A stretch of 64,000 nt of DNA, taken from the NCBI GenBank assembly GCA_040285855.1, contig JAUFOQ010000016.1, forward strand, positions 868,001 to 932,000, in the 5' to 3' direction. Every line of letters begins with the position of its first letter. Within the stretch, counting starts at the first letter, position 1. This DNA is from Eukaryota sp. GEM-RC1. Lineage: Eukaryota. Shown here piece after piece: positions 1-64,000 of the stretch. The notes under the pieces are model-generated. The model did not search any database. It saw only the letters and a list, made by a program, of their open reading frames with translations, and was not told the DNA's origin. The position numbers and the translations under genes are program-made.

Positions 1-73
1 AAATACAGTGTCTGGCACACATGTGTAGTAGACCAAATTTGCTGATCTTCCTTCTTTCCTAACATGCACCAAA

Positions 74-991
74 ATGCACTCAACTGATGATCCACAGTCT
101 ACGTCACTTGGTGATCTGTCACATCGTTTCTATACACTTTCACGTAAGTTCCCTCTTCTTTCTTCCCATTCTGCTCTTCAAGAATCCCTCATTTCTCTGT
201 ACCAAGTCTTTCCTGAAGGAGTCGCCACTCAAACATCATCTCTGACAAACACACGTGAAACCCAAACTTCTGATGATTTTAAACCTGAGGAAGCAGTTGC
301 TCTCGAGAAAAAGTTAAAACATGAATTCAGACTGCTGAAAAGCGTCTTGGTAACAAAAGACGCACAAATTGATGAACTCAAAACCTCCATATCATCTTTA
401 GAAACCCAACTATCCGAACGAAAGTACTCTTCTGAAGCATCCATGGCTCAACACATACACTCAAATATCATGTCTCAACTAAAAACCGACGCCATCCTTA
501 AATCATTGATGGATTGTATGTTAGAACAAGTTTTGTCATTGTCTATTGAATCAGATGAAGCTGTTACTCATCCCCAAAGTATACCGACGCATCCAGACCT
601 TTCTCCTTTAGATATCTGTCACTCTAATGAGGTAGATCGCTTTGTTTCTGATTCAGACACAGAACCTCCCTCATCAGCTGTCCATCAATCTACATTCCAC
701 ACACTTTCCCCCAATGACATTGACCCCAATTCAATCGTCGACTCCACCTCTCAACTCTCTGTCTTGGATCCAGTTTCTGAAGAACAAGATGAGTTGGCCG
801 AGTTCTCCATTCACTCCTCTGATTTAGAAGGGATCACCGATCTATCTGAGTATGAAGATATTCCTAGTAGTGATTTAGAACTGGATTATATAACAGAAGA
901 TGAGCTGCATGAATTGTATGATGAAGTTATTGCTGAACGTGATAAGTGGATAGATAGAAAAAAGAATGTCGATGGTGATGACGACGTTTAG
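74..991 (+). CDS. Hypothetical protein with coiled-coil segment and acidic C-terminus
   Basis: 305-aa ATG-initiated ORF with a heptad-like stretch (LEKKLKHEFRLLKSVLVTKDAQIDELKTSISSLETQLSE). No family recognised. Confidence 0.6.
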   Translation: MHSTDDPQSTSLGDLSHRFYTLSRKFPLLSSHSALQESLISLYQVFPEGVATQTSSLTNTRETQTSDDFKPEEAVALEKKLKHEFRLLKSVLVTKDAQIDELKTSISSLETQLSERKYSSEASMAQHIHSNIMSQLKTDAILKSLMDCMLEQVLSLSIESDEAVTHPQSIPTHPDLSPLDICHSNEVDRFVSDSDTEPPSSAVHQSTFHTLSPNDIDPNSIVDSTSQLSVLDPVSEEQDELAEFSIHSSDLEGITDLSEYEDIPSSDLELDYITEDELHELYDEVIAERDKWIDRKKNVDGDDDV

Positions 992-1240
992 AGTGAACCA
1001 TATTCTTTCTTTTCGATTGTAAATATTGTAGTGTATTAAAGATTTGTATTTTTTAGTAGTTGTATAATTCAAACTCTATCTCATTACAGGATATTGACAG
1101 AGCGTCTCTTAAAGAACAACTTTGTGTTTATAAAATGAGTTGTATTCTGTTCGTTGGAAAGTATCTATGTAAAGTACCAATCATGACAAAATATTTGACA
1201 ATAAAATGTTTTCGGAGTCTATACTACTGTAGTAGTAGTA

Positions 1241-1321
1241 CAGTCAACACTGTTTATAGCGGGACTACTAGTATATGTACCTACGCTATATAGAGTTTCA
1301 CGCTATAGACAGTTTTGACTG
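1241..1321. mobile_element. 81-bp pogo/Tc1-mariner-like MITE
   Basis: TIRs cagtcaacactgtttatagcg and (reverse complement) cagtcaaaactgtctatagcg match at 19/21. TA on both sides (1239-1240, 1322-1323). Confidence 0.8.
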
Positions 1322-1601
1322 TAGCACTGTTAATAAGAGACATTTGAATGACGTACAAATTTGAAATGTTCTTGTACAACTTTTCTACAGTCCAAGAGGA
1401 TCAGTAACATTCTTAAAGTTGTTTAATCCAGAAATAACACCTTAAGTAATTATGTACGTCAATCAAAGGTAAAAAGTTCCTTCATAAGAATGAAAATATT
1501 TAAAAAAATGCTAAAAACTAAGATATGTTATTGTTCGGATCTTTTCTTCTTCTTCTTTGGCTCCTGTTTCTTCTTCATCTTGTTAACCAGCTCATCCACA
1601 T

Positions 1602-2564
1602 CTACAGCAGCACTCCCTTTCCTTTCCCCATAATCCTTCTCTTTTCCTCAGGAGCAACAAACTCCAGTTCCCGCGCTTTCCTCTTCCTATCAATCTTCTC
1701 AGCACGATCCTTGGACTCCTTCATTATTCTGTTCTCTTCCCTCTCTTCCTCAGTAAAGAAGTACTCCCCACTTTCCATCTCCATGTCAACCTTACGTGGA
1801 GTTATCTCTGGTGGGAAAGGGGTATAGTCCTTCTCTTTCTTTGCTGCAATCTTTCTACTGATCTTCTTTCTCTGAACATTTCTTTTCTTAAACTTTGGTA
1901 AAAACCGATCCCATGATTCTTCCTTTAAATCAGGATTCTTCATCAACTCTCTTTTAATCATGAGTTCCTTAATGTTATAGACTGGATGGATGTTCTTCAT
2001 AGCATCCAGAACAATACTTTTGACCTGTTTGATGCCTTTAAAAGGCCCTATTGTAGTTACAGTAGTTCCTTGTATATGAATAAAACATCCCGTAAGTATC
2101 TGCAATGCCTTTAAAGTAGCTCCATTAGGTCCTATCAGTCGCTGTCTTCTTCTAACAAAGCGATCCTTGTTCTCCACCATTCCTCCGATTTGGACAACTT
2201 CAGAGTAAACACCGTCTTGAAAGACTTTCTTTGCTTCATAGAGAGGTACTGAGCGAGCTAGACATTTAAGCATGTCTCTTCCACAGATGATGGCGTACGG
2301 ATCCCAGGTTTTCCTGGTAGTAGAGACAGTCATGTAACCGTCTACTAGATTGAGTTCACATGTGAGAGAATGATTTGTGAGAAAGGAAGTGACTTGAGAC
2401 CATATTTCTCTGAGAACTTGTTCCCTATAGGCAGGAAACAGTACTTTAAAGGTTGATTGTTCAGAAAGAGGATGTTTCATGTCGCCTTGTTCGAACTTTT
2501 GGATTTCCCAAGGATCAATGCCTGTAAGATCGGCTTTGTTGTGTTCAGACTTTCTGGAAGGCAT
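1602..2564 (-). CDS. KRR1: KRR1 small-subunit processome KH-domain protein
   Basis: Conserved motifs LFPxYRE, LNLVDGYMTVSTTRKTWDPYAII, RFVRRRQRLIGPNGATLKAL, NIHPVYNIKELMIKREL, WDRFLPKFKKRNV, YTPFPP, ESGEYF. Confidence 0.97.
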   Translation of the reverse strand: MPSRKSEHNKADLTGIDPWEIQKFEQGDMKHPLSEQSTFKVLFPAYREQVLREIWSQVTSFLTNHSLTCELNLVDGYMTVSTTRKTWDPYAIICGRDMLKCLARSVPLYEAKKVFQDGVYSEVVQIGGMVENKDRFVRRRQRLIGPNGATLKALQILTGCFIHIQGTTVTTIGPFKGIKQVKSIVLDAMKNIHPVYNIKELMIKRELMKNPDLKEESWDRFLPKFKKRNVQRKKISRKIAAKKEKDYTPFPPEITPRKVDMEMESGEYFFTEEEREENRIMKESKDRAEKIDRKRKARELEFVAPEEKRRIMGKGKGVLL

Positions 2565-2616
2565 GTATAAGAAGAGTTAGGGATTGAGATTGAAAACACT
2601 TCTGTTGAATTCATTT

Positions 2617-2683
2617 GGGGTGCATACTCCCCAAAATCATTTTACCCCAAAAACTCTTCACCCCATAACCACATATCCCCAAA
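2617..2683. repeat. Putative DNA-transposon terminus (Mutator/Phantom-like) with four spaced CCCCA motifs
   Basis: ggggtgcatactccccaaaatcattttaccccaaaaactcttcaccccataaccacatatccccaaa: starts with a GGGG...CCCC hairpin, then CCCCA motifs at ~15-17 bp spacing. No matching opposite end found. Confidence 0.35.
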
Positions 2684-3061
2684 CTGATTCACTTATACCT
2701 TCTTTGATGGATTCCATACATCGTTTGATATCCAGTGTTGAGCTTCTTTCAAGATAGAGACGTGTTTGCAGGTGTTCGTTCTTAGACTTGTGAACCGTGT
2801 TCAACCATGTCATGAATAAACTCAACGTTGTACAACCATCCTACTACACGTACATCACATTGACATCTTATCTTCCAAAGGAAAACACTAAGGTTTGCTA
2901 CAACTCTGATCGTGTAATACACTGCTGTGTCTTCAGTCATTTTTGACTGCATTTTTCAATTCTATCAGATGCTATCTGGAATGAGACTAAGGTCAACGAC
3001 ATCAAGTCCATGAAGCTTCATTCATCAGAAGACACAAAGACACCAAGTTATAACTACATGT

Positions 3062-3241
3062 ACAACATTTGTAATGACAACATTTGGTGATACAACATTT
3101 GGTGATACAACATTTGTAACTACAACATTTGGTGATACAACATTTGTAACTACAACATTTGGTGATACAACATTTGTAACTACAACATTTGTAACTACAA
3201 CATTTGGTGATGCAACATTTGTAACTACAACATTTGTAATG
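3062..3241. repeat. Tandem array of 12 x 15-bp units (acaacatttggtgat / acaacatttgtaact)
   Basis: Read directly from sequence. Two unit variants are interleaved. Resembles a subterminal repeat array of a DNA transposon. Confidence 0.9.
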
Positions 3242-3891
3242 AAAGTGTCGTATGTGTAATGAATTGTTGACCTAGACATTGATATTTTTTTTAAACACAA
3301 CCAATAAAATATACAACCTCAGTTTATCAAACTTAACTAACACTACTATATCCCCCCATCACCCTCGCAAACATCACAGCCAACGAAAACGACTCCTTAT
3401 ATCCAATCCCACAACAATACTCACACATCACTTCACGAAATTCATCCAATATTCCCAAACAATGTTCATCACACATCACTTCATCATTTAAATCTAATAT
3501 CGACATAACAAAAGTATTGGTCAACGACAACACATTAAAGTACTTGTCCCTATCATTCAAATGAAAACTCAAAATTTCCGCCATCAATAAATTTAAATCT
3601 TTTAACAACTGAAGTTTCAAACTCATATGTGATTGACAGTCTGATGTTGTACCACTTTGGTTCCAATGCAGTGGTACAATATCGTGGACAATTGTAAGAA
3701 CCTTTGTTTCTGTCTGCATGGAAATAGTACGAGTATTGTTCAAGTTGTTTTCAAAGTCTGTCTGAAGACCAAGTGAATTTGGTAATCTGTTGACAGATTC
3801 AGTGACCTCATGTTGTGCACTATTTTTGATAATTTCAAACTAGGTAAATTCAAATTTGGTTTGAGAATATTTCGAGACAATAGATTTGGTC

Positions 3892-5781
3892 TCAATTTAG
3901 GCAAAGTAGTGACTGTTGTTTTTTCAGTTTTGGCACAGGTTTGTTAAAAATTAAATCAGAATTGATGGCACTTACACTTTGATTATTGAGACACTCATCG
4001 TCATCATTCACAACAAAATCATTCATACTAGACGACGCATCGTCATCATCATCAGTTTCATCATCTCCACTATCACTTCCAGAGACAACAACTTCATTAT
4101 CGAATAATTCTAAAACTGAATCAGAAGTGTTATTCAAATTTTCAATTTTTGGAACATCCTTTTCCACCAAATCTTCCTCAATTTCTTCATTGACTGGACC
4201 AAGAACATCAACAGTTTCTGTACTTTGACCAACACTAGAAATAATATTGGACGAAAATTCATCAAAAGTTTTCAACACAGAAGGCCAATTTCTAACAATT
4301 CTTTCATCTTCTAATGGCAAAGGATAAAGAGGTTTAGTAACCGGTCGACAGGGGTGAAAAGTGGAATAATACCACTGATAAAGATCAATTCTTGGTTTGG
4401 GAAATCTTGAAGAAATATCTAAAATTTTAATTGAGTTCCAGTTCTTCACCCTACTCAATGTAACGTACAATTGGGCATATTCCCAAAAATTTAATGAAAC
4501 TTCAATTCCTTCAATTGTTAGACCCTGAGATCTATGGACTGTTATTGCCCAACAAGGACGAAGAGGATATTGCAATCGGGATGCTATAATTACAGGCTTT
4601 TTCTTCTCATTCAACACCTCAATTTCAAATTTAGTCGGAATAATTTTGATTGGTTCTTCGTCCCTCCCGAATCTTACATTAATGAAATGTGAAGTTTCTG
4701 AAAAATCAATAATTTTGCCTTTTGACCCATTTACTAGGCCCAGATCTGGTTTGTTTTGGGTAAACATTACCAAACCCCCGACAACACAGTGAAATTTTTG
4801 TTCGGCAAAATCGTTTAGCCTACTTGATAATTTTTTTACATTTAAATCAACAGCCTTTTCCATTTGTTCCTCATTAGGCTTACCAAATGCCCAACTTTTA
4901 ACAATTTCTGATTTAATTAAGTTTTCATTGAACTTATCGAGGGAATGAAATTCAACATTTTCATTCCCTTGTTCACATAATAATTCAAATTGCTTTAAAT
5001 TTTCGTCGGCGACATCCTTGTTTCTAGCAAATAATTTGGTTGGACTTTCAATATTTTTGGCTAATGACTTATGTTTCAATAAAATATGTTTCATATAGTC
5101 ATCAAAAAGTCCGAGACGTATTTCATTCAAAAAATTATAAAAATTGACATCACCTTGTTGTCGGATACTTCCAGATAATTCAATAAAATTTAAATTCAAG
5201 TCCTTCCAAGACTGTGATGAAAACGTAAAGTCTGAAAGTTGAAGAACAGTCCGTGTGTTTGAATCAGATTTTACAATTGGTGCAAGTTGCAAAAAATCAC
5301 CAAATATTACAACTTGAAGTCCACCAAATGGTAACTGAGACTTCAGTAAATCTTTAAATATATCAGAGGCTCTGTTGAATAATTCAGCAGTCAACATTGA
5401 AATTTCATCAATAACAAGCATTGAATTTCGAGCACTAATAGTTCGTAAAACAGACTTAACACTCGAAGGCATAGAGCGAATGACATCAGATATTGGTTTT
5501 TCATTACGGATAAAATTATAACCAAAGAGAGAGTGTAGTGTTTGACCACCAAAGACAGTGGAAGCAACACCAGTAGTAGCAGTAAAAAAGACATGGCCAT
5601 TGGGTCTCATTAGCTTGGAACCCGCATTAGACCACCACTGTTTAAGACAGTACAGTAGGTAAGACTTGCCCGATCCGGCACCACCAGTAATGAAGAAATT
5701 TCGACGCTTAGAAGGTCTTGCATGAGTAATAGCTTGGAAGACCTGAGCCTGTTCGTCTGTAAGTGTGTTGATAATGGACAT
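3892..5781 (-). CDS. PIF1-family SF1B DNA helicase (probably element-borne)
   Basis: Walker A GGAGSGKS, TATTGVAS, GGQTLHSLFG, LVIDEISML, PFGGLQVVIFGDFLQLAPI, SIRQ, LVNGSKG, QYPLRPCWAITVHRSQGLTI, QLYVTLSRVK. Intact 629-aa ORF with acidic tail. Confidence 0.95.
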   Translation of the reverse strand: MSIINTLTDEQAQVFQAITHARPSKRRNFFITGGAGSGKSYLLYCLKQWWSNAGSKLMRPNGHVFFTATTGVASTVFGGQTLHSLFGYNFIRNEKPISDVIRSMPSSVKSVLRTISARNSMLVIDEISMLTAELFNRASDIFKDLLKSQLPFGGLQVVIFGDFLQLAPIVKSDSNTRTVLQLSDFTFSSQSWKDLNLNFIELSGSIRQQGDVNFYNFLNEIRLGLFDDYMKHILLKHKSLAKNIESPTKLFARNKDVADENLKQFELLCEQGNENVEFHSLDKFNENLIKSEIVKSWAFGKPNEEQMEKAVDLNVKKLSSRLNDFAEQKFHCVVGGLVMFTQNKPDLGLVNGSKGKIIDFSETSHFINVRFGRDEEPIKIIPTKFEIEVLNEKKKPVIIASRLQYPLRPCWAITVHRSQGLTIEGIEVSLNFWEYAQLYVTLSRVKNWNSIKILDISSRFPKPRIDLYQWYYSTFHPCRPVTKPLYPLPLEDERIVRNWPSVLKTFDEFSSNIISSVGQSTETVDVLGPVNEEIEEDLVEKDVPKIENLNNTSDSVLELFDNEVVVSGSDSGDDETDDDDDASSSMNDFVVNDDDECLNNQSVSAINSDLIFNKPVPKLKKQQSLLCLN

Positions 5782-5807
5782 TGAGTGTGTGAAGTGGTGA
5801 TGTTTAA

Positions 5808-6407
5808 GATGCAGATTGTGCAGGGAAACTTGGTGTCACTGGTTCTCATTGGGGTTTAGCCATTATAGACTGTTGTGAAAAGGAATGGATCTTCATTGAT
5901 CCAATGTTAACTACCGTCGATATGAGTAAGTCTATGGTAAAATCAGCTGTAGACATATTATCCGAAGTACTTGTGCCATGGGGGTATGTTTTCCGTTATG
6001 TACCTGTGACTAAAAGTCAGTCTGCTAACGACTGTGGAGTTTATGTCATTGCGTATATTCAAAAATATGTTGAACTTTTTAAAAGACTCATGTATGTTCC
6101 GTCTCTGATGTATATGGAGTCTGATTTGGTCCAAGTGAACATTGAACTTCAAGCAGACATATTTCGTGAAGAAATTCTGGAGGTCTTGTCTCAACAAAGG
6201 ACACTTTATCTACAACAACGTCAAACCACAGTAGCTCCTATTGTACCATCGTTACCCATTCAACCTCCTGCCGGTAAAGAACATCCAACCACTTCAATTC
6301 CTCTCACAGGTTCACGTCTTGCTAGTACTAAAACATCTACTGGTTTAAGCACTAAAAAAGGGAAGCCAAAATTTCAGATGTTCCATCACCACGAGGTTCA
6401 CCTTTAA
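5808..6407 (+). CDS. Ulp1/SENP (C48)-like cysteine protease domain; probable N-terminal module of a longer protein
   Basis: The frame of ORF 5904-6407 is open upstream to 5808 and reads GSHWGLAIIDCCEKEWIFIDPM (catalytic His and Asp), then SQSANDCGVYVIAY (oxyanion Gln and catalytic Cys). No in-frame ATG precedes the His motif. Confidence 0.8.
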   Translation, partial: DADCAGKLGVTGSHWGLAIIDCCEKEWIFIDPMLTTVDMSKSMVKSAVDILSEVLVPWGYVFRYVPVTKSQSANDCGVYVIAYIQKYVELFKRLMYVPSLMYMESDLVQVNIELQADIFREEILEVLSQQRTLYLQQRQTTVAPIVPSLPIQPPAGKEHPTTSIPLTGSRLASTKTSTGLSTKKGKPKFQMFHHHEVHL

Positions 6408-7645
6408 TTCAACGAAATAAATTTAGAACTACCAGCTCCCTTGTTTCAACTGGTGACACTCCAATACGAAAGACCCACCGCCGTATGTCCACATTGGAAT
6501 CATCGGAATTACCACAATCTGAACTATCATCACCATCTGAACTATCATCACCATCTGAACTATCACAATCTGAACTACCACCAAAATCACAGGCCTCCAT
6601 TATGTCGTATCCATCGCCAATTCAAGAAGAAATCCAAAAAATGGAAGTAAATCTACACACTGAGCCTATAGAAGAAGAAATACAAATTCAAGACTTTCTT
6701 AAATCCCCTTTACTTTGGAACAATCTGCCAACTTTTTGTTTAATTCATGTTCAAAGTGATTTTGCCAGTTCAGAAAGAATTAATGGCAAAAATGTTCAAC
6801 TTGTTCAAGATGATGATGACATTGAAACTGTTGAAGGTGAAGCTGAAGATCAATTAGAAGTTAAACGTGATTCTTCTGTTGATCCGATTGTATCAATTTC
6901 CATCCAGATCATTGATCACAATGAATTTAATGAAAAGCATTTATTTTCTCATGGTAATTTTGATACTACAAACTTGGATTTGTGTACTTTACATATTTCA
7001 GATAGTGAATCCAGTATGCTTAAAAACTTCATTTCCTTCATTACTCAACATTGTCCGCGATTGTTTGTGAGTTATGACTTTCACTTAGATACATTTCCCT
7101 TTCTTGTATCACGTTGTCAAGTCCTCAAAATCAATACAACGTTTACTTTTCCAGAATTTAAACCCTATATTCCCTTTTGGTTCAACAAATGGTGTAAGGA
7201 AACAACTTTTGGTCCGTTTTTTAGTCTCGATTTGAATGCTGTATTGAAGAATTTTTATGTCTTTACTGGTGGCCGTTTTTTGGAAAATGTTGTTCAAATT
7301 TTTCTTGAAATGAATAATTTTTCTAAAAATGAAACTGTCAAACGCTTGGAAGAACTTGATCATGACTCTGATCCTGATGAAGTTCAATTGGTCAATAATG
7401 TCCAAAACTTGCATGGCATAATTGACAGTATTAATGTTTTAGTTCCAGACAATCCCAAAGTGAAGGTCGATAAGATTAAAAAGAAATTTGTAAGAAATTT
7501 GGAGAAAGTAAATGAACTTTGGGCCAAGGAATCGACAAAACCGCTATTGTTGATCAACTCAATTCAACAATTGCCTCTGATTGAGTACTTGTTGGCTGAC
7601 CTATTGGATCCCAAAAACAAACATTACGTTCAAAGTCACCAATGA
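6356..7645 (+). CDS. Ser/Pro linker plus degenerate family-B polymerase-type 3'-5' exonuclease (DnaQ-like) domain
   Basis: Frame open from 6356, first ATG at 6485. DPIVSISIQI, SESSMLKNFISFITQHCPRLFVSYDFHLDTFPFLVSRCQVLKI and SLDLNAVLK...LENVVQIFL parallel the PolB exonuclease consensus (DPIxxIS, SExxLLxxFxxxIxxxxPDxxxGYNxxxFDxPYLxxRxxxLxI, IDL...LxxVAxxxL). The ExoI DxE position appears replaced by IHVQS. Confidence 0.6.
   Translation, partial: KREAKISDVPSPRGSPLIQRNKFRTTSSLVSTGDTPIRKTHRRMSTLESSELPQSELSSPSELSSPSELSQSELPPKSQASIMSYPSPIQEEIQKMEVNLHTEPIEEEIQIQDFLKSPLLWNNLPTFCLIHVQSDFASSERINGKNVQLVQDDDDIETVEGEAEDQLEVKRDSSVDPIVSISIQIIDHNEFNEKHLFSHGNFDTTNLDLCTLHISDSESSMLKNFISFITQHCPRLFVSYDFHLDTFPFLVSRCQVLKINTTFTFPEFKPYIPFWFNKWCKETTFGPFFSLDLNAVLKNFYVFTGGRFLENVVQIFLEMNNFSKNETVKRLEELDHDSDPDEVQLVNNVQNLHGIIDSINVLVPDNPKVKVDKIKKKFVRNLEKVNELWAKESTKPLLLINSIQQLPLIEYLLADLLDPKNKHYVQSHQ
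6518..6581 (+). repeat. Coding tandem repeat (tctgaactatcatcacca; SELSSP-like)
   Basis: Four imperfect units encoding SELSSPSELSSPSELSQSELPP in the linker. Confidence 0.8.
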
Positions 7646-10522
7646 AAGTGGTTATGAAACGACTAGACAATGTTGTATCCAAAGTGAAGGTTAAATTTAT
7701 TGAATCTCGTGTTAAGAGAGCTCATCAAGTACGAGTCCGTAGTACTCTCTTTTTAAAACATTTTTTTGTTCATAATTTTCAACATTCTGGTATTTTAGGT
7801 TACATTCAGAAGTTACTGCCTGCTACTGTTCCAAATGTAACTGTTAAGGAAGAAATGAATTCTGATACAGATGAGTCAACTGAAGAAGAAACAGATGAAC
7901 ATTCAGAGTCTATCGATGCTACTGCTCCTCCCGTTAAATTAGAAAATATTGAAAATGCGAGTGGTGAACCTGAACCTGACCTTTGGACTAAAATTCAAAC
8001 TTCCAAAATTGAATTGCCAGACTGGAAGAATTTTTTTACGTTGAAATCAATGGAACAAGTGTTATCTATGATGACGATTAGGGACTACAAACTTGTAAAC
8101 AATCAGAATCATATTAGGACTGTACAAGAATCTTTAGAAAACATAATTTCTAACACAAATGATGACTCAACTCAAAATCAGTTTGCTCAACATTTCTTGA
8201 TGCATTACATTCCTCGTTTAGAACTAGCTGCTCGATCTGTTGGACTTGATAGGATTGTGTTTCCCAGTAGCCTCAATTTATCTCCTATATTGCATTACAT
8301 GGCTACTGAAATTATAACGAATTACAAGACTAACATGAGTGAACACTTTCACGAATATGTTTTTCAAGTATTTAATTTGGTTACCCTGAAAGAAGAAAGA
8401 CTTAACAAGCTTACTGATAAGAATCAACGACAAGAGTTGTGTACAAAGCTTAATGAAGTCAGACAGTTGATCATTAATGGGGAAATTTCAAAAATTAATT
8501 TTCAAGATGTTGAAGTGTTTCCTGATCCCAATTCTAGACTGAGTTTACTATTTTTTAACTATTTGTTTACTTTTTTTGAAGGTAAAATGGAAAAAACAAT
8601 CTATTATGCTGAAAAAGTAGATCCTTTGAAATTCTTAAGTCATGCAGTGTATTTGAAACGTCTTGTTGAAGACTCTTGTACTGGTGTTACTGCCAATAGT
8701 CCTTTTCCTCTGACAAAATCATTGATTCCTAATCATATCAGATTGGATACTACATGGTTTAAAAAAGTTTATGCATCAGAAATTAAAGGTAGCTTTGATG
8801 ACGTTCGAAAAGATATTTGGCACTCAGTTTTGAAACCAAAGTGTCTTCCAAAGTCATTGTCTCATGACTTCAAATACAGTTCTATTTCTACAGATGGAGT
8901 TAGCTGTAATTTAATGATGATGCGGAAAGATCTGCTTGATGCGAGAGGAAATCCTCATAAGAAGGTGAAAGCAGTTGACTACACAGCTACTGAAAGGTAC
9001 ATTGATTCTTTGAGTTCCACAGAAATTCAAAACTTAAATTTGAAATCCAGAAAAATTTTTGCTATTGATCCTAATCAGCATGATTTGATGTATTGTGCTT
9101 CTTTAAAATCTAAGGAGGAAAAGGAAATCGAAGGTTTCGATACATCAGCCAAAATCAGAAGAAGAAAGATTTCTCCAAAATCATCAAAGAAAAAAGGAAG
9201 CTTGAAAAAAATTAAAAAAGGAATTGAAGGATTGGAAAGACGCACCTACTATTGACAAACCATCAACTGTCAAGTTGAAAAATCGTGATGATTGGAAAGT
9301 ATTCAGATACACTGCTGGGGAGCGCAAGGCAGATATCAACAAGTCTCCATGGAAAAGAAAAAAACAAGGAAGGAAAGAAAAAGAGCTAAGAGAAAGAAGA
9401 GGAAGTTGGAGAAGAAAATAAGACGATACAATCTCCACCGTTTATCTGAATCCGAACGGTTACAACAATATTCTACTCAATTTATTCACATTCCAGATGG
9501 CAGACGCATTGACATAAATGGGCAACAAATTTTAGATCAATGGGGCTCTAACTCGCCAGGTAGTAAATCTTGTGAATTGACTCAGTATTCTGCTTTTGTT
9601 CTTGGTAAAGAAATTACCTGCTCTTTACTACGATCACCCACTACTGATCAAAAAAACTACTGAAGGAATTTACGAAGAAAAGTGGTTTAGAAGGAATCGT
9701 CTCACACAGTATTCAAGAAAGGAACGAAGTGAGAAAAACATGCTTCACAGATTTACTCTCCAGTTTGGAAACCCAGATGAAGTCGTTGTTGGGTATGGAG
9801 ACTGGAACGACACTGCTTTTCGTCGAAGAAGAGGTAAAGCATCGACTGTAAAAGGTGCTTCAATTCGGAAATTATTGAGAAAATTTGGATTTAAAGTGTT
9901 CCTAGTTGATGAATTTAAGACCAGCAAATGTTGCTCTGCATGTGTTTCCAGAAATGACGAAGGTATCTGTTCCAATCCTGAAAGGATCAAAGTCACTGAT
10001 CCTCATTGGAAGAAGAAGTTACAGAAGGAAGAGAAAGAATTAAAAAAGGAAATTATGGAACACAATCAATTAGACAATATTGTGGAGCGTAACTTTGATG
10101 ATGAATGGACCAAACAGTTGACATTATCGAAAGAAAGATTGAAGAGCAAAAAAGTCTCACCATGGGGCTTAGTTGAATGTGCCAAATGTCATGTCCTCTG
10201 GAATAGAGACTTCAATTCTGCTATCAATATTTACAATATTGTAAATGGAACCATTCAAGGTCAAGGTAGACCTGCCATCCTCGAGAGACCAAAATCTCAA
10301 ACAACACCTGTCGTGGATGGCGGGAATACAGATCAGATTCCAAAGAAAAAGACTGTGAGTAAGGGTAAGGGTAAAGCAAAGCGTCCTCTAACAAAAGTCA
10401 GAGGTCCTAACAAGTGTGGTATATGTTTTCAACCTGGACATAACAGAGCAACTTGTCCAAATAAGCCTAAGAAAGATGTACCCAAGGACTCACATGTAAA
10501 CCAGAAAGATCAGGAATCTTGA
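7642..10522 (+). CDS. Fanzor1 (eukaryotic TnpB-like RNA-guided RuvC endonuclease), ~959 aa after correcting three A-run indels, with C-terminal CCHC zinc knuckle
   Basis: RuvC-I IFAIDPNQHDLMYC (D at 9067), FRYT motif, VVVGYGDW (9797), VDEFKTSKCCSAC (E at 9911, first CxxC), ECAKCHVLWNRDFNSAINI (second CxxC, RuvC-III D at 10208), GRPAILER, and SISTDGVSCNL upstream. Zinc knuckle CGICFQPGHNRATC. The four ORF pieces (7642-9255, 9224-9421, 9292-9663, 9596-10522) join at A-runs. Confidence 0.9.
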
Positions 10523-10530
10523 ATCTATGA

Positions 10531-10693
10531 AGTTAGCTCGTCTTAAAAGACTTTGCGAATGAGGACTTTGTCAACTGTGGTTTATCTCATGAAAATGTGA
10601 AGGGTTATGCCCTTATGCATTTGGAATGAAATTCACAGTTACAAAAAAATGTAAAAATACATTGTTTGCTGAAGCCTTTTGTTAGTGTGACTG
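10531..10693 (+). ncRNA. Candidate Fanzor omegaRNA scaffold
   Basis: Begins 9 nt after the Fanzor stop. Hairpin gtct-taaa-agac lies within a stem closing ~10531-10567. Long imperfect hairpin 10567-10645 (tttgt-c-aactgtg ... aaggg-ttatg-ccctt ... cacagtt-acaaa). Hairpin aatgta-aaaa-tacatt at 10648-10663. Boundaries are inferred. Confidence 0.55.
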
Positions 10694-10873
10694 TATGTGT
10701 TCGCCTTGTGCTCTAATGATTGTTATGTACTGCACTTATCTATTTGTTCAACATTTAAACAGCTTGTATGTAAATCCCTGGTTGTAAACCATTTGAGTCC
10801 AGATATACAGTACATTCTTTCGTCATTTGTTATGTATAAAATTTGTCCGTAGATATGTTTATGACCAGACACG

Positions 10874-10942
10874 AAAACTGGATATAGCGCAAAACTGGAT
10901 ATAGCGTCGACCATAAAATGACGCTATATCCAGGGTTGACTG
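10874..10942. mobile_element. Solo pogo-like terminal inverted repeat with internal repeats
   Basis: 10922-10942 reverse-complements to cagtcaaccctggatatagcg (18/21 to the 1241 MITE TIR) and is followed by TA. Two aaaactggatatagcg copies lie just inside. Confidence 0.6.
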
Positions 10943-11369
10943 TATGTCAGACTTAAAAATACCATATCATTACGTCGTAAATAACAGTTTTGAAAATTGT
11001 TTTGGTCTGGAATAATGCAATACTCAACAAAACTACACAACAGAATCAAAAGCAGATGCAATTAATCGAGCTTGAGTGAGTTCAAGCACTTGGAGAGTAA
11101 ATGGTTTTTTTGTCACGAAATTATACACCTATTGTTTGGCTAATACATGATTGAATTGCACTCATTTAAGGAGTGGTGGCCTTATAGAGTCTGGAAAGAA
11201 CTAAATCTAGGAACAGCCTTCTCAATTGATATACGATTTCAGCTCAAGATTTATTTAGGTCATGAACTTATAAATTCATCAACAACCACAGAAACGGAAA
11301 CTTCAGATAGATACAATACTCACAAAGAAAAGCAACACATTTCACCACATATTCTATAAATAAAAGAAC

Positions 11370-13517
11370 CTATTTCTTCACGACTCGATACTTTTTCTTA
11401 CAGTCGCTCCATTCCCATCCTTCAATCAAATTTTGTAAGCAATCACCTAATTCTTCAATGTGAACATACACTTGCTCTCCAGAATCACGTTCTCTAAGCG
11501 TAATCTTGTCGGTTTTCAATGATTGTTGATCAATTGTAACAGCATATGGTACACCAATCTCATCAGCTCTAGCATAACGTTTTCCAATTGACTGATTGTT
11601 ATCAATTCTATAAGGGATCTCGTCATGAGATAAAACAGAACAAATCTCAGCAGTAAAGTCCTTATAAGCTTGTTGGCTGAACAATGGCATCACAACTACT
11701 TTACAGGGAGCAATCTCAGCAGGGAATCGGAGTACTGAACGGTCCAATTCACGACCACCTCCAATCTTTCTAACGTACATTGAATGCTCGAGAACAGCGT
11801 AAACAATTCGATCAATACCAAATGAAGGTTCAATGACACGAGGTAAGAACTTACGAACAAATTGCTTCTCCTCAACCTGTTTAAACTCAATATCTTCACT
11901 TGCAACAGTAATAGTGGTATCTTCGAGTTCAACGACTAATTGTCCATCAGTAGACATTTGATCAGCAAGATCATGGAGCTCTTCCTCAGTCTTGGATTCA
12001 AAGTATTGTTGTAATAAAACTAAATCTTTCTTGAACTTTTTACCTGCAACCTTTTTGTTGAATTCAAACGAAAAGAAGTTCTTAATAATAGGTTTTTCAA
12101 GATCTTTTGTTACAGAAAGATCAGTTTTCGAAGCTTCTGAATGACACTTCAAATCATAACAAGACCTATCAGCAATTCCAACAATCTCAGTCCAACCACT
12201 AGACAACAGAACCTCTGCATCCCAACAATCCTCAGCATAATGAGCCATTTGAGAGCTTAAATGCTGTCTGAAACGGATCTTTTCTGGGTTGATACCCAAG
12301 ACTTCCAAGAAAACCTGTACTTTCCCAATGAAATAAGCCATGACTTCAGTTTGTACAAATCCATGCGAAAGAGCATCATCGAGGATCATATCGATACCCT
12401 CAGCATCAGCTCCGTCTTGTTCCTGAAGGTCTCTGGGCAACCAAATTATTTGAGTCTCGGCAAAATCTAAATATTCCTGATGTGTGGTATCCTCTGGGTC
12501 AATAAAGTACTCAATCTCAGCCATTGAGAACTCTCGTAGTCTAATTAAACCAGCTCTAGGAGAGATTTCGTTTCTAAAAGCAGTACCAATCTGAGCAACT
12601 CCAAAGGGAAGAGACTTGTTGTTGAACTCAAAGAGACGTTGGAAGTTGACAAAGATTCCTTGTGCAGTTTCAGGTCTTAGAAAACCTTTGGATGATCCCA
12701 AGGGACCAATGAAGGTACTGAACATGAGATTCAATGGAACTGGATCAGAAAGAAGGTTTCCGTTGGGAGACAGGAGTTCGTATTTGTTAATTAGTTCGGC
12801 CATTTGAATAGCGTCGCAAGCATCAGCAGTGGAAATAACATGGGAGATTGTTTTATGTTCATCAGCAGGTAAATCTTTGTTCTCTGCCAGTGTCTCCAAA
12901 TGAGCGATCAAAAGTTGATCAGCACGATAACATTCCTTGGTTACAGAGTCTCTTACCATGAGATCGGAGAACTTCTGCACGTGACCAGAGGCTTCAAAGA
13001 CAGCTTCGGGGGTGAGAGCGGTACAAGCGATTTCAAAGACGTTGGGCTGAGTATTGATGAAGCACTTGACCCACATGTTGATGATGTTTCTTTTTACACC
13101 AGCTAAGACAGGGCCATAATCATAGAGACCTGAAACTCCACCATAGATTTCAAAGGCAGGAGTGAAGAGGAAACGACGCTTGATGACGTTGTCAAGGACG
13201 ATCTTAAGTTCTTCGTCCGAAAGATCGGGTACCAGTTCTTCAGCCTTGGGTGAAGGAATAGAGGCAGGGGGTTGGGACGTGGAGGATACTTGTTTGATAG
13301 GTGTCGATTTGGGTTTTTCAGCTGCAGCTGCAAGTGGAGCTTGAGTAGGAGCTGCTACATGGGCGGGAATCTCTACTTGTCTGCTAGGATCCTTCTTGAG
13401 CGCAGTATACTCCTTTTTAAGAGTCTTGATCTTCAACTCCAGATCTGAATCTCCAGGAGTAATAAACAAAGCAGCCTCCAGATCCTCAATCTCATTTTTA
13501 AGTTGTTTGAGACTCAT
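11370..13517 (-). CDS. GARS: Glycyl-tRNA synthetase (eukaryotic/archaeal alpha2 type)
   Basis: FEIYGGVSGLYDYGP, ASGHVQKFSD, LRPETAQGIF, FRNEISPRAGLIRLREFSMAEIEYF, RFRQH..MAHYAEDCWD, EIVGIADR, VIEPSFGIDRI, IGKRYARADEIGVPY. First ATG at 13517. Confidence 0.97.
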   Translation of the reverse strand: MSLKQLKNEIEDLEAALFITPGDSDLELKIKTLKKEYTALKKDPSRQVEIPAHVAAPTQAPLAAAAEKPKSTPIKQVSSTSQPPASIPSPKAEELVPDLSDEELKIVLDNVIKRRFLFTPAFEIYGGVSGLYDYGPVLAGVKRNIINMWVKCFINTQPNVFEIACTALTPEAVFEASGHVQKFSDLMVRDSVTKECYRADQLLIAHLETLAENKDLPADEHKTISHVISTADACDAIQMAELINKYELLSPNGNLLSDPVPLNLMFSTFIGPLGSSKGFLRPETAQGIFVNFQRLFEFNNKSLPFGVAQIGTAFRNEISPRAGLIRLREFSMAEIEYFIDPEDTTHQEYLDFAETQIIWLPRDLQEQDGADAEGIDMILDDALSHGFVQTEVMAYFIGKVQVFLEVLGINPEKIRFRQHLSSQMAHYAEDCWDAEVLLSSGWTEIVGIADRSCYDLKCHSEASKTDLSVTKDLEKPIIKNFFSFEFNKKVAGKKFKKDLVLLQQYFESKTEEELHDLADQMSTDGQLVVELEDTTITVASEDIEFKQVEEKQFVRKFLPRVIEPSFGIDRIVYAVLEHSMYVRKIGGGRELDRSVLRFPAEIAPCKVVVMPLFSQQAYKDFTAEICSVLSHDEIPYRIDNNQSIGKRYARADEIGVPYAVTIDQQSLKTDKITLRERDSGEQVYVHIEELGDCLQNLIEGWEWSDCKKKYRVVKK

Positions 13518-15182
13518 TAACACAGGAGGAAAAGTATAATTAACAAATATAGACACTACTACTAGTAGTAGCAGATCTTATACAACAACATTAAACACAC
13601 ATTAGGCACACCCTTCACTATGTTTGTATTGGAACCTTGCTTGTATTGGGGTCTTTCAAATCAAGTTCAATGTTAATAATTACATTATCAGATGCGAAGC
13701 CCGACATCGTAATTCTATATAAATAGGGTCAATCAATAGTCTCTATTATATTCAGTCGATTGTGTTACGTAAATCGTAACAAGATAAGTACCAAAATATG
13801 TCATCAGTTTCTTGATCAATCAGTCTTCCCATTAATCACAGCAATTTTCGACCAAAATTTAAAAAGAGATTCAATTTTCGACCAATGCGCACTAGTGTTT
13901 TCAGAACAAATCAAACTGATTTACAAGTGGAAAACTGCATCTTTCTGCACATTTCCAGAGCTCTCCTAATTCTGATATTGCCAACATATCCGTCAAAAAT
14001 TCAAACAATTTCTAGATATTCATATTTCGAACAACCTTCGCCGGAGTGGTAATTGAGATTTCTATAGCTCACCTTGGTTTTATATCTTAAGTTATATGAC
14101 GTTGAATTGAATGCGCTGATCATCACAAATTTAATGTCCAATGGTCAACAAAGTAAATCCGTTATTTATTAGACTTATTTCATTAGGTGAAATAATATTA
14201 ATATGATACTTCACACTCGTCTTTATCTTCAGATTCAATTCTCCTTGTTTTGTCTATTGGTTAATGATTCTCCCGTATTTTGTACACTGCTTGCAGAAAC
14301 ACAATCAAGGAGCAATTCTTGTTCGACCTCTTCCGGTAGAATTGTGTGCTAATTTGTCTTCTGTTTAAAAAAAATAAGTTTATGGCATAAATTAATGAAA
14401 TAGTCACTACTAGTGTTAAAAGATATCATACCCTACATAAACAATGTAGTCTTGAACCACCACGATACAATTTGTCCAGTATACGATTCAAATACTTTGG
14501 GAAAATTCTGTAGAAAGAAAAAAACAATGCGATTGCGCCAAAGAGTCTGACGAAAAATTTTCCTTTTACCCCGAAATTCTCAGTAGTGTAAAAGAAGAAA
14601 ACAAACTGGAATTCCGTTTCTTCATTGTGTCAGAATAGGTATCCATCTTTCTTTTTTCGGCTTTGGATATATGACCTTCGGAGTCAGTTGAAACTGAATT
14701 CAAATACACTTTTGCAAAAGGATCAACAGTAGTAAAATCTATCACTTTTTGACAAGAATCAAGATACGGAACAATGAGATCACCTCGTCGAAAATTGGTA
14801 ATGTTATCACTTTAAACTACAAGGGGCCCCCAAATCTACAGAATTGTTATTCCCATATAACTTGGACAAAATCCCGTCAAAATAGCGGTACTTCAACCTG
14901 AATAACGAAAACGCATGTCAATTCCACCACCAAAATGATCTGTTCAATTTCTTCCCAAAATCTAAACACAATTTTTCGAAAATATTCAAAAACCCTTTCA
15001 AAATATGACGTTTGTTTATAGACAACAAACCAACATTCTATTGCTTAATAGTATTATCATACGCTTAATGATTTTGTTCATGACATTTTGGACTTGATTC
15101 AATCGTTAAGAAAATTATTGTTATTGATTTTGATATCTATTCCTCAACTTCTATTTCTGTCTGTACCTTATTCGAGTAACCC

Positions 15183-17103
15183 ATGGTCAAATCCTTCATT
15201 GAGCATCTTAATGACACCGCAGAGTCATTAAGTACGGAAATCCCTACTTTCATTCTACATCTCATTGAACGATCCTTAGATAACTTCGATGACACTCTAG
15301 AAATAAGTACTTACACTCTAAGACCGCTTGTCCTGAAAGCGATCGGAATCACTCTTGCCAAAATCTCCAGTTCTTTCTCACACATCGTGATCGCCGATTC
15401 CCTAGTTGATGACTCTGCCCTAGCTGAATTCCTTTCCCTCATCATTCCCATGTCTTCTCTAAAAGTATCAATCTAAGAGGCCATCACTTCGGTTCTCAGT
15501 CCTCTCAAGCACTAGCAGAACTAGCCAGAAAATCACCTAGTTTAGAGGAGATTCATCTTGATTGGTGTAATCTAGGTGATAATGATCAGAATTTGAGTAA
15601 AGTTATGATTGGTCTTACTGCTTCTCATTCAATTCAGAAAATTGATTTACGGAATAACAAAATTAAAGACAGCGGAGCAGTGTTTATTGCCGATTTTTTA
15701 AAAAATAACAATTCTATTAAAGAATTAGATCTTCGGTACAATTCAATTTCTCAAGGTGCCAAATTGATTCTAAATTCTATTGAACAGCATTGCCGATCTA
15801 TAGTGAAACTTGAGCTAGGCGTCAACAGTGTTGAATATGAAGTTTTGTCTCGTATAGAGTCTGCTTTAGAGAGAAACAAAAGCTTTTACGGAGAATTTGT
15901 ACGAAAATCAACAGAATTGGAAGATGAAGATCAACAGAGGGATTTTGTATCAAGTTACGCTGATCAAAAGCTCTTTACCAGACTTCAGGCGACTTCACAG
16001 GCCAATGAACGACTTTCTTCCGTAGTCAATGGTCTAAACGAAAAGATTCAAGAATTAAACCAAGAAAATGGACAACTGGAACGTAAAGTCTCAACATTAG
16101 AAGATAGAAATCACAATCTCGAAGGTCAACTTAATGAAGTTCTTGCTGATAATGCTCGCCTTTCAGCGGATCTTAAAGAACTTCAATCTCACCAAAAGGA
16201 TTCGGCTTCTTCTTTTACTCGGTCCCAACGAAACTATGAAGCACAGGTAGAGGACTTAAGAGACAGAGTTGCTACATTAAGTTCAGATAAGGAAGGGTTG
16301 GAAAAAGATGTTACCAGTCTTCAGCGGTTGTTGAATGAAGAGAAGGAAAGACGGTTGTCAGAGGTGGAAGAGTGTAGAAGTGAAAGAGAGCATGATTTGA
16401 GGTTGTTTGAGAAGGAGCTAGCTAGTTTGAGAGAGGATACAAAATTAAAAATTTCAAAATTGAAAAGCGAAGGAAGAACTTTGGAAGAGTTACGACTTCA
16501 AGCTGAGGAATCACTATCAGAATGCCGATCTGATCTAGACAAACAGAAATCCAAACAACAACAATCACTGGCTGACCTTGAGAGCAAGTTGGAACGTCAT
16601 TGGGATCATCGTGTCAAGAGTGAATCGAAGAAAGTTAAAGAATTGACAGAGGAGATATTTGAGTTGAAACAAGAAATTAATGTAAATGAAAAGAAATTTA
16701 TTACAAAAGAAGCAGAACTTCGAGATGAGTTGAATGTTGAAAAATCGAAAAAGGAGAATTAGAACGAAAACTTTTTAAAACTGAGAATGATGGGGAGTCG
16801 TTGAAAGTCAATTTGAATAGTGTTGAAAATGAGCTTAATCAAAGCAAAAGAGCGATAGAAGATCTCAAAGTCCAAAATCATCAGCTTCACAGTCAACTAA
16901 CAGAGAAGAGATCAGAGATTGACCGCTTGATTGCTGAGAAACGTGATGAAATGAGATCAAAAGACAGTCATGTTCAAGAGCTTTTAATTGAAATTGATGG
17001 ATTAAAAAAAGAAATGAGGCTTAAGGAAGATCGATTTAGAGAGAAATTGGAGACGATTGAATCTTCACTGATTTCAAATATTCAACAAATATTGAGAAAG
17101 TAA
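15183..17103 (+). CDS. Leucine-rich-repeat plus long coiled-coil protein (LRRC45-like architecture), split by two apparent indels
   Basis: RNI-like LRRs (IDLRNNKIKDSGA, LDLRYNSIS, LELGVNSV) then an extended coiled coil. Frames rejoin at purine/A runs near 15462 and 16750. True start may lie further upstream. Confidence 0.7.
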
Positions 17104-17245
17104 CAGAACTTCTCTGCTTAATGTACTATAATTTAAAATTTTCTCATAGTTGACTTTTTGAGTAAAACTTTTCATCTGCTTGTAACCAACTCCAATTAAG
17201 TTCAACAATTAAATAAAGTGAATCGATACTTCTTCAATCAAATCT

Positions 17246-18061
17246 CTATTCACTCATATCATCAGAATCAGAATCACGTGATTGCTTTACACTCGTATCT
17301 TCCCCTTCCTGCCTTCTAGTCCTTTTAGTTTCTTCTTCCTCCTCAACTTCAGAGTCTACAAACTCACTTACTGAACTCATTTCTTCACTTCCTTCTTCCT
17401 CTTCACCCTCACCACTTGAATCTGGTTCATCAACAGCATAACTCTCGACCTTTTTCCTAACTCTTCGAGGTCCAGAAACTATAAACTTCTCATTCATCGT
17501 CTCTGCTTCATCTGAAAGTTCCTTCAGTAATCGTGAAAGACGATTAGCATAAGCAACAGGAGTCTCACTTCGAGACTTTCGGGGAACTTTCTTGTTTGAG
17601 TTTTTGATCTCCTTCTTGTATTTTACAATTCTCTGAGCAACTGGAGGTGGTCCCTTTCGGGTTGACTTCTTCTTCTTGGTGGGTTCTTCTTCCTCTTCTT
17701 CTTCATCCGAAGATTGGTCCGATTCATCTTCATGAGTACTGAGATCGGATGTTGAAGGTTCAGGAGCAGGTTTTGGACTAACTTCTTTTGGTTCAGCAGA
17801 AGAAGTCTCAAGATCGAGATCAGAATTGTCTTGTTCTGTTTTGGGAAGTGGTTCTTCAGAAGAAGAATCGTCCTTGTCGCTGCTATTCATAACACTGAGG
17901 ATAGCATCTTTGATATCCTTCTTAACAGACGCAGTAAGTGACGTAGGCTCAAGTCCTAGTTCATTTGCCATCAACAGAAGAGCTTCTTTCAGTTTAATGT
18001 CTGATGTCAGCTGAGAGCGAGCTTTGAGGGATTTTGCTACAGATAAATAGTTGGTATCCAT
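17246..18061 (-). CDS. Acidic/lysine-rich low-complexity protein, possibly chromatin-associated
   Basis: Long ORF with a short helical N-terminus followed by acidic and basic tracts. ATG at 18061. No firm family. Confidence 0.55.
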   Translation of the reverse strand: MDTNYLSVAKSLKARSQLTSDIKLKEALLLMANELGLEPTSLTASVKKDIKDAILSVMNSSDKDDSSSEEPLPKTEQDNSDLDLETSSAEPKEVSPKPAPEPSTSDLSTHEDESDQSSDEEEEEEEPTKKKKSTRKGPPPVAQRIVKYKKEIKNSNKKVPRKSRSETPVAYANRLSRLLKELSDEAETMNEKFIVSGPRRVRKKVESYAVDEPDSSGEGEEEEGSEEMSSVSEFVDSEVEEEEETKRTRRQEGEDTSVKQSRDSDSDDMSE

Positions 18062-18138
18062 GATGATGAGAGAAACTTTAATCAAAAGCAAACTCAAACA
18101 AGACTAGAAAATTTTTGCTCTGAGAACACTCTTTTTGG

Positions 18139-18619
18139 CAGTGTTTGAAAACCACCCGGGTGGAAATGAAAACCACCCGGGTGCCACCAATGCCACCCAC
18201 CACCCGGGTGGCGTCTGGGTGGTACTGGGTGGATCATTTTGGTCTTACCATCATCTTCAATCCATGACTTCCTGAATACATACTTCCTTGTTCAACGTGT
18301 CCTGAATACAATTATTTTAACGGGAGTTATTTCTAGGCTCGGAGAGGCTAATATCATCTTATTTATTTATTTTTCAGAGGGTTTTTCTAATCCCAAACCT
18401 AAACAAAGTACTTCAGTGTTAGTTATTTTATATCACACACTGCTAAAGTACTTTCAGTTTCATTGTATATGGTGTATAAAGTAGTTTTTGCCCCAAAACT
18501 TATGTCTCGTACTTTATTGCCACCCGGTGACCACCCGGGTGGAAATGAAAACCACCCGGACGCCACCCGGTTCCACCCACCACCCGGGTGGCGTCCGGGT
18601 GGAAAATTTTCGAACACTG
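18139..18619. mobile_element. Non-autonomous hAT-like element with ccacccgggtgg subterminal repeats
   Basis: TIRs cagtgtttgaaaa / ttttcgaacactg. TSD ctttttgg / ctttttga (7/8). Palindromic ccacccgggtgg clusters at both ends. Confidence 0.85.
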
Positions 18620-19257
18620 CTTTTTGAGTACATTGCTGGCTTTTTACAAAAAGCCAGTAATGTACTAGTAGTAATTGTGAAATCACTTCTCCATTTGTCC
18701 CAATACTCAGATTTGCCACTTCGGATACAAAAATCAATTAACATTTAGCAGGTCTAAATTAATTCACTATCCTTTTTTTAAACTAGTTTCAGTTTCTATC
18801 AATCAATATCATTCTTTTTGTCAATTTATGCGTTTTCAAAAATTAAATTAGTCATTAGAAACGAGTCGTCTAACACTTATTTGTTTTACTAGTATCTGTA
18901 ACACTTTGATCATAGGAGAACATAACACTGATTGTTGTTTGATAAGTATATCAACAACAAACTTACATCATTAAATATATATTTTTTGATAATACATTCT
19001 ATATCAATGATATTGAAGACATGAAACTGACATAAAGTCAATATGATGACGTTTTGCTTTTGGGTAGAGCGGATTTTAGGGATTTACACTAAGATAATAC
19101 ATGTTCATCGTGTATACTGTATTTGAGTAGCTGTTAAGTCTTTCTCCAATGCCACTCTGATTCTATCAATCAACAACCGGAAAGTACAACGAAGCATGCA
19201 AGCCGACACCCTTTGGTGAAATGATTTCAATTTGTATATAATTTTTCAATTGTGTTT

Positions 19258-20704
19258 ATGTCCTCTCTTCATGATCTTCTATCTATCTGTCTGGATCTAG
19301 ATGAATCAACACTACTGAATATTAACCAACAAGACTCCTTCAATCTGTCGTCCATTGATTCAGCTGGTAACTCACTTCTTCATTATCTCTCCTTGGAAGG
19401 TTCCACTGAAGCCCTGGAATTACTTTTCCGCCATGTCAACGATCTGTCTTCCATCACTTCCATGACAAATAGTCTTGGTCAATCTCCTCTTCATTTAGCA
19501 AGTGCTTCTGGTTCTCTCTGTTGTGTGACCCTTCTATTATCTCACAATGTTCCCATAGACCTCAGTGACAGTAAGGGATTCCTTCCCATAACGTATGCTC
19601 TACTCGCAAACCACTTTGATATAGCTCGTCTTCTCTTTAATCATCTTCCAACCATCCTCTACAAACCCTTTCCGCTACTTCACCACGTTATTGAATTAGG
19701 CCTGATCTCTTCTCTTGAATTCCTTTTATCTCTTCCTGGTGTGAACATCAACTGTTTGAATGACCTCTCCCAAACTCCTCTTCATGCTGCTGTCATATCT
19801 AATCAATCTGAAATGATTGACATTCTTTTACAGAGAAAGTGTGTTTGTGAATCATTTGACCAACTTGGAATTTTCCCCCTCTTCTCTGCTATTTCCTTCG
19901 GATACTTAGACACAGCACTTAAATTACTACTCAAATGTCAACAAAGTCTTTTTTTAGTAACTAACAGCGGTTATTCTGTACTACATGCGATATCCTTCCT
20001 CGACTACGAAACTTTAAATTCTGATACGTTTTTTAAAATCGCTGCTCTGCTTCCTCTAATCATTCAAAACTATTTCGATGCACAAAATGATTCATGTGGA
20101 ATATCGTCTTTTATTAATGCAGTGGATTTAGAAAATCAAATGTCTCCATTATTGTTCTCAATATTTTGTGCTAATTACACAGTTTCATGTTTATTATTGG
20201 ATCTTTTCGGTGATTTGTTTATTCTAGATACTGTTTGTAAAGGAAATCGGAATATTTTTCATTTGCTGACTGATTCTGATCATGATTTAAAACTTTCACT
20301 TCGCTTACTTAATATTCTATCCCAAAAATCGTCTGATTTTATTTTTAAGATTTTCAGTCTACATGATTCTTTAGATAGAACCCCTTTGATGACGTATTTC
20401 CTCTGTGGATATTCAGACATCTTGTCATTGATTCTAGATTTTCTGAAAAATACCATTGAATCGGAAAATGTTGAAGTTTTGCTTGAAACTTTGAAACTAG
20501 AACACGTGTAAGTATGTTGAATTGATGATCTTAATTGCACGTATTTTTAGCCCCGTGTGTTTATCGAATGATTTCATGTTCAGAAATCTTGCTGAAGATT
20601 CATGTTTTTTTGCTTTCATTGAAAGGTTTCCACTAAGGCTGTTAAGAAGTAAAGATAAGATCACTGGAACTTGGGTCAGATCAAGATTCGGTCTTCGCTG
20701 CTAG
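19258..20704 (+). CDS. Ankyrin-repeat protein with a 43-nt intron (20508-20550); 3' end interrupted by a hAT element
   Basis: Ankyrin motifs GNSLLHY, GQSPLHLA, GFLPITYA, QTPLHAAV. Removing gtaagt...ttttag joins ...LEHV to PVCLSNDF in frame. Confidence 0.8.
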
Positions 20705-21059
20705 TGTATGTGCTCTATTTGAAAATCATGATATCCTTGATCCATTAATATGTATCAAAATGTTCTGCACTAGCTAAATATTCTGGGACCTGTGGATTAT
20801 ACAATCTTCTAGTGGTGAGAATGAAACGGTTTACAAGTTTATGACGCTCAAGCTCTTGTCTGTCTGAATACATTGTTAGAATTTGGTTTTGAATTGAAAG
20901 ATTTATAATTTAAATATTTTAACATTTTTTGAGTTCAACCATAACAAACAACTTAACAGCAACTAGTTCAGCTATCAAACACAACAGTTCTTCCATCGGG
21001 TCAAAGATCAGGTCAAGACTTTGACCTGTCATGTGACCTGATAGCTTTTAACGGCCTTA
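20634..21059. mobile_element. Non-autonomous hAT-like element (same family as 32730-33232, opposite orientation)
   Basis: TIRs taaggctgttaa / ttaacggcctta. Perfect 8-bp TSD gtttccac (20626-20633, 21060-21067). Interior is homologous to the reverse complement of 32730-33232. Confidence 0.9.
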
Positions 21060-21739
21060 GTTTCCACCGCTATCTATTTCTCCGGTTGTTTCGTTTGCAA
21101 TTGAGGAATTGAATTGTTATGTGTACCTTGAATAGTCGATAACAGATTTTCTATCTTTTTCTAAGTTATTTGGTTTAAGATTGGCATTCATTTATGACTT
21201 TATTTACTTCTACCAGTCAAAAAAAATGAATGAAACAAGTGATAGGTATGACAAAATCGGAATGTTCATGAAGATACAAACACAATAAATAAATACAAAA
21301 ATTTCACAAATTAAAGAGACTTCGCCCAAATCCACCTTGTAGACATTATAAATATCCATTTCCACATCGCCTGTTTTTTGTCTCCCAAAATCACACCGAC
21401 TCTCATTATCGTCATGCCATTAAATTTTATATGATCGCAAACTAACATAAACACAATTACTGTTACTTCTTAAGACATGTAGCTTTGTTGTGTCCGGGGA
21501 TTCCACAGATACTACACTTTCTTGATTCTTTAGGCTTTGCTTCTTGTTGTTGACCTTCACTCGTCCTTCTTTTCATTAGGGGCACCAAAAGAAGTGTAGA
21601 AGCTTGGTCTCAGGTTGAGTGACTGGGGAGATTCTTCCGATGTGGAAATGGAAATTAGTGTTTCTAAAGTGTGTTTTGGTAGATGTCTTCAAACTAAATA
21701 AATGTAATTAATCTGGAATAGACCCCACAATAAAATGGA

Positions 21740-22970
21740 CTAATAAAAGGCAAAGACAGAAGAGCCCACAAAAATAGTGCAAAATATTAGCATAAATTTT
21801 CGAAAATTTCGAAATGTTTCTGTAGATGCACTTGCTTCTGTTTCGATAAGCATTTGTTCATGATCTCTTGCGGAGGAATTAAAGAGTTTGCCCACGTCAA
21901 CAGTCGTTTCAACATGAGAATTAGTCCGATTTTGATGAGGAGCAGTAATTGGAGGAGCAGAAATCTCATAGGTACCGCCACTAAAGCAAGATCTCAGTGC
22001 ATCAAGCAGAAGAGTGGCATTAGGGCGATTAATCGGGTTAACTGAAGTTGTGGACTGAATCAGAGGTCTGAACTTTTCTGGAATGGCAGAAATATCAATA
22101 AGAGCAGCTCCTTTCCGTTCAAATCTGGCCATTTGCAGAGCTTGGAGTGGTTCTCGTACAGAGGAAGGATCTTGATTGGATAATAATCCCCAAAGAAGAA
22201 CACCAAAAGAGAATATGTCTCCTGCTGGTGTTGGTTTATCCGTGTGACCAAGTAGAACCTCTGGAGGCATGTAGGCCATGGTTCCCAAGAAGCTGATGGT
22301 TACACTAGTATTTGAAGCTCGAACATCATCAAAATCAGCTAGTTTGGCTCTATTTATCCTCTGATGATTGATGTCTAAAAGAACATTTCCTGCAGATATA
22401 TCTCTGTGAACAAAGTTGTTACGATGTAGAAGAGACAACCCCTGAACTACATCCTTAGCAATTGCAGCAACGTCTTCTGAAGAGAACTTCTGTCGCTTGT
22501 TGAATAGATCTTGGATACTGGCTGAAAGATGTTCACAGACAATTCCAGGGGGGATTTTTGGTAACGCCATAGATTCGAACCAATTTATCAGGGAAATCCA
22601 GACTTTTGATGAGATGGTACTGATTGTTGGCTTTGTTCTGGATATCAGGAAGTCCTGGAAGCTGCCTGTACTTCTTCCATATAACACGATTACCAGAGAA
22701 AGTTCCTGTCAGAAGATCTGAAGAATGTGTAGATAAGAAGTGCTTCTCATCCTGAATCTCAGACTCTGTAATGACTTTTGGTTGTAAGAGTTGGGTAAGA
22801 AGCTCGTTTCTCTTCAGCTCATAATTGTCAGGAATGCTCTGATTACACACAGGACAATGTCGTCTAACTTTGAGAAAAGCAGATATACATGTAAGACAGA
22901 AGGAATGCTGACAGGGAAGGGTCACTGGATCGTTGAGAACTCCTTGATGGATTGGACAAGCGACAGTCAT
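21740..22970 (-). CDS. RING finger - protein kinase - C-terminal TM protein, copy 1 (one extra G at ~22550)
   Basis: C3HC4-like CPIH..LPCQHSFCLTC..CPVC, then HRDISAGN, DFDD, GTMAYMPPE, DIFSFG and a hydrophobic tail. The G6 run here versus G5 in the intact paralogue explains the split ORFs. Confidence 0.88.
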
Positions 22971-23327
22971 ATCTAGGTTCTTAATTGGAATCTGATTCAT
23001 GAAATCATTCTGCATGTACTTTCCAGTAGATTATCCGTCTAAACTGTCCACAGCGGACTTTACTGTTAGAGTTACCATCAGAAGTCTGTAATTCATAGAA
23101 CTATCTTCCTTAGAACAATTAACAAAGGGGTCCTGAGATTGAGGGATAAGGGAGATTTGAGTAGTTGGTAAAACGTAACTTATTCCAGATAGACAAATGA
23201 CTTAGTCATGCTATTATTGATTTGTTTCTACAAATTCAGAAAATTGTGGCAATGTTGCGTTTTTGGTTACCGAATAAATCTTATTATACTAACTCCACAC
23301 GTTCACTGACCAACCTTCATTATGAAC

Positions 23328-25390
23328 CAGGGGTGGGAAAACAATATTGCAATAAATATAATTATTTTTGAGCCACAAAATAAATATTGCAATTCTGAAA
23401 TAGTGCCAATAAGTATGGCAATTATTCGACCAATATCGCAATATCGCAATATCGCAATATCGCAACAATATGGATCACATTATGTATTTATTGTAAAAAA
23501 CTCACATATTCTATTGTTCATCATCATCAGAAATATCCGATTATTTGAATTCGATTCAACAAGAGTTGGATAAGATTAAAGTTCTTGAAATTGAAAAACA
23601 TTTAAAATTCTTCATGCTCAAAATTTGATATTCTGGCAAAATTGCTCATCTTTTAAGGTCCCTTGCTCCTGAGTTATCGTATGATTTCTGTAGAGCTTTT
23701 AACAAAATTCGCACAGACTTTCTTTCTTTTCTTGTTCAAGTCAACCCCAATATTTTTAAATAACCACACATTTTCCAGTCCATATCTGGGAGGTTTGGGA
23801 TTTACATCTTCTAAATGGTGGACTAAAGCAGCTTTTATTGGTGGTGGAAAGAATTTTGTATTCGAGTTTTGTAATCGATATCCATCAAGAACTTCTCTTC
23901 TTGAAAGTACTAGCAGCTTTTATCTTAATCATCTCCGTGGTGAAATAGGAAATCTTTCTCCTGAGCTATGGTCAACTTGCTTTCCTGTTGATATCAAAGA
24001 AATTCCATGTCGAAACATTTTGTCTTTAAAGTTTGCTTTAAAAAAGCTACAAAATCATTAATTAAAATATTTTGAAAGTTTAGATTTTACAGTCCGTCTT
24101 AGCTCGGCTAAGGAAAAAAATCCAGCTTTCGCTAATTTTTTAATTGATTTAAAGGAGAGTTCTGCTGTGGCATTAATGAATCAAATTCCACAAGTATACG
24201 GTTTGTTATTAAATTATCATCAATGGACCACCACAATGAGATTTCGTTGTTATTTATGGCCATATAATTTGCCAAATGATCTTCAATGTAGTTGTGAAAA
24301 ACAATTAACGTTTTCTCATCTGTTAAGTTGTAATCGCTACATAACTTATCGAACGTGTATGCATGATGCTGTAAGAGATCAAATACATGGGATGTGTAAG
24401 TCTTACAAAATTGAGTCATTTGTTGAACCACTTCTAAGATCTTTAGAACCAAGTAATAATTGTAATGTCGAAAAACAGAACCAATTTTTTGGTAAACGGA
24501 GAGCAGATGTTGTTGTCCCTTCTTCTTCAGACACATTGTTTGTTGGTTTGTTGTTGATGTAGTGTCAGTGGATGTTTGTAAAAAGACATCTTTAAAGAAC
24601 GCTTCATCTGAAACTTCTCCTTTAGACATTTCTGAACAGGCCAAACAGGACAAGAACAAAAAACTATTGATGGCTTTAAAACATGTAAAACATGCTGAGT
24701 ACGAATTATGCCCTTTTGCTGTTTCAATTTACGGTCGTTTAGGACAAAGTGCATTGAATTTTTTAAACGATTTCGGAAAAATCGTAAAAAATAGGATGAA
24801 CAAACGTTTTGATCATTATAAGTTATGGTTAAATCGGATCGTTTTTACTGTTTTTAAAACAGTTCCCTTAATCATCTCCAAAGCTTTATTAGCAGTGAGT
24901 TCGTTTTATGAGGACAAAGCTGTTGTAAGGTTTGATAGCGACGGGTGTTGTTTTAATGATATCAAATTCTAGTTGTTTGATCTATTACATTTACAATAAA
25001 ACTATTAAAAAGAAATATCCGAAATAATCTCAATACCATTATCTACATCTTCGAATTTGTGTTTTGTACTGCTCATGATATGTCATGATATGTCATGATA
25101 TGAGGAATTTACATTGTGCTTCTAGTTAACACTCGAACTGAGCTCAAATGACAGACATTATGACAATAAAACAACTAGAAATCATTACCGATAAAACAAC
25201 TCTCTTTATATTGAATCACTTAAGACAACAAACCTGGTTTTGGAAATCCAAATGGTGATGCAAAACAACGAGATGAACAACTCAAAGTATATTGGCAAAT
25301 ATTGCAATAATTAACCGGTGTAACAATAAATATTGCTCCACCTCAAGGAGCGAAAATAAATATCGGAGCAATATTGTTTTCCCATTCCTG
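23328..25390. mobile_element. Non-autonomous hAT-like element carrying a nested retrotransposon (same family as 61428-62054)
   Basis: TIRs caggggtgggaaaacaatattgc / gcaatattgttttcccattcctg. Perfect TSD ttatgaac (23320-23327, 25391-25398). Confidence 0.92.
23541..25010 (+). mobile_element. 5'-truncated RLE-type (CRE-like) non-LTR retrotransposon
   Basis: 12-bp TSD agaaatatccga (23529-23540, 25011-25022). Frameshifted ORF with PYLGGLG, CSC..TFSHLLSC..HDAVRD, RRADVVV..VDV and PFAVSIYGRLG (zinc knuckle plus restriction-like endonuclease). Ends with aataaa and a short A tail. Confidence 0.88.
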
Positions 25391-25501
25391 TTATGAACAA
25401 CTGAACGAAATTGAATAAATTTAAATTAAATTTAATTTAATGACTAACAGTTTATTGATGGAGGGTACAAAAATACAAAATTTAATTTAATGTTTTTTTA
25501 T

Positions 25502-25572
25502 TAAGGTTGCACAAGATACGTCACACACTGCTCCGTGACGTCACAGTGGCGGTGACGTCGGGTGCAACCCTA
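25502..25572. mobile_element. Possible 71-bp miniature inverted-repeat element
   Basis: taaggttgcac ... gtgcaacccta ends with internal tgacgtc motifs. Flanks ttttttat / gtttttaa match only 6/8. Confidence 0.4.
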
Positions 25573-25619
25573 GTTTTTAACAATTTTTTGAACTTTTACT
25601 TCTCCTCAACAATGTGCTG

Positions 25620-26300
25620 ATGAATTCCTGTCTTAAACCATTCTTTTTAAACCAGAAATTGGATTTTCCATTGATCGTTCATATCCAATCAGTAATGCGA
25701 TCTGGTACTACTTATGAGCTTGTTCTGCATGACTTACATAATGCTTGTACCGCGTTGTTGCCACCAGACGCAATCATCAATTATCCGTCTTCAAAACTTC
25801 CTCTAGATGAACTTACTGGTTATGTTCTTCAAATTCATGATGCGACTCCCTTATATCTACCTAATTCAAATGTTGTCTTCATCCGCAACGTCACCATCCT
25901 GTATCCATTGCCATTAACTTCACCTCAACCTCTCATCTCTCAGGATAAATCTGTCAATGATCTCTCTCGCTCTATTTTAAAGTCACTCGGATACTCTTCC
26001 TACTCAATTGATCTTCCTCTTGAAGATGCTGGTTTTTGGTTACCCAACGATAATCAAATTAAAGATCTACAGAACTGTCTGTTGGTTTACCATGATGATC
26101 AGCTCTCGTCACTTCCGTCATTGCTCTCGGACTTAATCCATCCTGAGACTTCCTCTGCTCACTCCTCTTTCATTGTAAACTCTCTTTCCACACTTGGAGA
26201 TAGTGATAACGATCTCGACTTGGAATCCACCCCAATGGAATATGTAAAGCCACGCACTGTTGGTAAAGATGGAGATCAAAAAAGAATGCGTACTTGTTGA
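25620..26300 (+). CDS. Hypothetical protein with probable N-terminal OB fold (TPP1/Est3- or RPA70N-like)
   Basis: Pattern IVHIQSV..ELVLHDLHNACTALLPPDAI..LTGYVLQIHD resembles OB-fold strands of TPP1/RPA70N. Recognised by eye only. Confidence 0.4.
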   Translation: MNSCLKPFFLNQKLDFPLIVHIQSVMRSGTTYELVLHDLHNACTALLPPDAIINYPSSKLPLDELTGYVLQIHDATPLYLPNSNVVFIRNVTILYPLPLTSPQPLISQDKSVNDLSRSILKSLGYSSYSIDLPLEDAGFWLPNDNQIKDLQNCLLVYHDDQLSSLPSLLSDLIHPETSSAHSSFIVNSLSTLGDSDNDLDLESTPMEYVKPRTVGKDGDQKRMRTC

Positions 26301-26817
26301 TTAATTAGTTAAAGAAGTAGTATTTGATGTTTTACTCAGTTGAATGTTGTTCTTTCTATTAGTTTTTTTGAGGGTATCCAAAGATGCAGTATTTTCCAAT
26401 GTTTCATTATTTTTGAGCATTTATTGTATTCCTGCTTTTTAGATTCGATAATGTGATTTAAGGTCAGTTTTCATGAATTAATTGAACCTTTTTTTAGTTT
26501 GTAGTCGGTGTTTCTAACTGAATATAACACCAATCCTTGAATTTGTCTAAACGAATTGTATTCTATCAATGTGTATTGGTAAAATACAAACTGATTTTGT
26601 TGGCTATTTGTACATTCCCAACTTGAGGAAATCTTGGATGATTGATTTATACCGAATGTTGGATTACAAAATTGTAACTATATTCTGATTGAATAAAAAC
26701 CGTGCGACACCAATGTCAAATTGTAAAATTACTTAATTAATTAAGCAACATGATACCAAAAATAAAATACAGGAAAAATTACACTAAAGGAGGACTACTA
26801 AACCTCAACAAGGTAAA

Positions 26818-28301
26818 TCATACAGAAACCATGATCTCATGATAAGGTTGTGATTGGGAAACTGAAAAGTCAGCACCATTGCTCTTGTCAATCAAAAGAG
26901 ATAGGAACAGAGAGCTCGTATTAGCTCTTGTTGGATCAGCTCCAAATACACTTGTCACCATTGATGAAAAAGAACACTCTTGCCCAGGAGAGAGTAACCT
27001 AGAGAATCTGTTGGTTGGCTGGTCCTCAGTCTCTTCCTCAACGTTGAGTGGTACATCGTCAAGAGGAATGTCCATGGGATCCAGATTCAATGGTAGTTGT
27101 TCATCCATGGGAGCGAAGTCTGGTTGATCAATCATCATTTCTTGTTCATAGTCATGAACAAGGGGATCTTCTTCAGGAAGGTTTGGAACATCATCATTTG
27201 GTTGTACAGTGTGGTCATTTGATTGTTCAATTGCCGGCACTGAATCTCTTCTCATCTGTTCCACATCTTCGACTGATCTTGTCTTTTCAACGGTGGTATT
27301 AAAGTCAAAACCTGCCATAATCGTTTGATTCCCGAGTTCCCCGAGAATTCACATCCAAATATGTATTCGTTGGGTTCAAAACTAGGCACCACCTTATGAG
27401 TAATGTTACGAGTATCTCTTTGCCACTTTGCCATCATATCATGTGTTAGTTCAATTCCCTGAGAGTCCAACGAAGACAACTTTCCATCGAACTCATGAGG
27501 TTCTTCCTCCGGTAAGAGGTTCTCAATCATAGCCACAGGTTCGTCAACTGAAACTTGTTGTTCTGGAACCACTTCTGCTTGTTCATTGAAGTCATCTAAT
27601 GGTATTTCTCCGAGACCCAAGTCTTGACCAACATCAAAATCCAAAGGAATACCCAAATCGAACTCCTCTTGAACAACTTCATTAATGTTGAAACTTGGCA
27701 ACGGTTCTTGAATGAGAGGAGATTCTAACCGAAGTGATCTTGCCGATGAAGCCCGGTTGAATGGCTCAGCATCAAACATCTGACGTACTGGTGTTCTTGA
27801 AGGAGTGGCTCTTCTGACTTGTTCAATATCATCAACATTGAAATCCATCTGATCAAATGCAACCAAATCCACACCAAAAGCACTTTGATCGATATCTAAT
27901 GCGAGAAGATCTTGTGTGTCGATTTCTTCATTAAAGCGATCTAGATCTGGCCTAGCTGGAGGGTTTGTAACAGTGGTGGATGGCTTTTGTTTTTGTTTGA
28001 TCGATGAGATCGGGGTTTAAGGAGAGTTTCAGCTTGTTCGATTTCCGATAAGAGGTATTCAGATTTTCTTTTGTAGATGCGACAAGTACCAAGGAGTAGC
28101 TGAGCACGGAAACGTAGTCCGACATCTTGATGTTTGATTTCCTCTTAGATGAGAGAATTATAAAGACAAACTGATTATCAGAATGAGATCGGATGATGTA
28201 ACGTCCTTCTTTGTCAGTTTTTTAAAGACATGAGCAGCTTTCCAAGCATAGATGAGGGTATTTTGCTTCTTCTTTGAAAGGATTTGATGTGCGAAGAACA
28301 T
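26818..28301 (-). CDS. Rad21/Rec8-family cohesin kleisin; 28-nt intron (28144-28171) and apparent indels near 28015 and 27335
   Basis: N-terminus, absent from the ORF track, reads MFFAHQILSKKKQNTLIYAWKAAHVFKKLTKKDV..I|KEIKHQDVGLRFRAQLLLGTCRIYKRKSEYL. C-terminal winged-helix-like TRANTSSLFLSLL..VSQSQPYHEIMV. Confidence 0.88.
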
Positions 28302-28397
28302 TGTGATGAGAATTTTACACCTGGACCAGACTTAAAGTCAAAATTTGTCTTCCTCCTTACCCTTTCTCTTTCTTTTCTAAACATCTTCTTGGACTTT

Positions 28398-29429
28398 ATG
28401 ATTGGAATCGATGACTATGAAGAAATATATGCTATAGGAACGGGAACATATGGCCGTGTCTCTAAAATGCGACGTCGATCCGATAACCGCATCTTTGCTG
28501 TCAAGGAAATCAATTATGGACGTATGAGCGAAAAAGAAAAGGAACTGTTGGTGTCAGAAGTCAACATCCTCCGAAATCTTCAACATCCACACATTGTCCA
28601 GTATTTCGATCGCATAATTGACCGCCGAAACACTAAGATCTATATTGTTATGGAATATTGTGAAGGTGGTGATCTTGCTGGTCTAATCAAGCGATGTTCA
28701 CGCGAACGTACCATAATCACTGAACCTGTGATATGGAAGATCATGTCTCAATTAGTATCCGCCATTCACGCATGTCACACCAATAAGTCTGGATCAATCG
28801 TCCATCGTGACATCAAACCAGGCAATATTTTCCTTGATATTGATAAGTTCGTGAAGATTGGGGATTTCGGTCTTGCTAGAGTGTTAGGAGAATACTCTGT
28901 CGCCAGAACTAATGTCGGAACTCCCTTATATATGTCCCCTGAACAAATCCAATCATGTCCTTACACTTCTAGTTGTGACGTTTGGGCCCTTGGATGTGTT
29001 ATCTATGAGCTCATGTCTCTAGTACCACCATTTACTGGTCACTCTGTCCAATCTCTACATCGTCTGATACTGACTGGTAAGTATCCACCGCTGTCAAGGA
29101 AGTACTCGAGCTCACTTCGGGAGTTGGTTGAACAAATGCTCACTGTGGATCCTAACAAACGACTGACTATTCAAAGGCTTTATGAAAATGCTGAACTACG
29201 GCTCTTAAGACGTGAAGTCCACTTATCACGGGCATACTTAAAATATAGTCAACGAGAGGAGGATTTGGTGAAAAGGGAAAAGAGTTTGGATGGTGTCCGT
29301 GAGAAAGTGAATGAGGTAGCCAAGAATTTAGAACGCTTGTATCAAAATGGGGAATTCAATTCTCTGGACACTTTTGTTCGAGATGCAGTTGTCTCAGCCT
29401 CTAGATCCCTCCGTCGTGTTTTTGAATAA
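28398..29429 (+). CDS. NIMA-related kinase (NEK2-like)
   Basis: IGTGTYG, AVKEINYGRMSEKEKELLVSEVNILR, IYIVMEYCEGGDL, HRDIKPGNIFL, GDFGLAR, VGTPLYMSPEQI and a C-terminal coiled coil. ATG at 28398. Confidence 0.93.
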   Translation: MIGIDDYEEIYAIGTGTYGRVSKMRRRSDNRIFAVKEINYGRMSEKEKELLVSEVNILRNLQHPHIVQYFDRIIDRRNTKIYIVMEYCEGGDLAGLIKRCSRERTIITEPVIWKIMSQLVSAIHACHTNKSGSIVHRDIKPGNIFLDIDKFVKIGDFGLARVLGEYSVARTNVGTPLYMSPEQIQSCPYTSSCDVWALGCVIYELMSLVPPFTGHSVQSLHRLILTGKYPPLSRKYSSSLRELVEQMLTVDPNKRLTIQRLYENAELRLLRREVHLSRAYLKYSQREEDLVKREKSLDGVREKVNEVAKNLERLYQNGEFNSLDTFVRDAVVSASRSLRRVFE

Positions 29430-29598
29430 CCTTGTAATACAGTAGAATAAAGTAACATATTTATGAAGTTTCTTTTCTTTTCTGAGTAATTGAAGTTCGC
29501 GAATTAATGGTTTGATGGGCATTAAAGAGTTGAAACAACCACAACTCTTATGTTAGTTGTTTCTCACTTGGATTGTTGGAGAAGAATTGATTAGTCAA

Positions 29599-30231
29599 TC
29601 AATGTATTTTGGATCTCTTTAAATCTTTCCTCAGAAACTGTGCTTGAACCACAGAGGTGGCAATAATTATACAAACAATAAACAATGTGAAATAAGGTAT
29701 ACGGGCATTAGTACTTTCATTGACCTCAGTAGAAAGTATGGTAAGATCTCTCAAATACAGCTGAGTTGTATGGATGGACTTGAGGTGATCATGAAGTAGC
29801 AAAAGTTCTCTTTCAACTGGTTTAAAATGTTCTGATTTTGCAAGATTGTGTGTGGTTTCAGGAGTTTCACCAATGCGGTAGTTGAAGACTACCTCCCTTG
29901 CTGACATATAAATACTGTTAACAACAATCTTAGATGATATTATGAACCGATACTCCCCAGGAAGATTGGTGGTGAAACCAAACTGTGATACACCTCTTAA
30001 ATGAGGTCTTTCGTAAACTAAAACACCACGAGGATCTTCAATGTAGAAGTCAATCTCAAGAATTGGAGCTGCCTTTTCATGTTGGAGTGGAGCTCCTATA
30101 TCACCGACAATAAAGATTTCTGCAGGAAATTCATCGAGAAAGACTCTTTCATCAAAGCCAGACAGTTCAAATTTTAAAGAAAAACACAGAAGTGGAAGTA
30201 ACAGAAGCAGTGTGATTTTAGAGGTGTCCAT
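29599..30231 (-). CDS. p24/TMED (emp24/gp25L) GOLD-domain cargo receptor
   Basis: Signal peptide, GOLD-like region (F..TT..GEYRF), coiled coil with NESTNAR, TM helix and basic tail KRSKIH. Confidence 0.9.
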   Translation of the reverse strand: MDTSKITLLLLLPLLCFSLKFELSGFDERVFLDEFPAEIFIVGDIGAPLQHEKAAPILEIDFYIEDPRGVLVYERPHLRGVSQFGFTTNLPGEYRFIISSKIVVNSIYMSAREVVFNYRIGETPETTHNLAKSEHFKPVERELLLLHDHLKSIHTTQLYLRDLTILSTEVNESTNARIPYFTLFIVCIIIATSVVQAQFLRKDLKRSKIH

Positions 30232-30443
30232 TTTAAAAGAAAAAGATGACAGAAGAAGGAACACAATGAAGAAAACTCTGACAACATATTTGAATCTCGA
30301 AAGAAATCAATAAATCGAACTTGATCCCCCAAAGGCTTACTCCATTGCAGTACTGCGTTGATTGCTCAAGAACTGAACAGACAGAGTAAGCGAGACTTGT
30401 CTGGTTTTTGGTTTCATAATGGGACCAAATATGGAAAGAAGTT

Positions 30444-30960
30444 AAAAAAACGGGGTTTATGATCAATCAGTGAAATAAATGCATCTGCAGAAGTTAATAA
30501 CTAACAGACACTAACTAAAGTATCTAAACTATGATCCTTCTGTTTATCACCGAACAACTTACCGAAAATAGAATTAAAACATCTATGCATTGAAAGAAAC
30601 AACGCAAACGTTTACCTACTCAACCAAAAATATTCATTGAAAACTTTACCGTACTCAGAACACAATTTACCAAAGGAAGTTAAAAACCGTTGTGCAGCGT
30701 CCAATATTACCAAATATCGACATCGCAAAAGGTTGAAACACAAAAGAATTGCACCTGTCAACATTCAATTGGTTAATTAAGTGACAGTACTTTGTAATTT
30801 TTCCATTTTCAGCCACTTCAAGAGCAGAAAAGTCATCATCAAAAAATTTGGAAATTGATCTTGAATTACAAGGAGTAAAAAGAAAGTTATTGGAGAGGAA
30901 GGTTGTCATTTTCCCTCTTTCAAGCATTGCTTGTGTATTTTGATTCAATTGTAAACCGTT
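30444..30960 (-). mobile_element. 3' fragment of an RLE-type non-LTR retrotransposon (family shared with 63549-64000)
   Basis: AENGKITKY..FQPFAMSIFGNIG. Nucleotide similarity to 63549-64000 includes the 3' UTR. 5' limit approximate. Confidence 0.8.
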
Positions 30961-31139
30961 TCTTTGAATTGAGACGCGAATGTGAGATGATGTAGAGGTT
31001 TAAGTATCTCCTTTGTTACTACTGAGGATATTCTTAATTTGTACATAAAAGGCGTTTTTATGGACTTGACAACAGTTGGTCCTCATAAAAGTAACTTACA
31101 GCCAGTAAACTTTTACAGATGAAAACTAGCAGGTGAATT

Positions 31140-32130
31140 ATGTTAAAAACAGTAACAACGAAACGATTCAATCATAAGTTGTGGTCCATAACATCTGAAC
31201 TACATCCTCTGTTTTCCGATTTTTACGAAATCGTGTCAGTGATAGCTGATTACTACTCCGTCAGCATTGGATAACTTTGGACTTGACTCTTTATATATAA
31301 AGGCTTTTTCTCTGTGCAAGTTCAAGGCATCAGTAGTCCACACAATTAAATGCAATTTGTCCCAAACAACAAATGGGCATGACTCACAATGCCGTGTATC
31401 ACATGTATTACAGGCATCAACTGAAGTTTCAGAATAAGCATTCTTTAAGGGTGTCTTTTTACAAACATCCACAGACACCACATCGACGACATACAATTTG
31501 TCTGAAGAAGAAGGGACAGCAACATCTGCTCTTTATTTACCAAAAATTGGATCTCTTTTTCGTCGTTACAATATTATTATTCTAAAGACTTTAGAAGTAG
31601 TTCAACAAATGATTCAATTTTATAGGACTACACATAGCATGTATTTGGTGTCTAACGGCATACGTAATGTAGCGGTTACAACTTAACAAATGAGAAAAGG
31701 TTAGCTACATTGAAGATCATTTGGTAAGTTGAATGGTTATAAATAGCAACGAAGTCTCATAGTTGTGGTTCATCGATGAACCACTGAATAGTTAACCATA
31801 CACTTGTGGCCTTTGATTAATTATTGATACGTCAAGACTCTACATCAGTTCAATTAAAATATTAGAGAAAACTGGAATTTTTTCTTTGCCAAACTAAAAC
31901 GATCTGAAAAATCTACACTTTCAAAACTTTTGAACGACTGACCTTGAAGTTTCTTCAATCCAAGTTTCAAAGACGAGCTGCTTCTTCATGGAATTTCTAT
32001 GCAATCAACACGAAAATAAGATGATCATAACTCAGGAGAAAGATTTTCTATTTCCACAGTGATTATTATTGAGATAGAAACTTGATGTACTTTTAAGAAG
32101 CGAAGTTTCTTGATGGATATCGAGTGCAAA
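31140..32130 (-). mobile_element. Degenerate RLE-type non-LTR retrotransposon fragment (family of 23541-25010)
   Basis: YVVDVVSVDVCKKTPLKNAYSETS matches VDVCKKTSLKNASSETS of the 24.5-kb copy. Collinear reverse-complement similarity. Limits approximate. Confidence 0.75.
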
Positions 32131-32729
32131 ACTCGAAAAAAATCGATTTGCAACTGAATTTCTAAACAAAAATTTTTACAACCCTTATTTATAATACAAA
32201 GTCTTTTACGTCTAGTTTCATTCGAATTTATGTGCTCCTTTTCTGAGAACAGTTTCTCTTCAGAATAGGATCAAAATTCTGGTTCCCAAGAGACAAAGAT
32301 GAGATGTCTCAGATACAGTTGGCAAATGATAAACATGTACTGTACATTATTCATGTTTGATAATCGGAGCAATAGAATCTATTAGATTAATACCAGTAAG
32401 AAAAACAGATTTATGTGCGGAGAAACACACATAATAAGAAAACAACAAATAAATAAACACTGATAATACAAATTATCGAACGAACTACCTAATTCCGAAA
32501 AGTAGTTGCCTCCCAACAACTTGGACAAAATGGAATCAACATATCTATACATAGACCTATAAATCGAAAAAGCAGATTTACACTTCCATCTGTTAAATTT
32601 CTTGAAAAGTTTGCAACTTTGTATTTGTGTATTTTACTGTATTGTATTTCGACCGATTGTGGACTTGCCAGTTCTGGAATCATTTGGAAAAATGAAACCC
32701 CTTCTCGACACAATCCGCTTGTTTTCCAG

Positions 32730-33232
32730 TAGGGCTGTTAAAAGATATCAGGTCACAGGTCAGGTCAAAATCTTGATCCTATCTTGACCTGACATTTGAC
32801 CCGATGGGAGAACTGTTGTGTTTTATAGTTGCCGTCCAGTTGTTTGTTATGTTGAACTCAAAAATAGTACATGTAAAACAATTGCTTTACAAATCTCTCA
32901 ATGTCAATTCAAAACCAAATTTTAATCATGCATTCAGACAGACAAGAGCTTGAGCATCGTCAACTGGTAAACCGTGTCATTCACCACTGGAAGATTGTAT
33001 AATCCACACATGACAGAATATTTAGCTAGTGTAGTACATTTTGATACATAACAATAGATCGGTGCTGTCAATCGTTCATGATTTTCAACTGGAGCACAGA
33101 CATTGAGCAGAGAATACCGAATCTGAGGTATCTTGACCTGACCCGAGACCCGATGTGAGGTGTCTTGATCTGACCTGAGACATGACCTGACCCGAGTTCC
33201 GATGATCTTAACTTAACTTTTTAACAGCCTTA
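32730..33232. mobile_element. Non-autonomous hAT-like element
   Basis: TIRs tagggctgttaaaa / ttttaacagcctta. TSD ttttccag / ctttccag (7/8). tgacctga subterminal repeats. Confidence 0.88.
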
Positions 33233-33470
33233 CTTTCCAGCGTTGTGTTTCTAAATCACTTTACAGATACTTTTGGACTAAAATTTCTTTCATCTTTTGC
33301 AAAATTGAAACAGTAAGGGAAGAGTTTAATTGAAAGTGACTGGCGAGCTAGTACAGTCTACATATACTACAGTATGTAGTACAATGTACATGTATGATCA
33401 TTAATTAGTTAATTTATGGTCAATAAAAAAGTATGTTTTTACATGGTATTTCGATACAAAAAAATCAATT

Positions 33471-34733
33471 TTAATAAGGCTCTTCAGGGAAAACTGTTTG
33501 CATCAAGAGAACCAATCCGTACCCTAGCATAAAGATTCCCATTACTGCTCCGATAAGAATCAAACAAGGATGATTAATGGTCGTTCTGAACGTATCAGAA
33601 CCACGTCGAGGGCGAGTTGATGGCATTTGAACAACATCATCTTCACCATTTTCTGAGGAGGACTCAGAAAGATGAATGAGATTAATGTTCAAGGAGCGTT
33701 GCGGAACAGTAATCGGAGGAGCTGAAATCTCATAGGTAGCGCCACTAAAGCAAGATCTCAGTGCATTCAAAAGAAGAGTGGCATTAGGGCGATTAATCGG
33801 GTTAATTGAAGTTGTGGACTGAATCAGAGGTCTGAACTTTTCTGGAATTGCAGAAATATCAATAAGAGCAGCTCCTTTCCGTTCAAATCTGGCCATTTGC
33901 AGAGCTTGGAGTGGTTCTCGTACAGATGAAGGATCTTGATTGGATAATAATCCCCAAAGAAGAACACCAAAAGAGAATATGTCTCCTGCTGGTGTTGGTT
34001 TATCAGTATGACCAAGTAGAACCTCCGGGGGCATGTAGGCCATGGTTCCCAAGAAGCTGATGGTTACACTAGTATTTGAAGCTCGAACATCATCAAAATC
34101 AGCTAGTTTGGCTCTATTTATCCTCTGATGATTGATGTCTAGAAGAACATTTCCTGCAGATATATCTCTGTGAACAAAGTTGTTACGATGAAGAAGAGAC
34201 AACCCCTGAACTACATCCTTAGCAATTGTAGCAACATCTTCTGAAGAGAACTTCTGTCGTTTGTTGAATAGATCTTGGATACTGGCTGAAAGATGTTCAC
34301 AGACAATTCCAGGGGGATTTTTGGTCACGCCATAGATTCGAACCAATTTATCAGGGAAGTCCAGACTTTTGATGAGATGGTACTGATTGTTGGCTTTGTT
34401 TTGGGCAGGAGGGAGTCCTGGAAGTTGTCTGTACTTCTTCCATATAACACGATTATTAGAGAAAGTTCCTAAAACAAGGTCTGATGAATGTGTGGATAAG
34501 AAGTGCTTCTGATCCTGAATGTCACACTCTGTAATGACTTTTGGTTGTAAGAGTTGGGTAAGAAGCTCGTTTCTCTTCAGCTCATAATTGTCAGGAATGC
34601 TTTGATTACACACAGGACAATGACGTCTAACTTTGAGAAAAGCAGATATACACGTAAGACAGAAGGAATGCTGACAGGGAAGGGTCACTGGATCGTTGAG
34701 AACCCCGAGATGGATTGGACAAGCGACAGTCAT
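33471..34733 (-). CDS. RING finger - protein kinase - C-terminal TM protein, copy 2 (intact)
   Basis: Same RING and kinase motifs as copy 1 in one ORF. TM segment LILIGAVMGIFMLGYGLVLLM near the C-terminus. Confidence 0.92.
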   Translation of the reverse strand: MTVACPIHLGVLNDPVTLPCQHSFCLTCISAFLKVRRHCPVCNQSIPDNYELKRNELLTQLLQPKVITECDIQDQKHFLSTHSSDLVLGTFSNNRVIWKKYRQLPGLPPAQNKANNQYHLIKSLDFPDKLVRIYGVTKNPPGIVCEHLSASIQDLFNKRQKFSSEDVATIAKDVVQGLSLLHRNNFVHRDISAGNVLLDINHQRINRAKLADFDDVRASNTSVTISFLGTMAYMPPEVLLGHTDKPTPAGDIFSFGVLLWGLLSNQDPSSVREPLQALQMARFERKGAALIDISAIPEKFRPLIQSTTSINPINRPNATLLLNALRSCFSGATYEISAPPITVPQRSLNINLIHLSESSSENGEDDVVQMPSTRPRRGSDTFRTTINHPCLILIGAVMGIFMLGYGLVLLMQTVFPEEPY

Positions 34734-34998
34734 GGGCAATTGATTGGAAACTGCTCCAATGCAATTGACCCACTTCTTTCCAAAGGTCTTTCATCAACAG
34801 ATTATCTGTATTAAGTGGCCACAGCTGTGTGTATCCAATGGTTTATGGCCGTTTCGGTGTGATTTCTCCTGTTTTCCTTCATTTTAAGATACAAGTCCAT
34901 TTCTGATTTCTGATAATTGAGACAATTATACATGTATTCATCTCCAGTATATCCTCGATGTAGTGCTGCCCTCGATTTAAGGTCTGCCAGTGGGACGG

Positions 34999-35019
34999 CA
35001 TTATATAGAGGGTATACTG
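34999..35019. mobile_element. Possible solo pogo/Tigger-like TIR
   Basis: Reverse complement cagtataccctctatataatg, followed by TA. No partner end found. Confidence 0.3.
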
Positions 35020-35142
35020 TATGTACTATTTTTGTTATAGATGTACATGTATATATATTATTAAGGAAACTTCATGATATCTTTGGTTGACCAGTTATGC
35101 CACAGATGCTACATGTAAAAGAGTTTCTCTTGTTGTCTATCT

Positions 35143-35897
35143 CAGGGCCTAGTAAAAAATATTTAAATAAAATATACCAAACTTTTGCTTAAAAAATAAA
35201 TAGCTACATGTACGTAATTTATTTAGCCAAAATAAATATGAAAAATATTTAAATATTTTCCGTTCTCCTAAGAATGTTTTTGTTCATCCTGAAAACAGAT
35301 CATCAACGAATTTTATTAAACAACTAATCTGATCACTAAGCACTTACATCAATGACCCTTTCACAAGGGTTGTTCTTCCCTCATTACAGCTCTAACGGTT
35401 TGGGATGAAGGAAAAGTTGTGTTTCCAACGATCCTGCTGTGAGACCAAAGCAATACTCACCAATTATTCTGCGCACGAACAATCTGTCGCACTCTTTATA
35501 CGTCGCACTCTTCGGGAATGAAAGAGAGGTTGGTGTAGCAAGAAGCATTGGAAATACAGTTGGCAGACTCATTCAATTGGGACACAATATCGAAGTTCAC
35601 TTGGCTCAATTGAGGATTACAGGGCTCTCTTTCAAATCTAACTATAGACTGTCTTTCATCCTTGGTTAACTCATTTTTTCTGCCTTTCAACACTTTCACA
35701 ACACCTGTCTCAAATGAGATTGAGTGAAGGACATCAGTGTAAGTATTACCCAGAAAGTAGCAATGAAACACGTAAAAAATATTTTTTTATTTTCCATATG
35801 GAAAAATAAATATTGTAACTTGTCTTCTGGAGAAAATAAATATTTCAACTATGATTATTTCAAATATTTAAATACAAATATTTTTTACCAGGCCCTG
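35143..35897 (-). mobile_element. Internally deleted hAT transposon with C-terminal dimerisation-domain remnant
   Basis: TIRs cagggcctagtaaaaaatattt / aaatattttttaccaggccctg. Perfect TSD gtctatct. Minus-strand remnant YTNLSFIP...ECDRLF...LTAGSLETQLFL resembles the hAT C-terminal S..ERxFS...LExxLFL motif. Confidence 0.9.
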
Positions 35898-36267
35898 GTC
35901 TATCTATGAAGATTGCTGTTCTCATTAGTATTGGTGTCAGTTGACTATTATTTGTTGTCAATTATCAACCAGTTCCGTAAGAACTGTGGTGCCATTGATC
36001 TGACATCTTTGGTGTCTTCGAATTAACATTTGCGTTTACTAGTGTTTCTTTCCTGTTCTGGTTTACATTACTGACAAAGAATTGTTTAAAATAAACCTCT
36101 ATTAGACTAATAAATGTTCCTTAGGTCAACGAAACAAAACTAAGACTTGAAGGAGTTCCGAATGAACTAAAACCGGAAATGGAGATGAAGCAAAAAACAG
36201 AGTGCTAAAAGCAAAAAGTGTCACAAATTGACATCTACAAAATGTAAAAAAACGGCAACAAAAACTC

Positions 36268-38779
36268 TTAACAATCGGATTCATCATGAACAAGTTCCAC
36301 CTGTTCAGGTTTTCCACTGGATCGATCACTGGTATCGTCACTAAAAGCTTCGACTTCATCATCATCATCATTCAAATTCTCTTCAACTACTTCATCCTCA
36401 TCCAGATCCTCCTCTTTCTCTTCCATTTCTTCTTCCACCTTCTCTGAAGAAACCAACTCACTTTCATTGTCCAATGGCAAGATGTTCATCATTGATCCAA
36501 GTCTAGCATCTCCAAATTCTTTTGATCTAAACACAATCGGTAAAAACTGGGGAGCAACGAAAAGAGAATATACAAAAGCAAGAATAATAGTCGACAAAAA
36601 CATTAAACAAAACACTCTAAACACTGAAGTACTTGAAAATACAAGAGGTAAAACGGATACAAAGGTTGAAACAGCAGACGAAACGATTGCCTTTCTCAAC
36701 AACCACACGGCTTTTCTAGCTTTGTATTCTTCCCCTCCGTTTGATACAGCAAACGACTCACAGACATGAATAAAATAGTCGACACTGATACCAGAACATA
36801 AGCATAATCCAGTGACAACTATTGAAGTGAACGGAATAGAAAATAGCGCGAGAACACCTAGAACATTGACTAGAATAACCAAAACTCCTGAAAAACAGAA
36901 AAGTGCCATTGTAAACTTACCAATCACTATCCAGGATACAACGAAGATAGCAGCGAGGGCGAGACTCAATGTCTGAGCTGCTTCAGTAAACAAAACTCTA
37001 AATTGTTCAATAAATGGAAGTGACGGAGAGTAGACAAAAATACGACCATCAAACACATCAAAAGCTTCTCTAAATAAATCTACCAACTCGATTTGCTCAA
37101 GAGGTTTTCCCAGAGGTTGGAACTGGATAGACATACGAGAAAGGAAAGATGAATCGTCATCAAAAATCACGTCGTTTGAAAACCGTTGACCAGGACCAGA
37201 AAGCCATTGACCAAGTTCATCCAAATCAATTGGGTCAATTGAACTAGGATAAGCATCAACCCATGAACTTGTAAAGGAAATACCAACCCCATGAGCAGCT
37301 GTTTTGATATCAGACCATTGATGGAGTGATTCCATGTCAAGCACAAGATGACCAGAACTCGATGGGAAATGTTTTGTCAAAATTTTAAAATAGTCACGAA
37401 TATAACTATCAGGTGGGGTAAACTCCGTTTGCTCTAAGACCTGTTCCATTTGAGATGCTCCATATGAAGAAAGTAGAACGGCAGAGAAAACACAAACAAT
37501 TAGAATGACTCGAAGTCTCTTGTTTGGGTGAGGTACTTCAAGCTGCGAAACTTCGATAAGCTTACTCCTTTCAGTTTTATCGTGGTTAATTAATGGTACA
37601 ATAATTAAAATTTGTAAACAAAACAACACGGTGATGCAAACAGACCCCTCAATACCAAATGATCTCAATGAAAACAAAGAAGAAGTCGAAGCTGATAGAA
37701 TTGCCAATACATTGGTAGCAGTAGTTAGAAAGATAGCAGTACCTGCCTTTTTCAGAGTTCTGACTGGAATATCAGATAGTTTCCGTTGAAGAAGACGTTT
37801 TCTAGTGTTAAAGATAATAAACACATCATCAGCACTAATAGCAAGAAGAAGAAACGGAATGAATCTATTAACATGCCCAGTTTCGAAGTTGAACAGGCCA
37901 AGAATTCCTCTACCAGTGGAGTAAGCCAAGAAAGGGATAAGGAGAGATATTAAGGGGAGTTTGACTCGAGTATAGTTCTTGTCAATGAAGAGTAAAAGAT
38001 GACTATTCCGCAAAGGACAATTCCTCCAATTAAAAGCAAAAGATCACCAGAGAAAGCTCGGCCTGCTTCTGATTCAAAGGAATTTCCAAAGAGACGGTAG
38101 ATTTTAGTAGTCAAAGTCAAAGATTGAAGCTCTTTATACAGATCATCTTCAAACTGTTCAGCATCTTCTACTGGCAAAGTGAAGAAGCGGATGGATAAAG
38201 CAGAGGCTGATTCAAGAGACCCATCGTGAGAATAAGATGGAGATCCTAGGAGAGATCTTAAAGAAGGGTGAGAAATGATGGCTTCATTGATGATGGACAG
38301 AATTTGACTCTCAGAAAGAGATGGAATGTCATACTCAGAGAAAGAATCAGCCAAGGATGTTATAAGACAGTCTTCACCATCTCGGTAACACAAGTCTTCA
38401 AATCCTGCAGCAAAACAGCTTCGTGAACAGCAACATACTCAGAAATGACTGTACTTGAGATCGTGGTAAAGTCTGCTTGAATGATACTGTTCATTAAAGG
38501 GGCTACTATTGTAAAGTTCTGGTTGTTGTATTCGACTGTCTGAGTAAATGTGGAGCGATACAAGTTATGTTCCTCCATGGCCCGTGAGTTCTGAGGAACC
38601 CATAAGACGTTGGTATCAGAAAGCTCAGTAATTCTTCCTTGGAAGGGGAGAGAAGACAAGTACCAGTAGAACACCCAAACAGACAAAGAGTTTTGGATGA
38701 CTCTCTGCTGCTCTTCCAACCTTTTCGAAAACACGGGACATGGACAAAAGAGAAAGATTCTCTTGTGGCAATTTGGCAT
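36268..38779 (-). CDS. Patched/NPC1-like (RND family, sterol-sensing-domain) membrane protein, split by apparent indels
   Basis: PFLLLAISADDVFII, AGTAIFLTTATN, SLRSFG, PPDSYIRDY, GISVDYFIH and VFRVFCLM, plus N-terminal LWVPQNSRA. Three or more overlapping ORF pieces. Confidence 0.85.
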
Positions 38780-39367
38780 CTTCCTACAAATGAAGCTCAA
38801 AAAGATTGAGCTAGAACAGCGTAATTTCTTCCACTAACACTACATTGTATTCGTTGATTTGAATCGTCAGATCTACAATAACGTACATATAAAACGACAG
38901 TAATTTTAACATTATCCAAAAGAATAATACTCACCTGGGAGAATCTGATACAGCAAGACCATCTGGTACTTATGTTCATGGTTTTCATTGTGATAATAAA
39001 AGCTGTAATGTTAATGCATTGTTCACACAATTTTTCTATGTTCGGTTCAACACGTGTTGAGTAAATTCTGAGCAGAAGAACAGAATAACTCACTTTAAGA
39101 TCAACCAACGGAAAAACACATCTGTTTTTCACTCATGTTACAGCTGAACCAAGTTGATAAATTGGAACTGATATTCAATGTTTCCAACACTGATAACATG
39201 AAGAGCGCATCAATAATTCATACATTTAAGTAAACTTTGGAGTAAACTTGAATTTTCTACCTTTATTCAATATTGTTTTATCAAGAACAGTAGAAATTTA
39301 CACAAAGTCATTGAAGTGACATAAAAGAATGGCCATTCAACACGTGTTAAGGTAACCCCGAACATAC

Positions 39368-40393
39368 GTGTACATTGTGCCAGTGGCAAATTTTGACAAT
39401 AATTTCCAACAATGGCTTCTGAAGTTCTGGACAATCGTTTGTTCTTTTCCATGTCTTATTCAAGTCTTTGAGTCAATACAGTCATCCATCAGACAAGAGT
39501 GTATCAGTTTCATAACACAAAGTTCTTCTCTTTCACAGTCTTACGTAAGCTCACACGATGATTCTAATAATCCTTTATTCACACCACTACCCCAGAACCA
39601 CTCCACACCAGCTACATCTAGATTTACACCCTCTTTTGGTTCTACTTTTTCCATATGTACACCGTTTGTTCCCACTGAAATCCAATCCATTCCCCCATCA
39701 ACCATGATGAGACCTCTTTTGCGGAAGATAGACCTTACACCTGTTTCTTCGTTCAAAATGCCGACACTTCCATCTGTAACTTGTACTACTGCTCGTCCAC
39801 CTCTTCCGTTGAGACCCCCCACTGCGTCTACTGCACCAATCACATCTACTCCTGTTGTCTCAACTCTTGATCTGTCAAATCCGTCACCCTCAATTAAACC
39901 ATCTCCATCTACTAATCTTTCTCCTTCACTTAAACCTTCGCCGTCTACTGATCTTTCTCCTTCTGAGTTAGAGCAAACAGAGCAACCGATAACACTTGAT
40001 CTTGATTCGAGTTCAAGTGAGATTGAAGTTTCTGATGTTGAACCTGTAACTGATAATGAAGTGTCCACTGATGATGACGTCATTTCTGGTAACGAAGACA
40101 ATTTTTCTTCTGAAAGTGAATCAGTAGTGGAGATCGATTCTGAAAATGAATCCAAAATAATTGATCTTGAAGATGACGTCATCATTCCAGAAGTTCCCTC
40201 AAAGGAAGAGATTGTTGTTGAAGATATTGAAATCCCTAAGAAAGTAAAGAAGCCTAAGGATCCTATCCCGAATCGACCTACAAGAGTTACGAGGAATAAG
40301 AAAATTGATTTCACTCAGTATTTTGATCCTACACCTCCAAAAAGAAGAAGCAAGCAGTCCCGATCAAGCAAGAAGGCCAAAACAAGTGATTGA
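39368..40393 (+). CDS. Hypothetical Ser/Pro/Thr-rich protein with acidic then basic C-terminus
   Basis: 341-codon ORF of low complexity. Start uncertain. Confidence 0.55.
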   Translation: MYIVPVANFDNNFQQWLLKFWTIVCSFPCLIQVFESIQSSIRQECISFITQSSSLSQSYVSSHDDSNNPLFTPLPQNHSTPATSRFTPSFGSTFSICTPFVPTEIQSIPPSTMMRPLLRKIDLTPVSSFKMPTLPSVTCTTARPPLPLRPPTASTAPITSTPVVSTLDLSNPSPSIKPSPSTNLSPSLKPSPSTDLSPSELEQTEQPITLDLDSSSSEIEVSDVEPVTDNEVSTDDDVISGNEDNFSSESESVVEIDSENESKIIDLEDDVIIPEVPSKEEIVVEDIEIPKKVKKPKDPIPNRPTRVTRNKKIDFTQYFDPTPPKRRSKQSRSSKKAKTSD

Positions 40394-40941
40394 TTGGACG
40401 ACAATAATTGATTTTTTTATCTAAAGTTGATTTCATGTTTTGAAGTTTGTATTTTTGATGATTTGATTTGGCAATTAGTGTACTAAACTGTATTTAATTA
40501 ATATATAAAGCTTTACAGATGTTGTTGGTTGTTCATTTTAACTGTATTGTTGAGATTCACATATCGCTTTTGTTTGAGATCATTTCTAAAATTTTGAACG
40601 AGACTTCTTGACTAGGTCATGAACTATTTAACTCTAGTACTTGAATCTAAAGGTGCGATTAACAATTATCCTTATTTGTTCCTGATAATGTATTTCAAGA
40701 ATAATCTAAAAGTATAGCAGATGTACATTTTGATATTTGTAATGTTTTCAATCAATGTTGTTAAAATCAATTTGTTCAGCAAAAATAGATGTAACAATTA
40801 TTCAATTTTTTCGAATCAATCAAATTGGACTTAAAAACCGAGATTTAGACAACTGAGCAAAACTTCAAAAACAATGGCCTCCAAAATGAGACTAAACTCC
40901 TTTAATCAAACTCTAGGCAACTACATGTACTTAACTAAAAC

Positions 40942-42253
40942 TTACTTTAATGATTCAAAACTTCTAAAAGCGAAACTCTTAAAGAACATATCAACCTCCC
41001 CATTCTGACCTTCATCGTGCTCAGGAGCCACGTCATCAATAGGATCAAAATACCGTGTGTCATCGTCACCATCAAGTTCAGGTACCCAAGGAGCTGTCTG
41101 CAGTTTCAAAGTAGCAAAGTCAATTCCATTGAAAAAGGATGATTCTTGATCTCAGCAACATTACGACTTCCCAATCGAACATTCTCTTCACACAACAACT
41201 TCCTTATCAAGTCCTCTGCTGCCCGAGAGCAACGACCAGGGGGGAAACTGTAGTGTTCGTCTCCAATTAACGATCCTTTTACACGTTTCCAATGAACTTT
41301 GCGCAAAGAAAGGTGCATATCCACACAAACATTCGAAAATAATACATCCTAAACTCCAAAAAATCAGCGGCATTAGAATAACGCTTTCGTAGCAGCACTT
41401 CAGGACAAGTAAAGTCAGGGGTTCCAACAATACTCTTAGCTCTAAGCCTTTTAGCTTTAGCATCAACTGGGGGAGGGGCAGTGGGGTTAACTACATCAAA
41501 ATTGGGATCTTCCGCCATTCTCTCAGCAAGCATTTGAGCGTAGACTTCAGCAGGTCGTTTGGGAGCATCACCAGCAGAGGCAAGTCCAAAATCACAGAGT
41601 TTTAAGTGACCGTCGCGATCAATCAAGATATTATCAGGTTTTATATCACGATGCATGTAGCCGACTTTGTGTAGAGTTTCCAGCGCAAGAAGAATCTCAG
41701 CGGCATAAAACTTGGTTTCAGTTTCAGAGAAGATGTTGTCTCTAATGAGTTTTCCCATCAGATCACCACCAGGACAGTAATCCAAAACCAGACACAGATA
41801 CTGGGGAGTGGTGAAGGAGGCATGAAGATGGACAAGGAAGGGTGAATAGTGAGACATGATCTCACGTTCAGCCATTACAGAGGCCTGGAAACCGCGCTTG
41901 ACAATGTTGGATTTAGACAAAAGTTTGATAGCCAGAAGTTTGTTGGTTGCAAGATGTCTAACAAGACGAACTTCGCCGAAGCCACCTCTGCCAACGAGCT
42001 TGATATTCTCAAAGTCTGTGAGTTGTAAGGCTTTTCTGCTACTTCGAAGATATTCAGTTTCCATAGCACGAAACTCTTCAATTAAAGCTTGCTTTTCAGA
42101 ATCAGTTATGGAAGGATCTGAAAGTTTCTTTTGTAGGTCGTATTCTCTTAAAGTTCGATGAGCAAGCTTGCGATTGACATCCCGAAAGTAAGACTCGAGA
42201 AACATGCGAGTGGCAATTGCCCGCTTCTTTGCTGCAGGACTCACTTCACTCAT
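40942..42253 (-). CDS. NDR/LATS (Cbk1/STK38-like) AGC kinase, split by apparent indels
   Basis: ETEYLR, VGRGGFGEVRL, YCPGGDLM, HRDIKPDN, DFGL, SIVGTPDF, FWSLGCI..GYAPFF, IKNHPF, APWVPEL..DTRYFD and a hydrophobic-motif tail. Breaks fall at A6, G6 and A5 runs. Confidence 0.92.
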
Positions 42254-42320
42254 ACAATACAATCAGAGAGAAAATCTTTTCCAAATTATCTCCAAAAAAC
42301 CACTTTTCCTGTCTTAACTG

Positions 42321-43467
42321 ATGTCAATTCTCACCCATTTCTCCGACAAGGACATAGGTAACCTTCAAAGCTACAAGCACTCGTGTGATGACAAGTCAAT
42401 TTTGTCCAAACGTGTACTAACACCCTTCTGGATTCGAGTCTCTAGTGTTTTGCCTTCTTCTATCACACCCAACATGATCACGCTCTTTGGAGGAGCCTTT
42501 ATGATGGCTGTGTTCATTTTTACTCTCTTTACAGCTGATAACTTTCTCACTACCCATGTATCTGCCTTCCACTCTCTCTTAGCCGGATTTGCCTTCTTTG
42601 TGTTTAACACCACTGACGGAGTTGACGGTATTCATGCTCGTAGAACCAAACAATCCTCCCCTCTAGGAGACCTTCTTGATCACGCAGTTGACTCACTAGT
42701 CTATCTATTTGGTAGCATCCTCATTGTTGCCGTCCTTGTTCCCGTCAATCCCATTCTTTGTTTCTGTACCATCGCTTCAGCCTTAATCTCAGCTCTTGCT
42801 ATGGAAGTAGAGTATCTTGTTACGAAGTCCTTGAGGTTTGGAGTCGTATCAGCTCCAGTAGAAGGTGTCCTTGGGGCTGCTTTCCTAGGCTTCATTGGCT
42901 TCTTAAATATTGACTTTTATGCCGGAACTCTTTCCTGCTTTGGTTTCAAGTTGTCTTATGGCACCCTCACTCTCATCCTCATGATGGCTTTGTTTGTGTT
43001 TAGTTCTCTCAATTCATTCATTTCTTGTTTGATCTACTCTCTGGAAACAGGGTAAAGGTAAACGTGATTTGAAGCCTGTTTTCAAAGCTTTTGGTCCAGT
43101 TTGTCTCCTTGGTATTCACTTCCTTAACATGATCCATTGGGTTCCCGGCATGTTCTCTTCTCACTTGCTTCTCTGTATTCTATGCTTTGGGTTCTCTCTT
43201 GCTCATTTTACTAACAAAGTAGTGATTGCCAGGCTTTGTAATCATACTGAAGTCAGTCAAAACTGTTTGGCTATTGTTGTTTGGCCAATCTCAATGTTGT
43301 TGTTGACTGTGAGTTCTGCATCTACACCTCTTTCTTGGACAAAGTACTTACATGTTTGGTTGGCACTGGTAGTTTGTGTGTATACTGTCTCTTTCCTTTC
43401 AATGATTTTCAATATTGCCAACAGATTGAGATTTTCGGTTTTAAAACGTTCTTTAAAGCGATCATAA
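42321..43467 (+). CDS. CDP-alcohol phosphotransferase (choline/ethanolamine phosphotransferase type)
   Basis: PNMITL and DGVDGIHARRTKQSSPLGDLLDHAVD signature. Removing one G at acaggg (~43050) fuses the two ORFs (ETGKGKRDLKP). Confidence 0.93.
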
Positions 43468-43577
43468 GGATCTGTTTATTTTTGATCGTGTAATATTCCA
43501 ATAAATTAACTATTGTTAACAAACAAACCAAACATTATGATATATAGCAAATATATATGTAATTAGAATTTTAGAAA

Positions 43578-44075
43578 ATGGTTCTGTATAACCGTATAAT
43601 CCTCTTAAGCATATATTCTTCTTTTAATCCGTTAACAGCTGCTGAAAACTTCAAACACTCCAAGTATGACTCTCAAGTTAAAGAATTAAATCGAAACTCA
43701 TATTCCAAATTTGTGTTTCAACCTTTTGCTGTTTCTCTTTTTGGATCGATTAGTCCTGCTGGTGATCAATTTTTCAAGGATTTCGAAGAACTGTGTAAAG
43801 AAAAGAAGCGTAAGTTTAGAATGGCTGAATGGAAAAACCGTATAGTGTTTTCCATATATCGGAATAGGCCTTTCTATTTCTCTCGGTTAATTGAGAAATT
43901 GTACAAGTTTGGTGTGAAGGTTAATGTTGATAAACGTAATATTTTACCGGGTGGTGATGAAGTCGTTTGGATTTAATCTTAGTATTATTTGTTTGTTTTT
44001 GCAATTTCAATTTCATAGTTCCGTAAGAAGGTTACCTTATTGGGTACCGAATAAAGTTTGTTATTTCTTCAGAAC
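43578..44075 (+). mobile_element. 3' fragment of an RLE-type non-LTR retrotransposon (third family)
   Basis: AENFKHSKY..FQPFAVSLFGSIS..WKNRIVFSI followed by aataaa. Lies tail-to-tail with the next element. Confidence 0.75.
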
Positions 44076-45480
44076 AAAAAAAACGGGGTTTATGATCAAT
44101 CAGTGAAAATAATGCATTTGCAGAAAACTTGTTACAAACATCTACTGTAGTAAAATCCATTAATGATTGACTCGATTTTAGCCACGGAGTATGGAGATCC
44201 CCTCTTTTTGATCAGTAAATTCATTTTCTCAAAGGTGATTCAAAACTGGTTCGACTTTAGAGTGAAAACCATGTGCTTTAAACATGGAATACCAAGAATC
44301 ACGTACACCATCATGAATTACTGCACACGTAGATGAATAAAATTCCGACAATTAAGTAAATGACGAAAAATACCATTAGCTCCACAAGAGCAAACAGAAT
44401 AGTTTAATCAATTTGCTGGCCAAAGAGACAAACGAAGACGCATACTGATCATCCCAGCTTCATCAGATAGATGTAATCCAAACATCTTAGGAATTTGCGA
44501 ATTAAATCCAGAAGGTCCACTATTACAGAGGTCCATTAAAAAAGCAGCGAACTCGGGACTATTAGAATTAGCCAAGCTAATACGATTATTAAAGTCCAAG
44601 AGTTCAAACTCATTTGTCAATTTATTTTGCAGTTTATTTATGTTGCAGACGGTAGAGATGAAATATCTTTTAAAGGAGTGTCCTTTACGTGAGCAGGGAA
44701 CAAAGATTCCCACATTTCAGGAGACAAAGATGATACCAAATTTTTAGCAGATTGAATCCAACGACAATTACTGGAGTTCAACAGATTGATTCCATCCAAG
44801 GGAAACCCTTTCAAAAATTCAAACATACACTTCTTGACATTTCCTAAAAGAGCAGATTTTCTGATGATTTTGGCATGGGTGAAACCTACTCCTGCGAATT
44901 CAGAACAACAAAAAGCATGAAATGGAATCTTAGTCTCATCAATTTCAGCCAAGTTAGAGAGAAAGTTTGTTCTAATAGAATTATATTTCTTGGCAAATGT
45001 TTCAGTAAGGAAATAGTCTAATGAACGTAGAAAATGATTAATTTTCTCGGCAAAACAGACCTGGAGCATAGGAAAAGAAACATGTTTACTCACATCTAAA
45101 GATAATATTTGATTTAGTTTTTCTTCAGTGGTAGTCAATGAACCCTCCAATTCTGATTAAATTTTCCCATAGTTTCCCAAAAATATGCCAAGAAAAAGAA
45201 AACATTGAGTAGAATAATCGATGATAGGACTATTACAAAACCAAGATTAGAAACATTCGAAGACTTAACAACAAGAAAACACTTATCAAAATTAATTGTT
45301 AAACCAATACTCAAAGAAAGTTCAATGAAACGTGAAAAACACTTTTTGAGAACGTCAACTGGAGCGATCAGCGAAGAATCATCAGCATAAGCACAAATTT
45401 TAACAGTTGGAAATTTTGATTGTAAGAATTTAAAAATTTTTTACAGAGCGAGACAAAACAAAAATAACTGGTGAATGAAT
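44076..45480 (-). mobile_element. Degenerate 5'-truncated non-LTR retrotransposon with RT remnant
   Basis: Minus strand reads KICAYADDSSL..IGLTINFDKC (RT YADD at ~45378-45389), KINHFLRS, AGVGFT, MRLRL..CLCG...HLLNC...HDGV. Shares its 3'-terminal ~50 nt with the 30444 and 63549 copies. Confidence 0.8.
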
Positions 45481-46521
45481 CAGGGCTGTCTAAAAATTAA
45501 TTTCCCCGTAAATTAATTTTTAATTTTGGTTCCATAAAATACCGTAAATTGAGACTTATGGAAATTAATTTACGGAACTTGATCATTACGGAAATTAATT
45601 TACGGTTTTAAATTATTACGGAAATTAATTTACGGAACTTGAACATTACGGAAATTAATTTACGGTTTCAGATTATTACGGAAATTAATTTACGGAACTT
45701 GAACATTACGGAAATTAATTTACGGTTTCAGAGTATTACGGAAATTAATTTACGGAACTTGAACATTACGGAAATTAATTTACGGAACGTATTACCAATA
45801 AAATCAATACACATCAAAATCAATCTCAAATATTTAATTGAAGCAGAAATGGATGTGTTTTACAATACAAGCAATGCCGTAAAAGCTGAAAGTCTGTCAA
45901 TCTATCAGATCAGTGGGAAGTCGATTAGTCGTAGATTCAGGAGAGAGTGAAACATGCGTTTGACATTGTGTTTGAAGTTTCTAACATGAAACCCGTTGTG
46001 CTAAGCAGAAAGATCAAGTTTCAAGTGATTACCATCGGATAGCTGCAAGATGAAAGGACACGTTACAGTGTTTGAGCATACGTATTAAGGAAAGTATGGA
46101 AACACAAATCACAAGTTCCAATTTTGTCCAGCTCTGTAGACTAGATAATTATTGTTTGATAGTAAGATGTATTGAAAATTTGGTTATTGAAATTACAGTA
46201 TTCATGCGCCTCCAGGACGTCATTTATGGCTTTCTGATAAATTACGGAAATTAATTTACGGTTTTGAATTGTTACGGAAATTAATTTATGGCTAAATCTT
46301 ATTACGGAAATTAATTTACGGTTTTGAATTGTTACGGAAATTAATTTATGGCTAAATCTTATTACGGAAATTAATTTACGGTTTTGAATTGTTACGGAAA
46401 TTAATTTATGGCTAAATCTTATTACGGAAATTAATTTACGGTTTTGAATTATTACGGAAATTAATTTATGGTTTAGTCTCATCGCAAAATTAATTTACGG
46501 TTCAATTTTTAGACAGCCCTG
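45481..46521. mobile_element. Non-autonomous hAT-like element with 30-bp-period subterminal arrays
   Basis: Perfect 18-bp TIR cagggctgtctaaaaatt and perfect TSD gaatgaat. Arrays of ttacggaaattaattta(c/t)gg at ~45555-45790 and ~46240-46500. Confidence 0.93.
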
Positions 46522-46728
46522 GAATGAATGAATGTTCCAATTTAAAAAAAATCCAAATTAATGTCATTTAATTTCCAGAATTGCTCAAAATTCAATTAAT
46601 GTCAGTGACATTTATTCGAAAGTGACATTCATTAAGGTCAGCGATGTGGTAAATGGATCATAGTCTGTAGGTCCAAACAAGAATTTCAAATCACTCTTTG
46701 CTTAACTCTTTTCTTAAGTCTGCCTGAT

Positions 46729-47259
46729 ATGTTCTACCAGGCTGCTTTCAAATACAATCTTAATCTCCCTCCTCAAGCACTTACAAAAAAGTTACATGAA
46801 ACTCTAGAAAACAGACTACGTGAAGCAATTGAAGGAAAAGTATACAGCACTTACGGATATGTATTGTTACTTCTTAGTCTTGATAATATAGGACAAGGAA
46901 GAGTCATTCCCGGGACAGGTGATGTTGTCTATCCCGTCAACTTTAAGGCGCTTGTCTTTAAGCCATTCAAAAATGAAGTTTTGGATGCAGGAGTCACTGT
47001 GGTCAATGATAATGGCGTCTATGTTCTTGCTGGACCTGTCTCACTTTTCATTGGCAAAAGAAGTCTTCCACCGGGTTTTGTCTATGATCCTTCTACCTCG
47101 CCGCCGGCTTTTGTGTCTGCTGAAAGTGGCACCCGTATTCAGCAAGGAAGTGAATTGCGCTTGCGTATATTGAACACAATCTTCTCCTCGCGTAATGGTG
47201 TTGTTCATTTTAATGCAGTTGGAACTGCCAATCAAAATGGTCTTGGTTTACTTCAGTAA
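46729..47259 (+). CDS. RPB7: RNA polymerase II subunit RPB7
   Basis: IEGKV..YGYVL, IGQGRVIPGTG.V.YPVNFKALVFKPFKNEVLDAGV..V...G...AGP..LFI, YDP...PP.F, IQQGSELRLRI, GLGL. Confidence 0.93.
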   Translation: MFYQAAFKYNLNLPPQALTKKLHETLENRLREAIEGKVYSTYGYVLLLLSLDNIGQGRVIPGTGDVVYPVNFKALVFKPFKNEVLDAGVTVVNDNGVYVLAGPVSLFIGKRSLPPGFVYDPSTSPPAFVSAESGTRIQQGSELRLRILNTIFSSRNGVVHFNAVGTANQNGLGLLQ

Positions 47260-47443
47260 TAGTTTTTTTGGGTTTTGTTTTTCGTCTTTGCGTGTATTAT
47301 GTATTTATTTAAAAACAATTCCGCCTATCGCGGTCTGCTCTTGGCCAATGAGCATTATAGCATTTCGGGACATTCCAGTCTCTTGAGATAAAGTTTGGTT
47401 TGTGTGGGTGCTTTTTCTTCTCTAATCAATTTCTTTTGACCAA

Positions 47444-49488
47444 ATGGTCCTGACTCAACTTCTTTGGTCAATCTTCGTTGTACTTGCATTTTGTCAAACA
47501 GACAAACCCTCTGATCTTCAATTCGCCTGGACCAAAGATACAAATGTCCCGGTTCTATCCCCTTCGAGTATTCTTAAAACTGATACCTCTGCATATAGTA
47601 TATTTGTTTCATCAATAACTGAGTCATTTTTCAGTGTTGATCTTTCATCTGGCCGTGATAATCCAGGATTCCCTCTATCTGTTTATACTTCAATATATTC
47701 TTCTCCAATTTTCAAAGACGTTGACGGAGACGGTGTACTAGACTATCTTGTACCGACAGAATCTGGGCATCTGCTCTACGTAGACTCCACCGGTCACCCA
47801 CTCACATCCTTCATGTCCAGAGTAGCACCCATCCCAGTCAAAATGGAATGGTTTTCACCTATTTCTAAGCCCTCTGACAAAGACAAACCATCCAATGACA
47901 AGTACGATCCAGATGTAGAACCAGACTCAACAATCCCCACAGAAACCTCTCCCAAATCCAAGAAGTCTCACCACTCATTCGACCCTAAAACTCTTCCTCC
48001 AGAAGGACTCTCTTCTTTAGACCTTCTACAGATCAAACAAGCCCCTGGACCTCGTCTGTCCTTCCAACAACAGAACCAGTTAGTCCACAGGTGTGATTTG
48101 TCTAACCCCAACTCTCCAATGTGCGTAGACGTTCCTGCTCACGTCCTTGCTAAGCCTGCTCAGACTTCTTCCTTCATCATTGCCCCTCTCTCATTCTTTT
48201 TTTGATTCCGACTTCTTCGAACATAATCCTTTCTCTGCTCCGATCGATGTGACGAAGTACGTATCTTCAGGACTTGCCAGATTCGAATTAGGTAAGAATC
48301 GAGCTCCTCTCCAATCATGGGTAACTCACTTTGACCTCCACACAGCTGCCGAACAAGCCTCACACATCCTCCTCGAGCCCATTCTCATTGATTTCAAAGG
48401 TGACGGCTCCCTCTCCGTCCCTCACCATCCTCTCTGATGGCTGGGTGTACCTGTTAGATGCTGAGACTGGTGAGACTGTACCAGGGTTTCCAGTTAAACT
48501 TGATGATACTGTTACTTCACAGGTGGCTTTGGTTGATGTTGATGGTGATGATGTGACAGAGATCATTATCGTTGACTCTTCTGGAAGTGTTTATTGTCTT
48601 TCGGGGACTGGTAAGATCGTGTGGAAGGTTGCTTTAACTGCTCATTTGTTTAGAGCCTCTCCTATTGTTTCTAGAGTTGCCGTTGATAATGAAGAGACTG
48701 ATGTGATCTTTATTGGAGGGTCTTCTAAAGTCTTTGCCCTGAGAGCACGTGATGGGTCGATGATTGATGCACTTTCCTATTCGTTAGATACTGTAATCAC
48801 GACTCCACTGACCCCCATAATGACGTCTGATGGTCCAGGAGTTGTTTTTTGTACAGAAGATGGTAATCTACGTGTTTTAAACCCTAGAACCAAGGACATA
48901 TCTTCAATAGAACTTGAGGAGAGAGTTTTAACTCCTGCTCTAGTAGTTGCTGATAAGAAAGTGTTTAAAACTCAAAAGATTGTTGTCGTTTCGATATCAG
49001 GCAAAATCATTTGCTTAGACTACACTCCAATGGGTAGAAACTCTTTTTTAACTGAAAGTTATAATGGTCGTCGTGATCCTACATTTGTTAATTCAATCAA
49101 AATATTGACTAAGAAGGAGGTTTCTGGACGTTTTACTAAGGTTAGGTATATGATTAGAGACTATAGGAATGTTACTAAGTCAAGCGTGGAGAATTCAAAC
49201 AGATATTGTCTGAGTTTTCACTTTGGTGATGATCTTGTATCTCGTAAGTGTCATTCTAAACCAGGAATTTACTCTAAAACAGTCAAACTGCCTGGTATTA
49301 TAGGTAAACTGCATCTGACTGTCACAATGAGCTTATCTGATGGTCTGATTACCAGTGATACAACTGTACTTCGAGCAAATACTTTTGTATTGGACGATTT
49401 GAAATATTTCGCATTACTGCCCGTTTTGTTCTTAATTGGAGGAGTTTTATTGTTAAAAGTATCGGGATTTGGTCAATTACCAATATAA
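47444..49488 (+). CDS. Type-I membrane FG-GAP/beta-propeller protein (DEX1-like), split by apparent indels
   Basis: Signal peptide, PGFP motifs, DVDGDG / DFKGDG / DVDGDD calcium-loop repeats, VDVPAHVL and a C-terminal TM helix. One break is at a T run near 48200. Confidence 0.8.
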
Positions 49489-49577
49489 TTATTTTAAAGG
49501 TATTCCATGTACAGTTAAGTTTGAATTACCAATCATCATAAAAGGTCCAGAAAAGCTATTAAATAATTATAAATTGA

Positions 49578-50255
49578 CTAGGCGAAATACTCATTCAATT
49601 GTTTTTCAATAAATTGTTCCTGCTGTGACAAATCTCTCATAGAACTCACAATTTTTAAAATGTTGCATAAAAACACAGTGTGCGCACATTCATCAGCTTT
49701 GATCCAAATTTTCCCATTGATACCTACAGCCACCTCAAACTTTAATCTTGCACCAATGAGCTGTATTATAGAGCTGTTACGGAGAAGTTTCCGACTAAAA
49801 GCAAGAGGAACATCTAGAAGAAACCCTCCTTCAAGATGACCAAAACCCGTCCCTTTACCATCAGCAGACATGCACGACAGTTCTGGTTCAACGTGTTTCC
49901 CGGCTAGAGTTACACGAGCATATATGAGAGAATTGATGGGTATATCTGGTCTGTTCTTCTTTGTGTAGCTTTCGAATTCTGAGAAGGGAAGAGCAGCATA
50001 TTCTATTGTTCCTATATCAACTTTAAAGTTTTCAGCCAGACGATCAACAATAACACCAATAACGAGATCTTGTGCAGATGGCAGATATTTGCCACAATCT
50101 GAGAGAAGTACACAAGCATTCCCTTTGGTGAGAAATTTACCACATTGTTGGGCAACAACTTGGGAATTTTGCAGTGTCAGACCTGAAGAAATGGGAATTG
50201 GAGTTTGGGTGGAAGATATGGATCGAACAGTATCTCCTGGAAGAACGAAGTGCAT
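49578..50255 (-). CDS. RRP40: Exosome complex component RRP40
   Basis: VLPGD, YLP..DLVIGVI, FKVDIG..AAL...FE..TKKNRP, YARV..EPELSC, GFGHLEGG, FEVAVGINGKIWI. Confidence 0.95.
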   Translation of the reverse strand: MHFVLPGDTVRSISSTQTPIPISSGLTLQNSQVVAQQCGKFLTKGNACVLLSDCGKYLPSAQDLVIGVIVDRLAENFKVDIGTIEYAALPFSEFESYTKKNRPDIPINSLIYARVTLAGKHVEPELSCMSADGKGTGFGHLEGGFLLDVPLAFSRKLLRNSSIIQLIGARLKFEVAVGINGKIWIKADECAHTVFLCNILKIVSSMRDLSQQEQFIEKQLNEYFA

Positions 50256-50295
50256 TAGTTTCAAATAATTTTCTTTTCAACTTTCATTACACAAC

Positions 50296-50817
50296 ATGTC
50301 TGAAGAAGTTCCTGAAGTTCCCGACGTCGAAGAGCAACAGCCAGTCACTGAAGTCAAGGTCGTCAGTAATGATGATAAGGAGTTCACTATTTCTGGAGAA
50401 ATAGCCGAGGAATCGGAAACTATCAAGCGTCTCACCTCTGCCAGTCCCAATGAAACAATTTCATTGCCCGAAGTTGCTGGATCGCATTTAAAGAAGTCCA
50501 TCGAGTGGATGGAATGGTCTCATGATATCAAGGAGAAGGAGAAGAAGGATGAGTACATTCCCCTAGCCATCAAGGAGTCATTCAAGGATGATTTTGTCAA
50601 CGTTGACATATATGAACTCGCTGATCTTTTGAAGGCCGCCCATTATCTTGGTATAGAAGATATGAAGGACAACTGTGCCAAAAAATTCGCAGAACATCTG
50701 GAAAAGATGAAGGTGGAGGAAATCCGTGAACTTTTCGGCGAGCCAGACGATCTCTCACCCGAGAAAAAGGCTGAGTTCGAGGAAGAGTACAAAAAGCTGA
50801 TGGCTGATCATCAATAA
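50296..50817 (+). CDS. SKP1-family protein
   Basis: SNDDKEF..A..SETIK, ISLPEV...LKKSIEW, LLKAAHYLGI, EEIRELFGEPDDLSPE. Confidence 0.92.
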   Translation: MSEEVPEVPDVEEQQPVTEVKVVSNDDKEFTISGEIAEESETIKRLTSASPNETISLPEVAGSHLKKSIEWMEWSHDIKEKEKKDEYIPLAIKESFKDDFVNVDIYELADLLKAAHYLGIEDMKDNCAKKFAEHLEKMKVEEIRELFGEPDDLSPEKKAEFEEEYKKLMADHQ

Positions 50818-51281
50818 CTCACTTTTGATTCATATGCGTGTTCTTGTTTGTAAAATGTTTTCGGTTGGGATATAAATACAGTGTTTGATCATGTAATTTG
50901 AACTATATTATTAAGATTGAATCACCGACTGAAATCAGACACAATTGCAATTCAAATCTTTAAAAAATAGATGGTTCAACCTTTAAATTAATGTACATGT
51001 ATTCTCATCAATTTTGTCCGACCGGGTTACAGTAACATTACTAAGCAGTTACACATAAATTACCTGGTAAATTATATGACAATGCTGGGTTATCGACGGT
51101 CCTTGATGCTGATTTCTTCCGCAGGAAGGTTGGTGATGTCATAGCAGCGCTTTGACATTAAAAACACGTGTGAATAAAGAAGTTTTAAGCCCCTGGAAAA
51201 AAATCGAGTCGACACACTACATTTTGTACCAAAAACAGTCCTCAAATTCTTGAACCAATGCTACCAACAGTCTTCTCTCCA

Positions 51282-53002
51282 AATGAATAACGATGTTTCT
51301 TCACATACAACTCCTGCAACTTCTATTGATTTCGATCAACAACGTCTACTTGTTTATGTTAGAATACGACCAACCAATTGTCAGCCTATTGTTTTTTCTA
51401 CTACTAAAGAAATAACACTTAAAGAACCTCCGAAAGCCAATCTCTTTCGTGATAGACGAAGAAAAGACTCGTCGTTTCCATTTCGACCACGTATTTGACA
51501 TGTCAACATCACAGGAATCAGTGTTTCGTACCGGTATACTGCCCCTTGTTCAATTATTTCTACAAGGCTACAATTGCAATGTCCTTCTCTATGGCTCTAC
51601 TTCTTCTGGTAAAACTTACTCAACTATTGGGTCTTTTATCAACCCTAATGAACATGGCATCCTCCTACGATCAGTTGTTCATATCATAGATTCCCTCATC
51701 TCCTCAACCACCTTATCTGCATCCTTTCTCGAACTCTACAATGAGCAATGTTTTGATTTACTCTCTCCTTCATCTGAAGAACTCCCCATTAGAGAGGATC
51801 CTAATGGTCATTCAATTGTGGTTGGTCTATCCTCCCATCCTTTAACTTCTTCTTCTCAAGCTCTACACTTAGTCCGTCAAGCCATTGATCGAAGGAAAAC
51901 CTTTGCTACTAAGAAGAACCCAAACTCGTCCCGTTCTCATTTCCTCTGCACCATTGAACTTTCTTCTTCATCCCTTCATTCCTACATTAGGTTTGCTGAT
52001 CTTGCTGGCAGTGAACGTGCTGCTGATACCGAGAACGTTGGGCAGCGTATGATTGAAGGAGCTAACATCAACAAATCTCTCCTTGCTTTAGGTTCTATCA
52101 TCAACAAACTTTCTAATAGATCTGCGACTTCTACTGTCCACATTCCCTTTAGATCCTCTAAACTAACGCGTATTCTCAAGGCTGCTTTCATTGGGAACTC
52201 TAAAACAGTTCTTCTATCCAATATCACTTCTTCAATTAACTCTTTTGAAGAGACTTTAAACACTTTAAATTACTCAGTTAGGGCTCTAGGAATTGACTCA
52301 ACAGCCAGGGTTAATGACGTCACACTCAATAAGCTTGAGGTAGTTCACTATGAGAAAATGGTAGAGAAACTCCAAGATGAGTTGAGGAATGAAGCTGGGA
52401 AGAGGAAGGAAGCGGACTTTCTGAGGGTGCAAGAGCTGCAGATAAGGGATGAGGTGATCCTGAGTGCTATGAAGGTGTTGAAGGTCATGAGTGTGGATGG
52501 AATAGAGATACCAGAAAGTGTTACAGGAAGGGGGTATAGAGTGTGGTTGTTTAAAATATTAAAATTATTAAATTCCTTACAGAAAACAGAGCTGAGTGCC
52601 TTTAGACCTCCTTCGTCTCCTACCAGAACTCCATCAACTTTAGATTTAGTCATTGGAAACGACGAGAGCTCTTTGGTAGTTGAGGAAGAAGAAGTGAGGG
52701 TGGAAGATGAGTCAAGTGATGGTGACGGTCAAATTCAATCAGATCACAATCACACCCCCATTCCAGTCCGTTCGTCTTCTATTCTTCCCAAGATACCACC
52801 TTCCAAGCCTGAAACTACGAGTGATGATGATTTCTCAATGCTAGCCATCGTCCCTACAAAGTCGTTCTCTATGGAGTTACCAAAGGAGGGGCAGAAGATT
52901 CCAGCTAAACGTCTGCCAACCTCAATGCTAGTTCGTAATGGCAGAGGATCTAGACCTAGAGGAGTTTTAAGAGGAAGAATGTTTAAGAAGGTGTTCAAGT
53001 AG
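51282..53002 (+). CDS. Kinesin motor protein (one apparent indel near 51460)
   Basis: VYVRIRP, FHFDHVF, GYN..YGSTSSGKTYS, SFLELYNE, NPNSSRSH, DLAGSER, NINKSLLALG, HIPFRSSKLTRIL, ETLNTLNY. Start uncertain. Confidence 0.92.
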
Positions 53003-53801
53003 TTATTGGTTGTCTGGTATTGCTTTTATGTTATCCTGTCTGATCTTTATAAGTAGTTTTTTGAAGTGTCTTTTGGTGAAGTTTTCCTTCGGTTTGACGT
53101 TTGTTCAGTTTCTTTGTTGTATATTATTAGAGTTGATCTTTTTAATGGTTATGTCTTCCATTTTTGATTATGTTAAGTTATTTTGAGTGGAGTTTCTAAA
53201 TCTCCTGATGAATACAATTCTGTATTTTTTAAGGTCTTCGTCGCAAACAAATTGAGTATATCATTTCGGCTGACAAGCACCTCAAGTGTGTCTTTTTTCT
53301 TGAACCCAGATCAATAGTCTCTCCAAGAATGTCAACATCACGATGTGATCCTGAATTCAACAATCACATAAAGGACTTTTTGGTGCAGTTATTGATCTGG
53401 TTCTTACCTAGAAATCATTGCAAACAGCATTGAACACTTGACCACCTTAACAAATGTCGAGGAAACTTTCAACAAGGATACGGGATGTTAATGCAATGTA
53501 CGATCAGTTGATCTCTGCTGTTCATCTCAATAAAGGCGTATCTGATGTGGTATGTATTTCAATGAAAACTAGTCCATCAATCGTGAACCAAAATGCAGAC
53601 ATCCTGTCGAATTTTGACTCCCTGAAACGCATCAGTCACAATACAGACATGTGGTTTTCGACCAAACGATCTCATTGTATAGACATTCGCGCTTAGAACA
53701 GTATCAATAGGTGATCCAAAAATAGATGGAAAATCGACATTGTAATCATTCTGACCTATATTACCCGCTTACATCATTGACTTGAGTAGTGTAATCGCAA
53801 C

Positions 53802-56800
53802 ATGTCTGAGACCTCAGCAAACAGCATGTATGTTTCCCAGGTCTTTTTCAACCTAGAATCAATGTTGTGGGAAATACACAACCAAAAATCCAGTTTGTTA
53901 TCAAACAACTTGTTCAAGTAAACAACCTCACTGTTCGAAATGATCTTCTGAGTGCCGTCAAATGGCTTGTAATCGTCATACAACTTATGGGATTTGTTAC
54001 TAGGAATGTCAACTTCCCAACCATCATTGACCTACAACCGCTATTTAAAACTCTCAGTCTCCCCTTCTACGATGACTTCCTTCCCATCAATAGGTATGTG
54101 TTGTTGACTCTGGCCTCCGTCTTTACGATTGGAATCTTAACCTTGATTCTGCTGCTCTCCTTCACAACTCCCTCCCATCGAGCTTCATTAACTCTAACAA
54201 GAACTTTGAAGATCATTTGCGAGGCTTTCTTGGGTTTGTTGTTCCTCCCAATGCTTTCCCTTCTCATGTCGTTTCTCCCTTGTTCTGTCCCTGTAGATTC
54301 TGAGCTCTCCTTTTCTCCCCGCGTTCCTATCTCTTCTTGTTCTGACTTCTCAGGAATTGTCTTGCGAGCCTTTGTTCTTACAATCGCACTAATTTTAATT
54401 ATTTTAAATTATATGTGGATCTCGACAAATGATGACAATCCCTTTTCTAAACGTCTCTTCTCCTGCTCTCACCCTCGAGCCCATCAACAGCTTCTCTTCT
54501 CTCAAATCCTCTTTCTAACTCTCTTCTTTCTCTTCCACCACAGATATTGGGAGTTCCGCATCATCTACATAGCATGCTCTCTTTACCTGTCCTTCTTCTT
54601 CTATAGAACTCTTCCCTTCTATCGCCAACACGTCAACATCAAGGTGATGGTTGGCTTTGGTTGTTGGACAGGTACCAGTATTGCCTTCTTCATCTACTCC
54701 ATTGTAGCTCAATACACTACCCCTCACGTTGCCTTCAATGCTTCAGTCTTTTATGGCTCAATGTTTGTGTGTGGATCTATTTGGGGGTTTTAACCTGGTT
54801 AAAGACCAAAAAGATCACGTCAGTAGTTCGTCAGATTCAAGAGTCTTTAGTTGAAGCTGGAGCTGTCCTAGAGAGTGGAAAACTTGACCCCACTAGTGAA
54901 ACGTCACAACTTGAAGGGATCGTACCAGATTTCACTTCCTTTTTTGTCTTTGACTGCTACACTAGAGCGCTAGGAACTAAACTCTTGGCTACTCCTTATT
55001 TAGCCGCTGTACATGGGCTCATGGTTAATGGAGAAACTCGATTCATGAACAACATCTTGTTTCTAATTTGTAAGTTGAGATTTGAAGTGTTAGTTTTAAA
55101 AGATCACATTCAAGCTAGTGTTACTATGAACAATATCCGTGATTTAGACATTGACTTGAAATATGATGAACGGTATCTAATTATTAAATATTCTCAACAA
55201 TTAGAAACTCTTCGTCGTGCTCATTCAACAGGAATGTCAATAGACTCTGCCGCTTTCATTCACGTTCAACGTCAGCAGAAGGAGTTGGGAAATCTTCACA
55301 AGAAAACTCTTGAAGGATTATATCAATTTTGGAATATATTAGCTGCTCAGAATGTCGATTTGTCAGTTTTACCCAAAATATTAGAACAAATTCAAAATTC
55401 CAAAAACGGACTTGATAACCTCCTTCATAAGATGCTGCAACAACAAGGAGATCAAAAATATTTGCTTGAAGCTTACGCCAACTTTGCAAAAGATATAGAG
55501 TGTGATGACGACAAAGCCATGGCAATCACCGATCAAATCCAATTACTTTCCTCTTCTGACAGATCCTCAGGGATGGCCTCCTCTGTTGGCTCTAGAAGTA
55601 TCAGTGGAGCACCGTCAAAACCTTTAAAGAAGAAACAGCGTACCATTGGGCTCTTTGCTGGTCATGGAGATGAAGCTCAGCAGAAGAGTGCTATCTACTA
55701 CCTCAAGTTTGCCGTACATGTCGCTCTATTGGTAATGTTAGCTCTATCTGCCCTCTCCTACTACATCTCGTCATCATTCCTCACTCAAACTGATGTTAGA
55801 TTTGCTGATCTCTTTGATGGCACTCACACTCATATTGTCGGCCAGTTGTTAGGTTCTTATGCAATGGAGTCTTTGTTACCCTATCAAACAATGGATTCGA
55901 GGAAGAACTTGGGTTTTAAGATACTACTCCAAGCTGAACATCTTTCGTTTCACTTACAACGACTGACTCTCTACGACACTCCTTCGTCTAATGCCTCTGT
56001 TTGTCCAACCGTCCCTTCCTTCTTCCCTCCCACACAACAGATGTTCACTCATTTGACTCTGCCAAGGTTTGCTTCGTTTACTGTCCATGACTTCGTACCT
56101 CTGCAAGAGTCAGCTGAAATTGAATCATTTTGGACTTTAGGGTTACGACATTCACATTTTAGTTCTGTTTTGGCACGCAGAATTATGGCCGAAAATTTGG
56201 TTGTCCCTATAGCCTTGGTCAATACCTTTTCTTCTTCCTTGTACACCGTCTATTCTTCTGTTAATAGATTTTATGACTATTTAATTAGTTTATCGGAAGC
56301 CAGTTTACTCATGTCTATATTCTTCCAAATAATTTCTGCTGCGACTATATTCTTAATTATTATTGTTATGGCGTTTGCTCTATTTGCGAGATCACTTAAC
56401 AAAATTTCTGAAGAACGACAGGTTATTTTAAATTTGTTCTTACATATCCCCAAAACTGAAGTTTTCACTATTCTTAAAGACCCTAAGTTTGACTTTTTAA
56501 GAAAACGGTCAAAAAGACTAGATCTGTCGACCCCGAGTTGATGGTCGACCACTCAACTGATGATGAGCTCTCTGATTACGTTGTTTCTCCAAAAGTCAAT
56601 GACACTGTCTTTTTGACCTATCTTCAGAGGAACAAAAACAAGATAGCGAAGAAGCCAAACCCCAAAAAGTACCTCACTCTGAAGGTGTTAAACTAAAGTC
56701 TAATATTATCTTGATATTTTCAATCATCACGTGTATTGGCCTGTTGTCCTTTTCTCTTTTCTTTGTATTGTTTATTGATCAACGAGTTGATGAAATCTAT

Positions 56801-59047
56801 GGGCAATTTGATTTAGCAATGTCTGCCAGAGCCACGGCTGCTGACGTCACCATCACTCATCGATTGTTGTCCACGTATCTCCAGTACTTCTCTGGATTTG
56901 GAGATTTATTCTTTTTAGATAAGTTTCAAGAGCTTTACTATAGCGGAGTTAGAGAAGAAATGATTCGAAAAACATTGGATATGGAATTGTCAGATGCTGA
57001 ACTTTCAGAAATTTCGCAGGGTAACACACATTTGAATGAAATTAAATATTTAGAAAGAATTGCTCTATCTCTACTTCCTGTCGTTTATCCTTTTCCCCAG
57101 GATATGTTCTCCTTCCTGTCCAATTTCACTTACAACATTGACGATGAAACCGTTGCTTTTAAGCGTGCTTTAGAGTTTCCTGGTGTTACTCACTGGTATT
57201 CCAATCTAACTCACGATATGTCTCTCAATCACGATGAGATTTTGACCTTGGCACGTCATGCCATCTGTTCTCCTCGCTGGTTGCAGATCAATTCAAGATT
57301 CATGGCGGCAATGGAGGGAGTTCCCGCTCAAATCGTAGAATCCAGGAACGAACAAATTAAGGAAATGGTTGAAGATGTTAATGTTTCTCTATTTGCTGTT
57401 GTATTGTCAATTGGTACGTGTGCTGTAATCTTTCTAATTTCCTTCGCCGTGTTCATATTTAACCGTAAAGCTATTAAATTCGGGCACTTTTTCTTTGTTT
57501 TTGCTGGTCTCTTTGTCCTTGGTGTTCTCGCTTCCGCTATAGCACTTCTATTCTTCAAACAAGAAACCTTTTACAATGTCCAGAACATTGCTTTAGAAGG
57601 AGTTGATTTCTTTTCACACCTAATTCAAACCGAGTTTTTGTTCCATGGAATTAAGAGAACCCCTCAAGTAATGGCGTATGAAGAGATTGATTATTTTCCT
57701 AGATTTTCTGGTCGATTGGATGATATGAGAGACAATATGGAGCAGCTGATGTCTTCTGAGAAGTGCGATCCCAAGGTTCTTGGTAGTTTATGTGAGCAAA
57801 TAGCTAGTCAGAGCTCTGCCATTTCCTCCAGACTACCTACTATTATGCAACGGATCCAAATATCTGCCAGACTAAAGCTCTCAGCCTTGAACATTGAGAC
57901 CCACAACTTATCCCACGTTACCTGGACGGAGGAATCCACCTCAGATCCTTCATGGACACTCCCTTGGGATTTAGCTCTTACTAACACTGAAGATGACTTG
58001 AACAAGGATGCTGAAGCTAAGTCTTTATTAGCTATGGGTTTGCTTTCCTCTAGAGATTACGAAGAAATGACTAGTGATATTGCTGGAATGTTTAATTCAT
58101 TGAGAGGGTTAACTGTTAATTACTTGACAGATATATTGAAGAGGGAAGCAGGCAACGTCGATCTTTTTTCGTCTGTCGTTGTAGTCGCAATTGGGCTCAC
58201 TATTGCCTTTTTGATTATGTTTGCGGTATTCTTTTTGATTGCTGGTCGTAAACGACGTGATTCAATGTCAATAATTCAACAAAAGGTCAGGATAGCATCT
58301 GTTGAAAAGTTTACAAAACACTATGTTTATGCCCTTACCGGATTGTTTATTCTACTTTTATTCTTCTTCGCCTTCAGTATCACTTCATTTATCTCAATTT
58401 CCTCTTTCCCTGAACATTTCACTGAACTCGGTCATAGAGCTGCCCTGGTTCCCGTGGTTAACACTCACATAGCTAGAGGATGTTCAAATCCTGAAGTGAT
58501 GAACTTGGCTTTTAACGATGCACTTGATAGTGCTAGTCAATTACTACGAGCTCATAATGATTTAGTGCCGCTTTTGATCAAAACAGGTAATCGGCAGTCG
58601 TCATTGTTGTTTGATACGTCATTTGAGGATGCTGAGCGGTATTTTTCTGATAGTGATAACAATCATGGAATGCACTCTTTATTGAACTATTTTGTTGATA
58701 ATGTCAAGAAGTTTGCTAATCAAGAGGCTAATATTGACTGTTCCTGTGATGGGGAATATTTCAAAGGAATTCTGCGTGCAGGACATCTACTAACTAACAT
58801 GTCTTTTCATAGCATTGATTATTTCTTTGATTATATTTCAAATCAACGTGTGTTTTTCAGCACAAGTTTGTTGATTATATTTATAGTATTTGTTGTTCTT
58901 TTAGTAGTTTGTTATGTCTTTGTGTTTAGAACAATGTTGTGTACTCTAGATAATGAAGAGACCACCACACTGTCCTTTTTGGACATGTTATCGGACGGAG
59001 CTTTACAACAGTCGAATTTGTTGAAGACTTATTTGTCGGCGTTATAA
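53802..59047 (+). CDS. Very large multipass membrane protein (TmcB/TmcC-like architecture); 29-nt intron at 53828-53856 and apparent indels
   Basis: N-terminal multi-TM block (LFLPML, NPFSK...SHPR, LPFY), helical region (QFWNIL..., YANFAKDI) and repeated TM-loop-TM modules (ILNLFLHIP, FLDML). Splicing gtatgt...cctag gives an ATG start, MSETSANSIINVVGNTQPK. Confidence 0.7.
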
Positions 59048-59741
59048 AACAGTTGTTTAGTAGGGTGAGGTGTTTGTATTATATTTTTAAAATTGTCTAT
59101 AAATATGACATTAGATGTTCAACTACTGTACATATTTTGGAACACAAATACTGGAAACTGTTATAGACCTCTTTTTTTGTCTGTATTTACCACTTCACTT
59201 ACTGCATTACTATTCGATTGTGAGAATCTCCAATTGTGTATTCTAGATTGCTTGGAATTCGACCGAACAGTAGTCAAAATTGTGAATGGTAACGGAGAAA
59301 GGGTATGATCACCAAAATACGTTTATGAATAAAAAACATGTAAAGTAGACTTTTTGGGTACAGAAGTTTGTCATAATATTGGTTACAATCGTAAGAGAGG
59401 ATTCTATTTTATGTATTTGGAAAAATCAATATCTCATTTTGGTGTCGAAGCAAGTGTATACGGAGGGCCAGACACCAGAACCTTGAGTCTGTGCTACATA
59501 TTTGAGAGGTCATAGGGTCACTTTTGCAGTAATCGAAAGTTCACCTTTCACAGAAATTCTGCGATAATTGTATGAATTTCAGAAGTAATCGTAACTCTAG
59601 GAATTCCTGAGTCATGACGCCAGTTATTGAAAATTATAGCCTATTGGCGTGTTTTCGAAAAAACACCCTGCCCATGTTCACGCAAGTCCACAAACATTAC
59701 TGTAGACTTATGTATAAGGGTATATCATATTACCTGACTCA

Positions 59742-60782
59742 ATGTCGTTCAATGAATATCTTGCAAACAATAATGTGATCCTAGCCGATGGTGGCACAAT
59801 GTTCGAAATGGAATCACGTGGGTATAACTCAGCTGGACGATGGATACCAGAGTGTGTTCTAGAGGAACCAGAAGCTGTGGAGCAGATGCACAAAGAATTC
59901 GCAGAGTTTGATATCTCTTGATTAACAATAGTGCTGGTGCAGAAGTATGTAAAACAAATATCACGCTACCCGAAGATTATCCAATGTATTAACTTCTACG
60001 CTCATCAACAAAAGGCGAAACAAATAGGCTATGATATTGACATACACAAACTCAATAACCAAGCAATGAGACTAGCCAGGAATGGAGTACAACGATCTCA
60101 GCAGAAGTTCAACAGGTCAATCTTCCTAGCAGGCGGGCTCTCCCCGATATCGTTTTTCATTCCACAAGAAAGGTCAGCTGATATTATTGCAGAAACATTT
60201 AAAGATCAAATAAGATCACAAGCCTCAGAAGCTGACGTGATATTCGCAGAGACCTTCTACACTACAGAGGAAGCCAAGCTGGCAATCCGAGCAGCCAAGA
60301 GTCAAGGAGTTCAAGTAATTTGTACTATCCATGGAGATCGATCTACTATTAAAGAAGACATGGAAACACTAATTTCAGAAGATCCGTTAGGAATTGGATT
60401 AAACTGTTATCATGGACCAAAACCAATGTTGGAGATGATGAACGAAATTCATAAGAGAGTCCGAGTTCCAGAGCATATTCATCTTGCCTGTCAACCAGTT
60501 GGATATGACGTAGAGGAATGGGAGCAGTACCCAGGATTCCCGATTGCTATGGAGAAGGTACAGATAACAAGGATGGAAGCAGCGAAGTTTGCCCGAAATG
60601 CATGTGATTTAGGAATTAAAGTTATAGGAGGATGTTGTGGATTCCGTCCAGTACATATTAGGGCTATGTGTACAGCACTAGGAAAACAATGCAGAAGCCA
60701 AAAGTTTGAACCGGAGATGCAGTATTCCAGATTTCCAGGAGTGAAGCAAAGAGTTGGAGATTATTGGTCTCGATTTGAATAA
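59742..60782 (+). CDS. Homocysteine S-methyltransferase (BHMT-like); exons 59742-59905, 59932-59944, 59976-60782
   Basis: Spliced reading ILADGGTMFEMESRGY..G.W.PE....PEAVEQMHKEFADAGAEIIQCINFYA. Zinc ligands GLNC and IGGCCGFRP.HIRAM, plus FPIAME and ITRMEAAKFAR typical of BHMT. Confidence 0.92.
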
Positions 60783-60806
60783 ACGAATGAATTGTGAGGT
60801 ATGAAA

Positions 60807-61419
60807 CATGGAACGCAAATGTTCCGTACCGCGGCGATTTTAGGCGTACCGTACCGTACGTACGTACGTCCGGTACAAGTACCGGTACTGTACTTCTGAC
60901 CAACTAAAATAAATTATTACTATTTTGAACATGATGGTCCAATGCGAGATTGTAACAGTTACAATCGTCATAAATTTCACCGTTAAACAATGCTCAGGAT
61001 ATCAAAATCGTGATTGTCACATGTATTCACATTTAGGGTATGTCATTTGCTGACCACCACTTCCCCAAAATGACATTTTTACGAACGAAGCTCATTAATC
61101 GCTCGCAAGCAACAATAGTATCAGCGTCTTCGAATCGCAACGTATTTATCAAGTGGATACGACGATAACAATGATAGAGGGCCCAAAAACCCACAGATTG
61201 ATTTTCTAAACGATCAGATGATGCGGTAGCAATTTGCATTAGTTCTGTGCTTGACTAGTGTTTGACCTCCACTCAAAAAATAGTATTTGTAAATCCATTT
61301 AGAATAATCGTAAATTCGCTTTGTATAAAATCAAATGACGTCGGTACGGATAAAATAAATCGGTACGTACCGATCCGTACCGATACGATACGATACGAAC
61401 CAAAGATTTGCGCACATTG
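60807..61419. mobile_element. Non-autonomous hAT-like element with cgtac subterminal repeats
   Basis: Imperfect TIRs catggaacgcaaat / atttgcgcacattg. Perfect TSD gtatgaaa (60799-60806, 61420-61427). cgtaccgtac clusters at both ends. Confidence 0.75.
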
Positions 61420-61427
61420 GTATGAAA

Positions 61428-62054
61428 CAGGGGTGGGAAAACATTATTGCAATAAATATGAACTTATTCTAGCCACAAAATTAATATTGCAATTCTGAAA
61501 TACATGTAGTGTCAATAACTATTGCGTTTCTTCAACCAATATTGCAATATTTCAATACTGCAACAATATGAATCACTTTATGAAAAAAAATCTCCGAAAT
61601 AATCTCAATACAGACCATTATCTACATCGTCGTGTTTTGTACTGCTCATGATATGTCTTAAAGTAGCTTCATCCAAAACGTCACTGTTTTCTTTCATCAT
61701 TATGTGCATTTCAGGGCTTCAGAGAAAATCACTTCAGCGGAAAGAATTTACATTGTACTTCAGAAAATACTCGAGCTGAGCTCAAATGACAGACATTATG
61801 ATAATGAAACAACTAGAAATCATTACCAATAAAACAACTCTCCCTAAATCTAAACATATATAACAACAAAACTGGTTTTGGAAATCCAAATGGTGATGCA
61901 AAACAACCAAATGAACAACTCAAAGTATATTGGCAAATATTGCAATAATTAACCGGTGTAACAATAAATATTGCTCCACCTCAAAGAGCGGAAATATATA
62001 TTGGAGCAATGTTTATTGCGATATTGGAAAAGCAATATTGTTTTCACACCCCTG
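61428..62054. mobile_element. Non-autonomous hAT-like element (uninterrupted relative of 23328-25390)
   Basis: TIRs caggggtgggaaaaca / tgttttcacacccctg. Perfect TSD gtatgaaa (61420-61427, 62055-62062). Confidence 0.92.
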
Positions 62055-62064
62055 GTATGAAATG

Positions 62065-62395
62065 CAGTGAACGCTAACACGTTCAAAAATCGAATCTAAC
62101 ACGTGTTAACACGTGTTAACACGCGTGTTACGTGTTACGTGTTTGCGTTACAAGAATTTTTCCTGGTTTCTGGATCAATGATAAACAGCTCGTTTCTTCT
62201 ACACATTCATCCCTACAATACCCTACAATCCTGTGGGGACTTCTAAAACGTTGTCTTTCATTCTTTTAGCAACAAAATAACATCTACACAACATTCAGAC
62301 CGAATATGGTAACCGATATTTGCCTGTTAGAAATCAGCCAAAATTCCTAACACGCGTGTTACGTGTCAGGCCGTGTTACTTGTTGGCGTTCACTG
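62065..62395. mobile_element. Non-autonomous hAT-like element with taacacg subterminal repeats
   Basis: TIRs cagtgaacgctaaca / tgttggcgttcactg. Perfect TSD atgaaatg (62057-62064, 62396-62403). Confidence 0.9.
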
Positions 62396-63548
62396 ATGAA
62401 ATGTGTCAAAATTGTTGTGGAAACCAGACTACTGCACCGGCAGCAGTATAGTCTCACTGAGACTAATTTGTTACTGAGACTAATTTTGTACTGAGACCCT
62501 CTCATTAGATAATTTAAAATATTTTGAACATCAAAATATGCCAAAAATAGCTGTGAAATTAATATAATGAAAAACAAATAAAAACCAAACATCTTATTAG
62601 TACATTTTCTCTCAGTCACTAATCGATGAATGCACAATCCATTTGATCATCCCTTTCTTGTCGAAATAGGTTAAGTTACTTTCTGCTTCGTGTAAGTGTT
62701 CTAACGGTGTCGCCATTCCATAGAGATCTTCAAAATTAGTTCAATATTCAGCATCGTAGACGACCATGAGAATCGTTCATTGATCATATGCCCGGATACA
62801 GTCGTTGGATTGGCTTAAGAACACAGGTAAAAGCTCGTCTGCATCGGTTAGGTTCGACATTGAAATGGCAAAGTTTGAGGAAAAATGTCTCAACTTTGAT
62901 TTTTGGCTGAACTTGAGTATTTCACACATCATGTTTCAAGTCAATCAACAACCTTGAGCACTAAATTAACTCAGGCACTATGTAGATCAATGAAGTTTAC
63001 TTTCCGACATTCTATTTATATTAATGTATATTTTGTTTTATTTGCATGATCCTGAAAAGTTGCAAAAATAAATATACATGTAAATATAAATAGGAATAAA
63101 TATTCATAAATAGAAATTATATTTATCTATGAGGATCCCTGAGTGAGATTAATTATGTCCTGAAATATCTTTGTTGTATATGTTTAATATGTACAGTATT
63201 CATAAATTTCATTTAAAACAGAAATCGTCTATCCTCTAACAACAACCACTTCTATTAAATTCCTGTTCATCATTACAGGTTTTAAATTCCATTTTTCAAA
63301 CGAACTACGGTTCCTCTTTTATTCTGAATGATATGTTACGCACCCTATATTTGTATCGTTCACATTTGGTCTCGGACTCTATTATTCATTGTTGTAAGGT
63401 GTCGTTGGACACTGTAAGTCAAGTTTTACGAAGTACAGCAGGCAAAAGCAATCAATGTGGTCACCGCATTCTTCACCTTGGAGTCAGGTTTTAATTACAA
63501 AGATTGTCATCATAATTTGAATGTTTTTGCAAAACAAAACTAGTGATC

Positions 63549-64000
63549 AAAAAGTGGGGTTTATGATCAATCAGTGAAATCAATGCATTTGCAGAAATCA
63601 ATAACTAACAGACACTAACTAAAGTATCTAAACTATGATCCTTCTGTCCATCACCGAACAACTTACCTGAAATTGAATTAAAATGTCTGTGCATTGAACG
63701 AAACAACGCAAATCTTACCCTACTCAACCAAATAATTTCATTGAAAACTTTACCATACTCAGAACACAATTTACCAAAGGAAGTTAAAAAACCTTGTGCA
63801 GCTGGTCCAACATGACCGTATATCGACATCGCAAAAGGTTGAAACACAAAAGAATTGTACCTGTCAACATTCAATTGGTTAATTAAGTGACAGTACTTTG
63901 TGTTTTTTCCTTTTTCAGCCACTTCAAGAGCAAAAAAATCATCAAAAATTTTGGAAATTGATCTTGAATCAATTAACAGTTGAGAAATTCATGATAATTT
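63549..64000 (-). mobile_element. 3' end of an RLE-type non-LTR retrotransposon (continues beyond the window)
   Basis: AEKGKNTKY..FQPFAMSIYGHVGPAAQGFL..WLSRVRFALFR, stop at 63605, then the conserved 3' UTR. Confidence 0.85.

Follow-up and report, generated by a model that had tools for sequence, protein, structure and literature searches.

The closest described systems are the Fanzor1 OMEGA nucleases (SpuFz1, GtFz1, and PpFz1; PDB 8gkh, 9cer, and 9cf0; PMC10432273, PMC3627910), and published work models OMEGA nucleases as agents of restorative homing (PMC13565253). The locus described here shares with the Fanzor1 systems a RuvC triad whose Glu precedes the zinc finger by six residues and a REC extension, as well as a structured 3′ noncoding tail, many dispersed copies, and, as in Spu-1, the lack of an internal transposase. 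However, Fanzor here occupies the C-terminal end of a larger polyprotein (about 1,500 to 1,800 amino acids, with 2A, Ulp1, and exonuclease parts) and carries a CCHC knuckle, and terminal repeats were not found.

The window (i.e., the whole 64,000-nucleotide stretch of Eukaryota sp. GEM-RC1 DNA that was analyzed) contains an island at 2617..10942 that, as a sequence-only reading had proposed, lies between KRR1 and the gene for glycyl-tRNA synthetase (GARS), both of which were verified (Table 1). The repeat arrays that it placed at the left are real as well, with the CCCCAAA repeats at 2629-2683. The proposed AT-richness is a weaker matter: the GC content of the island (35.5%) is below that of KRR1 and GARS (41%) and of the remaining window (37.5%) but within the range of 8.3-kb slices of that remainder (35.3 to 40.3%). 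In a codon-usage check, GC3 in four of five island pieces was below that of all 18 host open reading frames (ORFs). A family search of the scanned window ORFs gave no match to transposase, Rep, or recombinase families, which upholds the earlier remark that no HUH Rep, intact DDE transposase, or tyrosine recombinase is recognizable; for DDE transposases this holds for the present copy, the deleted middle lying outside what the window shows. A frameshift in the KRR1 tail, considered as a control for assembly error, was unsupported.

Table 1. Features of the island and its flanks (window positions)
Feature	Position	Strand	Basis or remark
KRR1	1602-2576	-	Left flank of island
Candidate terminal region on the left (GGGG/CCCC hairpin, CCCCAAA repeats)	2614..2683		Sequence, tandem repeats; minus-strand G-tracts
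Tandem array, 12 x 15 bp, downstream of PIF1	3061..3240		Repeat search
PIF1 C-terminal tail, out of frame	3333..3919	-	Relatives P0176 and P0182 read through, 86-93% identity
PIF1-family helicase, own start codon, no Rep fused	3892..5781	-	Pfam PIF1 1.4e-32, core motifs intact
Junction, PIF1 ATG to mid-Ulp1, about 50 bp	5782..5832		Homology to P0247 begins at 5832, its residue 254
Ulp1/SENP-type (C48) protease, C-terminal half	5832..6353	+	Pfam Peptidase_C48 1.8e-5, profile positions 93-211 of 217
Ser/Pro-rich linker, then family-B polymerase 3′-5′ exonuclease domain	6354..7613	+	Pfam DNA_pol_B_exo1 4.2e-8
Fanzor1	7613..10522	+	PDB matches, read-through relatives, motif positions
Candidate omegaRNA scaffold, long multi-stem hairpin	10565..10645	+	Folding z -2.7 to -3.4; guide would come after
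MITE-like unit, TA-CAGTC terminus	10874..10944	-	About 70% alike to unit at 1239-1323; 0/1000 shuffles as high
GARS	11370-13577	-	Right flank of island

Judged by alignment with relatives, the Ulp1-type protease, the exonuclease, and Fanzor1 form a single frameshifted polyprotein gene and not three genes. All three domains named in the sequence-only reading are thus real, their division into separate genes is not (relatives read through the breaks), and the coupling between them is stronger than was first supposed: one polypeptide, led in relatives by a 2A motif. The gene has five frame breaks, which are spanned by 15, 21, 27, 11, and 13 of 102 models, and eight relatives span both the Ulp1/exonuclease and the exonuclease/Fanzor breaks. 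Fanzor itself is split over four frame pieces (breaks at about 9205, 9350, and 9650; read-through relatives P0207, P0214, and P0215), and the break near 9350 is common to 12 models. One break-spanning model, P0006, appears spliced, and predicted introns may be hidden in gene models. Homopolymer runs coincide with or adjoin all eight breaks in the polyprotein and PIF1, and the aligned frames of both contain no nonsense codons. As assembled, with five breaks and its 5′ end missing, the window copy has no Fanzor1 open reading frame; in relatives the frame is open. None of the GEM-RC1 models covers the whole polyprotein; the full-length structure model is poor (pLDDT 49.8), and that of exonuclease plus Fanzor is of low confidence.

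The polyprotein family comprises at least 101 named GEM-RC1 models, annotated merely as hypothetical, on 12 contigs and in about four subfamilies. In Eukaryota sp. TZLM3-RCL, 2A, exonuclease, and Fanzor are joined without a break in each of two ORFs (1473 and 1479 amino acids), in which the exonuclease catalytic and RuvC residues are all present. Among the fetched proteins, a 2A/StopGo motif leads the polyprotein in 15 relatives, 14 of them with the canonical D(V/I)ExNPGP core, preceded by DLTADG or an L-rich stretch; a DLTxDG upstream class of 2A has been described (PMC12846837). Ribosomal skipping is predicted for these relatives. The motif is absent from the window copy.

What remains of the protease in this copy includes its triad (His 5847, Asp 5898, and Cys 6033, by motif position), with no ATG ahead of the catalytic His; the N-terminal half, missing here, is present in nine relatives checked. 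The exonuclease domain, which in relatives is in frame with Ulp1 and Fanzor, gives a model whose Foldseek matches are headed by Pol delta (2e-7), with viral PolB about equal (3e-7). Its DEDDy acidic residues (Exo I, II, and III) are lost in the window copy and in the other three aligned GEM-RC1 subfamily rows but kept, by alignment, in P0198 and P0253 of TZLM3-RCL. Both large Fanzor pieces have Fanzor1 structures as their best PDB match (SpuFz, 6.5e-13 and 3.1e-7), and the matches to 8gkh, 9cer, and 9cf0 place the protein closest to Fanzor1, N-terminal REC extension included. By the RuvC criterion for Fanzor1 (PMC13565253), D 9067, E 9911, and D 10208 are present, within AIDPN at 9061, DEFKTSKC at 9908, and WNRD ending at 10208; a TNB zinc finger (Pfam, 5.9e-9) and a C-terminal CCHC-type knuckle (10415-10456) are also found. 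The protein is predicted to be a Fanzor1-type nuclease guided by RNA.

The structured noncoding tail reported after Fanzor was borne out: 10550-10659 folds better than shuffled sequence (z about -3.4), and a z of -2.5 was reached by 1 of 38 background windows. No Rfam family reached its gathering score, and the search for a guide target within the window returned only A-rich matches. Signs of expression were likewise not found.

The leader, the 2A motif, and the N-terminal half of Ulp1 of the relatives are absent at the junction with PIF1, and a search of the entire window did not recover them (best E, 0.14). The PIF1 start codon lies about 50 bp from this break, and so the "head-to-head" arrangement described earlier is a junction, not two intact genes; as a functional layout it is unsupported for the window copy. 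No target duplication surrounds 5832, and neither terminal inverted repeats nor a target-site duplication was significant at the locus, judged from this one copy. Terminal inverted repeats for a PIF1-only element were likewise not found, and an imperfect inverted match of 2602-2626 to the 3′ end of the RNA was rejected (p=0.45). The right end proposed at 10942 is the terminus of the MITE-like unit; the unit is probably an insertion separate from the Fanzor element, and its relative at 1239-1323, beyond KRR1, is self-contained. It is unlikely that the MITE-like units enclose KRR1 as their cargo, given the self-contained left unit and the differing motifs of the two.

PIF1 had been called intact, and its helicase core is; the C-terminal tail, however, has breaks at about 3919 and 3822, and possibly also at 3352, and matches the subfamily-B tail weakly (E 0.008, pairwise). 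The 31 close members of its GEM-RC1 cluster comprise 24 at 90-99% identity and 7 at about 44-56%, with 25 named models on nine contigs. PIF1, for which the sequence-only reading had allowed a single-copy cellular origin, is therefore not a single-copy host gene, and since it and the Fanzor unit are each a dispersed multicopy family, the proposed mobile origin is upheld. Its PDB matches are far nearer to cellular PIF1 (1.5e-41) than to the Helitron Helraiser (1.3e-21). In a quick tree of 61 rows (the window copy, 4 named relatives, 46 of 115 other listed matches, and 11 of 13 viral loci, L007 being left out and L011 dropped for stops), it forms a long separate branch, loosely among giant-virus PIF1s with a support of just 89.

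In total, we favor, with slightly better than even confidence, a reading in which the stretch is a broken, 5′-truncated copy of a multicopy polyprotein-Fanzor mobile family that likely persists by RNA-guided cutting of element-free sites and subsequent copying repair, probably helped by a PIF1 of the same element. In this model, the 2A motif would release a leader, such that the polyprotein begins at a fixed residue. Fanzor would bind the structured 3′ RNA and cut DNA matching the right flank, and the break would be repaired from an element copy over a tract of 8 kb or more. PIF1 promotes break-induced replication, and here it would drive long D-loop synthesis. We speculate that the exonuclease domain trims or holds the cut ends, being active in the TZLM3-RCL lineage and, in the window lineage, where it is dead, retained as a likely DNA-binding module, and that Ulp1 removes SUMO from factors that silence the element or oppose recombination. 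The enzyme for new insertions may act in trans, or the deleted middle may once have encoded it.

Do PIF1 and the Fanzor polyprotein belong to the same element? We think that they probably do, a judgment that we hold somewhat more firmly than the model as a whole. The identity between subfamilies A and B is 51% for PIF1 and 52% for the polyprotein, and the subfamily-A clusters are of like size (24 for PIF1 and 26 for the Fanzor C-terminal part). Against the 101 Fanzor locus tags, 3 of 25 PIF1 tags lie within three tags of one (1.2 expected, p=0.12); the positive control failed, for fragments of a single copy ought to have neighboring tags and yet none of the 101 Fanzor tags adjoins another, and the test therefore says little either way. 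We estimate that about one chance PIF1-Fanzor neighbor pair is expected per genome, so repeat rich is this one.

The alternative that survives best, which we regard as possible but clearly the less probable, is that two independent mobile families meet here, a Fanzor polyprotein element and an unrelated PIF1 element, joined by a deletion or by a 5′-truncated Fanzor insertion just upstream of PIF1. The junction cuts through Ulp1, 5′-truncated and 3′-intact Fanzor copies have been published for CRe-1, 2, and 3 (PMC3627910), and the genome of the named relatives is 48% repetitive. For the remaining 22 PIF1 tags, no Fanzor tag is listed within three, and the best 120 of 1675 matches include neither a PIF1 from TZLM3-RCL, where the polyprotein would thus lack a PIF1 partner among the matches listed, nor one that corresponds to Fanzor subfamily C or D. 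Yet the tag test is powerless, divergence and copy number run parallel in PIF1 and the polyprotein, and no duplication flanks 5832; moreover, the missing Ulp1 half does not lie on the far side of PIF1, which excludes a simple nested insertion of PIF1.

A bolder form of the favored single-element reading, which we consider improbable, is a transposase-free, RNA-guided self-copying element, in which Fanzor would cut, the element's own PIF1 would drive copying resembling break-induced replication, the exonuclease would handle ends, and the SUMO protease would disarm silencing. One-ended invasion of this kind would explain the intact 3′ ends, the truncated 5′ ends, and the missing terminal repeats.

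Two further origins are each very unlikely. In the first, the island would be a Helitron-type rolling-circle element that no longer has its HUH Rep and in which Ulp1 and Fanzor are cargo. Helitrons do carry Fanzor1 (PMC3627910) and Ulp1 domains (PMC11417382), and a left-end hairpin with a tandem array, with no terminal inverted repeats or target duplication found, would suit one. However, the subfamily-A PIF1 models that include the N terminus all begin at the same Met with no upstream fusion; neither a HUH Rep joined N-terminally to PIF1 nor a Helitron_like_N match was found; and the structural matches, as noted, point away from Helraiser. In the second, the island would be what is left of an endogenous DNA virus or of a Polinton-like element. 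Polintons and related elements encode an Ulp1-family protease, a family-B polymerase, and SF1 helicases (PMC11161782); the 2A is virus-like, and the exonuclease fold and PIF1 placement given above are compatible with it. Against this, capsid, packaging ATPase, integrase, and polymerase palm/pPolB are absent from the window, viral and metagenome scans found no locus with the polyprotein, and 0 of 13 viral PIF1 loci have such neighbors, such that a specifically viral origin, as once suggested, is unsupported. That PIF1 is a resident cellular gene beside which the Fanzor unit alone inserted is largely refuted and barely credible: its best PDB matches are cellular and it adjoins KRR1, but its many copies on nine contigs, its long separate branch, and its 32% identity to the single TZLM1-RC PIF1 match speak against residence.

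A Fanzor fused to end-processing and SUMO-removing domains, perhaps with a recombination helicase, points to repair steering, as the sequence-only reading had suggested, as a possible role of Fanzor for transposons. With this family, Fanzor and 2A recoding reach the free-living metamonads (anaerobic protists), a host group for which the literature searched contained no Fanzor papers. The polyprotein architecture of this Fanzor1 is new with respect to that literature; similar fusions may be listed in supplements to the Fanzor surveys.

Among other known systems, the Helitron2 elements CRe-1, 2, and 3 (PMC3627910) likewise have Fanzor copies that are 3′-intact, 5′-truncated, and internally deleted and that lack terminal inverted repeats, whereas Helitron-type ends and RepHel are not shown here and PIF1 stands alone, unlike Helraiser. 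The 2A-bearing non-LTR retrotransposons (Ingi, L1Tc, L2, and CR1; PMC3708506) are also mobile elements with a 2A in their long ORF, but there is here no reverse transcriptase or APE domain, and what is encoded is a polyprotein with Fanzor. Polintons, PLVs, and Tlr1 (PMC11161782) have in common with this family the Ulp1-family protease, a family-B polymerase part, and an SF1 helicase; here, in contrast, there is only the exonuclease domain, no capsid, ATPase, or integrase, and Fanzor is present. Finally, engineered fusions also join an exonuclease or DNA-binding module to Fanzor (PMC12923547), whereas the fusion here is natural. In that work, TREX1, TREX2, and T5 fusions impaired MmeFz2 and DNA-binding domains helped, results that fit the retention of a dead exonuclease here; set against those impaired fusions, the 1473- and 1479-amino-acid TZLM3-RCL proteins are ready candidates for trials of a natural exonuclease-Fanzor nuclease.

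Based on the relatives that match it, the plus-strand protease-exonuclease-Fanzor stretch very probably encodes a single polyprotein. Relatives were pooled from a search with the Fanzor N-terminal ORF (14 matches among 7,997 scored candidates, 10 of the 14 named at NCBI as Eukaryota sp. GEM-RC1, the window's organism), cluster lists, a Fanzor C-terminal search (7 matches at E<=1e-25) and an exonuclease scan (9 matches in 1.84 billion representatives). At least 102 models match 5800-10530, at least 101 of them named GEM-RC1, across 12 contigs; identity to the window is >=76% for 52, 50-76% for 25 and <50% for 25, and the 102 fall into about four subfamilies, which we label A-D. Each frame break in the window polyprotein is crossed by some of these models, 8 of the 102 cross both of the first two, and P0207, P0214 and P0215 read through from mid-Fanzor to the stop; no GEM-RC1 model among the 102 covers the whole. 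In Eukaryota sp. TZLM3-RCL, two ORFs of 1473 and 1479 aa run unbroken through a 2A motif, the exonuclease and a full Fanzor; Pfam detected no Ulp1 in the one scanned. In a quick tree, 13 GEM-RC1/TZLM3-RCL rows cluster apart from 3 metagenomic Fanzor1 rows (99%, long branches flagged). The sequence-only reading was right that protease, exonuclease and Fanzor are all present but took them for separate genes.

At the domain level, the minus strand carries a Pfam match to PIF1, and the plus strand carries matches to Peptidase_C48, DNA_pol_B_exo1 and a TNB zinc finger. Fanzor1 structures are the best matches for both large Fanzor pieces; the window Fanzor has all three RuvC residues, the zinc-finger cysteines and, at its C terminus, a CCHC-type knuckle whose Pfam score falls under the cutoff. 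The omegaRNAs of Fanzor sit at a position matching that of the window's long hairpin (PMC10432273, PMC13565253), a candidate omegaRNA with no Rfam match. The exonuclease model (pLDDT 61) matches family B polymerase exonuclease domains, with Pol delta best in the PDB (2e-7) and viral PolB matched equally in BFVD (3e-7), and a full-length relative matches yeast Pol delta by sequence (1e-4). Relatives P0198 and P0253 retain the acidic residues of Exo I, II and III. The four aligned GEM-RC1-type rows have lost them, in differing ways, yet 21 columns remain invariant; the domain therefore keeps its fold without its catalytic residues, probably to bind DNA. Among relatives P0193, P0013, P0014 and P0196, a second, degenerate Ulp1 copy is seen in subfamily B, P0014 resembles a B/A recombinant, and P0196 joins the leader straight to the post-Ulp1 linker.

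The motif D(V/I)ExN(P/L)GP lies near the N terminus of 15 fetched proteins (12 GEM-RC1, 3 TZLM3-RCL; 14 of 15 canonical), the DLTADG upstream of 2A matches a class in PMC12846837, and 2A within mobile elements has been published for non-LTR retrotransposons (PMC3708506). The motif is absent from the window in six frames. Homology begins at 5832 (residue 254 of relative P0247), with the start codon of PIF1 (5781) ~50 bp away, and the missing 137-290 residues of the polyprotein front were found nowhere in the 64 kb, so there is no start codon ahead of the Ulp1 catalytic His here. A functional head-to-head layout is not supported in this copy: the PIF1/polyprotein contact marks the joint left by a deletion or an insertion. 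This copy is disabled by 5' truncation whether or not its frame breaks are genuine.

Homopolymer runs lie at or next to each of the 8 breaks, 5 of them in the polyprotein and 3 in the PIF1 tail, where one is uncertain; runs of >=5 make up 5-6% of the two genes. The assembly of the named relatives, 48% repetitive, was built from Nanopore R9.4 data corrected with Illumina data (PMC11316075); homopolymer errors left uncorrected in repeats are therefore plausible, and we somewhat favor them. The breaks may instead reflect natural slippage, for which such runs double as sites, and the host-gene control for assembly error, on KRR1, was unsuccessful. The aligned frames hold no nonsense codons, which carries little weight since only 21 residues in 1,895 well-covered columns are private to the window. 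Relatives likewise end at recurring runs; at the break shared near 9350, two pairs of models regain the frame, each by a one-base difference of its own, and this break may be an error, an inherited lesion or a programmed -1 frameshift. As separate observations, KRR1 may run on in another frame near its C terminus, for which no confirmation was obtained, and two RING-finger/kinase genes are 95% identical, one of them being split where a G run differs by one base.

Does PIF1 belong to the same element? It is not a single-copy host gene, the case that would have told against the original proposal: the best 5 of 1,675 matches are GEM-RC1 clusters (19, 5, 2, 1 and 4 members, 31 together, at 96, 97, 56, 45 and 44% identity), the sixth falls to 35%, and at least 25 named models are spread over 9 contigs. 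PIF1 begins at its own Met with no upstream fusion, is closer to cellular PIF1 than to Helraiser, and takes a long branch without placement in a tree. Counting for linkage are similar copy numbers and matching A/B divergence (PIF1 51% versus polyprotein 52%, a single comparison); counting against it, the best 120 of 1,675 matches include no TZLM3-RCL PIF1 and none paired with subfamilies C/D. A locus-tag test, whose positive control failed, put 3 of 25 PIF1 tags within 3 tags of Fanzor (1.2 expected, p=0.12). Because we estimate ~1 PIF1-Fanzor neighbor per genome by chance versus ~25 under linkage, linkage is favored even after selection, and we consider shared membership moderately probable.

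KRR1 and glycyl-tRNA synthetase do stand on either side of the island. The island is more AT-rich, as suggested, but only mildly (GC 35.5% versus 37.5% in the remaining window; GC3 0.26-0.34 in its pieces versus 0.29-0.49 in 18 host ORFs). The 42 scanned ORFs match no transposase, Rep, integrase or capsid family, in line with the first impression, and no significant terminal repeat or target duplication was found at the island. A right end at 10942 is not supported, the TA-CAGTC terminus there (10942-10944) being part of a small palindromic unit, one of only two such units in the window; presumably MITE-like, they flank KRR1 plus the island.

Coordinates of features in the window
Feature	Position	Strand	Remarks
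Palindromic unit	1239-1323		85 bp, self-contained; TA-CAGTC ends
Related palindromic unit	10874-10944		
Possible KRR1 continuation	1531-1650	-	
Polyprotein frame breaks	about 6354, 7613, 9205, 9350, 9650	+	crossed by 15, 21, 27, 11 and 13 of 102 models, respectively
Shared break site	9349-9364		A-rich; break in 12 relatives
Long hairpin	10565-10645		folding z -2.7 to -3.4
Short ORF	14566-14811	-	presumably resembles restriction-like endonuclease end of non-LTR retrotransposon; no Pfam support
RING-finger/kinase genes	21743-23030; 33474-34790		
Element of ~1 kb	45481-46521		CAGGGCTGTC terminal inverted repeats, 8-bp flanking duplication, 30/60-bp subterminal arrays; presumably hAT-like
Dispersed repeat pairs	23861-24617/31423-32137; 30445-30866/63549-63969; 25105-25375/61744-62013; 20684-21059/32730-33124		76-91% identity; unclassified

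Domain order, fusion, motifs, dispersal and truncation are established here, and the island carries a copy of a Fanzor-bearing element of new architecture within Fanzor1 elements, its linkage to PIF1 being unproven. In the model we propose, Fanzor would cut empty sites under guide direction, the exonuclease domain would handle the cut ends, PIF1 would aid long-tract copying of the element, and Ulp1, given the roles of SUMO in silencing, would remove SUMO and thereby allow escape from silencing. OMEGA nucleases act in restorative homing, as demonstrated with TnpB and IscB; the same has been proposed for Fanzor (PMC13565253). PIF1 promotes break-induced replication (PMC8047440, 10.1101/554550). 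That the combination was not recognized as described agrees with our literature searches: term searches in the main text of Fanzor papers (PMC3627910, PMC10711439, PMC10530073, PMC10432273, PMC13565253) showed no Fanzor naturally fused to an exonuclease, a protease or a 2A motif, searches of literature outside subscription journals turned up no account of the polyprotein architecture, and a search for "Fanzor" with "metamonad" was empty. An integrating enzyme is likewise missing from Spu-1 and other Fanzor loci (PMC10432273), and Ulp1 is known both as cargo of Helitrons (PMC11417382) and as a gene of Polintons (PMC11161782).

Follow-up and report, generated by a model that had tools for sequence, protein, structure and literature searches.

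Does the structured DNA directly behind a Fanzor1 gene of Eukaryota sp. GEM-RC1 encode the omegaRNA of that nuclease, and, if it does, where does the scaffold give way to the guide? The available portions of PMC10432273 and PMC10711439 describe Fanzor1 RNAs that come from the region that separates the stop codon from the right inverted repeat of the element, include that repeat and the target-site duplication, and reach 14-15 nt into the flanking DNA. Such RNAs direct TAM-dependent cuts, and restorative homing has been proposed for the Fanzor family and shown for TnpB and IscB (PMC10432273, PMC10711439, PMC11423790, PMC10530073, PMC3627910 and PMC13565253, each in the sections available). The window analyzed here, a 64,000-nt stretch of contig JAUFOQ010000016.1, has a structured non-coding region at the 3' end of a Fanzor1 ORF. 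We present evidence that positions 10531-10695 probably form the scaffold of an omegaRNA, placed where a DNA transposon that inserts at TA has its right end, and that the guide would lie at 10696-10710; to this reading we give a probability of about 0.6. That the region belongs to a Fanzor1 omegaRNA in some form is very probable, and the scaffold and guide boundaries stated here are somewhat better than an even bet. The original prediction had placed an omegaRNA at this locus; position, nuclease class and layout agree with it, whereas the copy of the gene seen in this sequence carries a truncation and frameshifts, and the fold is nested.

By sequence motifs, profiles and a structural model, the upstream gene is a Fanzor1 nuclease, whose ORF is laid out as follows.

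5823 to 10522, plus strand: Fanzor1 long ORF, 5'-truncated and in six pieces, from profile, homology and motif evidence
5904 to 6407, plus strand: Ulp1-like piece, with a weak Ulp1 match
6485 to 7645, plus strand: PolB exonuclease-like piece, with a match to the PolB exonuclease family
7642 to 9255, plus strand: REC/WED/RuvC-I piece
9230 to 9663, plus strand: two short Fanzor1 ORF pieces
9596 to 10522, plus strand: piece with RuvC-II/III, zinc finger and CCHC knuckle, with a PF07282 match
D at 9067, E at 9911 and D at 10208, plus strand: Fanzor1 catalytic D-E-D triad

Fanzor1 proteins are marked by the RuvC triad, a catalytic glutamate just before the zinc finger and TDG in the WED domain (PMC10711439, PMC13565253, available sections). 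The motifs TDG, IDPN, VDE and NRD are all present in the window (STDGV at 8887, AIDPN at 9061, LVDEFKTS at 9902 and WNRD at 10199), and LVDEFKTS is followed by CCSAC at 9929, placing the catalytic glutamate directly ahead of the zinc finger, as in Fanzor1. A profile of 13 relatives matches SpuFz1 (E 2e-79), PpFz1 (4e-76) and GtFz1 (7e-56) and nothing further below 0.03; the Fanzor2 structure 9b0l reaches only E 0.05, so the nuclease is nearer to Fanzor1 than to the Fanzor2 and TnpB structures. When a model of the sister protein P0098 (mean pLDDT 61) was submitted to Foldseek, the top seven matches were SpuFz1, PpFz1 and GtFz1.

The reading frame of the window copy is not intact: its 5' part is absent, and the frame is broken at five A-runs, near 6354, 7613, 9205, 9358 and 9650. 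Of the database proteins compared at each break, 12 of 13, 10 of 11, 17 of 39 (counted with a loosely defined pattern), 4 of 19 and 6 of 6, respectively, run through it; since at least four cross each break, the frame of the family is intact at all five. Because 15 of 19 proteins stop short at the break near 9358, a programmed frameshift was considered for that A-run; it is unproven since four run through, and homopolymer errors or slippage are the simpler account of the A-run breaks. The assemblies of the named relatives are based on Nanopore reads corrected with Illumina, according to the available part of PMC11316075. Homology to the sister proteins begins at about 5823 and at least their first 160 residues are not in the window, which means that the element here lacks its left end. 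Some 40 bp from the truncation point starts an intact PIF1 helicase (3892-5781, minus strand), a member of a 19-member cluster, which probably belongs to another mobile element. That it forms part of the Fanzor element is not supported: by locus tag, none of 13 listed named copies adjoins any of 8 listed 2A-Ulp1 ORFs, and one named copy lies two locus tags from a Fanzor fragment. Downstream of PIF1 are a 15-bp tandem array (3046-3255) and CCCCAAA-rich repeats near 2616-2690. An isolated CCHC zinc-knuckle remnant (21460-21580, minus strand) is about 40% identical to the Fanzor tail, and the DNA downstream of it is unlike the candidate RNA.

The Fanzor stop codon is the TGA at 10520-10522, and folding of the DNA around and behind it gave these features.

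10507 to 10526, plus strand: possible upstream stem-loop spanning the stop codon, with a probability of 0.8 in two of the three folds covering it
10531 to 10695, plus strand: candidate omegaRNA scaffold core, a nested fold whose closing helix is 10531-10535/10688-10692, with GUA next
10544 to 10681, plus strand: three-way junction, with closing stem 10544-10561/10663-10681 carrying two hairpins
10567 to 10645, plus strand: imperfect 79-nt hairpin, with helix probabilities of 0.82-0.97 in seven of eight contexts and of 0.54-0.61 for the outer helices in the eighth
10648 to 10663, plus strand: AU-rich 6-bp hairpin, with a probability of about 0.9 in seven of eight contexts

All sequences quoted in the original prediction were found where it had placed them. 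It had described three consecutive foldable units, two of which exist as hairpins. The 79-nt hairpin is borne out by its stability (-26.7 kcal/mol, z -4.26, with none of 200 shuffles as stable); G-U accounts for 3 of its 30 pairs. The small hairpin is real but weak by itself (10646-10666: z -2.57, 11 of 200 shuffles). The supposed branched stem at 10531-10567 does not hold as a unit of its own (z +0.62, with 141 of 200 shuffles equal or better). Its bases pair instead with 10663-10692, giving a nested arrangement in which both hairpins lie inside the three-way junction. With the end set at 10695 and the start at 10500, 10531 or 10540, the helices of the closing stem have probabilities of 0.80-0.97, and when the flank to 10710 is taken in, alternatives compete (0.41-0.56 in two such folds). 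The outermost helix, 10531-10535/10688-10692, has a probability of 0.86-0.88 with the fold started at 10500 or 10531 and of 0.46 with a start at 10480. The possible stem-loop at 10507-10526 would carry the scaffold into the ORF; the interval that holds it, 10400-10530, is not significant (z -0.76).

The interval 10544-10683 folds with z -4.48 on the plus strand, where none of 200 shuffles is as stable, and with z -5.48 on the minus strand; the entire interval 10500-10720 has z -2.19. The candidate segment ranked second among 530 scanned 140-nt windows (of 639 planned; plus strand, 14 shuffles each, on a grid placed to include 10544). When the regions behind 30 ORFs were sampled at fixed distances, the one behind the Fanzor stop ranked first (its best z of -3.7 was followed by -3.1 and -3.0), and in 27 of the 29 others the best z lay above -2.0. 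These ranks indicate that the fold exceeds chance. The most stable fold of the window (z -11.3) belongs to a GC-rich palindromic repeat pair at 18147-18225 and 18520-18683, which resembles the two termini of a non-autonomous element. Rfam gave two matches to the segment, both far under the gathering score. The window holds no second copy of the segment, the best local alignment, near 46670, being taken as chance; nor was DNA of sister copies found in viral contigs (by protein and by a 22-nt motif), metagenome contigs or prokaryote genomes. A sigma-70 promoter scan gave chance levels and was set aside, the bacterial consensus not being applicable to a eukaryote.

Stability above chance does not make the segment RNA. 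The G-U pairs had been read as a sign of RNA over a DNA palindrome; this argument fails, because base skew accounts for the strand asymmetry, the G/T skew predicting a plus/minus energy gap of -5.6 (residual SD 3.8, n=319) against -6.5 observed. The fold is equally significant on the minus strand and as DNA, and MITE-like DNA palindromes elsewhere in the window are equally stable (z -5.65 and -5.75), with several palindromic elements scoring alike or higher. The fold could be no guide scaffold but an old palindrome in the DNA, of foldback or MITE-like type, or else a structure at the 3' end of the Fanzor mRNA, and neither Rfam nor a model derived from relatives (below) matches it. The fold is, however, branched and bulged rather than a two-arm palindrome, it is the sole candidate between the stop codon and 10695, exactly the position of Fanzor1 RNAs, and nearly all the other post-stop regions lack comparable structure. 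We regard this explanation as quite improbable.

The placement of the scaffold end and the guide depends on where the element ends, for which the following features are relevant.

1239 to 1323: TA-flanked 85-bp MITE outside the Fanzor element, with inverted termini TA/CAGTCAA, the source of the terminal motif TA/CAGTCA
10674 to 10693, plus strand: candidate right terminal inverted repeat, the MITE termini sharing its last 6 bp and the TA exactly, with weak likeness inward
10694 to 10695, unstranded: candidate TA target-site duplication, from sequence and by analogy with MITE 1239-1323 and relatives, seen on the right side only
10696 to 10710, plus strand: predicted 14-15-nt guide, by extension from the available text of PMC10432273 and PMC10711439
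10862 to 10944: second MITE-family member, with an altered left terminus and a right end of GTTGACTG followed by TA, a rival right end of the Fanzor element

A scaffold end at 10693 had been proposed before, with the guide next to it. This end now has independent support: TA comes next, and TACAGTCA occurs there as in the MITE termini. The guide would start at 10696 and not at 10694, because the scaffold should include the TA (PMC10711439, PMC13565253, in the sections available). The copy of TACAGTCA at 10688-10695 sits 3 nt beyond the last helix and another is at 10937-10944; the window has six occurrences against 2.3 expected, two of them being MITE termini. By our own arithmetic, on a motif chosen after the fact, one copy would fall within 60 nt on the right strand with a chance of about 0.001-0.003. 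The likeness to the MITE repeat at 10693 fades past 6 bp: a 13-nt pattern needs two mismatches, giving 17 matches against 11.5 expected. Paired repeats with TA on both sides are present in MITE 1239-1323; the Fanzor element shows a candidate right end. Within the window there is no empty site for either candidate guide, the best match to 10696-10710 being 11 of 15. No DDE or Mariner transposase was detected among 30 window ORFs plus 8 others scanned, so assignment to the Tc1/mariner superfamily rests on the ends.

A better family-type end at 10942 stands against the preferred reading. If the Fanzor element ended there, the RNA would be longer (to about 10960, with a guide from 10945), or 10531-10695 would carry a fixed element-internal guide, and the hairpin 10874-10942 would be the right repeat paired with internal inverted copies. 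This end agrees with the MITE repeat across about 21 bp, a much closer match than at 10693; the interval 10840-10960 has z -5.75, the left terminus of 10862-10944 is not intact, and the right repeat of relatives likewise pairs with an internal inverted copy; TATGT follows both candidate ends. However, 10862-10944 aligns end to end, its left terminus excepted, with the reverse complement of 1239-1323 (BLAST alone is weak, E 0.081), and this full-length alignment to a free-standing MITE makes it most simply a separate insertion. Moreover, 10696-10840 is without structure (z -0.77), and a gap of 420 nt from stop to end is far over that of relatives, whose ends lie no more than about 100 nt from the stop. 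The tail of P0086 is weakly like a translation across 10695, which would favor the later end, but the match ranks 32-40 of 128,000 positions at a length picked after the fact, and it was the only one besides four chance matches when run-on protein tails were compared with the RNA region. We consider an end at 10942 unlikely. The two MITE-family members contain internal TATAGCG repeats, and no matching transposase was seen in the window. The window also holds dispersed repeats of 76-90% identity (20630-21060/32730-33232, 23321-25440/61421-62061, 23861-24617/31423-32137 and 30445-30866/63549-63969), some with palindromic ends and one with a degraded ORF remnant that has no Pfam name, and two RING-finger protein kinase genes (21936-22970 and 33700-34733) that are 95% identical, the first split across two frames.

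A further observation against a guide at 10696 is that the flank can pair back with the end of the ORF, though not significantly. Pairing of 10483-10496 with 10694-10708 gains -8.7 kcal/mol, which 11 of 250 random 15-mers equal; so do 21 of 150 shuffled forms of this 15-mer, and with a start at 10440 the effect is gone (102 of 250). Were it genuine, the segment would be the 3' domain of a larger scaffold, running from about 10470-10510 in the last codons to slightly past 10695, with a guide later than 10696. The RNAs of relatives do begin within the ORF, and the last residues, KDVPKDS, are common to two subfamilies that are otherwise about 72% identical; a guide paired to its scaffold would nevertheless be blocked, and we judge this arrangement very unlikely.

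As a positive control for the preferred reading, with the element ending at 10693 and TA, we collected 91 distant Fanzor1 loci (L001-L091) at 23-36% identity from environmental contigs, the second batch being the best 80 of 159. A stop codon could be parsed in 86; 63 of these match the end pattern, 54 are distinct and 39 of the 54 were aligned. In these 63 of 86, whose ends were chosen by pattern, a conserved block ending GGTG/TA is followed by variable DNA, and 23 of the 49 loci with enough upstream DNA have a matching 26-bp left repeat. The target around the TA is symmetric and AT-rich. The RNA has three helices, with two-sided changes in 9 of 14 pairs and a score reached by none of 500 shuffles, although kinship inflates the counts, and GUA follows the last helix, as at 10695. 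L001-L091 thus appear as a large family of TA-flanked elements of about 2.5 kb that have repeats of 26 bp and an RNA of about 110-120 nt in which three helices covary, and offer ready candidates for testing. They resemble the present element in having TA-flanked ends that start with CA and a right repeat that forms the last helix, followed by GUA and a variable flank; they differ in their size, in an RNA of 110-120 nt that overlaps the ORF, in having no accessory domains, and in showing no sequence or model match. The covariance model R1, built from 42 rows (two misplaced), kept only nine pairs, lost the last helix and, at E below 1e-5, recovered 6 of the 19 loci that had been set aside as a test. 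It gave no match to the segment on the plus strand, which counts against the omegaRNA reading, and its best local match was on the minus strand (E 0.058); given a protein identity of about 30% and the low quality of the model, this miss is weak and unsurprising.

Among characterized systems, SpuFz1 of Spizellomyces punctatus, encoded by Spu-1, is the best structural and profile match to the window's Fanzor1, and the candidate system would work in the way that SpuFz1 does. Spu-1 is a single-ORF element with inverted repeats, a putative TA duplication, an RNA between the stop and the right repeat, and the TAM CATA (PMC3627910, PMC10432273, available sections). It is, however, 2.1 kb long with a 633-aa protein and a 75-nt scaffold, whereas the family ORF here, at about 1,500-1,700 aa, includes extra domains, and the candidate scaffold has a length of 165-190 nt and contains a nested junction. 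The window's family also matches the Fanzor1 proteins GtFz1 and PpFz1. The GtFz1 RNA is 150 nt long with four stem-loops and varies freely past SL1, and the three solved Fanzor1 RNAs, of 75-150 nt, have their stems in a row (PMC11423790, in the part available), in contrast to the nested 165-190 nt plus guide proposed here. No counterpart was assigned to the conserved 7-bp SL1 of the GtFz1 and PpFz1 RNAs, for which the upstream hairpin 10507-10526 is a candidate. The Tc1/mariner Fanzor1 elements PGv-1, PUl-1 and PUl-4 have a TA duplication and Mariner-type repeats, some of them without a transposase, as described in the available text of PMC3627910.

The nearest homologues of the window's protein carry the labels Eukaryota sp. 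GEM-RC1 (with identities up to 98%), TZLM3-RCL and TZLM1-RC, all metamonads (PMC11316075, available part). Clustering at 90% identity puts the C-terminal Fanzor piece with a group of 26 members; a second subfamily has 14. In the family the ORF runs in the order 2A-like motif, Ulp1 protease, PolB-type exonuclease, Fanzor1 and zinc knuckle. The 2A-like motif is found at the N-terminus of the Fanzor ORF in P0017, P0049, P0051-P0056, P0195, P0001 and P0019, a region absent upstream of 5823 in the window. DLTADGDIESNPGP precedes the Ulp1 domain in sister proteins, and in P0001 and P0019, single ORFs of 1,473 and 1,479 aa, DGDVEANPGP lies upstream of the exonuclease and Fanzor. This N-terminal motif fits the 2A consensus D(V/I)ExNPGP (10.64898/2026.09.24.754024, available portion), and ribosome skipping is predicted from its sequence. 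Exonuclease and Fanzor occur in one chain in six proteins, all with RCL or GEM-RC1 labels, among the collected proteins including the best 150 of 1,110 library matches. Judged by what we take to be the motif positions, P0001 and P0235, the latter a match to polymerase delta, retain the acidic residues of the exonuclease, which the window's family has lost; the His, Asp and Cys of Ulp1 presumably are intact in the sister proteins.

The literature we searched yielded no report of Fanzor in metamonads and no Fanzor with an exonuclease, protease or 2A motif, and such elements may be listed in the supplements of Fanzor surveys or in Repbase; the multi-domain architecture is apparently undescribed. 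A tentative and rather doubtful extension is that this is an undescribed metamonad Fanzor1 variant, in which a 2A-released Ulp1-exonuclease-nuclease-zinc-knuckle protein works with an omegaRNA of 180-205 nt and the accessory domains push repair toward copying the element back. In this extension, 2A-like skipping would release a protein with a SUMO-type protease, a PolB proofreading domain (potentially catalytic in one species and degenerate in the window's family), an RNA-guided nuclease and a zinc knuckle. On the preferred reading itself, which does not depend on this extension, the transcript would run past the element end into host DNA, Fanzor would bind the scaffold, including the inverted repeat and TA, and the 14-15 nt past the TA would act as guide. 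The complex would then cut the empty allele left by excision at a TAM whose last bases are TA. That TAM may be CATA if target choice is symmetric, a guess based on the TA-TG flank that the MITE flanks do not fit. Repair off the occupied allele would restore the element by restorative homing; in the doubtful extension, the accessory domains would process the cut ends or chromatin marks. With no transposase detected in it, the element would have to rely on one acting in trans; with its 5' end missing and its frame shifted, the window copy's RNA would need the protein of an intact sister, or may be silent.

An omegaRNA behind a Fanzor1 gene is expected, so that the RNA alone is a modest find, whose value lies in testable coordinates, those of scaffold, TA, guide and predicted TAM, for a further programmable nuclease. 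More is gained from the carrier, an ORF that joins Fanzor1 to a protease and an exonuclease behind a 2A-like motif; Fanzors of this family occur in named relatives from three metamonad genomes. As a recently expanded Fanzor family, it would make a good system in which to study the native role of Fanzor.
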